Origin: an uncultured Opitutales bacterium
Lineage (GTDB): Bacteria > Verrucomicrobiota > Verrucomicrobiia > Opitutales > Intestinicryptomonadaceae
Assembly: GCA_934660865.1 (NCBI GenBank)
Contig: CAKUIA010000014.1
Coordinates: forward strand, 30,001-62,000
DNA length: 32,000 nucleotides
Direction of reading: 5' to 3'
The translations under genes were made by a program, and so were the position numbers. The notes under the pieces were generated by a model, which was not told the origin of the DNA, did not search any database, and saw only the letters and a program-made list of their open reading frames with translations. Positions 1-32,000 of this stretch are shown piece after piece (position 1 is the first letter of the stretch; every line of letters starts with the position of its first letter).

Positions 1-169
1 AGCCTTGTTCGGCCAAAGTTGCGGCCGCCGAAGCACCCGCCAAGCCCGTGCCTACAACAATAATGTTGTACTTTCTGCGGTTCGAGGGGTTTACAAGCTT
101 CATGTGCGCTTTGTGGTTCGACCACTTTTGCGAAATTGGCCCTTCGGGGATTTTTGGATCGAGATTCAT
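1..169 (-). CDS. sdhA: Succinate dehydrogenase/fumarate reductase flavoprotein subunit, N-terminal fragment (gene continues past the window start)
   Basis: Absent from the ORF track because it runs off the edge. My reverse-strand translation from the ATG at 169 gives [56 protein letters not shown]. It contains the FAD-binding [12 protein letters not shown] fold of SdhA/FrdA. It starts 32 nt downstream of the cytochrome b gene. Confidence 0.85.
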
Positions 170-201
170 CATAATCTTTTAAATTCTTTTAAAGTTGTTG
201 T

Positions 202-1059
202 TTATTTGCCTTGTTCGGCGGCTTTTGTTATGCAAAGCGCCGCTTTTGCCGATTTTTGGCATTCAATGCCCTTGTAGTTTACAAAAATCTTGTCGTTGTT
301 CTTTTGGGCGTTGATTTGCTCTACAATCTGGCTTTGGGGGAAGATGTTAACGCAGGTGTATTTGCTGAGCAAAACGGCTGCGGGGTTCGAGGCAAAGCCG
401 AAGAAAATTACAACCGCATAGAGAACCGCGATTTTGTTTAGAATGTAGCGAACCTTTTCGTTTCTAAAACCGACCGTTTGGAACATGCTGGAAACCGCAT
501 GCGAAAGGTGGAAGGCAATGGCTGCCAACGCAACTATGTAGAGAATCGAAACAATGTCGCAGCTAAAGCCGTATACAAGCATTGCGTATACGTCGTGAAT
601 GGTTTTGCCTTCGTACATGCCCGAAGTCGCAACCCATTCGAGCTTTTTAAACACGGGGTCTATATTCAAAAGGGTAAAGTGCATTAAGTGCAAAACAACA
701 AAAAGGATTATTACGGTTCCCGTATAAATCATTGTTCTTGCCGCAAACGATGCCGCCAAATACTTCTTTACCGCGTATTTTTGCGGGCGGGCAGCCTTGT
801 TTTCCAAAACAAGCAAATAGCCCATAAGAAGGTGTAATACTATGCAAAGGGCCATTACGGCACGGAAACCCCAAAGGAATTCCCAGGGCAAGGTCTGCAA
901 AAAGTTTGCATAGGCGTTAATTGCGTTAGGTTCTCCCTCGAAAGTCTGCAAATTGCCCAGCATATGCATAAACAAAAACGCTACAAGCACAAAGCCCGTA
1001 AGCGCCATTACAAACTTCTTTATTAGGGAAGACGTTATTGTTGTTTTTAGGTACGACAT
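202..1059 (-). CDS. sdhC: Succinate dehydrogenase/fumarate reductase dihaem cytochrome b membrane subunit (b558 type)
   Basis: About five hydrophobic helices with four His in helix contexts (FMHMLGN, VLHLLMG, VLHLMHF, AFHLSHA), as in dihaem type-B anchors. It lies directly upstream of the flavoprotein gene. I chose the ATG at 1059 (MSYLKTT...) over the TTG at 1104 used by the ORF track. Confidence 0.8.
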   Translation of the reverse strand: MSYLKTTITSSLIKKFVMALTGFVLVAFLFMHMLGNLQTFEGEPNAINAYANFLQTLPWEFLWGFRAVMALCIVLHLLMGYLLVLENKAARPQKYAVKKYLAASFAARTMIYTGTVIILFVVLHLMHFTLLNIDPVFKKLEWVATSGMYEGKTIHDVYAMLVYGFSCDIVSILYIVALAAIAFHLSHAVSSMFQTVGFRNEKVRYILNKIAVLYAVVIFFGFASNPAAVLLSKYTCVNIFPQSQIVEQINAQKNNDKIFVNYKGIECQKSAKAALCITKAAEQGK

Positions 1060-1139
1060 AATCTGTGTTTTTGATGTGAAAATACTAAGACGATAAATCT
1101 GCAAAATTTTTGGAATTTTTCAACTCTTTTTTCCGAAAA

Positions 1140-2213
1140 CTAGTCTACCTGTTGTATGTAGTCGAAATTCGACAGCAATTCGCAGCCGTTTTCGGTTATC
1201 CTTACGCAGTCTTCTATGCGGCATGCCCCTACGTTTTTATAGTATAGTCCCGGTTCGTCGGTTACTACCATTGCCGTTTTCAGAATGTTTGCGCCGGTAG
1301 AAAGGCGGGGCGCTTCGTGAATGTCCAGGCCGACGCCGTGCCCCGTGCTGTGGAAAAATCCGTACCACGCGCCGTTTTTGCAGTAGGTTTTAAAGCCCGC
1401 TTTTTCGAAGATTTCCACAACCTTAAAGTGCGCCTTGTTTGCGGCAACGCCGTCGTGCAATGTGTCTAAAACGGCGTCGTGGGCGTCTTTTACGGTCTGG
1501 TAAATCTTTTTTTGGTCGTCGGTGGGCTTGCCCTTTACAAAGGTTCGCGTCATGTCGCCGAAATAGCCGCTCGAATTTAGGCGGGGGAAAATATCCGCAA
1601 CAATGGGCGTGTTTGCGTATATCTTGCCGTAGCCAATGCAGTGGGGGTCGCAGGCCTGGTTGCCCGCCGCAATTATCGTAGACTTTGCCAGCGCGTTGTT
1701 GCGCATACATTCCAAGTCGGTTTCGCGGCGCAAAATTTCGCTTGTAAGGGGCTGGCCGTTCCAAATTAAGGCTCCCTTTTTGTCTACCGAAGAATTTGCC
1801 AATATTTTTCTTATAAGCGCGTAGCACTTTGCCGAAACCATATTCGCCTTGCGTATTTCGGCGGCCTGGCGCTCGTCTTTAAAGACCCTTTCGGGGAATA
1901 TTTCGCCGTCGGCTACAACAATGTCGAACTTTGTCCTGCGCAGTTTTTCCAGCATAAAGGCGGGGAAATTGCGCGGCACCAAAAATTTTTTAAGGCCAAG
2001 CTCGTTAAAAATTTCGCGTTCGTCGGCATATTCGTATATGCGCGAAAATGCCGATTCCTTTCTTGCCCTGCCAATCTCCAAAGGGCTTAAAATTGCGCAA
2101 CGCTCGCCGTTTTGGGTGAAGGCGAAAAAGTCGTCGGGTATAAAGCTTTGTGCAAAATACAGCATATCCGAGCTAGAATCGCTGTTTGCGTACAACAAAA
2201 TCTCTCTTTTCAT
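1140..2213 (-). CDS. M24-family metallopeptidase (Xaa-Pro aminopeptidase/dipeptidase-like)
   Basis: Pita-bread fold motifs are present: YFGDMTRTF, HSTGHGVGLDIHEAP and EPGLY...RIED. The ORF-track N-terminal extension (to 2426) is Arg-rich junk that overlaps the divergent gene. The real start is the ATG at 2213 (MKREILLYANSD...). Confidence 0.85.
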   Translation of the reverse strand: MKREILLYANSDSSSDMLYFAQSFIPDDFFAFTQNGERCAILSPLEIGRARKESAFSRIYEYADEREIFNELGLKKFLVPRNFPAFMLEKLRRTKFDIVVADGEIFPERVFKDERQAAEIRKANMVSAKCYALIRKILANSSVDKKGALIWNGQPLTSEILRRETDLECMRNNALAKSTIIAAGNQACDPHCIGYGKIYANTPIVADIFPRLNSSGYFGDMTRTFVKGKPTDDQKKIYQTVKDAHDAVLDTLHDGVAANKAHFKVVEIFEKAGFKTYCKNGAWYGFFHSTGHGVGLDIHEAPRLSTGANILKTAMVVTDEPGLYYKNVGACRIEDCVRITENGCELLSNFDYIQQVD

Positions 2214-2266
2214 ATTGTAAAAAAAGTGTTGCACGCTTTTTTTTGTCGGGCAACATAAATCATTAA

Positions 2267-2740
2267 ATGTATAAATTTTTTGCGACAATATTTGCGGCTT
2301 TGCTTTTTGCCGCCTGTACCGAAAAAACGGCAACCTCGGTTTCCGCGTTTTCGGAGTATTTCGACATGAAAATTGCCGACACCGCCTTTGCCGCGCAACT
2401 GGCCATAAGCGAAAGCGAAAAGGCAAGGGGGCTTATGTATAGGCAGGCACTGGGCGAAAATCAGGCAATGGTGTTCGTATATTTTACGCCGCAAAAAATG
2501 TCGTTTTGGATGAAAAACACAAGCATACCGCTGGATTTGGCGTTTTTCGACGCAAACGGCGTTTTGCTTGAGGTAAAGCCGCTGTACCCGCACAATTTGG
2601 ATTCGGTGCAGTCGGCGTCTGGCAATGTGCTTTATTGCGTAGAGGCAAACGCGGGCTTTTTTGCAAGGCACGGCATAAAAAGCGGCGACGTTCTAAATTT
2701 GGCTCTTTTAAAAAAGGCGATAAAAAAGAGGGGCTATTGA
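2267..2740 (+). CDS. DUF192-family protein, probable lipoprotein
   Basis: Lipobox-like signal (ALLFAAC). The DUF192-like core reads RGLMYR...MVFVY...SFWMKNTSIPLDLAFFD. It is 1 nt from the next ORF. Confidence 0.75.
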   Translation: MYKFFATIFAALLFAACTEKTATSVSAFSEYFDMKIADTAFAAQLAISESEKARGLMYRQALGENQAMVFVYFTPQKMSFWMKNTSIPLDLAFFDANGVLLEVKPLYPHNLDSVQSASGNVLYCVEANAGFFARHGIKSGDVLNLALLKKAIKKRGY

Positions 2741-2741
2741 C

Positions 2742-2996
2742 ATGTCTAAAATGCAGAAATTAACGGTGCTAATTACGGGGCTTTTTTTGGCGTCTATAGG
2801 CTGGCTTTTTGCCTTTACGCATTTTTACGGCCGCCTTAGCGACTGGCAAAAATCGCAAAACATAGATTTTACCGCACAAACGGGGGCAACAAAGCTTGGC
2901 GTATACATAAATTCGTTTACGGCTGCAGGCATTGTTTTTATTGTTTCGACATTGTTGGGGTTATTGTACATAAAGTATTCCAAAAAAGAAAAATGA
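2742..2996 (+). CDS. Small membrane protein (two predicted TM helices), unknown function
   Basis: 84 aa with two hydrophobic segments and a basic tail. Its stop overlaps the mnmE start (ATGA at 2993-2996), which suggests translational coupling. Confidence 0.55.
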   Translation: MSKMQKLTVLITGLFLASIGWLFAFTHFYGRLSDWQKSQNIDFTAQTGATKLGVYINSFTAAGIVFIVSTLLGLLYIKYSKKEK

Positions 2997-4345
2997 GCGA
3001 TTTTAACGATACAATTTGCGCGCCGTCTACGCCTACGGGCGAAAGCGCAATAGCGGGCATAAGGCTTTCGGGGCCGTTGTGCGGCGAGATTGTCGAAAAG
3101 TCTTTCGGCAAAACGGCGCAGCCTAGAATTGCGTGCCTGGGCAACTATAAGGACATTTCGCAAAAAACGGTAGACAGCGTTTTGTATGTATACTTTAAAG
3201 CTCCGGCCTCGTATACGGGCGAAGACTGTTTGGAGATTTTTTCGCACGGCAACCCCTTTATAGTTCAAAAACTGCTCGACGACCTTGTAAAAAAAGGCTG
3301 CCGCATGGCAGACCACGGCGAGTTTACCCGCAGGGCGTTTTTAAACAAAAAGCTGGATTTGTCGCAGGCGCAGGCCGTTTCGCTTTCGATTTCGGCAAGG
3401 AGCCAGGCGGCGTTGACGGCCTCGCAAAAACAGCTTGCAGGCGAGCTTGGCAAGCGCATAAACGACTATACCGACTCGCTTGTAAACGTATGCGCCCTGG
3501 TAGAAGCCTACATAGATTTCCCCGAAGACAACCTTCCCGAAGAGGACAAAAACAGGATTGTTGCCCTTATAGACGACATTTGCCTTAAGCTTTCGAATAT
3601 GGTGGCAAATTCGAAGTATACAAAAGCGGTGCACAACGGCATAAATTTGGCGATAATAGGCGAGCCTAATGCGGGCAAATCTTCGCTGCTTAATTTGCTG
3701 CTTGGGTCGGAAAGGGCCATTGTAAGCGATATTGCGGGAACTACGCGCGACTTTATCCGCGAAAGGCTAAATATCGGCGACTACCTTTTCAACATAACCG
3801 ACACCGCAGGCCTTAGAAATTCTACCGACAAAATAGAAAAAATGGGCGTTGAGCGCGCAAAAGAGGCCGCCAAAGCCGCGGATATGATATTGCTGGTTGT
3901 AGATTCTTCGCAAAAGCCCGATATTAGCGAGTATAAAGACCTTGTAGGGCAAAACAATACAATGCTTGTTTTAAACAAAAGGGATTTGCCCGCAAACGCC
4001 GAGGCCATGAAGCTTTTAGACGGCGTTTGCCGCGCCGAAATTTCGTGCAAAGACGCTTTGCATGCGGCGCAGACGCTAAGAGAGGCAATTTTATCTTTCG
4101 TTGCCGAAAAATACATAGTTCCGCAAAACGACGACATTCTTGTTAGTGCAAAAAACGCCCAAAATATGGAGTTTGCAATAAATTCGCTTGAATCGGCCAA
4201 AAAGCTTATTTTGGGCGATATGCCCGCCGAGCTTTCGGCTAGCGAGATAAGAAACGCCCTTGAAAATTTGGGCGAAATTGTAGGCAAAGTTGATTGCGAG
4301 GAGATTTTAGACAAGATATTTTCGAAGTTTTGCATAGGCAAATAG
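2993..4345 (+). CDS. mnmE: tRNA modification GTPase MnmE
   Basis: G-domain motifs GEPNAGKSSLLN, DTAG and NKRD. The N-terminal folate-binding region reads ICAPSTP.G.SAI. The hallmark C-terminal CIGK is present. Confidence 0.95.
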   Translation: MSDFNDTICAPSTPTGESAIAGIRLSGPLCGEIVEKSFGKTAQPRIACLGNYKDISQKTVDSVLYVYFKAPASYTGEDCLEIFSHGNPFIVQKLLDDLVKKGCRMADHGEFTRRAFLNKKLDLSQAQAVSLSISARSQAALTASQKQLAGELGKRINDYTDSLVNVCALVEAYIDFPEDNLPEEDKNRIVALIDDICLKLSNMVANSKYTKAVHNGINLAIIGEPNAGKSSLLNLLLGSERAIVSDIAGTTRDFIRERLNIGDYLFNITDTAGLRNSTDKIEKMGVERAKEAAKAADMILLVVDSSQKPDISEYKDLVGQNNTMLVLNKRDLPANAEAMKLLDGVCRAEISCKDALHAAQTLREAILSFVAEKYIVPQNDDILVSAKNAQNMEFAINSLESAKKLILGDMPAELSASEIRNALENLGEIVGKVDCEEILDKIFSKFCIGK

Positions 4346-4366
4346 CTTTTTTAAGATTTTAAAGAT

Positions 4367-5209
4367 ATGTGGTTTTACATAGACGAAAACGGCGGCAAAA
4401 AAGGGCCGCTTACAACCGACGGCCTTGTTTTGCTGTTTAAGCACGGCACATTGGGCGGCGAAACAAAAGTGTGGAAAAACGGAATGGCAAAGCCGCTTAC
4501 AATTTCCGAATGTAGGGATTTGCGCATTTTAAATTTCAGCGAAAAATCAAGGCGCGAGCTTTTGGTTGAAAAACATTCGGCCTCGTTTAGGGTTTTGCTG
4601 TATGCGGTAGGGTGCCTTGTTGCGGCGTTTTTATTCTACACCTTTAAAATTGCCGATTATGTTGAAGGCATAAACATTGCCAAAAACATAAAGATAGACG
4701 ACGTTTACATAGATTTTCAGTGTGCCGCTACAATGAAAAAGTATCTAGGCTACGCGATTTTCCTTCTTACGTTGGGTGCGGTTTTAATGTTTTCGCGCTA
4801 TCTTACAACGGTTGCAAAAATAGCCAAAACAAAAAGAACGCTGCTTACAACGCAGTTCGGCGCCACCTTTTTGGGATACAGCTTTTTTATCCCGTTTTTC
4901 AACATATTGCTGCCGTGCTACAGCGTGTTGTATTGCATAAGAATAGGCTGCGAGCGCAGGCGCCGGCAGTTTTCGGCCGAAATGCTGGTTTTGGTTTTGC
5001 TGTGGTGGTTTTTTGTATTGTTTTCGCTTTCGATTGGCGCCTATTTAATGTTTTTGTTCCCTAAGGCGACTTCGTATAATTTGTCGATGTGCATGCTCTA
5101 TCTCGATTGTTTGGCTGCTATAACGGGGGGCATTGCGGCGCTTTTGTCGTGTGCGGTTTTGCATGTTATAAACAGGCTGTATGTCGTTTCGGTAGACAGA
5201 AGCAGGTAG
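4367..5209 (+). CDS. GYF_2 (DUF4339)-domain membrane protein
   Basis: The N-terminus WFYIDENGGKKGPLTTDGLVLLFKHGTLGGETKVWKNGMAKP matches the GYF_2 pattern. About five hydrophobic helices and an RRRRQ loop follow. Confidence 0.7.
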   Translation: MWFYIDENGGKKGPLTTDGLVLLFKHGTLGGETKVWKNGMAKPLTISECRDLRILNFSEKSRRELLVEKHSASFRVLLYAVGCLVAAFLFYTFKIADYVEGINIAKNIKIDDVYIDFQCAATMKKYLGYAIFLLTLGAVLMFSRYLTTVAKIAKTKRTLLTTQFGATFLGYSFFIPFFNILLPCYSVLYCIRIGCERRRRQFSAEMLVLVLLWWFFVLFSLSIGAYLMFLFPKATSYNLSMCMLYLDCLAAITGGIAALLSCAVLHVINRLYVVSVDRSR

Positions 5210-5244
5210 CGTTTTTGCGCGCGTTTTAGTTTGCTTAAAAGCAT

Positions 5245-5283
5245 AAAAAAACTCCGAAGTTTTCAGCGCTTCGGAGTTTTTTT
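5245..5283. terminator. Bidirectional Rho-independent terminator between convergent genes
   Basis: Perfect 9-bp stem ACTCCGAAG (5251-5259) / CTTCGGAGT (5269-5277). It is flanked by an A-run upstream and a T-run downstream. Confidence 0.75.
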
Positions 5284-5288
5284 GCAGT

Positions 5289-6524
5289 TTAAAGCTTGTC
5301 GATTGTAATCGTTTCGGGCTTTTTCTTCATATCGGGAATTTCGTAGGCGTATTTTAGCATTGCCGATTCCATTATGGAGCGCAAGCCGCGCGCGCCAGTT
5401 TTAAGCTCAATGGCCTTTTCGGCTATGTCGTTTACGGCCTTTTCGGTAAACTCAAGCTTAATACCGTCGTAGGCAAACAGTTTTTTATACTGCTTAATAA
5501 GCGAGTTTTTTGTAGACGTAAGTATGTTTACTAAATCCGCCTTTTTAAGCTCGTTTAACGCGCACACAACGGGAAGCCTGCCTATAAATTCGGGTATAAA
5601 GCCGAATTTTACAAGGTCTTCGGGCTGTATTTGCGACGACAACAACTCGCCGTTTGCGTTGTCGCTTTCGCTTTCCTGCGAAAAGCCCATCGACGAATTT
5701 TTCGTGCGCCTGTCTACAATGTCTTTAAGGCCAACAAACGCGCCGCCGCATATGAACAAGATATTGCGGGTGTCTACCCTAATGTATTCCTGGTCGGGGT
5801 GCTTGCGGCCGCCCTTTGGGGGAATGTTGCAAACCGAGCCTTCCAAAATCTTTAGCAGTGCCTGCTGCACGCCTTCGCCGCCTACGTCTCGCGTAATCGA
5901 AACGTTTTCCATCTTGCGGGCGATTTTGTCGATTTCGTCTACGTAAATTATGCCGCGCTGCGCCTTTTCTATGTCGAAATTTGCGGCTCTTAAAAGGTTT
6001 AGCACAATGTTTTCGACGTCTTCGCCTACGTAGCCCGCTTCGGTAACATTTGTGGCGTCGGCAATGGCGAAGGGCACATTAAGCATTTTCGCCAAAGTTC
6101 TGGCCAAATAGGTTTTGCCCGAGCCTGTCGGGCCTACAAGCAGAATGTTGCTTTTTTCAACTTCAACGTCTTTTAAGTCTTTTAAAAGCTGGCTGTTTGA
6201 ATCGGCGCTTTTTATGCGCTTGTAGTGGTTGTATACCGCAACGCTAAGCACGCGTTTTGCGTCGTCTTGGCCTACAACGTATTCGTCAAGCTTGGCCTTC
6301 ATTTGCGAGGGCGTGGGCAGCTTGAAGTTTTTGTCGTCGAAAGGCGAGGGGCTTTGGTTTAGCTCGGGGTTGTCTTTAAGCTTGAACATATCGCTTAAAG
6401 CCGCAACGCAGTCGGAGCATATAAAAGCCTTGTTAGCCCCGCGAACCATATTTTTTACCTGGTCGGCGGGTCTGCCGCAAAAACTGCACCTAATGTCTTT
6501 TATGTCGGGACCTTTTTTGTCCAT
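5289..6524 (-). CDS. clpX: ATP-dependent Clp protease ATP-binding subunit ClpX
   Basis: N-terminal zinc-binding CSFCGR...CSDC. Walker A is [11 protein letters not shown]+ and C-terminal motifs are present. It lies immediately downstream of clpP. Confidence 0.97.
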
Positions 6525-7118
6525 TTAGCGTTTGTTTGGCTGGATAACCTTGTCGATTATGCCGTATTTGCATGCGTCGTCGGCGCTCATAAAAAAGTCT
6601 CTGTCCGAGTCTTTTTCAAGCTGGGCAACCGATTTGCCGGTGTTTTCGGCCAAGATTTCGTTAATGGTTTTTCTCCAACGCAAAATTTCGTTGGCCATAA
6701 TCGTTATGTCCGAAGCCTGGCCGCCCGCGCCGCCCGATGGCTGGTGAATCATAACCGTAGAGTGGGGCAGCGCAAAACGCTTGCCCTTTGTGCCGGCCGA
6801 AAGCAGCACCGTTCCCATGCTTGCCGCCAAACCCACGCAGTAGGTAACAACGTCGCACTTAAGGAAATTCATTGTATCCAATATGGCCATACCCGCCGTT
6901 ATGGAACCCCCCGGGCAATTTATGTATAAATTAACGTCCTTTTTTGGGTCTTCCATCTGAAGAAAAAGCAACTGGGCGACAACGGCGTTTGCCACATAGT
7001 CGTCTATGGGCGTGCCTATGAAAATAATCCTGTCCTTTAAAAGACGCGAATATATGTCCCAAGTTTTTTCGCTTCTGCCGTCTCTTTCGTAGACGTACGG
7101 TATTGGATAGTAGCTCAT
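6525..7118 (-). CDS. clpP: ATP-dependent Clp protease proteolytic subunit ClpP
   Basis: Catalytic contexts GLAASMG (Ser) and MIHQP (His). Typical 197-aa length. The tig-clpP-clpX synteny is conserved. Confidence 0.97.
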
Positions 7119-7146
7119 ATTAAATATATTGTGAAATGTTAAAATT

Positions 7147-7174
7147 GCCCCCCGATTTTTAATTTCGGGAGGCG
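7147..7174 (-). terminator. Hairpin between tig and clpP (possible partial terminator or attenuator)
   Basis: On the minus strand: CCUCCCGA-loop-UCGGGGGG (8 bp including one G-U), followed by CAAUUUU. The U-tract is short, so this is at best a weak terminator. Confidence 0.4.
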
Positions 7175-7181
7175 TTTTAAA

Positions 7182-8492
7182 TTACTTGGCTTCCTTGATT
7201 TTAACTTCGGCCTTTTCGGCTATAAAGTTAATGGTTTTTTGCATAAGGGCGTCGCCTCTGATTCTGTTTATCAGGGCTTGGTTGCCTCTTAGCCTCTTTA
7301 CAAATTCGTCGGGTTTCATGCCCGCGCGAACCGCTTCCTGCCAAACAACGCGGCTAATGTCTTCGTTGTTAACCTCTATTTTGTTGGCCTTTGCAACGCG
7401 CGAAAGGAAAATCCTCATTTTCGCCCTTATTTCGGCGTCTTTTGTGGCGCCTTCAATCAAAGAGTCTTTGTTCTTTTCGAGAACGTCTTTTGTTACGCCC
7501 TGTTGCATATAGCGCATCATTGTTTCCGACAAGATTGCGTCTCTTTCTTCGGCTACAGCGCTTTCGGGAAGGGCAAATTCAACCTTTTCCATAAGCTGGT
7601 TTACGGCCTTTTCGCGCTTTAGCACTTCGTTGTATTGGGTCTTTTCCTTTTCGATGTCGGCTGCAACCTTTTCGCGCAAAGCCTGTTCGGATTCAACCTT
7701 CAAAGTCTTGCAAAATTCTTCGTCGAATTTGGGCAATACCTTTTCCTTTACGTCTAAAACTTCAACATCGTAAACGGCTTTTTTGCCGGCCAATTCCTTT
7801 ATTGCAAAGTCTGCTGCAAAGGTTTCTTCGGCCTGCTTTTTGTCGCCCTTTTTCATGCCGACAAGGGCGTTTACAACGGCCTTAACGCCGGGGGCGTTTT
7901 CGTTGCCGGCTTCTTCCCAAGTGGATTTTTGCGTGCCGTACATTGTGGCATTGGGCACAATTTCAGACACCAATTTGCCGTCTATCTTGCCTTCGTACGA
8001 AACGTTTACAAAGTCGCCTTTTTTAACTTCGCGGTCTACGCTTTCGAATTTGGCATACTGGTTTTGGTAGTATTCCATAACCTTGTCTACCTCTTCGTTT
8101 GCGGCCTTTGTGTTGTCGAGCTCTACCGAGGTTTTAAGCTCGGCGGGAACTTTTACTTCGGGGTATACGTCTACCGTAATTTCGATTTCGGCGCCGTTTT
8201 CGCCCACCTGGGGCTTTGCGTCTACAACCGAGAAAATGTCGAATTCCTTGATGTCGTTAAGGGCTTGTATGGCCTTTTGGAAAAGCTGTCTTTCGGTAGA
8301 GGCGGCAATGTCTTTTTCGAACTTCTTTACCACCATTGCGGCGGGAGCTTTGCCTCTTCTAAAACCCTGGATTGTGGCGTTTTTTACAAAGTCGGCTGTA
8401 ACGGCCTGTTTTTCTTTTGCAGTTTCTGCACCGTCGAAAGAAACTAATACCTTCTTTCTGGTGTCGTTTATTTTTTCTATTTTTGTGTTCAT
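7182..8492 (-). CDS. tig: Trigger factor (ribosome-associated PPIase chaperone)
   Basis: 436 aa. The N-terminal ribosome-binding region contains GFRRGKAP. There is a central FKBP-like segment and an acidic helical C-terminus. It lies upstream of clpP-clpX. Confidence 0.95.
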   Translation of the reverse strand: MNTKIEKINDTRKKVLVSFDGAETAKEKQAVTADFVKNATIQGFRRGKAPAAMVVKKFEKDIAASTERQLFQKAIQALNDIKEFDIFSVVDAKPQVGENGAEIEITVDVYPEVKVPAELKTSVELDNTKAANEEVDKVMEYYQNQYAKFESVDREVKKGDFVNVSYEGKIDGKLVSEIVPNATMYGTQKSTWEEAGNENAPGVKAVVNALVGMKKGDKKQAEETFAADFAIKELAGKKAVYDVEVLDVKEKVLPKFDEEFCKTLKVESEQALREKVAADIEKEKTQYNEVLKREKAVNQLMEKVEFALPESAVAEERDAILSETMMRYMQQGVTKDVLEKNKDSLIEGATKDAEIRAKMRIFLSRVAKANKIEVNNEDISRVVWQEAVRAGMKPDEFVKRLRGNQALINRIRGDALMQKTINFIAEKAEVKIKEAK

Positions 8493-8576
8493 CTGTTATA
8501 TTATAAAATTGTCTATAAAAACGTTTTAAATAAAGCTTTAAATCATGGAGAAAGCCCGTGTTCGGGTCAAGTTTTA

Positions 8577-9896
8577 TTAGCCTATTATTTTATCAAAAAC
8601 GGCCTCTATTTTGCCCTGCGGGGCAATTTTTTCCAATTTCGCCTCTACAAGCGTGTTTTTTAGCCCGTTTTTGTTTAAATTTGCAACCTCGCAGTGTATG
8701 TAGTTGTCGGTATAGCCCAAATAGTTTCCGTTATCGAGCCTGTTTTCGAGCAATATTTTGCCTCTTTTGCCAAGTTGGGCCTTTGCAAAATTGTAGTGCA
8801 GCTGTTTTGCGACTTTGCGCATAAGGTCTGAACGGCGCTTTTTTTCGCAATAGGGAATTTGGTTTGGCATTGTTTTGGCCAGTGTTTTGTCGGCCGCCGA
8901 AAACGTGAAGACGTGCGCATATGCCAATTTTGAATTTTGCAGAATGTCAATGCACTCTAAAAAGTCGTCTTCGCTTTCGCCGGGGTGCCCGCAAATAAGG
9001 TCGGTGCCTATTGCAATGTCGGGGCACTGCGTTTGCGCGGTTTTTACCATATCCAAAAAATCTGCAACCGTGTGTTTGCGGCGCATTTTTACCAGCGTTT
9101 TTTCGCACAAATTTTGGACTACAATATGCAGGTGCCTTGCAAGCTTTGCGTTCGGCAAATTCATTCTCTGCAAAAGCGCTTCAAGGGCAAAGTCGGGCGG
9201 CTCTATAGAGCCTATTCTTACCCGCAAAATTTCGTCTATGTCGCAAAGGCTGTCTACAACGTCCGGCAATGTATTGTTTGCGTCTTTATACTGCGAAATG
9301 TTTATGCCCGTAATTATAAGCTCGCGCACGCCGCGCTTTGCAAGCGAAATGGCCTCGGCTTTAATGTCTTTTAGCGGGCGGCTGCGGGCCCTGCCGCGGG
9401 CACGGGGTATTATGCAATACGAACACGCATTGTCGCAGCCGTCCTGTATTTTTATGTTGCTTCGGTCGCTTAAAATGGTTGTTGCCGCATTTTCGGTTTC
9501 CGTATTGGCCTGCGGCACGGGAAAAGGCGACATAAATACCTTTGCCGCATTTTCGGGCGGGTTGTTGGCTATTATGTTTGGCAGGTCAAATTTATAGTCG
9601 TTGCCTACAACCCATTTTACGTTTTCTATCCCGCACAGGGCGTTGGCGTCGGTTTGGGCGTAGCAGCCCGTTAAAGCCACGTTTGCATTGGGGCTTTTCG
9701 ATAAAAAATGCCGCACGTTGTTGCGCGTTTTTGCCCTGGCTAGCGACGTAAGCGCGCAGGTGTTTACCACAATTAAAGACGCGTTTTCGGGCGAATTTAA
9801 AACTTCGTAGCCGAGCGAGCCGAAAAGGTCCTTTAAGACGACAGCCTCGTATTGGTTAACCCTGCAACCCAAAGAATGTATAAAAACCGTATTCAA
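8577..9896 (-). CDS. mtaB: Radical-SAM tRNA methylthiotransferase, MtaB-like (MiaB family)
   Basis: N-terminal UPF0004 motif (LGCRVNQYE). The radical-SAM cluster motif is CDNACSYCIIP. A C-terminal TRAM-like region is present. The only possible start is the TTG at 9896, directly after an in-frame stop. Confidence 0.85.
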   Translation of the reverse strand: MNTVFIHSLGCRVNQYEAVVLKDLFGSLGYEVLNSPENASLIVVNTCALTSLARAKTRNNVRHFLSKSPNANVALTGCYAQTDANALCGIENVKWVVGNDYKFDLPNIIANNPPENAAKVFMSPFPVPQANTETENAATTILSDRSNIKIQDGCDNACSYCIIPRARGRARSRPLKDIKAEAISLAKRGVRELIITGINISQYKDANNTLPDVVDSLCDIDEILRVRIGSIEPPDFALEALLQRMNLPNAKLARHLHIVVQNLCEKTLVKMRRKHTVADFLDMVKTAQTQCPDIAIGTDLICGHPGESEDDFLECIDILQNSKLAYAHVFTFSAADKTLAKTMPNQIPYCEKKRRSDLMRKVAKQLHYNFAKAQLGKRGKILLENRLDNGNYLGYTDNYIHCEVANLNKNGLKNTLVEAKLEKIAPQGKIEAVFDKIIG

Positions 9897-9922
9897 TTAG
9901 CCAACTAAAGATTAAACAAAGG

Positions 9923-9951
9923 ATAATCTAAAAGTGTTAAAATTTCGTCAA
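9923..9951 (-). promoter_or_regulatory. Sigma70-type promoter candidate for mtaB
   Basis: Minus strand reads TTGACG (9951-9946), a 17-nt spacer, then GATTAT (9928-9923). It sits just downstream of the fadL-like terminator and about 26 nt upstream of the start. Confidence 0.4.
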
Positions 9952-9966
9952 GTATTGTTTAAAACA

Positions 9967-9996
9967 AAAAAGCCGCTCTTTTGTTGAACGGCTTTT
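9967..9996 (-). terminator. Rho-independent terminator downstream of the FadL-like gene
   Basis: Stem AAAAGCCG (9968-9975) / CGGCTTTT (9989-9996). On the minus strand it is followed by UUUUUUGUUUU. The stem is AU-rich. Confidence 0.5.
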
Positions 9997-10004
9997 GTTA
10001 AAGG

Positions 10005-11258
10005 CTAAAACTTTAGGCTTATTTGCAGCGCAACCGTTTGGTTGTTGCCGAAGTAGTGCCCCTTAACATTCGCGTAGGGGGTTGTTGGCACTTCGTCTAC
10101 GTTGGTATTGCCTATAAAGAAAAGATATTGATAGCCCAAATCCATCGAAATTCTTTCGTTAAACACATAGCCGAAGCCGCAGGTTAGCCAAAGCCTGTCG
10201 GCGCAGGGAATGCGCGCGGTTCTATATTCGTACGAGCGTATGGGCGTTTCGTCGAAAGCCGTGCCTATTCTTAGCACCAAATTTTCGTTAAAGTCGGGGT
10301 AGTAGTGCACGCCGAAAGAAATTCTGGAAGTGTCTTTCCAGTTTTCGTATCTATACGAGGCAAACACGGGGCTTTTTATGTCGAGATTTTCGAATAGCGA
10401 CCACATTGTGTAGGTGTAGTCGGCCATAACGGCAAAGTTGCTAAGTTTGCCCCAAAGCCTTTGATACCAGCTTATGTTGAAGGTATGCGGGGTATCTATT
10501 ACGGTGGAAACGGGCGCGGTTATGTTGCCCATTGTGCCGTTGCCGCTAAGTTCCTGCGAAACGGAGCTGCGCCAGGCGAATGCAAAGCGGCCGTCTTTTG
10601 CGTAGTTTACCGCAAAGCCTATGTTGCCGCCAACGCTCCAAGAGTCGGCGGTAAGCCTTATTCTTTGGTTTGTTATGGGCCTGTCTTGAGTAAGTTTTGC
10701 GTAGAAATATTGCGCCGAAATGCCGCAGCCAACCGAAAGCCAGTCGTTTACCTTGTAGCAAACAGAGGGGTTGAAATCTACCGACATCAAATAGCTTGTT
10801 ATTGCCATGTGTCTGCCGCCCCAAAATTCGGGGTAGTCGGTGCTAAGCCCGTAGGGAACGGTTACGGAAAGGCCGCCGTAAAAGTCTTCCGAAAATCTGT
10901 GCAAAACAAACATATTTGGCAGCGGCGTAATTGGCGCGCAGTTTTCTATTGTGCCGAAGTTTTCGCCCAAATAGTTCGAGCTTTCCGAAGCGTCTAAGCT
11001 TAAGTTAGGTATTATAAGGTTTGCGGAAATATCCACCCTTGTTTCGCCTATGTTCAGGTTTGAATATACCGCGCTTGCAATGTTCCAAAAGGCGGCAGAT
11101 GCGTCGTTATTGGCGTTTGCGCCGGCGCCCGCTACGGCGGTGCCCAAGTTTGCGGCTCCCTGCTCCAAAATTTGGAAGCCCGAAGCGTATGTGTTTGTCG
11201 AAGCAAAGCCTATAAATGCCGCCGAAAATGCAGTTAAATACCTAAGTTTTTTTATCAT
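10005..11258 (-). CDS. fadL: FadL/TodX-family outer-membrane transporter for hydrophobic compounds
   Basis: Signal peptide followed by the family N-terminus SGFQILEQGAANLGTAVAGAG. The alternating beta-strand pattern runs throughout. The protein ends in an aromatic residue (...ISLKF). Confidence 0.85.
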   Translation of the reverse strand: MIKKLRYLTAFSAAFIGFASTNTYASGFQILEQGAANLGTAVAGAGANANNDASAAFWNIASAVYSNLNIGETRVDISANLIIPNLSLDASESSNYLGENFGTIENCAPITPLPNMFVLHRFSEDFYGGLSVTVPYGLSTDYPEFWGGRHMAITSYLMSVDFNPSVCYKVNDWLSVGCGISAQYFYAKLTQDRPITNQRIRLTADSWSVGGNIGFAVNYAKDGRFAFAWRSSVSQELSGNGTMGNITAPVSTVIDTPHTFNISWYQRLWGKLSNFAVMADYTYTMWSLFENLDIKSPVFASYRYENWKDTSRISFGVHYYPDFNENLVLRIGTAFDETPIRSYEYRTARIPCADRLWLTCGFGYVFNERISMDLGYQYLFFIGNTNVDEVPTTPYANVKGHYFGNNQTVALQISLKF

Positions 11259-11267
11259 ATAAACAAA

Positions 11268-11318
11268 ATAATGAACAAACGTTCACCGCAAGTCAATGCT
11301 TAAGTGAACATTTGTTCA
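11268..11318 (-). promoter_or_regulatory. fadL-like promoter candidate with two palindromic operator-like boxes
   Basis: Minus strand reads TTGACT (11296-11291), a 17-nt spacer, then CATTAT (11273-11268). Box 1 is TGAACAAACGTTCA (11272-11285) and lies in the spacer. Box 2 is TGAACATTTGTTCA (11305-11318) and lies just upstream of the -35. The box centres are 33 bp apart. Confidence 0.5.
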
Positions 11319-11360
11319 TTTTAATGCAATGCGCTTATTTATAAACGGTTAAATATGTAT

Positions 11361-11394
11361 AACAAAAAAACGCCCAATGTAAAAAAGGGCGTTT
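11361..11394 (-). terminator. Rho-independent terminator downstream of the GH43 gene
   Basis: Stem AAACGCCC (11368-11375) / GGGCGTTT (11387-11394). On the minus strand it is followed by a U-run. Confidence 0.6.
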
Positions 11395-11418
11395 GGCTTG
11401 TAAAATATATGAATTTGC

Positions 11419-12666
11419 CTAATTTTTTTTGTCGAAGAACGACAAGTCCCATTTGTCTTGCCAGTAGAACACGGGGGTGTCGTTTTCCCACTGTATTGGC
11501 AGAAATATGTACCTGCCGTCTATGGCGTCGTTCGGGTTCCAGCGGTCGCCGACATAAATAAACGAATCGGGTTTATTCTCCACCTTGATTACCGCGGTGC
11601 TTTGCGAGCGGAAAGTTGTGTCGGCGTCGGCATTGGGGGCAAATTTTGTTTCGGGCTGGCCTTTGCCGCGGCAGGGGTTGCCAAGCTCGTACCACGGGCC
11701 CATTATGTTGTTTGCCACCGAAACCCGTCCGGCATTGGGCGCCCAGCCAGTGCAGTGCGACGAAAACATATAGTATTTGCCCTTTGTTTTAAAAAGCGCG
11801 GGGGCTTCGTGGTATTGGCCTACAAAGTTTAGCGTGTATTTGCCCGTAAAGTTTAAAAAGCTTTCGTCCAATTCGGAAACAATAAGTGAAGAATTGCCAA
11901 GTGAAGCCGATATTATATAGGCTTTGCCGTTGTCGTCTAAAAATGCGGTAAAGTCGCGGCTATATTGGCCCTCCTTAAAATGCCTTGCAAAAATGTCGTT
12001 GGCCGTTCCGTTTTTTATCGAAGCTCCGTTAAAGGTCATTTCGCTGTTTTGCTTTCCCGATTTTACCAGGTCTACAAGCTCTTCGCTTGCATTTTGCGGC
12101 AAAACGTTTGCGTGCAGGCGCTGTGCTTTTACAAATTTATACGGGCCTTCTACGCTGTTTGCCACGGCAAAGCCAAGCAGCGACGAAGAATAGTCGGGGC
12201 TTTCCTTTTCTATTGCGTTCAAGCTCGGGTCTTTTGCGGTTTTTCCCTTTCTGGGTTCCAAGTGGAAAAACATTACGTATTTGCCCGTCTTTTTATTGAA
12301 CAAAACTTTGGGGCGCTCGACTATGGCGCCTACAAAAATTTCGCTTTCGGGGTTGTCCGACATTTCAAGGGCAATGCCCATATCTTTCCAGTTATATAAA
12401 TCCTGCGAGCTATAGCAGTGTACGCCCAAAACGGATTTGTTGCCCAAAACGCCGCCAAGCTTGTGTTCGCCAAACATATAGTATTTGCCGTTGTCGAAAA
12501 TAAAGCCGGCCCCGTGGGCGTTTATGTGGCGGCCGTTGTTGTCCAGCCAAATTTTTGACGGGTAAAAGGCGTTGTATTCCTTTATTTTTGCCGAATTTAC
12601 GCTTGGGCTGGTGCAGCCGCACAATAGGGCGCCCAGCGCAAATATAATTGCCAGTTGTTTTTTCAT
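11419..12666 (-). CDS. Glycoside hydrolase family 43-like lipoprotein
   Basis: Lipobox (LLCGC). The sequence has a five-bladed-propeller-like pattern (GAGFIFDNGKYYMFGEH..., VERPKVLF...KYVMFFH, HEAPALFK.KGKYYMF). The family assignment is by eye only. I chose the ATG at 12666 (MKKQLAII...), 4 nt after the upstream stop. Confidence 0.75.
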   Translation of the reverse strand: MKKQLAIIFALGALLCGCTSPSVNSAKIKEYNAFYPSKIWLDNNGRHINAHGAGFIFDNGKYYMFGEHKLGGVLGNKSVLGVHCYSSQDLYNWKDMGIALEMSDNPESEIFVGAIVERPKVLFNKKTGKYVMFFHLEPRKGKTAKDPSLNAIEKESPDYSSSLLGFAVANSVEGPYKFVKAQRLHANVLPQNASEELVDLVKSGKQNSEMTFNGASIKNGTANDIFARHFKEGQYSRDFTAFLDDNGKAYIISASLGNSSLIVSELDESFLNFTGKYTLNFVGQYHEAPALFKTKGKYYMFSSHCTGWAPNAGRVSVANNIMGPWYELGNPCRGKGQPETKFAPNADADTTFRSQSTAVIKVENKPDSFIYVGDRWNPNDAIDGRYIFLPIQWENDTPVFYWQDKWDLSFFDKKN

Positions 12667-12670
12667 ATTC

Positions 12671-13456
12671 TTATTCGAAATTTGCGGGATATTGCAGTAG
12701 TGCATAGGTTAAAGCCGCCGCCATTCTTTGGTGGCCCTTTGCGTTGGGGTGAAGCCTGTCGGTGTCTTTATTCGAAAAATATTGGTAGTGCTTGGGCTCG
12801 TTCGGGTAAAGCCCGCAAAGCGAATTTAAGTCTATTACGGGTACTGCCCAAATGTTTGTCGCTTCTTTTACGGCCTTTACGTAGTCGTCTATAAAAAGCC
12901 CCAGGGCGTTGGCGTAGCTTTCGTCGGGTTGTATGTTTTTGGGGCCGAATTTGGCGTAGCTACGGTGAATGGGCGTTAACAATATAATCTGTTTTTCGGG
13001 AAATTCGCTTTTTAAAAGCGCCATTAAAACGTTAATTCTGCCTTTAAGCGTGCCTTTGTCCAAAACCAAGTTGCGGTGTTTTCTAAGTTCGGTTTTGTCG
13101 TCGGCTTGTACTTTTTTATAGTCGTACGAAAACCATTCGCCTATGGGAACGGAGCGGTTAAAATCGTTTGTGCCCGCAAACACAATAACTGCGTCTATGT
13201 CGGGGTGATCTTGTTTTGCAAGCCTTGCCTGCGCCGTAAGCCCCGAAAATTGGCTTCCGTTTATGGCGTATACAACGGGTGTAATGCCCAAAGTTTCCTC
13301 CAAAAACTGCCAATAGTTCTTTTTTGTTCCAATGTGGGCTTTGTCGGAAATCGAGTCGCCCAAAAACGCAACTTTTTTGCCGTTCCACTGGCATTTTATC
13401 TGCGCAAACGAGCAGGCGCAAAAGGCAAACAATGCAAAAATTGTAAATAGTTTCAT
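12671..13456 (-). CDS. SGNH/GDSL-family hydrolase (carbohydrate esterase-like), secreted
   Basis: Signal peptide. Block I is FLGDSIS, block III is GTNDF and block V is DRLHPN. I chose the ATG at 13456 (MKLFTIF...), which removes the overlap with upp implied by the ORF track. Confidence 0.8.
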   Translation of the reverse strand: MKLFTIFALFAFCACSFAQIKCQWNGKKVAFLGDSISDKAHIGTKKNYWQFLEETLGITPVVYAINGSQFSGLTAQARLAKQDHPDIDAVIVFAGTNDFNRSVPIGEWFSYDYKKVQADDKTELRKHRNLVLDKGTLKGRINVLMALLKSEFPEKQIILLTPIHRSYAKFGPKNIQPDESYANALGLFIDDYVKAVKEATNIWAVPVIDLNSLCGLYPNEPKHYQYFSNKDTDRLHPNAKGHQRMAAALTYALLQYPANFE

Positions 13457-13472
13457 CGTATTTTTTGTTTTT

Positions 13473-14105
13473 TTATAGAGTTCCGAAAAGCCTGTCGCCC
13501 GCGTCGCCAAGCCCGGGCAAAATATAGGCGTTTTCGTTCAAATCGCGGTCGTGTACGCCAATGTATATGTCTACATCGGGATGGGCTTTTGTTAAAGTTT
13601 CTTCGCCTTGGGGTGCCGAAACAATGTTTAGCATTGTAATGTCTTTTATGCCGCGTTTTTTTAGCATTGTAATTGCGGCCGCTGCACTGCCGCCTGTTGC
13701 AAGCATTGGGTCTAGCACAAAAACTTTGCATTTGTCGGCATTGGGGGGCAGTTTGCAATAATATTCTACAGGCTCTTTTGTTTTGTGATCTCTATACAAG
13801 CCGATGTGGCCCGTGCTTGCAAAGGGCATAAGCTCTAAAAGGGCGTCTACCATGCCAAGGCCGGCGCGCAAAATGGGCACAAGCAAAACGGGGGTTTCAA
13901 CAAATTCGCCGTTGGTAGTTTCCAGCGGAGTTTTTACGGGGCTTTTTTTAAGCGAAAGTTTTTGCGTGGCCTCGAACCCTATAAGCAGCGAAATTTCCCT
14001 GACAAGCCTGCGAAACTCGCTTGTGGGAGTGTTTTCGTCTCTAAGCATCGAAATTTTATGCTTAATTAAAGGGTGTGTCATGTAATGGATTTTGCCGTTT
14101 AACAT
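13473..14105 (-). CDS. upp: Uracil phosphoribosyltransferase
   Basis: Full-length colinearity with Upp as I recall it: HPLIKHK, ILRAGLGM, the PRPP loop DPMLATGGS, and YILPGLGDAGDRLFGT at the C-terminus. Confidence 0.95.
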   Translation of the reverse strand: MLNGKIHYMTHPLIKHKISMLRDENTPTSEFRRLVREISLLIGFEATQKLSLKKSPVKTPLETTNGEFVETPVLLVPILRAGLGMVDALLELMPFASTGHIGLYRDHKTKEPVEYYCKLPPNADKCKVFVLDPMLATGGSAAAAITMLKKRGIKDITMLNIVSAPQGEETLTKAHPDVDIYIGVHDRDLNENAYILPGLGDAGDRLFGTL

Positions 14106-14228
14106 AGCAGAAAATGCTAATTGTTGCGCATTTAACTACAAGCAAAAAAGTGAGGGGAGTTTCTTCAAAAAAAAATGCGCAAAAGTATGGCATAATTGTC
14201 GCAAACTTTGCGGCGCGATATAGCGTAT

Positions 14229-14265
14229 TAAAAAATGCGCAAAGCTTTTCGGCCCTGCGCATTTT
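14229..14265 (-). terminator. Rho-independent terminator downstream of the Na/Pi cotransporter gene
   Basis: Stem AAAATGCGCA (14232-14241) / TGCGCATTTT (14256-14265). The minus-strand transcript ends ...GCGCAUUUUUUAAU. Confidence 0.6.
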
Positions 14266-14276
14266 GCAAATAAATT

Positions 14277-15989
14277 CTATGCCACGGGTTTTGCGGCGGG
14301 CTTTACTTTTGCCGAATCCACTTTGGGGATTTTGTCGTAAAAGTTTGAGGCGCGCTCTACAATGTTAAAGAGGTTCTTCGAAATTTTGCGCATGGCTTCA
14401 AGCAATTCCAAATATAAAATGCCGACTTCGGGGCGGCATTTGCCGTTTTTAATGCGCTCCATATGCTCGGTTTCAAGGCGGCTTAGAGTGTCTACAATGT
14501 CGCTTCTAAACATATCCGAAATCTTTTGGGCGTCGGGGGTTTTCTTTTCCAAAAGCGAAATCGAAAATTCCGCCAATGCGTTAAGTTTTTGGCAGATTTG
14601 GTTGAACTCGTTTTCGGCTTCGGCGCTGAAAGAATATTTGTTTTTAAGCATTCTTTCCATTACAGAATGTATTACAAAGGTAAGGTCGCCTATACGTTCG
14701 GCGTCGTTGGTGCAGTGCAAAAGAACGGGTATTTGCTCGGCCTCGTTTTGGGTAAGGTTCTTTTGCATTAGCTTGGCGAGATATTCTGTAATGTCTTTTT
14801 GGCGAATGTCTACGTCGTTTTCGCGCTCTTCAAGCTGGGCAACCATGCTTTTGTTGCGGTCGTCGTTTTGGTTGTACATTTTCAATGTGCAGTCTACCAT
14901 CTTCCACGACTTTTTAAGCATTTTGCGCAACGCCCCCGCAGTTTGCGCCAAGGCTATGGAGGGCGCGTTTAAGAAGTGCGGTTCCAGCCTCTGGTATTTT
15001 ACCTTTTCCTCCCTTACGGGCACAATCTTTTCGCAAATTCTCGCCAATAGGGGAATAAATGGGATTAAAATTATGGTTGTGCAAACATTGAAAATTGTGT
15101 GCGCGTTTGCAATTTCGCGGGGAACATCGCCAGCCTTGCACGACATTTTTACAATTTTAAAGAAAATGGGATCGCCCGAAACGGGAATGTAAAGACTTGC
15201 CACAACAGCGCAAACGCCCACAACATTGAATAGTGTATGTGCCATTGCCGCCTGTTTTGCAACGCGGTTTGCGGGAATTGCCGCAATTTGTGCCGTTACC
15301 GTGCTGCCTATGTTGCTGCCGAAAACAATGGCCGTTGCCGTATAGATATCTATTAAACCGCTGGCACCCAAAGCCACAACTATGCCCGAACATGCCGAAG
15401 AGCTTTGTATTATCAGGGTTGCAACCAAGCCTATGCCTATTGCGCCGATAAGCGAGAAAAACGGAATGTGCCCGTTTTCGGGCATACACTGGAAAGTTTG
15501 GAACACCGCCATAAAGCTTGGGTTGTCGGAAAGCGACTTAAGGTCGTTCGACATTATCTGCATGCCGAAAAACAAAAAGCCCAAGCCTATAATTGTTTCG
15601 CTCCAGTTGCGAATTGCCGGCTTGGGTATAAAGCTTACAACTAAACCCAGCGTGATTGCGGGCATAATAATCCAGCTAATGTCGAAGGCTACAAGCTGGG
15701 CGGTAATTGTTGTACCTATGTTGGCTCCGAATATAATGCCTATTGCCTGAACCAAACTTAATAGGCCTGCGTTTACAAAACCTATAACCATAACCGTTGT
15801 GGCGCTAGACGACTGTATTACCGCCGTAACCGTAGCTCCCGTAAGGATTGCCACATATTTGTTCGACGAAAACAGCCCTAAAATTGTGCGCATTTTTTCG
15901 CCCGCAACGGTGTTTAAGCCGTCGCTCATCATTTTCATTCCGAGAATGAAAATAGCCAAACCTCCGATAACGTTAAGTATCAATTCCAT
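14277..15989 (-). CDS. Na+/phosphate cotransporter family protein (NptA/YjbB-like) with C-terminal PhoU-like region
   Basis: Two Na_Pi_cotrans repeats carry QSSSATT and QSSSACS. A helical, charged C-terminal half of about 220 aa follows, typical of the PhoU-like domains fused in this family. Confidence 0.9.
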   Translation of the reverse strand: MELILNVIGGLAIFILGMKMMSDGLNTVAGEKMRTILGLFSSNKYVAILTGATVTAVIQSSSATTVMVIGFVNAGLLSLVQAIGIIFGANIGTTITAQLVAFDISWIIMPAITLGLVVSFIPKPAIRNWSETIIGLGFLFFGMQIMSNDLKSLSDNPSFMAVFQTFQCMPENGHIPFFSLIGAIGIGLVATLIIQSSSACSGIVVALGASGLIDIYTATAIVFGSNIGSTVTAQIAAIPANRVAKQAAMAHTLFNVVGVCAVVASLYIPVSGDPIFFKIVKMSCKAGDVPREIANAHTIFNVCTTIILIPFIPLLARICEKIVPVREEKVKYQRLEPHFLNAPSIALAQTAGALRKMLKKSWKMVDCTLKMYNQNDDRNKSMVAQLEERENDVDIRQKDITEYLAKLMQKNLTQNEAEQIPVLLHCTNDAERIGDLTFVIHSVMERMLKNKYSFSAEAENEFNQICQKLNALAEFSISLLEKKTPDAQKISDMFRSDIVDTLSRLETEHMERIKNGKCRPEVGILYLELLEAMRKISKNLFNIVERASNFYDKIPKVDSAKVKPAAKPVA

Positions 15990-16110
15990 ATATGTTGTTT
16001 TTGGGGGTATTGTTGCAATATCGGCGCAAAGTCGGGCGCAAACATTGTTATAATAGTATAAGCTTTTTATTAGATTTTATTCTTTCGCTTTTGTCAAACG
16101 TATTAGGAGA

Positions 16111-16158
16111 AAAGAAAAAGGCGCACCGCAAGCAAATGCAAGTGCGCCCTTTTTTTTG
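16111..16158 (-). terminator. Rho-independent terminator downstream of the GH97 gene (bidirectional shape)
   Basis: Stem GGCGCAC (16120-16126) / GTGCGCC (16142-16148). It is flanked by an A-rich run on one side and T8 on the other. Confidence 0.65.
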
Positions 16159-16185
16159 TGCGGCGTTTAAGCCGAAATTTTAAGG

Positions 16186-18186
16186 CTAAAATATGCCGTT
16201 AACAAACTTAGAAAATCCCTTTAGGGGAATAAGCTTTATAACAAAACCGCCGTCTTTTGCCATTTTTACGGTAAGTTTGCCGTCTTTGGGTGCGTCTATT
16301 TTGCCGATTTTGGCGTCGGTTGGGGTTTTGTCGGCGTTAATGCTGTCGAGCATGGCTTCTATGGCATAGCTTTTGTTGGGCATAAATTTCGACAAATCCA
16401 GCTGGATTTCCTTTTCTTTGCCCGCGCAAATGCCCGCAATATACCAAACTTCGCCTTTTTTGCGCGCAACAACAACATATTCGCCAAGCTTTGCGCAAAC
16501 GGGTTTAGAGTCGTCCCAAGTGGTGGGAGTAGACGCTATAAACGAGGTAAATTGCGGGTATTTTTCGTATTGGGTTGGGCTGTCGCACAACATTTGCAGG
16601 GGGGCGAAAAAGAGGGTATACAACGCGCCCTGGTGCGCCCTGGTCCCTATCGAGGCTGGTGAATCGAAATTGTGCGTATAATATTGTTCGTTTACGTTGT
16701 TTATGGCCCCTGGGGTGTAGTCGATAGGCCCTTGCAACATTCTTGTCATAACCAAGTCTACATTGTGCGAGGGTGTTGTAGACTGCCTTTTAAATTTGTT
16801 CATTTCAAGCCCCAAAACCGCTTCGAAATTTATTACGTTGGGGAATGTTCTGTTTAAGCCTGCGGGCTTTGCGCAGCCGTGAAAGTCTATAACCATTTTG
16901 TTGTCGGCCGCAATTTGCGCAAGGCGGTAATACAAATCCATTGCGGTTTGGTCGTCGCGGTCGAAAAAGTCTATTTTAAGGCCGTCGGCTCCCCAGCTTT
17001 TCATTAGGGGAATTGCCTTTTCGCCGTACAGGTTCATAGACTGGCCAAGGCACCACAATACAACTTTAACGTTCTTTTTGTGGGCATAGTCTACCAACTT
17101 TTTTACATTCAAAAACGGCTTGCCCGAAATCGCCATTTCGTGCACATCGCCGCCCATTTTGCCCACGTCTTCGCCCACAAGCCAGCCTGCGTCGAACAAT
17201 ATGTATGGAATCTTGTATTTTGCGGCAAAATCTATGTAGCGAATGTATGTCGCCTCGTTTACGCCCGTTTTAAAGTCTACATTTTCAAGGCTCCAGTTGC
17301 TCCACCATTCCCACGAGCACGTTCCAGTTGTTATCCACGAAATATCGCTTAGGCGCGAGGGTTCGGCCAATTTAAACACGGTGTTGTTTACCGAAAAATC
17401 GGCATCGTTTTCGCCTACAATAAATGCGCGCCACGGGAAGCTGCGGGTGGCGTCGGTTTGGGCGGTAAAGTCGTCGAATTCGCCGTGCTTTACCATAAAG
17501 TTCGAAGCCTTTACCAAATTTTTGGGGTGCTTTACAAAGGTGGATTTAAGACCGTCTTTTACCTTAAACCTAAGCATCGGGTACGAATTTACGTCGCTTT
17601 CGACCACCGCAAACGAGGCGTCTTTGGTTTTTACAATTACGGGCAGCAAAAGCTGCTTGTCGTTTTCTGAGCTGTTTATGCGGCTAAGCAGGCGCTCGTA
17701 CGAGCTCATTGTATTGCTTTCGAGCATGCCTATAATTGGAGTTTTTTCGGGAAGGTTTATGTCCAAAGTTTCCGAAAGTACTTTCATCTTTTCCTTGCCC
17801 AATTTCGATACAATGCGGTAGGCAACCGAATCGTTGTAGGCGCGCAATACCAGTGTAAAGTTTCCGAAATCGGCCTCTATTTGGTTGTAGTTGTCGCGCA
17901 ATTTCGAAACTATGCCGAAGGGAACGTCTATTTCGGAATCGCTTGATACGCTTTTAACCGATTTTAATTCGGACTTTTCGCCCAAAGAGCCTTTGTCGGT
18001 GTCCATTGCAATTTTCGCATTCTCGAAAAGCGGTTTGCCTTTGTACAGTAGCGAAAAGCTTATTTCTTTGTCGGATTTAAGAACGGCCTGAAGGCGGCCG
18101 TCGGGCGACTGCACCGAATGGTCGGCGGCAATAACCGCGCCTGCAAACAGTGCAAACAATGCCAATAGTGGTGTTAGTTTTTTCAT
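16186..18186 (-). CDS. Glycoside hydrolase family 97 (alpha-glucosidase/alpha-galactosidase-like), secreted
   Basis: Signal peptide. GH97-like N-terminal beta-sandwich (SPDGRL...FSLLYKGKPLF). Catalytic-barrel segments FDAGW, GLKIDFFDRDDQ and HGCAKPAGLNRTFPN..FEAV.G.E. I chose the ATG at 18186 (MKKLTPLL...). Confidence 0.88.
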   Translation of the reverse strand: MKKLTPLLALFALFAGAVIAADHSVQSPDGRLQAVLKSDKEISFSLLYKGKPLFENAKIAMDTDKGSLGEKSELKSVKSVSSDSEIDVPFGIVSKLRDNYNQIEADFGNFTLVLRAYNDSVAYRIVSKLGKEKMKVLSETLDINLPEKTPIIGMLESNTMSSYERLLSRINSSENDKQLLLPVIVKTKDASFAVVESDVNSYPMLRFKVKDGLKSTFVKHPKNLVKASNFMVKHGEFDDFTAQTDATRSFPWRAFIVGENDADFSVNNTVFKLAEPSRLSDISWITTGTCSWEWWSNWSLENVDFKTGVNEATYIRYIDFAAKYKIPYILFDAGWLVGEDVGKMGGDVHEMAISGKPFLNVKKLVDYAHKKNVKVVLWCLGQSMNLYGEKAIPLMKSWGADGLKIDFFDRDDQTAMDLYYRLAQIAADNKMVIDFHGCAKPAGLNRTFPNVINFEAVLGLEMNKFKRQSTTPSHNVDLVMTRMLQGPIDYTPGAINNVNEQYYTHNFDSPASIGTRAHQGALYTLFFAPLQMLCDSPTQYEKYPQFTSFIASTPTTWDDSKPVCAKLGEYVVVARKKGEVWYIAGICAGKEKEIQLDLSKFMPNKSYAIEAMLDSINADKTPTDAKIGKIDAPKDGKLTVKMAKDGGFVIKLIPLKGFSKFVNGIF

Positions 18187-18212
18187 ATATTTATGTTTTT
18201 TTAGTTTAAATT

Positions 18213-19136
18213 CTATTTGTTGCGGGGAAAATTCATTCTGTCGAGCCAGTCTACGCAAAGCTGAAGCCTTATGGGATCGGGCCCTTTGCGGAAGTTCATT
18301 CCGCCGCCGTGGCCGCCTTTGGGTTTGACGTGCAGCTCGGCTTCAACGCCTGCGTCTCTTGCCGCCAAAAAATACGCGATTGCCGAAGTTATGTGCGAAT
18401 CGTCCAGCATTTCGTAGATGAATACGGGCGGGGTGCTTTTTGTAATTTTAAGGTTTTCGGCCAAAGCGTAGCGCAAATTGTAGTCTTTATGGCTGGGCTT
18501 GATATTTTTCCAGCGCAGCTCGTTTGTGGGCTGGTCGCAGTAGGCGGGGTATATCAAAATTGTGGCGTCTTGCACGGGGCTTAAATCGTCTATTTCGTCT
18601 ACCTTTTGGTAGCTATTCATGGTTATTGGCGCGCTTGAGCGGGCAACCAAATTTGCGCCCGCGCTAAAGCCTATGGCCACAATTTTGTCTATATTCCACT
18701 CTTTTGCGTTATGGCGTGCAAGCCTTACAATTCTTTGCATATCCTGCAAAGCCCCGTGCGGGTTGTCGGGGGCGCGGTAGTCTAGCGTAAGCGTGCTATA
18801 GCCTTGTTCGTAAAAGGCGTTTGCCGTCATTGTTCCCTCTTCGCAGACAATGCCGCAGCCTCGGTATGCGCCGCCGTGAACTACAATAACAAGTGTAGAT
18901 GGCTTTCCCGATTTTTGCAATTTAAGCGAATAGTGGGGCTTGTTTATAACGTTTTTGCGCTGGTTAAGCTTTTGTGCGGCCTCCAACGCCTCCTGCGAAT
19001 TGGCGGGCATTTTGCCTTCGGGCCAAACGAGTTGCGGGTTGTATTTTTTGTTTAATGTGTCGAAATTTTCGGCAAGCTTTGCGCTTGCAAATGCGGCAAA
19101 GGCAAAAGAAAGGGCTAAAAGGGCTATTTTTTTCAT
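18213..19136 (-). CDS. Secreted alpha/beta-hydrolase esterase (carbohydrate esterase-like)
   Basis: Signal peptide, oxyanion-type motif VVHGGAY, nucleophile elbow GFSAGAN, and a C-terminal His context (GGHGG). It lies 26 nt upstream of the GH97 gene. Confidence 0.8.
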   Translation of the reverse strand: MKKIALLALSFAFAAFASAKLAENFDTLNKKYNPQLVWPEGKMPANSQEALEAAQKLNQRKNVINKPHYSLKLQKSGKPSTLVIVVHGGAYRGCGIVCEEGTMTANAFYEQGYSTLTLDYRAPDNPHGALQDMQRIVRLARHNAKEWNIDKIVAIGFSAGANLVARSSAPITMNSYQKVDEIDDLSPVQDATILIYPAYCDQPTNELRWKNIKPSHKDYNLRYALAENLKITKSTPPVFIYEMLDDSHITSAIAYFLAARDAGVEAELHVKPKGGHGGGMNFRKGPDPIRLQLCVDWLDRMNFPRNK

Positions 19137-19302
19137 AAAAATTCGGTCTATAAAATTGTCCTGTAAATTTTATTGCAAGCTTTGCTATTACAAATTGCCG
19201 GATTTGCCAAGAATATTTATTTGAACCGTTTTTTTACAAAAGCTTAGACCTTCTTTTTGAATTGACTTAAAAGCGGGTGTTTTAGTACATATATTACAAT
19301 AA

Positions 19303-20259
19303 ATGAGCGACGGCAAAACTATCCCTATATATATGTGCTGCGACGACAACTACGCGGCGCAGTTAAGCGTTGTTTTGGCGTCTGTTTGCTACAATACAAA
19401 GGCAAACTTGCATTTTATTATACTAAGCGCCGCGCTTTCGGATTTATCCAAACAAAAAATTGCCGATTCCGCAAAGAGCGCAAGGGTAGACTTTGTTTCA
19501 ATTAAGCCCTATGCCGACGCCGTAAAAGACGTTAACGTTAAATTAAAACACCTTTCCATTGCGGCCTGCTACAGATACTTTATACCCCAGTTAGACTACG
19601 ACTACGAAAAGGGCATTTATTTGGATTGCGACACCGTTGTTTTGGGCGACATCGAAAAGCTGTTCGACATAGACTTAAAAGACGCCCCGCTGGCTGCGGT
19701 AGAAGATACGGTTTCGGAAAAGCACTATAAAAAGTGGGGGCTTAAAAGATATTTCAATTCGGGCGTTTTGCTTTTGAACATAAAAAAGCTAAGGGAGGAA
19801 ACTTCGCCTTTAAAGCTTGTGCAAAAAACTTTGGAGTTGGGCGATTCGCTTAAATATGTAGACCAAGACGTGCTTAATATTTTGTATGCAAACACGGCCC
19901 TGTTTTTGCCGCCAAAATATGGCGCAATTTCGCCCCTGTTCAGGAAAACCGTTTCGCTTAAAAGCGCAAGCTTTGCCGACATAAACGAAGCCGTATACAC
20001 CCCCGTTATAGTGCATTTTACGGGGCCGGACAAGCCGTGGAAAATTCCCCGCGGGCTAACCGCGCACCCGTGGGCTTGCGCCTATTTTTACTATTTGGGC
20101 AAAACTCGATTTGCCGATACAAAAGCCGAAATATTGCGCAACTTTAACGGCGTAAAAAACTTTGTTTGGTATTTTAAACGCCATTTTTTGTTTTTTGCGC
20201 GCCCGTACTACCTAAAAATGCGAAGGCTGTACAACCAAAATAAGGGGAAGTTTTTGTAA
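19303..20259 (+). CDS. Glycosyltransferase family 8 (LPS/LOS-type retaining glycosyltransferase)
   Basis: GT8 signatures are present: CDDNYA, YRYFIPQ, YLDCDTVV (DxD), FNSGVLLLN and VHFTGPDKPW. Confidence 0.85.
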   Translation: MSDGKTIPIYMCCDDNYAAQLSVVLASVCYNTKANLHFIILSAALSDLSKQKIADSAKSARVDFVSIKPYADAVKDVNVKLKHLSIAACYRYFIPQLDYDYEKGIYLDCDTVVLGDIEKLFDIDLKDAPLAAVEDTVSEKHYKKWGLKRYFNSGVLLLNIKKLREETSPLKLVQKTLELGDSLKYVDQDVLNILYANTALFLPPKYGAISPLFRKTVSLKSASFADINEAVYTPVIVHFTGPDKPWKIPRGLTAHPWACAYFYYLGKTRFADTKAEILRNFNGVKNFVWYFKRHFLFFARPYYLKMRRLYNQNKGKFL

Positions 20260-20260
20260 A

Positions 20261-21211
20261 GTGCGCGGCTTTTTAGACATAGCGTTGGCACCCGACGACA
20301 ACTACGCAAAATATGCAAAGGTTGTAATGCAAAGCGCAATGGACGCCTGCAAAACGCCATTGCGTTTTTGGATTTTAGACGGCGGCTTGTCGGACAACTG
20401 CAAACAAATGCTAAAAAGCGTTTCCGACAATGTGGAGATTGTAAAAATAAACAAAGATATGTTTTGCGGCTTTCCGTCGAACGGCTACATAACGGTTTCC
20501 ACCTGGTACAGGTTTGCAATAGCCGAGCTTTTGCCCGATAGCGTAAAAAGGGTTTTGTATTTGGATTGCGACATTGCCGTAGCCGACGATATTTCGGAAT
20601 TGGCCGACATAAATTTGGACAATTACGCGGTGGCGGCCGTAAAAGACTGTATATACAAAAAATTCGACAAAAGAATAGGGCTTTGCCAAAACTACCACTA
20701 CTTTAACGCGGGGGTTTTGCTTATAAACCTAAATTACTGGCGGCAAAAAAACGTATGCAAAAGGCTTTTCGATTTTCTGGCAAAATCGCCCGAAAACCTG
20801 CGCTTGTTCGACCAGTCGGTTTTGAATTTGGTTTTAAAAGACGAATATTTGGAGCTTGATTTGCGCTACAACGTGCAGTATGTGCCGCCTTTTTTGGAGG
20901 AGTCGTGCTACGAAAGGGGCGAATTTTGCGCCGCGTTTGCAAGGCCCAAAATAATACATTTTGTAAACCGCTTTAAGCCGTGGAATGCTAATTTCGGCTG
21001 GCTAAATCCCCTAAATGCCTACTTTGCAAGATATTTAAAATGTTCGTACACAAGGCGCAAGTTTGCGGTGTTTTTGCGCCTGTTTGCAAAAAGATTTGTC
21101 CGCAAACCCGTAATTTTGTTTAGATGTTATTATTGGAACAATGTTGCTTTGCATTTCGCGGCAAAAGCGTTTGCGGCAAAAAAAGGTAAATCCCACAAAG
21201 CAGGAACTTAA
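20261..21211 (+). CDS. Glycosyltransferase family 8, tandem paralogue
   Basis: The same GT8 motif set: PDDNYA, YRFAIAE, YLDCDIAV, FNAGVLLIN and IHFVNRFKPW. GTG start, 1 nt after the upstream stop. Confidence 0.8.
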   Translation: MRGFLDIALAPDDNYAKYAKVVMQSAMDACKTPLRFWILDGGLSDNCKQMLKSVSDNVEIVKINKDMFCGFPSNGYITVSTWYRFAIAELLPDSVKRVLYLDCDIAVADDISELADINLDNYAVAAVKDCIYKKFDKRIGLCQNYHYFNAGVLLINLNYWRQKNVCKRLFDFLAKSPENLRLFDQSVLNLVLKDEYLELDLRYNVQYVPPFLEESCYERGEFCAAFARPKIIHFVNRFKPWNANFGWLNPLNAYFARYLKCSYTRRKFAVFLRLFAKRFVRKPVILFRCYYWNNVALHFAAKAFAAKKGKSHKAGT

Positions 21212-21214
21212 TAT

Positions 21215-22141
21215 ATGAAACTTGATTTTCTAAGAAAAATATTCTCGTATAAGGTTGTAGACGAGCACATAAAATTGTGCGTGTTGGGCGTGCATGCAAA
21301 TATCAGGCAAAAGGTTAAAATACAAACGCCCAAAATCACCCAAAGCGGCGTAAGCGGTTTGCAAAAAACAAAAGGACGCATAATATGCTCGCTAACCAGC
21401 ATTCCCCAAAGGATAGACATGGTAGATATTGTCGTTGCGCGCCTGCTTAACCAAACCCTTAAGCCTGATATGGTTGTTTTGTATTTGGCAAGCGACGAAT
21501 TCCCCGAAGGCGAAAAATCTTTGCCCGAAAAGCTGCTGGCTTTAAAACGGTTCGGCCTTACCGTTAAATTCTGCAAAAACTATAAGTCGTACAAAAAGCT
21601 TATTCCCGCTTTAATGGAATTTCCCGACGACTATATAATAACTTTCGACGACGACATTTTGTACGACTTTGACGCGGTTGAAAATTTGTGGAAAAGCTCG
21701 CAGGCAAACCCCAACTGCGTGTGCTGCTACCGCACCGGGCGCATAAAGCTTGTAAACGGCGCAATTTCGCCCATATCGAACAACGTTTTGATTTGGAACC
21801 ACCCGAACGACGCAACCTATAAAAACGTTATAATGAGCGGAACGGGAACGCTGTTTCCGCCGCACAGCCTTTATAAAGACATCTTAAACGAAGATATTTT
21901 TATGAAGCTTATGGCTTCGAACGACGAGATTTTCTTTTGGGCAATGGCCGTTTTAAACGGAACGAAAATTGTAAATACAAAGGGCTTTAACTATAAGTGC
22001 ATACTTATAAGGCAGCAGCAAAAAGTGGCGCTAAGCCAAATAAACGTTGCGGGCAGCTCGAAGGGCATAGACGGCAAGTCGGCATTGCTGCTTATGGCGA
22101 AAACGTATCCCAAAATTATGGAAATTTTGGAAAACGAATAG
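21215..22141 (+). CDS. Putative glycosyltransferase (family not determined)
   Basis: SLTSIPQRI...LLNQT followed by ITFDDDILYD (DxD-like). It lies in an operon with the two GT8 genes. The assignment rests on motif and context only. Confidence 0.6.
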   Translation: MKLDFLRKIFSYKVVDEHIKLCVLGVHANIRQKVKIQTPKITQSGVSGLQKTKGRIICSLTSIPQRIDMVDIVVARLLNQTLKPDMVVLYLASDEFPEGEKSLPEKLLALKRFGLTVKFCKNYKSYKKLIPALMEFPDDYIITFDDDILYDFDAVENLWKSSQANPNCVCCYRTGRIKLVNGAISPISNNVLIWNHPNDATYKNVIMSGTGTLFPPHSLYKDILNEDIFMKLMASNDEIFFWAMAVLNGTKIVNTKGFNYKCILIRQQQKVALSQINVAGSSKGIDGKSALLLMAKTYPKIMEILENE

Positions 22142-22153
22142 AAATTTTTTCAC

Positions 22154-22197
22154 AAAAAACGGCGCAAACATTAAACTTTGCGCCGTTTTTTTGTTTT
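22154..22197. terminator. Bidirectional Rho-independent terminator between convergent operons
   Basis: Perfect 11-bp stem AACGGCGCAAA (22158-22168) / TTTGCGCCGTT (22177-22187). An A-run lies upstream and a T-run downstream. Confidence 0.8.
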
Positions 22198-22214
22198 AAG
22201 ATGTTTTTAACCGT

Positions 22215-22523
22215 TTACGCTGCAGGTTGCGCCTTGGGGGCTGCGCTGCGCGATTTTTTCGCCTTTGCCTTGGGCTTTTCGTCTTGGGCCTGTTCCTTTG
22301 CGGCAAGCTCCCTTTCGGCGATAAGGTCTTCAATCTTTTCCTTCATCGAGGCAAGTTCTTCAATCGACATAGAGTCGAGAGCCTTGTTTTCGTTTACGGG
22401 AATGTCCATACCGTGCGAACGCAAAATATCGTCTATCTTATTTTGGTTCTTCTTGTATAGATAGAAGCCCGTTGCGGCCAAACCTACGCCCAAAGCGGCG
22501 CCCAATATATAATCTCTTGTCAT
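22215..22523 (-). CDS. YtxH-like small membrane-anchored coiled-coil protein (last gene of the ATPase operon)
   Basis: The N-terminal glycine-zipper helix is ILGAALGVGLAATGFYLY. An acidic helical segment follows, then a Lys/Ala/Pro-rich basic tail. It starts 25 nt downstream of the ATPase stop and is followed by the terminator. Confidence 0.65.
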   Translation of the reverse strand: MTRDYILGAALGVGLAATGFYLYKKNQNKIDDILRSHGMDIPVNENKALDSMSIEELASMKEKIEDLIAERELAAKEQAQDEKPKAKAKKSRSAAPKAQPAA

Positions 22524-22548
22524 AATAGTTTTCCTTTCGTGAAAAAAT

Positions 22549-24777
22549 TTATTTTAGAGTAGGTGCTTTCTCCATATCATAAAAGAGTATTCGCAGAGAA
22601 TTTGCAACAACTAAAATTGTGGACGAATTGTGCATTACGGCCCCGAATATTACCGGTATTGTGCCCAAAGCCCCCAACGCCAGGCCGAGAGTGTTTATGC
22701 CCACCGAGGCGTACAGGTTTTGGCGCACAATGTCCATTGTGTATTTCGAAAGGCCGTATATGCCCGGCAGCATAAGCGCGTTGTCGCCGGCAATGGTTAT
22801 GTCGGCGGCCTCCATTGCCGCGTCGGTGCGGGTTTTGCCAAGTGCTATGCCGACATCGGCGTAGGCAAGGGCGGGGGCGTCGTTAATTCCGTCGCCAACC
22901 ATAACAACCTTGTTGCCGCGCGACTGCATTCTGAGAACCACCTTTGCCTTGTCTTCGGGCAAAAGCTCGTATTCGTAGCTGTCTACGCCGAGCCTGCGGG
23001 CAACTACGTCGGCTTGCTGCTCCAAGTCGCCCGTAAGAAGAACAATGTCGTCTACGCCGACGGTGCGCAGGCGGTTTAGCGCCTTTTTCATATTCTCGCG
23101 CAAGGGGTCTCTTATGCCTATCAAGCCCGCAATTTCGTTGCCTTTCGAAACATAGACAACGTTTTCGCCCTTCGCAAAAAGCGCCGAGGCCTGGTCGCGC
23201 ATGGGGTGGGTGTGTATGCCGCATTCGTTTAAAAAGCGCTTGTTGCCCACGCGTATTATTGCTCCGTTTGCGGTTGTGTATACGCCGCGGCCGACAACGG
23301 TTTCTATGTCGCCGTGGCGCGGAATTGCGATAATGTCGCGCCGGGCCTTTGCAAGAATTGCCGAAGCCATCGGGTGCTTTGACGTTTCTTCGGCGGCGGC
23401 CGCAAACGAAACAACTTCGTTTTGCGAGAATTTGCCCGAAAGGGGAACAACGCTTTCAACCTGCGGTTTGCCCTCGGTAAGCGTTCCGGTTTTGTCCAAA
23501 ATCAAGGTATCGGCATGGCTCATGGCCTCTATTACGCCGCTTCCCTTTATAAGCACGCCCTGGCGCGCCGCGGTGTTTATAGCCGCCGAAAGGGCGGCCG
23601 CCGTGGAAAGCTTTATGCCGCAAGAATAGTCTATTATAAGCATATTAAGCGCCCTGTTTACATCGCGCGTTATGGCATATACCAGGCCCGAAAGGAATAT
23701 GTTTAGCGGAACTAGCGCCGACGAAAACTTGTCGGCATAGTTTTGCACAAGGGCTTTTTTGCCGCCTGCGTCTTCTACCATCTTTATTATTTTCGAAACC
23801 GTAGTGTCGGCCCCTGCAGATTCAGCTATGCAGGTAATTGTGCCGTCTACAACAAGCGTTCCCGCAAAAACTTTGCCGCCTTTTTCGCGCGAAACGGGTT
23901 CGAATTCGCCCGTAATCGAGGCCTGGTTTATAACGGCGCGCCCCGAAAGAACAACGCCGTCGGCGCAAATCTTTTCGCCCGAATGGACTACTATTATGTC
24001 GCCTTTTTTAAGCTCTTTTGCCGAAATTTTTTGCAGCGGGTTGCCTATTTTGTTGTTGTAGGGGTGCCAAACGGTTTCGTTTTCGACCGAAAGCATATCC
24101 CTTATGGCGTTTCGCGTGCGGTTCATTGTGTAAACCGTCATGGATTCGGCAAAATCGTGCAAAAACAAAACCGTCAACGCCGAAGCCGCCTTGCCCGACA
24201 ATACGCTTGAAAGCACCGCCAACGCGCTTAGCGTGTCGGCATTGGGCAGCATGGAGCGCTTAAAGGCCTTTAAGCCGCTTTTAAACAAAGGCAGCGCCAG
24301 CGACATTGCTCCTATGCCGGGGAACCCGAAAAGCCTGCCCCTTAAAGTTGCGGGCACGGGCGACTTTAAAAGCCATACTCCCAAAAGCATTGCAGCCGAA
24401 ACCGCGCTGCGCGTTATCAGCGTAGAAAGCGGTTCTTCGTGCAGGTCTCGCTCCTGAACAAGGAGCTTGTTTTGCTCTTCGCGCTCCCTTTGCAAAATGC
24501 CGAGCGAGTGCGCCGCAACGATTTCCTCTACCGACACCAAAAGGCGTTTCGAGTCGTTTTTGGATTCGTCGTATACAATGACAAGCGATTTTGCATAGGG
24601 GTTTATCCTTGCCGAAATTACGCCCTCTAAAAGCTTGAAGTGGCCCGCCAAATGCTCTTTGTCTTCGCCGGTTCCCACATATTTAAACGCGTTGCAGGTT
24701 ATCCTTACACGCCCCGAAATTTCGTGCGCAATAGAGCACTTTAAAAGGGGTTTTTTGTTTTTCGAGAAAAACGACAT
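22549..24777 (-). CDS. Atypical P1B-type (heavy-metal) P-type ATPase with a Cys-less HMA-like N-terminal domain; candidate FezB-like
   Basis: Standard motifs are DKTGTLT, the actuator ITGE, the P1B nucleotide-domain SKHP, and GDGINDAPAL. About 8 TM helices. The transmembrane metal site reads IDYSCGIKL (Ser-Cys-Gly, nt 23617-23625) instead of CPC. The last TM reads MHNSST. The N-terminus has HEISGRVRI and no CxxC. Confidence 0.92.
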   Translation of the reverse strand: MSFFSKNKKPLLKCSIAHEISGRVRITCNAFKYVGTGEDKEHLAGHFKLLEGVISARINPYAKSLVIVYDESKNDSKRLLVSVEEIVAAHSLGILQREREEQNKLLVQERDLHEEPLSTLITRSAVSAAMLLGVWLLKSPVPATLRGRLFGFPGIGAMSLALPLFKSGLKAFKRSMLPNADTLSALAVLSSVLSGKAASALTVLFLHDFAESMTVYTMNRTRNAIRDMLSVENETVWHPYNNKIGNPLQKISAKELKKGDIIVVHSGEKICADGVVLSGRAVINQASITGEFEPVSREKGGKVFAGTLVVDGTITCIAESAGADTTVSKIIKMVEDAGGKKALVQNYADKFSSALVPLNIFLSGLVYAITRDVNRALNMLIIDYSCGIKLSTAAALSAAINTAARQGVLIKGSGVIEAMSHADTLILDKTGTLTEGKPQVESVVPLSGKFSQNEVVSFAAAAEETSKHPMASAILAKARRDIIAIPRHGDIETVVGRGVYTTANGAIIRVGNKRFLNECGIHTHPMRDQASALFAKGENVVYVSKGNEIAGLIGIRDPLRENMKKALNRLRTVGVDDIVLLTGDLEQQADVVARRLGVDSYEYELLPEDKAKVVLRMQSRGNKVVMVGDGINDAPALAYADVGIALGKTRTDAAMEAADITIAGDNALMLPGIYGLSKYTMDIVRQNLYASVGINTLGLALGALGTIPVIFGAVMHNSSTILVVANSLRILFYDMEKAPTLK

Positions 24778-24780
24778 TTT

Positions 24781-25146
24781 TTAGCCTAATTTTGAAAGTT
24801 TTTCGCAAATATCGGCAACAAGCCTGCGCTCGTCGTCGGCGGTTTGGGTTGTCTTTAAAGCGTCTAAAACCGTTTGCCAGGCGGTGTCTATCCAGCCGGT
24901 TATTTCGCTTTCGGTTATGTTTTTCGGAACATACTCTATCAGAACATTGCCCGTATACTGGTTTAGCGAAACGCCGCTTATTCCCTTTTTAGACTTTAGC
25001 ACGCCGATTAGCGCGTCGGCATATTCGGCTACATATTCGGGGTTGTTTTTAAGCCCCCAAATATTTATCCTTAGCCTGCCAGGCATACTGTGTACGATTT
25101 TGGGCTTGCCAAGAAGTTTTACGAAAGTTTTTTGTATGGAGTTCAT
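24781..25146 (-). CDS. Small soluble protein with a Cys-less HMA-like (H-x-x-P-G-R-x-R) domain
   Basis: IVHSMPGRLRINIWGL...GISGVSLNQYTGNVLIEY is paralogous to the ATPase N-terminus and to the upstream gene. The ATG at 25146 overlaps the upstream stop as ATGA. An alternative ATG at 25179 would overlap the upstream gene by 37 nt. The stop lies 3 nt from the ATPase start. Confidence 0.7.
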   Translation of the reverse strand: MNSIQKTFVKLLGKPKIVHSMPGRLRINIWGLKNNPEYVAEYADALIGVLKSKKGISGVSLNQYTGNVLIEYVPKNITESEITGWIDTAWQTVLDALKTTQTADDERRLVADICEKLSKLG

Positions 25147-25721
25147 TTGTTGTGCGATACGCTTTGAAATAGCCACCATATAAGGTTTATCGGAAAATAT
25201 GTTTGCGAGGCCTGCAAGCCCAGTTTTCTTCTTACAACGGGAATGGATTTTACAAGCTGGAACACCAAAAGCAGCGTAATTGCAGCCCTGATGTCCAGTA
25301 TGCCCTTTGTGCGGCTAAGCATTGCCTGGTTAAGCGCAAAACCTATGGTAGAAAGCTCTTTGGCCAAAATGGATTTTCTCGCCCGCATTTCGCCTTCAAA
25401 GTTAAAGCAATACGTCAGCGCAGAAACCACTATTGTAGGCGACAAAACCGCGCTGTCGTATTCTATCAAAAATGTTCCCAACAAAACGTTTGCCGAAATT
25501 TTTTTAACGCCGCGCACGGGCGACATTGCCTTTACTATGTTGTCGGCCAAAACGGGCACGCCCTTTGTGGACGGAATTTTCACCCTTATTCTGCCGGATA
25601 TTGAATGGACAACCTCCAACACGCCCGCAAAAGAGGGCGGTTTTTGCGCCAGCATAACGGGCAAAGCGTCGGTGTTGCTGCAACTTTTAAAAATTTCCAT
25701 AATGTTTCTGATTATCGCCAT
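25143..25721 (-). CDS. Protein with an N-terminal Cys-less HMA-like domain and a hydrophobic/amphipathic C-terminal region (first gene of the operon)
   Basis: VVHSISGRIRVKIP...GVKKISANVLLGTFLIEYD is followed by AAITLLLVFQLV..RRK..LIWWLF. The start is ambiguous: TTG 25739, ATG 25721 or ATG 25700. The promoter and Fur-box-like geometry would favour 25700. Confidence 0.65.
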   Translation of the reverse strand: MAIIRNIMEIFKSCSNTDALPVMLAQKPPSFAGVLEVVHSISGRIRVKIPSTKGVPVLADNIVKAMSPVRGVKKISANVLLGTFLIEYDSAVLSPTIVVSALTYCFNFEGEMRARKSILAKELSTIGFALNQAMLSRTKGILDIRAAITLLLVFQLVKSIPVVRRKLGLQASQTYFPINLIWWLFQSVSHNK

Positions 25722-25739
25722 AACTTTTTTTAGGGTCAA
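25698..25739 (-). promoter_or_regulatory. Promoter candidate P2 overlapped by a Fur-box-like palindrome
   Basis: Minus strand reads TTGACC (25739-25734), a 17-nt spacer, then GATAAT (25716-25711). GATAATCAGAAACATTATG (25716-25698) matches 15/19 positions of the classical GATAATGATAATCATTATC box (my count). It covers the -10 and ends on the ATG at 25700. Confidence 0.35.
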
Positions 25740-25771
25740 GAGTAGATATTGTTAAAAATTTTTTAATTGTT

Positions 25772-25799
25772 AGTTTATTCTAACTTTTTTTATTGTCAA
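25772..25799 (-). promoter_or_regulatory. Promoter candidate P1 of the ATPase operon
   Basis: Minus strand reads TTGACA (25799-25794), a 16-nt spacer, then TAAACT (25777-25772). It lies within the upstream copy of a 20-bp direct repeat. Confidence 0.3.
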
Positions 25800-25818
25800 G
25801 GGGCAAAGTTTGTTTTTC

Positions 25819-25847
25819 TTGCCAAAGTTTTTCGGCAAAAATATACA
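25819..25847 (+). promoter_or_regulatory. Sigma70-type promoter candidate for the GH78-like gene
   Basis: TTGCCA (25819-25824), a 17-nt spacer, then TATACA (25842-25847). The ATG at 25855 lies only 7 nt beyond the -10. Confidence 0.35.
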
Positions 25848-25854
25848 GTTTGGA

Positions 25855-27480
25855 ATGAAATTTATAGGAACTGTATTTCTTGTTATATGTATGGGGTTTG
25901 CAAACGCCTTTTGCGCGCAAAACGACATTTTTGCCGGGCAGCGCGACGGCTGGCTTAAAAAGGCCGAAAGCCTTACCCCAAAATTAAGCTATAAAATTGT
26001 GCGTCCAAAATTTGTTGTGCAAGCCCAAAAAGACCCTTCGGCATTTCAGGGCATAAGATACGCAAAAAGCGGCCAAAAAGTGGAGGACATCTACAAAAGC
26101 GATTTCAGAAAAATCAAGACGATAACGCTCGATTTTGGCGACCACTACACGGGCTATTTTACTTTTAAAACAAAGCTTTTTAACGCACCGCTAGACGCCC
26201 CCGTAAGGATAAAATTCTTTTTCGGCGAATTGCCCGCCGAGCTTAACACTCCGCTAGAGCCGTGGAAATGCTCGCTTTCGCGAGCCTGGATTCAGGACGA
26301 AATTATCACACTAACCGAAATGGGCAAAGCCTATACAATCCCGCGCAGGGTTTCGTTTAGGTATTTAAAAATAGAGCTTTTGGGCTACTCAAAATACTTC
26401 GACTTTGCCATAGACGATATGTTTATTACCGCGCAAACTTCGGCAAACGACAATCCTGAAAAGCTGCCTGCAAATGCTTCGAAGGAAATTGTAGACATCT
26501 ACAACGTTGCGCTAAAAACGCTGGCCGAGTGCATGCAAACCGTCTACGAAGACGGCCCGAAGCGCGACCAGCGTCTTTGGCTTGGCGATTTGTATCTAGA
26601 ATCGCTTGCAAACGCAAAAACCTTTAAAAATTTTAACCTTACAAAAAGGTGTTTGTATTTGTTTGCTGGGCTTTCGGGCAAAAACGGTTTTGTGTATCCT
26701 AATTGTTTTGAAAAGCCTTTTTTGCACTCGCAAAAGTCTAACTGCATTTCCTACAGCTTGCTGTTTAACAGCACGTTGCTTGAATATTTAAAAGACACAA
26801 AAGACTACGAAACTGCGCGTGAACTTTGGCCCGTCGCAAAGAGGCAAATAGAGTTAGCCCTTGATTATGTAGACAAAAACGCAATGCACGACGGCAAGAA
26901 AAATGGCTGGAGGTTTTTCGACTGGCGCGCGGGCTTCGACCCTACGGCGTGCATGCAGGCGGCCACAATTTTTGCGCTGTCTCAAACAAGGCAGCTTGCG
27001 CAAATGCTCGGCAAAAGCTCCGAAAATTGGGAGGAAATTCAGGAGGATATGCAAGCCGCATCTCTCGAAAAACTTTTCGATAAAAACCGCAATGTTTTTG
27101 TGTGCCCAAGCGGGCAAGTTTCGGTGTTGACGCAGGCTTGGTTTGCGTTGGCAAATGTGGGAGGCAAAGAACTCCAAAAAACGGCAATTAAAAACGCGCT
27201 TTTAGACCCGAAATCGGTTAAGCTGGGCACGCCATATGCCACACACTATTTAATAGAGGCAATGCTTGCCTGCGGTATGGAAGACGAAGCAAGAGAGTAT
27301 CTTTTAAACTATTGGGGCTCGATGGTAAAAAAGGGTGCCGACACTTTTTGGGAGGCCTACGACCCGAATAACGACTATATTTCTCCCTACGGCTTTTACC
27401 CGTCTAACAGCGCATGCCACGCCTGGAGCTGCACGCCCGCGTATTTCATTCAAAAATACCCCGAAGTTTTTTTAAAATAG
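25855..27480 (+). CDS. GH78-like (alpha-L-rhamnosidase-related) six-hairpin glycoside hydrolase, secreted
   Basis: Signal peptide MKFIGTVFLVICMGFANAFCAQ. DGPKRDQRLWLGDLYLE resembles the GH78 RDERLGWTGD segment. The C-terminus reads FWEAYDP...SACHAWSCTPAYF. I chose the ATG at 25855 over the TTG at 25810. Confidence 0.75.
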   Translation: MKFIGTVFLVICMGFANAFCAQNDIFAGQRDGWLKKAESLTPKLSYKIVRPKFVVQAQKDPSAFQGIRYAKSGQKVEDIYKSDFRKIKTITLDFGDHYTGYFTFKTKLFNAPLDAPVRIKFFFGELPAELNTPLEPWKCSLSRAWIQDEIITLTEMGKAYTIPRRVSFRYLKIELLGYSKYFDFAIDDMFITAQTSANDNPEKLPANASKEIVDIYNVALKTLAECMQTVYEDGPKRDQRLWLGDLYLESLANAKTFKNFNLTKRCLYLFAGLSGKNGFVYPNCFEKPFLHSQKSNCISYSLLFNSTLLEYLKDTKDYETARELWPVAKRQIELALDYVDKNAMHDGKKNGWRFFDWRAGFDPTACMQAATIFALSQTRQLAQMLGKSSENWEEIQEDMQAASLEKLFDKNRNVFVCPSGQVSVLTQAWFALANVGGKELQKTAIKNALLDPKSVKLGTPYATHYLIEAMLACGMEDEAREYLLNYWGSMVKKGADTFWEAYDPNNDYISPYGFYPSNSACHAWSCTPAYFIQKYPEVFLK

Positions 27481-27596
27481 CGCAAGTTTTTTTCGGGAAT
27501 CTTAAGAGGCAATTTTTCCGGCAAACAGCAAAAGTTTTGCCGAAAAATGCTTGAAATTTTATTCGCAAAAATTTTTATTTCGCGGGAAAAACCATT

Positions 27597-28115
27597 ATGA
27601 AAATTTCTACCAAAACGGGAGACGCGGGCAAAACAAAGCTTATGTTCGGCAAAAGCGTTTTTAAAAACTCGCCGAGGGTATGCGCATACGGCGCGGTAGA
27701 CGACCTGTCGGCAACGCTGGGTTTTGCGCGCTCTTTTGCCGGCAAAGAAACGGCCGAATTTATCCTAAAAATACAAAAATCGCTTGTGTTTTTAATGACC
27801 GAACTTGCAACCGCAAACGAAGATTTTGGCAAACTTAAAGAGCATAAAATCCGCCTATTGGACGAAAGCGATTTAAAGCTTTTTGAGGACAAAATTCAGG
27901 CGGCCGAAGATAACGGCAACCTGTTTAATTCTTGGACATATTCGGGCGAGAGCCATTTGCAGGCGGCTTTGGATATGGCGCGCACGCGCTGCAGATTTGC
28001 CGAAAGGGAAATTGTTGCCCTTGCAAATTCGGAGGGTTTGGCAAGGGATTTCCCTTTAAAATATATAAACAGGCTTTCGGATTTGCTTTGGATTTTGTCG
28101 CAGGAGGCAAAATAG
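27597..28115 (+). CDS. pduO: PduO-type ATP:cob(I)alamin adenosyltransferase
   Basis: MKISTKTGDAGKT..., PRVCAYGAVDDLSA, a SGES...AL..ART.CR.AER-type segment, and INRLSDLLW. It is colinear with PduO/MMAB-type adenosyltransferases as I recall them. Confidence 0.92.
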   Translation: MKISTKTGDAGKTKLMFGKSVFKNSPRVCAYGAVDDLSATLGFARSFAGKETAEFILKIQKSLVFLMTELATANEDFGKLKEHKIRLLDESDLKLFEDKIQAAEDNGNLFNSWTYSGESHLQAALDMARTRCRFAEREIVALANSEGLARDFPLKYINRLSDLLWILSQEAK

Positions 28116-28155
28116 AACACTACAGCACATAACAGTTTGATATTTTTAAGATTCT

Positions 28156-28189
28156 AGCCCAAAGCGTTTTTTTGTTTTGGGCTTTTTTA
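28156..28189 (+). terminator. Rho-independent terminator after pduO
   Basis: Stem AGCCCAAA (28156-28163) / TTTGGGCT (28176-28183), followed by TTTTTAT. Confidence 0.75.
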
Positions 28190-28311
28190 TTCAATTTTGT
28201 ACGCTACAAATTGGTAGTTGCATACAAATTTGTCGTTTATTATAGGAGCAAAAAATAGGGGTTTATTTGTATCTTGTTGATGGTTAGCAAAAATATGCAC
28301 CTACAAAAAAC

Positions 28312-28327
28312 TGGCACAGATAATGCT
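28312..28327 (+). promoter_or_regulatory. Sigma54 (-24/-12) promoter candidate upstream of the TRAP-eut genes
   Basis: TGGCACAGATAATGCT. GG at 28313-28314 and GC at 28325-28326 are separated by exactly 10 nt. The consensus is TGGCAC-N5-TTGCW, so there is one mismatch in the -12 element. It sits about 40 nt upstream of the ATG at 28367. Confidence 0.45.
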
Positions 28328-28366
28328 AGCACAAAAAGCATAGTTTAAAAACAGGCTATAAAAACT

Positions 28367-29458
28367 ATGGATACAACAAATACAAAAAAGGAAACCGCAC
28401 CTGCCGTTTCGGCAGGACGTATGAACAAGAGGGGCTTTTTTAAGACTCTCGGTATTGGAACTGCCGCCATTATGGGGGCTCCCTATGTAATGGGTGCGGC
28501 CAAAAAGCCCATAAAGTGGCGCATGCAAACGTATGCAAGCACGTCGTTGGGCGCGCATGTAATTAAACCGGCCGTAGACGCATTCAACAAAATCGCCAAC
28601 GGCGAAATGAAAATAGAGTTGTATTACGCCGACCAGTTAGTGCCCACTAGCGAGTTGTTTAGCGCACTGCAACAAGGCACTTTAGACTGCGTACAAAGCG
28701 ACGACGATTCCATGGGTTCCCCCGCAGACGTTGCTCCCTTTAGCGCATATTTCCCGCTGGCTACACGCTATTCGCTAGATGTTCCCGCCTTGTTCAACGA
28801 ATTCGGTTTGGGCAAGCTTTGGGCGGAATCGTATAAAGAGGTTAAAAATGTAACCTGGCTAAGCTCGGGCTCGTGGGACCCTTGCAACTTTATTACAAAA
28901 GACCCCATTCGCTCGCTTGCCGACATTAAGGGCAAAAAGCTTTATACTTTCCCGACGGCAGGCCGCTTTTTAACGCGCTTTGGCATAGTTCCGGTTACAA
29001 TTCCCGTAGAAGACATTGAAATGGCAATGCGCACGGGCGAGCTAGACGGCGTTGTATGGTGCGGCATAACGGAGGCATACACGGTAGGGTGGTCGAACGC
29101 GACAAACTACTTTTTAACAAACAATATTTCGGGCGCTTGGATTGGCTCGTTTTTGGCGAACACAAAGTCGTGGGCAAAGGTGCCGCCGCACCTGCAAGAA
29201 TTGTTTAAAGTTTGCATGGACTATTCGCACTACTACCGCCAATACTGGTATTGGGGCGGCGAGGCCAACCTGCGCGTAAACGGCGGCAAGCTAAAGCTTA
29301 CAACCATTCCCGCCGAAGAATGGAAGCTTGTGGAAAGCGAAGCCGTAAAGTTTTGGGACGAGCTAATAGCAAAAGGCACTCCGCGCCAAAAACAGGTTGT
29401 AAAAATATTGCGCGACTACAACGCAATGATGGAAAAGGCGGGTTCTCCGTACAGATAA
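28367..29458 (+). CDS. dctP: TRAP transporter substrate-binding protein (DctP family)
   Basis: Tat/Sec-like signal (NKRGFFKTLGIGTAAIMGAP...GAA). The mature N-terminus begins KWRMQTY..., with a typical two-lobe SBP length. The Q and M genes follow. An alternative start at 28421 (MNKRGFF...) is possible. Confidence 0.88.
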   Translation: MDTTNTKKETAPAVSAGRMNKRGFFKTLGIGTAAIMGAPYVMGAAKKPIKWRMQTYASTSLGAHVIKPAVDAFNKIANGEMKIELYYADQLVPTSELFSALQQGTLDCVQSDDDSMGSPADVAPFSAYFPLATRYSLDVPALFNEFGLGKLWAESYKEVKNVTWLSSGSWDPCNFITKDPIRSLADIKGKKLYTFPTAGRFLTRFGIVPVTIPVEDIEMAMRTGELDGVVWCGITEAYTVGWSNATNYFLTNNISGAWIGSFLANTKSWAKVPPHLQELFKVCMDYSHYYRQYWYWGGEANLRVNGGKLKLTTIPAEEWKLVESEAVKFWDELIAKGTPRQKQVVKILRDYNAMMEKAGSPYR

Positions 29459-29480
29459 AATCCGCTTTATAAGGGCTATG

Positions 29481-29524
29481 GCCCGCCGCCGTTTGCAGAC
29501 AAAATTTGCGTTTCGGCGGCGGGC
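29481..29524 (+). other. GC-rich intercistronic stem-loop between dctP and dctQ
   Basis: Perfect 11-bp stem GCCCGCCGCCG (29481-29491) / CGGCGGCGGGC (29514-29524) with a 22-nt loop. A T6 run starts 10 nt downstream. Confidence 0.6.
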
Positions 29525-29566
29525 ATGCCACGTGTTTTTTAACTAAATATATTGGCTGTTTTTTAT

Positions 29567-30163
29567 ATGATTATCAGAAGAACAAGATTCGACGATTTGG
29601 ACGAATGGCTTGATTCTGTCGATTGGCACAAGGTTGGCGAAAAGATGGGAGCGCCCATTTTAAGGCTGATGCGCGTGTATATAAAATATGTCGGCAAATT
29701 AAGCGAATTTGTAGGAGCAGGGGCTATGTATCTGCTTTTGGCAATGATGGGCATATTGCTGTATTCTATTGTTACAAACGCATTTCACCGCCCCGAAATT
29801 TGGGTTATGGAAATGGCGCAGTTTACAATGGCCGCCTACTATATTTTGGGCGGGGCAAGCAGCCTAAAACACGGCATACATGTTAGAATGGACTTTCTAT
29901 ACGAGCGCTGGAAGCCGCGAACCAAGGCTTTGGTAGACGTATTTACCGTGTTCTTTTTGCTGTTTTACCTGTACATAATGGTAAAGGGCGGCTACGACAG
30001 CTCGGCCTTTGCGCTGGAATTCGACCAACGCAACCACAGTGTTTGGAAGCCCCCAATGGCTCCCATTAAGATAATAATGACTTCGGGCATGGCGTTGATG
30101 TTTTTGCAAGCTACGGCCGAATTGTTGAAGGACTTTTGCTACGCAATAGGAAGGAAGTATTAA
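29567..30163 (+). CDS. dctQ: TRAP transporter small permease (DctQ family)
   Basis: Four hydrophobic helices in DctQ-like order. It lies immediately upstream of dctM (1-nt gap). The start is uncertain: TTG 29552, ATG 29567 or ATG 29645. Confidence 0.8.
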   Translation: MIIRRTRFDDLDEWLDSVDWHKVGEKMGAPILRLMRVYIKYVGKLSEFVGAGAMYLLLAMMGILLYSIVTNAFHRPEIWVMEMAQFTMAAYYILGGASSLKHGIHVRMDFLYERWKPRTKALVDVFTVFFLLFYLYIMVKGGYDSSAFALEFDQRNHSVWKPPMAPIKIIMTSGMALMFLQATAELLKDFCYAIGRKY

Positions 30164-30164
30164 A

Positions 30165-31490
30165 ATGTCTCCTGCAATGATAATTTTGTTGATGTTTTCG
30201 ACGCTAATGCTGCTTATGCTTACAGGCCAAAGGGTGTTTGCGGCGATGGGCTTTGTGGGCGTGGCGGCCGCCCTGCTTTTGTGGGGCGACGGCAGCACGG
30301 CGTTGGGTTTTAACGCCGCCATAAAGCTGTTTAACTGGTACCCAATGCTAACTTTGCCATTGTTCGTATTTATGGGCTTTATGCTTTCGGAATCGGGCAT
30401 TGCAAACGATATGTACCACATGTTCCATGTTTGGATGGGCTCGCTAAAAGGCGGCTTGGCCGTGGGCACATTGTTTGTAATGGTGCTAATTTCCTGCATG
30501 AACGGCCTTAGCGTTGCGGGCATGGCCATTGGCTGTAGTGTGGCGCTGCCCGAACTGTTAAAGCGCAATTACGACAAGCGCATGATTAGCGGCCTTATAC
30601 AAGCGGGCAGCTCGTTGGGCATTTTAATACCGCCAAGCATAGTTTTGGTTTTGTACGGTATGATAGCCCGCCAACCGGTAAGCCAACTTTGGCTTGCGGG
30701 CATAGGCCCGGGGCTGTTGATGACGGGCTTGTTTTTGGCGTATATTCTAATTAGGTGCCACTTTAACCCGAAAATGGGCCCGGTGCTTCCAAAAAGCGAG
30801 CGCAACTATACGTTAAAGGAAAAGCTAAAGGTTTTAAGCGCGGGCATAATTCCGCTTTTGCTGATATTTTCGGTTATAGGTTCGTTTTTCTTCGGGCTTA
30901 CAAGCTTGGTGGAAAGCTCGGCATTCGGCGCGTTTGCCGCGTTTTTGGTGGCGCTGTTTCGCCGCAGGCTTTCGTGGAGGCTGTTTAGGAAAATATTGCG
31001 CGAAACTTTGGACAACTCGGCAATGTTTATGTGGGTTATGATGGCAGCCCTCGCTTTTGCCGCCGTGTTCGACGGCCTTGGCGCAGTTAGAGCCCTGGAG
31101 GGATTGTTCCTTAACGACTGGGGTTTGTCGCCGTGGCAAGTGCTGCTTTTAATGCAATTATCGTTCGTAATATTGGGCATATTTTTGGACGATACCGCAA
31201 TGCTTGTAATAGTTGCACCCTTGTACATACCTTTGGTTATAAAGCTTGGCTTTAACCCGATATGGTTCGGCATACTATATACAATCACCTGCCAAATTGC
31301 ATATATAACCCCGCCTTTCGGCTACAATCTGTTCCTCATGCGCGCGATGTCGCCCAAGAGCATAACGATAAGGGATATATACGCCTCGATAATTCCCTTT
31401 GTAGGTCTTATGCTGCTGGCTTTGGTTCTTATAATGATATTCCCCGAAATAGCATTGTGGATACCGTCGCTGTTCAACACCAAAATGTAG
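30165..31490 (+). CDS. dctM: TRAP transporter large permease (DctM family)
   Basis: 441 aa, about 12 TM helices, DctM-like sequence throughout (for example GLSVAGMAIG, AGSSLGILIPPS, ITPPFGYNLF). Confidence 0.93.
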   Translation: MSPAMIILLMFSTLMLLMLTGQRVFAAMGFVGVAAALLLWGDGSTALGFNAAIKLFNWYPMLTLPLFVFMGFMLSESGIANDMYHMFHVWMGSLKGGLAVGTLFVMVLISCMNGLSVAGMAIGCSVALPELLKRNYDKRMISGLIQAGSSLGILIPPSIVLVLYGMIARQPVSQLWLAGIGPGLLMTGLFLAYILIRCHFNPKMGPVLPKSERNYTLKEKLKVLSAGIIPLLLIFSVIGSFFFGLTSLVESSAFGAFAAFLVALFRRRLSWRLFRKILRETLDNSAMFMWVMMAALAFAAVFDGLGAVRALEGLFLNDWGLSPWQVLLLMQLSFVILGIFLDDTAMLVIVAPLYIPLVIKLGFNPIWFGILYTITCQIAYITPPFGYNLFLMRAMSPKSITIRDIYASIIPFVGLMLLALVLIMIFPEIALWIPSLFNTKM

Positions 31491-31497
31491 TTTAAAA

Positions 31498-32000
31498 ATG
31501 AAAAAGTCTTGGAGCATTTGCGTTGGAAACAAAACCCATAATTTCCACTCTTTAAAGGAGCTAATGGCAAAGGCGTCGCCCCTGCGCTCGGGCGACGTGC
31601 TTGCGAAAGTTGCCGCCGCCGACTACGAAGAAAGGGTTGCAGCCCAAATGTGTCTGGCCGACGTTCCGCTTGAAATGTTCCTTACAGAGCCGTTAATTCC
31701 ATACGAAAAAGACGAAATTACGCGCCTTATTTTAGACCGCCACAACAAAGAGGCTTTCAAGCCTATTTCGTCGTTTACCGTGGGCGAGTTTAGAGACTGG
31801 CTGCTGCGCTACGAAACCGACGGCAAGGTTTTAGAGGAAATCACTTGGGGGCTAACCCCCGAAATGGTTGCGGCAGTCTCTAAAATTATGGGCAACCAAG
31901 ACTTGATTTTAGTGGCTTCCAAACGCCAGGTTATAACAAAGTTTAGGGACACCATAGGCCTAAAGGGCAGGTTTTCGTCTAGGCTGCAGCCGAACGACCC
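31498..32000 (+). CDS. eutB: Ethanolamine ammonia-lyase large subunit, N-terminal part (continues past the window end)
   Basis: Absent from the ORF track (no stop inside the window). My translation from the ATG at 31498 begins MKKSWSICVGNKTHNFHSLKELMAKASPLRSGDVLAKVAAADYEERVAAQ. It continues ...TRLILD...GLTPEMVAAVSKIM...SSRLQPND. It is colinear with E. coli EutB as I recall it (MKLKTTLFGNVYQF...LAKANELRSGDVLAGVAAASSQERVAAK...ARLQPND). Confidence 0.92.
   Translation, partial: MKKSWSICVGNKTHNFHSLKELMAKASPLRSGDVLAKVAAADYEERVAAQMCLADVPLEMFLTEPLIPYEKDEITRLILDRHNKEAFKPISSFTVGEFRDWLLRYETDGKVLEEITWGLTPEMVAAVSKIMGNQDLILVASKRQVITKFRDTIGLKGRFSSRLQPND

Follow-up and report, generated by a model that had tools for sequence, protein, structure and literature searches.

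What kind of metal-handling system is built around an atypical P1B-type ATPase in the genome of an uncultured Opitutales bacterium, and does it belong to the ferrosome (fez) clusters? We analyzed the 32-kb stretch of DNA that holds it, here called the window. The ORF list and the sequence of the window place four co-oriented genes, in the order g1-g2-ATPase-g4, at positions 22215-25739 of the minus strand. g1 and g2 are joined by an ATGA overlap, a 3-nt gap separates g2 from the ATPase gene, and a 25-nt gap separates the ATPase gene from g4. All three junctions were as described in the initial annotation, and its picture of a compact minus-strand operon with promoter-like sites and a strong terminator also agreed with the ORFs and the sequence.

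The ATPase (22549-24777, minus strand) has 742 amino acids. Motifs, TIGRFAM models and a neighbor-joining (NJ) tree assigned it to the D[Y/F]SCG clade of P1B-type ATPases, which is P1B-6-like and sister to FezB. Its catalytic core is complete, with DKTGT, HP and GDGIND intact. The N-terminus is a CoBaHMA domain (HEISGRVRITCN) with the motif GRVRI and a Pfam HMA_2 match of 4.6e-7. As had been noted earlier, the CPC site is missing: TM4 reads DYSCGIK at the position where CPC is expected, TM5 carries an Asn and TM6 carries HNSST. The ATPase scored 521 bits with TIGR01525 (cut-off 346), and its equivalog scores were far under the cut-offs for ZntA (313 vs 1240) and CopA (306 vs 1316). The combination of D[YF]SCG, HNxxT and GRxR is present in 68/68 close relatives. 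The TM5 Asn and the TM6 HN..T align column for column with a FezB-group ATPase of Azospirillum, and the putative TM ligand set is the same as that of FezB: Asp-Tyr/Phe-Ser-Cys in TM4, Asn in TM5 and His-Asn-x-x-Thr in TM6. The protein is 50% identical to a C. acetireducens protein in Table S1 of Grant et al. (CLAOCE_12990, our locus L034) and shares 47% identity with a homologue in Fusobacterium vincentii that has matching flanking genes.

An NJ tree of 146 ATPases, a simple distance method, was built with 100 bootstraps. An R-rich/CoBaHMA supergroup (bootstrap 81) contains FezB, the SCG clade and CtpC-like ATPases, and CopA-like sequences fall outside it. The check proposed in the initial annotation, a P1B phylogeny, thus put the ATPase far from CopA, ZntA and CoaT and within the supergroup that holds FezB. 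Strict FezB/P1B-6 membership did not survive: the FezB-defining TM4 motif is D[Y/F]SCA (Grant et al.), the window protein has DYSCGIK, and its clade is sister to FezB, not within it. FezB was recovered with a bootstrap of 98 with the window protein outside, the SCG core including the window protein with 86-99, and SCG plus xCG with 92. The SCG-side group was sister to FezB+GTG with a bootstrap of 73 in this simple distance tree. Judged by its sequences, the operon is a close relative of ferrosome gene clusters and not a member of them.

The D[Y/F]SCG type is already present in Table S1 of Grant et al., as a "pink" group colored apart from FezB with the pattern D[YF][SVIAC]CG, HNxxT and R-rich. 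Examples are C. kluyveri CKL_1140 (DYSCGIK HNSST), C. botulinum/sporogenes, Fusobacterium nucleatum, Leptotrichia, Intestinibacter bartlettii, C. acetireducens CLAOCE_12990 and Bacillus megaterium. The motif strings of the pink group are the same as those of the window ATPase. The suggestion that the lineage or architecture might be unexamined was not supported at the level of the group: the SCG group was already tabulated, although the pink-group rows examined include no member of the Verrucomicrobiota, Lentisphaerota or Kiritimatiellota, and so none of the PVC bacteria. Our literature search found no functional study or experiment on any D[Y/F]SCG-clade member, and no granules or iron phenotype reported for one.

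The first gene, g1 (25143-25721, minus strand), encodes a membrane-anchored CoBaHMA (HMA_2) protein with a FezC-like plan, as seen by Pfam, AF2 and Foldseek. The gene-called homologue P0344 implies an ATG start at 25721 and a product of 192 aa; a TTG at 25739 is the alternative start (ORF 25143-25739). Its R-rich strand reads GRIRVKIP, and at the C-terminus stands a pair of hydrophobic helices, with a hydropathy peak at residues 150-168. Its HMA_2 match (8e-30) covers the full model. The AF2 fold is beta0-beta1-alpha-beta-beta-alpha (pLDDT 80-93), and Foldseek returned HMA domains with rmsd 1.3-1.8. The product of g2 (24781-25146, minus strand) is a soluble CoBaHMA protein with a FezD-like plan. 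It has the motif PGRLRINI, an HMA_2 match of 8e-10 and no hydrophobic segment in its hydropathy profile. Its start is set by the conserved N-terminus MNS/MNP and overlaps the g1 stop codon in ATGA. The HMA_2 (CoBaHMA) domain lacks CxxC in g1, g2 and the ATPase N-terminus. These three domains had been called cysteine-less; CxxC is indeed absent, but single cysteines are present (C14 and C28 of the ATPase, C111 of g1).

The last gene, g4 (22215-22523, minus strand), encodes a small single-pass protein of 102 aa, defined by motifs, hydropathy and a family profile. GxxxGxGxxxxG marks its N-terminal TM helix; YLYKKNQxKID comes next, then an amphipathic helix of acidic character (MSIEEL..KEKIEDLIAERE), and the tail is basic and disordered. 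Neither YtxH nor any other Pfam family reached threshold, so that the earlier label "YtxH-like" reflects an architectural impression only. The g4 family profile HMM also matches the Fusobacterium and Priestia pBM400 clusters. The proposed profile-HMM comparison with Fez proteins gave a divided result. The g1 and g2 profiles matched R-rich proteins of the Azospirillum FezB cluster (3e-10 to 3e-11), but for g4 hhalign detected no homology to that cluster's GxxxG proteins (probability 2-7%).

The co-occurrence survey proposed earlier showed the small genes to be co-conserved with the ATPase. Presence was counted in 68 loci from many phyla, with loci that had enough flanking sequence as denominators. 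Counts were 53/60 for g1, at least 49/60 for g2, 56/65 for g4 and at least 43/58 for the full set of three, an arrangement that goes far beyond what chance would produce. Seven Kiritimatiellae-like loci with adequate upstream sequence have no upstream g1/g2, and three of the seven also lack g4; the partners are therefore not always cis-encoded. Elsewhere the gene order is g1-g2-ATPase-(x264)-g4, where x264 is a third R-rich protein of ~265 aa that most other lineages encode between the ATPase and g4. The gut PVC operon is a reduced, four-gene minimal form without this fifth gene. Three Syntrophobacteraceae clusters carry an extra FezH-type second ATPase (ASPCATV/HIFHT), and larger fez clusters likewise include one (Grant et al.).

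The iron link of the initial annotation was supported by the genomic neighbors of the relatives, whose operons often adjoin FeoAB, Fur and DtxR-family genes. Fld-Fur-FeoA-FeoB-FeoA-FeoA-FeoB lies directly upstream of the Tepidibacter cluster, and FeoB adjoins another five loci, whose assigned orders or phyla differ. Among the 107 genes immediately beside loci L037-L071, the more diverse part of the set, the most frequent families (3 each) include FeoB, DtxR-family repressors, generic ABC-transporter, AAA_21 and HMA_2. FeoA, MntP and TonB receptors account for two neighbors each, and Nramp for one. The DtxR-family, MntP and Nramp neighbors are compatible with both manganese and iron. Given FeoAB, Fur, DtxR-family, MntP and Nramp genes beside the relatives, the operon likely handles Fe(II), or possibly Mn(II).

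For comparison with fez we used the P1B-6 ATPase FezB (Grant et al., 2020 preprint and Nature 2022) and C. difficile FezAB. Both systems have TM6 HNxxT, TM5 Asn, TM4 D-[YF]-S-C and an N-terminal RxR/CoBaHMA domain; R-rich partners, one membrane-bound and one soluble, with a small GxxxG membrane protein; anaerobic hosts; FeoAB, Fur and DtxR neighbors, in the case of the window operon among its relatives; and now and then a FezH-type second ATPase. They differ in TM4, which ends in G in the SCG clade and in A in FezB, the SCG clade being a separate, well-supported sister. The gene order of the SCG clade is fixed as given above, and g4 is a Pfam-less family without detectable kinship to the Azospirillum FezB-cluster GxxxG proteins. 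The proposal of a fez-like system thus stands for the partner set, which follows the fez plan, and for the FezB supergroup, but not for the SCA motif or the FezB clade. The operon may also be the distinct accessory-protein-assisted metal pump that had been offered as the second alternative.

We favor an SCG-clade P1B pump operon on the fez plan that serves a ferrosome-like iron store, a reading to which we give about an even chance. The pump would use ATP to transfer Fe(II), or possibly Mn(II), from the cytosol across a membrane. The free CoBaHMA proteins g1 and g2 may work together with the CoBaHMA domain of the pump itself in assembly, targeting or regulation. g4 would oligomerize via its glycine-rich helix and thereby scaffold or shape a membrane patch; FezA has been proposed to play such a scaffold role, and PacL has been shown to do so with CtpC. 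Iron would be sequestered, as in ferrosomes, in a membrane-bounded store, with plain export to the periplasm a close second.

It is improbable that the operon is a true FezB ferrosome cluster and belongs strictly to the family of Grant et al. HNxxT, the R-rich N-terminus, the GxxxG protein and the R-rich partners are all found in the window operon, but D[Y/F]SCA is not, the protein lies outside the FezB clade, and Grant et al. themselves color the SCG group apart. An ordinary Cu/Zn/Cd/Co resistance ATPase with unrelated small neighbors would explain why the generic subfamily models TIGR01525 and TIGR01512 match and why CopA, sCoaT and ZntA are the nearest solved structures. However, the protein lacks a CPC/SPC motif and a CxxC domain, the ZntA and CopA equivalog scores are far too low, CopA-like sequences fall outside the supergroup, and the small genes are co-conserved across phyla. 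Equivalog scores, motifs, NJ tree and co-conservation together effectively refute this explanation.

Efflux at the plasma membrane, like that of the M. tuberculosis CtpC-PacL "effluxosomes", can be held tentatively. Excess Mn(II), Zn(II) or Fe(II) would be exported without a storage organelle, and g4 would be a PacL-like chaperone/scaffold that stabilizes the pump via its metal-binding-domain-like N-terminus. PacL is single-pass with a TM GxxG, Glu/Ala-rich repeats and a disordered tail, and it binds the ATPase N-terminal domain (PMC13460109). The g4 plan is alike, with a single glycine-motif TM helix, a cytosolic part rich in Glu/Ala and a tail that is disordered. Both pumps are P1B-6-like with a CxxC-less N-terminal domain, CtpC-like ATPases share the R-rich supergroup, and TM5 Asn and HNx(S/T) are common to both. 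Some loci have MntP, Nramp or DtxR-family neighbors, and source databases label relatives "manganese/zinc-transporting P-type ATPase C". Against this, TM4 has SCG where CtpC has CPC, and the SCG clade groups with FezB in the NJ tree, not with the CtpC-like group. PacL is a DUF1490 protein encoded upstream of its pump, whereas g4 lies downstream and matches no DUF1490/PacL Pfam model at E<=1. PacL systems as described contain nothing equivalent to the two extra CoBaHMA proteins, the metal of CtpC-PacL1 is Zn/Mn, and the commonest metal-related neighbor in our loci is FeoB, an Fe(II) importer.

The CoBaHMA family (HMA_2, PF19991; Gaschignard et al. 2024) shares with the window proteins an extra N-terminal beta0 strand, conserved basic residues, no CxxC, a C-terminal helical hairpin fusion as in g1, and co-occurring glycine-zipper membrane proteins. 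Calcyanin loci, which serve intracellular CaCO3 biomineralization, differ in having no P-type ATPase and in handling Ca carbonate; the common ground is limited to the domain and the "basic HMA plus Gly-zipper" theme.

The immediate neighbors of the window operon bear no relation to metals, and the same is true of the other gut PVC loci. Upstream of g1 lies a promoter-like site, P1 (TTGACA-16-TAAACT, 25772-25799, minus strand). The TTGACA box is found 5' of g1 in the window and in loci L001, L002, L038 and L048, at differing distances from a candidate operator-like palindrome, GTTAG-N6-CTAAC (25768-25785). This palindrome is conserved in Opitutales, with one copy per locus 5' of g1 in 7/8 loci; in L004 and L040 it forms the 17 nt that separate TTGAAA/TTGATA from a TATTAT-like -10. 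A second promoter-like site, P2 (TTGACC-17-GATAAT, 25711-25739, minus strand), overlaps the candidate g1 start codons and may fall within the g1 start region. Ferrosome genes of C. difficile are Fur-repressed (PMC12574912). A Fur-box-like 19-mer, GATAATCAGAAACATTATG (25698-25716, minus strand), matches the E. coli-type consensus at 15/19 positions. No other site in the window reaches 15/19 matches, and shuffles gave 0.16 per window. The box is a weak candidate that the other Opitutales loci do not conserve (14/19 in L001), and C. acetireducens has a 17/19 Fur box 5' of g1. At the other end of the operon, an intrinsic terminator with a 15-bp stem, 6 G-C pairs and a T-run (22154-22191) is readable on both strands.

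Four tightly packed genes make up the operon, which occupies positions 22154-25800 of the window on the minus strand. The first, g1, encodes a membrane-anchored protein and was called at 25143-25739 (minus) from a TTG codon, with an alternative ATG at 25721. We favour the ATG because P0344, a 92%-identical homologue, is 192 aa long. The second, g2 (24781-25146, minus), has an N-terminus, MN(S/P), that is conserved across 15 loci. This fixes its start codon, an ATG that shares the sequence ATGA with the stop codon of g1. The ATPase gene (22549-24777, minus; 742 aa) begins 3 nt beyond the g2 stop, and g4 (22215-22523, minus; 102 aa) lies 25 nt beyond the ATPase stop. A terminator with a 15-bp stem was found at 22154-22191 and two sigma-70-like sites at 25799-25772 and 25739-25711 (minus). 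The initial annotation had described this anatomy correctly, including the overlap, both gaps, the terminator and the promoter-like sites. The G+C content of the operon (window 22001-25000) is 0.48-0.53, compared with about 0.41-0.49 over most of the window, and could reflect coding bias or past horizontal acquisition.

The operon had been put forward as a candidate ferrosome (fez)-like system, which would have a FezB-type pump of the P1B-6 class, whose original definition is said to be that of Smith et al. 2014. According to Grant et al., FezB (P1B-6) has D[Y/F]SCA in TM4, HNxxT in TM6 and frequently an N-terminal RxR motif, and fez clusters additionally encode hydrophobic proteins with GxxxG and R-rich proteins that are soluble or membrane-bound. 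Reviews give the TM4 motif of P1B-6 as 'SCA'. Membership of FezB also implies a pump that iron-phosphate ferrosome granules require and on which it resides. The window ATPase has DYSCGIK in TM4, HNSST in TM6 and HEISGRVRITCN in its N-terminal R-rich segment. The last of these contains RxR, which is common in the FezB family and not specific to FezB. HNSST agrees with HNxxT, and the N-x20-HN stretch with the TM5 Asn aligns to the FezB-group protein of Azospirillum. The putative ligands (D, S and C of TM4, N of TM5, and H, N and T of TM6) align column for column with this protein. TM4 departs from D[Y/F]SCA, and D[YF]SCG was found in all 68 close relatives. Beyond its N-terminal domain, the ATPase matches Pfam E1-E2_ATPase and Hydrolase, and DKTGT, HP and GDGxND are all present. 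It scored 521 bits against NCBIfam TIGR01525, the generic P1B subfamily, which has a cut-off of 346. The equivalog models stayed far below their cut-offs (ZntA 313 vs 1240 and 364 vs 1005; CopA 306 vs 1316).

A neighbour-joining tree (100 bootstraps, 570 core columns) was built from 146 sequences: the window protein, ATPases from homologous loci, an Azospirillum brasilense plasmid copy (L079) and the 131 nearest 50%-identity cluster representatives. The genome-contig search for homologous loci yielded only the SCG clade, with D[Y/F]SCG in TM4, and the matches listed by a word-indexed search were all close relatives. L079 and D[YF]SCA representatives served as the FezB anchors in place of the validated D. 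magneticus, S. putrefaciens, R. palustris and C. difficile proteins. An R-rich ATPase supergroup was recovered with a bootstrap of 81. The FezB (SCA) clade (98) excludes the window protein and groups with a Cys-less 'GTG' clade (92). The D[YF]xCG clade (92) has an SCG core that contains the window protein (86-99), and FezB plus GTG and D[YF]xCG are sisters (73). CtpC-like and FezH-like groups branch apart, and CopA/ZntA-like sequences lie outside the supergroup. The tree therefore does not nest the window ATPase within the CopA, ZntA or CoaT groups, a placement that would have counted against the initial proposal. A pump of the CopA, ZntA or CoaT type was rejected on this placement, on the equivalog scores and on a TM4 with SCG and not CPC or SPC. 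As to FezB itself, the TM6 motif, the TM5 Asn and RxR are shared, but neither the TM4 motif nor the position in the tree is that of FezB.

Two further observations were made. The Cys-less clade of R-rich P1B ATPases, sister to FezB (92), has D[YF]GTG or DYNTN in TM4 and SNGSA or NNGST in TM6 (P0187, P0212, P0220, P0224, P0226, P0227, P0246 and P0255); its ligand set is unusual and, as far as we found, undescribed. Five cluster representatives of 1550-1706 aa with 3-4 separately matched stretches (P0145, P0165, P0169, P0186 and P0188) are apparent tandem fusions of P1B ATPases.

In Table S1 of Grant et al., the FezB colour group includes C. difficile (DFSCALK), R. palustris (DYSCALK) and Akkermansia (DYSCAIK), and the motif strings of A. 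brasilense Az39 are identical to those of L079. The window strings fall in another group, which has a colour of its own and comprises about 40 proteins with D[YF][SVIAC]CG. Its members include C. kluyveri CKL_1140 (DYSCGIK/HNSST), C. botulinum, Fusobacterium nucleatum, Leptotrichia, Intestinibacter bartlettii, Bacillus megaterium and C. acetireducens CLAOCE_12990. The last corresponds to our locus L034, whose ATPase is 50% identical to that of the window. The window's phylum group is absent from the rows of this "pink" group that were covered. We found no functional study of the SCG clade in the literature. The proposed fez reading is thus supported in part: the operon is a reduced, four-gene member of this catalogued clade, the sister of FezB.

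Pfam HMA_2 (PF19991) is the CoBaHMA domain (Gaschignard et al. 2024), an HMA fold with an extra beta0 strand and a conserved basic patch and without CxxC. Its gathering score of 30 bits was reached by g1 (8e-30, 104.2 bits, full 154-position model covered), by g2 (8e-10, 39.3 bits) and, at the borderline, by the ATPase N-terminus (4.6e-7, 30.3 bits). CxxC is absent from all three domains. A cysteine-less HMA-like domain had been suggested for these three products; the domain and the lack of CxxC were borne out, but strict freedom from cysteine was not. g1 has the R-rich GRIRVKIP and a C-terminal hydrophobic helical pair, and g2, which is soluble, has GRLRINI and no hydrophobic segment. Together they correspond to the partner proteins of fez clusters, soluble and/or membrane-bound, that have an N-terminal R-rich motif. 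In the AF2 model of g1, E28-34 (beta0), E37-41, H49-59, E65-71, E76-81 and H88-96 have pLDDT of 80-93, and the helices beyond the HMA fold are of low confidence. With its modelled beta0 strand, its basic residues and no CxxC, g1 has the features of the CoBaHMA domain. The low-rmsd Foldseek matches of this model were metal-binding domains of MerP, ATP7B, CopP and PacS. The E-values for the whole model were weak because the C-terminal helices are of low confidence. The top-ranked matches, to RNA polymerase subunit L, had a high rmsd and were discounted. A PDB sequence search with g1 returned marginal HMA matches only (E 0.4-0.8).

g4 has an N-terminal predicted TM helix with GxxxGxGxxxxG, followed by an acidic amphipathic helix and a basic disordered tail. 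The G8-x3-G12-x-G14 of the predicted helix corresponds to the GxxxG hydrophobic proteins of fez clusters. No Pfam family matched g4, neither YtxH nor DUF1490 at E<=1, and none of its 73 homologues has a precomputed Pfam domain. The earlier label "YtxH-like" reflects the architecture only. The g4 profile matches a Fusobacterium protein (1e-35) and a 74-aa Priestia protein (3e-13). The g1 and g2 profiles match R-rich FezC-like ORFs upstream of the Azospirillum FezB-group ATPase (3e-10 and 3e-11), but the g4 profile HMM has no match to the two GxxxG proteins of that cluster (hhalign probability 2-7%, not significant). In plan, g4 therefore corresponds to FezA-type proteins, yet it forms a family of its own.

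The window ATPase shares 98% identity with that of an uncultured Opitutales MAG of Hadza gut metagenomes (L001). Relatives at 61-83% come from the human gut and the rumen and belong to Opitutales, Victivallales/Lentisphaeria and Kiritimatiellae, and those at 44-58% are from Clostridia, Syntrophobacteraceae, Planctomycetota, Calditrichota and others. The small genes are co-conserved with the ATPase; a lack of co-conservation would have counted against the initial proposal. Among loci with enough flank, g1 was found in 53/60, g2 in at least 49/60, g4 in 56/65 and all three in at least 43/58, counts that are lower bounds because of crude ORF calling. Seven Kiritimatiellae-like loci with enough upstream sequence have no g1/g2 upstream, and three of the seven also have no g4. 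The same gene plan is present in Fusobacterium vincentii and on pBM400 of Priestia megaterium, where RefSeq names the small proteins 'HMA2 domain-containing'. A fifth gene of about 265 aa (250-275 aa; R-rich N-terminus HNRVRVKIS; weak match to HMA_2) separates the ATPase from g4 in 25 loci, none of them in the gut/rumen PVC group (L034 3532-4359, L080 7206-7958, L084 10238-11032 and 22 others). No Opitutales, Victivallales or Kiritimatiellae locus has this gene, which makes the window operon a reduced four-gene form. In three Syntrophobacteraceae clusters a second ATPase (ASPCATV/HIFHT/GRMRVKIP), of the FezH type of Grant et al., is located downstream of the SCG-type operon (L041 6109-8409, L042 9990-12221 and L045 11191-13425). 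On a Victivallales contig (L085 10694-12073), a reverse transcriptase gene (RVT_1), possibly of a group II intron or retron, is directly downstream of g4.

The neighbours of the operon in the window are GH78, PduO, TRAP transporter, GT8, GT2 and GH97 genes, with housekeeping genes further out, and we found no functional clue among them. The PduO-type cobalamin adenosyltransferase lies at 27597-28115 (plus) and the TRAP transporter DctPQM at 28367-31490 (plus); elsewhere in the window are a Na/Pi cotransporter fused to PhoU (14277-15989, minus) and tig-clpP-clpX (5289-8492, minus). The window has many glycoside hydrolases (GH78, GH97, GH43) and GT8/GT2 genes, as is typical of gut bacteria that degrade polysaccharides. 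No enrichment of metal-related neighbours was seen across the set of gut PVC loci. Iron-homeostasis genes are absent from the window and gut PVC neighbourhoods but occur beside relatives, with FeoB at 6 loci, DtxR-family genes at 3 and Fur at 1. In Tepidibacter, flavodoxin-Fur-FeoA-FeoB-FeoA-FeoA-FeoB is directly upstream of the cluster, and five more loci, whose assigned orders or phyla differ, have FeoB next to the cluster. Among the 107 immediate neighbours in the more diverse loci L037-L071, FeoB and the DtxR family are among the commonest families with three members each, a rank shared with generic ABC-transporter, AAA_21 and HMA_2 domains. FeoA, MntP and TonB-dependent receptors appear twice each and Nramp once, and individual proteins among these neighbours were confirmed. 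DtxR-family repressor genes (L012 8107-8787, L047 2142-2762 and L071 4776-5282) and MntP manganese-efflux genes (L065 8744-9286 and L041 721-1125) lie directly beside SCG-type clusters, which raises manganese as an alternative substrate or signal. In L012, from rumen Lentisphaeria, the DtxR-family gene comes after g4. This neighbourhood profile of the relatives is the same as that reported for fez clusters by Grant et al. and favours Fe(II) as the substrate, with Mn(II) as the alternative.

The operon encodes an intact P1B pump, whose ligand set resembles that of FezB, and a small glycine-zipper protein that is inherited along with the pump. It also carries the CoBaHMA domain in three copies that diverged anciently: on the pump, in a membrane-anchored protein and in a soluble one. 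The pump may remove Fe(II) from the cytosol at the expense of ATP, contacts between CoBaHMA domains or between CoBaHMA and lipid would assemble or regulate it, and g4 could act as an oligomerising scaffold. By analogy, we favour ferrosome-like storage because this is what the sister clade, whose parts list matches, does. A CtpC-PacL-type efflux platform must be taken seriously as a rival. g4 resembles PacL (as described in PMC13460109), in plan only, as a family of its own. g4 was rejected as a PacL (DUF1490) protein itself, on the missing DUF1490 match and on its position downstream of the pump and not upstream of a CtpC/G/V-type pump.

It seems unlikely, though conceivable, that D[Y/F]SCG clusters encode a second membrane compartment for sequestering metal whose mechanism differs from that of ferrosomes, or that they handle metal in some other way. 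Such a system could differ in metal (e.g. Mn), mineral or membrane, and its parts would be a P1B-6-like pump, paralogous CoBaHMA proteins and a new GxxxG scaffold family outside Pfam. If real, it would occur widely among anaerobes, with Fusobacterium, the C. botulinum/sporogenes group and gut Verrucomicrobiota, Lentisphaerota and Kiritimatiellota among its hosts. Few lipid-bounded organelles are known in bacteria; ferrosomes are one of them, and they aid gut colonisation by C. difficile. Whether other commensals and pathogens possess them is an explicit question of a recent review (PMC12574912). The sister system has the same parts list in uncultured gut Opitutales, in rumen/gut Lentisphaeria and Kiritimatiellae and in cultivable organisms such as Fusobacterium and Clostridium. 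The operon sharpens the testable question of whether SCG-clade clusters make ferrosomes. If the clade also stores iron, D[Y/F]SCA-based estimates of ferrosome distribution are undercounts; if it does something else, it offers a clean handle on how function is set by the partners of a pump. Of the conserved versions seen here, the four-gene PVC form is the smallest, and is thus a convenient construct for heterologous expression; the S. putrefaciens fez operon has reportedly been expressed in anaerobically grown E. coli.

Upstream of g1, a palindrome GTTAG-N6-CTAAC occurs once per locus in 7/8 Opitutales loci, whatever the upstream neighbour (window 25768-25785; L001 4995-5010; L038 4923-4938; L040 4979-4994; L048 4920-4935). 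In L004 and L040 it occupies the 17-nt spacer between the -35 and -10 hexamers. It is probably an operator for a dimeric regulator. Its half-sites are reminiscent of DtxR/IdeR, though differently spaced, and a scan of all loci for the canonical DtxR/IdeR box found nothing convincing upstream of g1. In a Fur-box scan, a 17/19 site upstream of g1 in C. acetireducens was the only strong match. The window has a Fur-box-like site at 25698-25716 (15/19 against the E. coli-type consensus), the sole such site in 32 kb (0.16 expected), but other Opitutales do not share it. An imperfect 20-nt direct repeat, CTTGACAATAAAAAAAGTTA and CTTGACCCTAAAAAAAGTTA, is located at window 25800-25781 and 25740-25721, 60 nt apart, and L001 has it as well. 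In appearance it is a partly duplicated promoter together with the left half of the palindrome.
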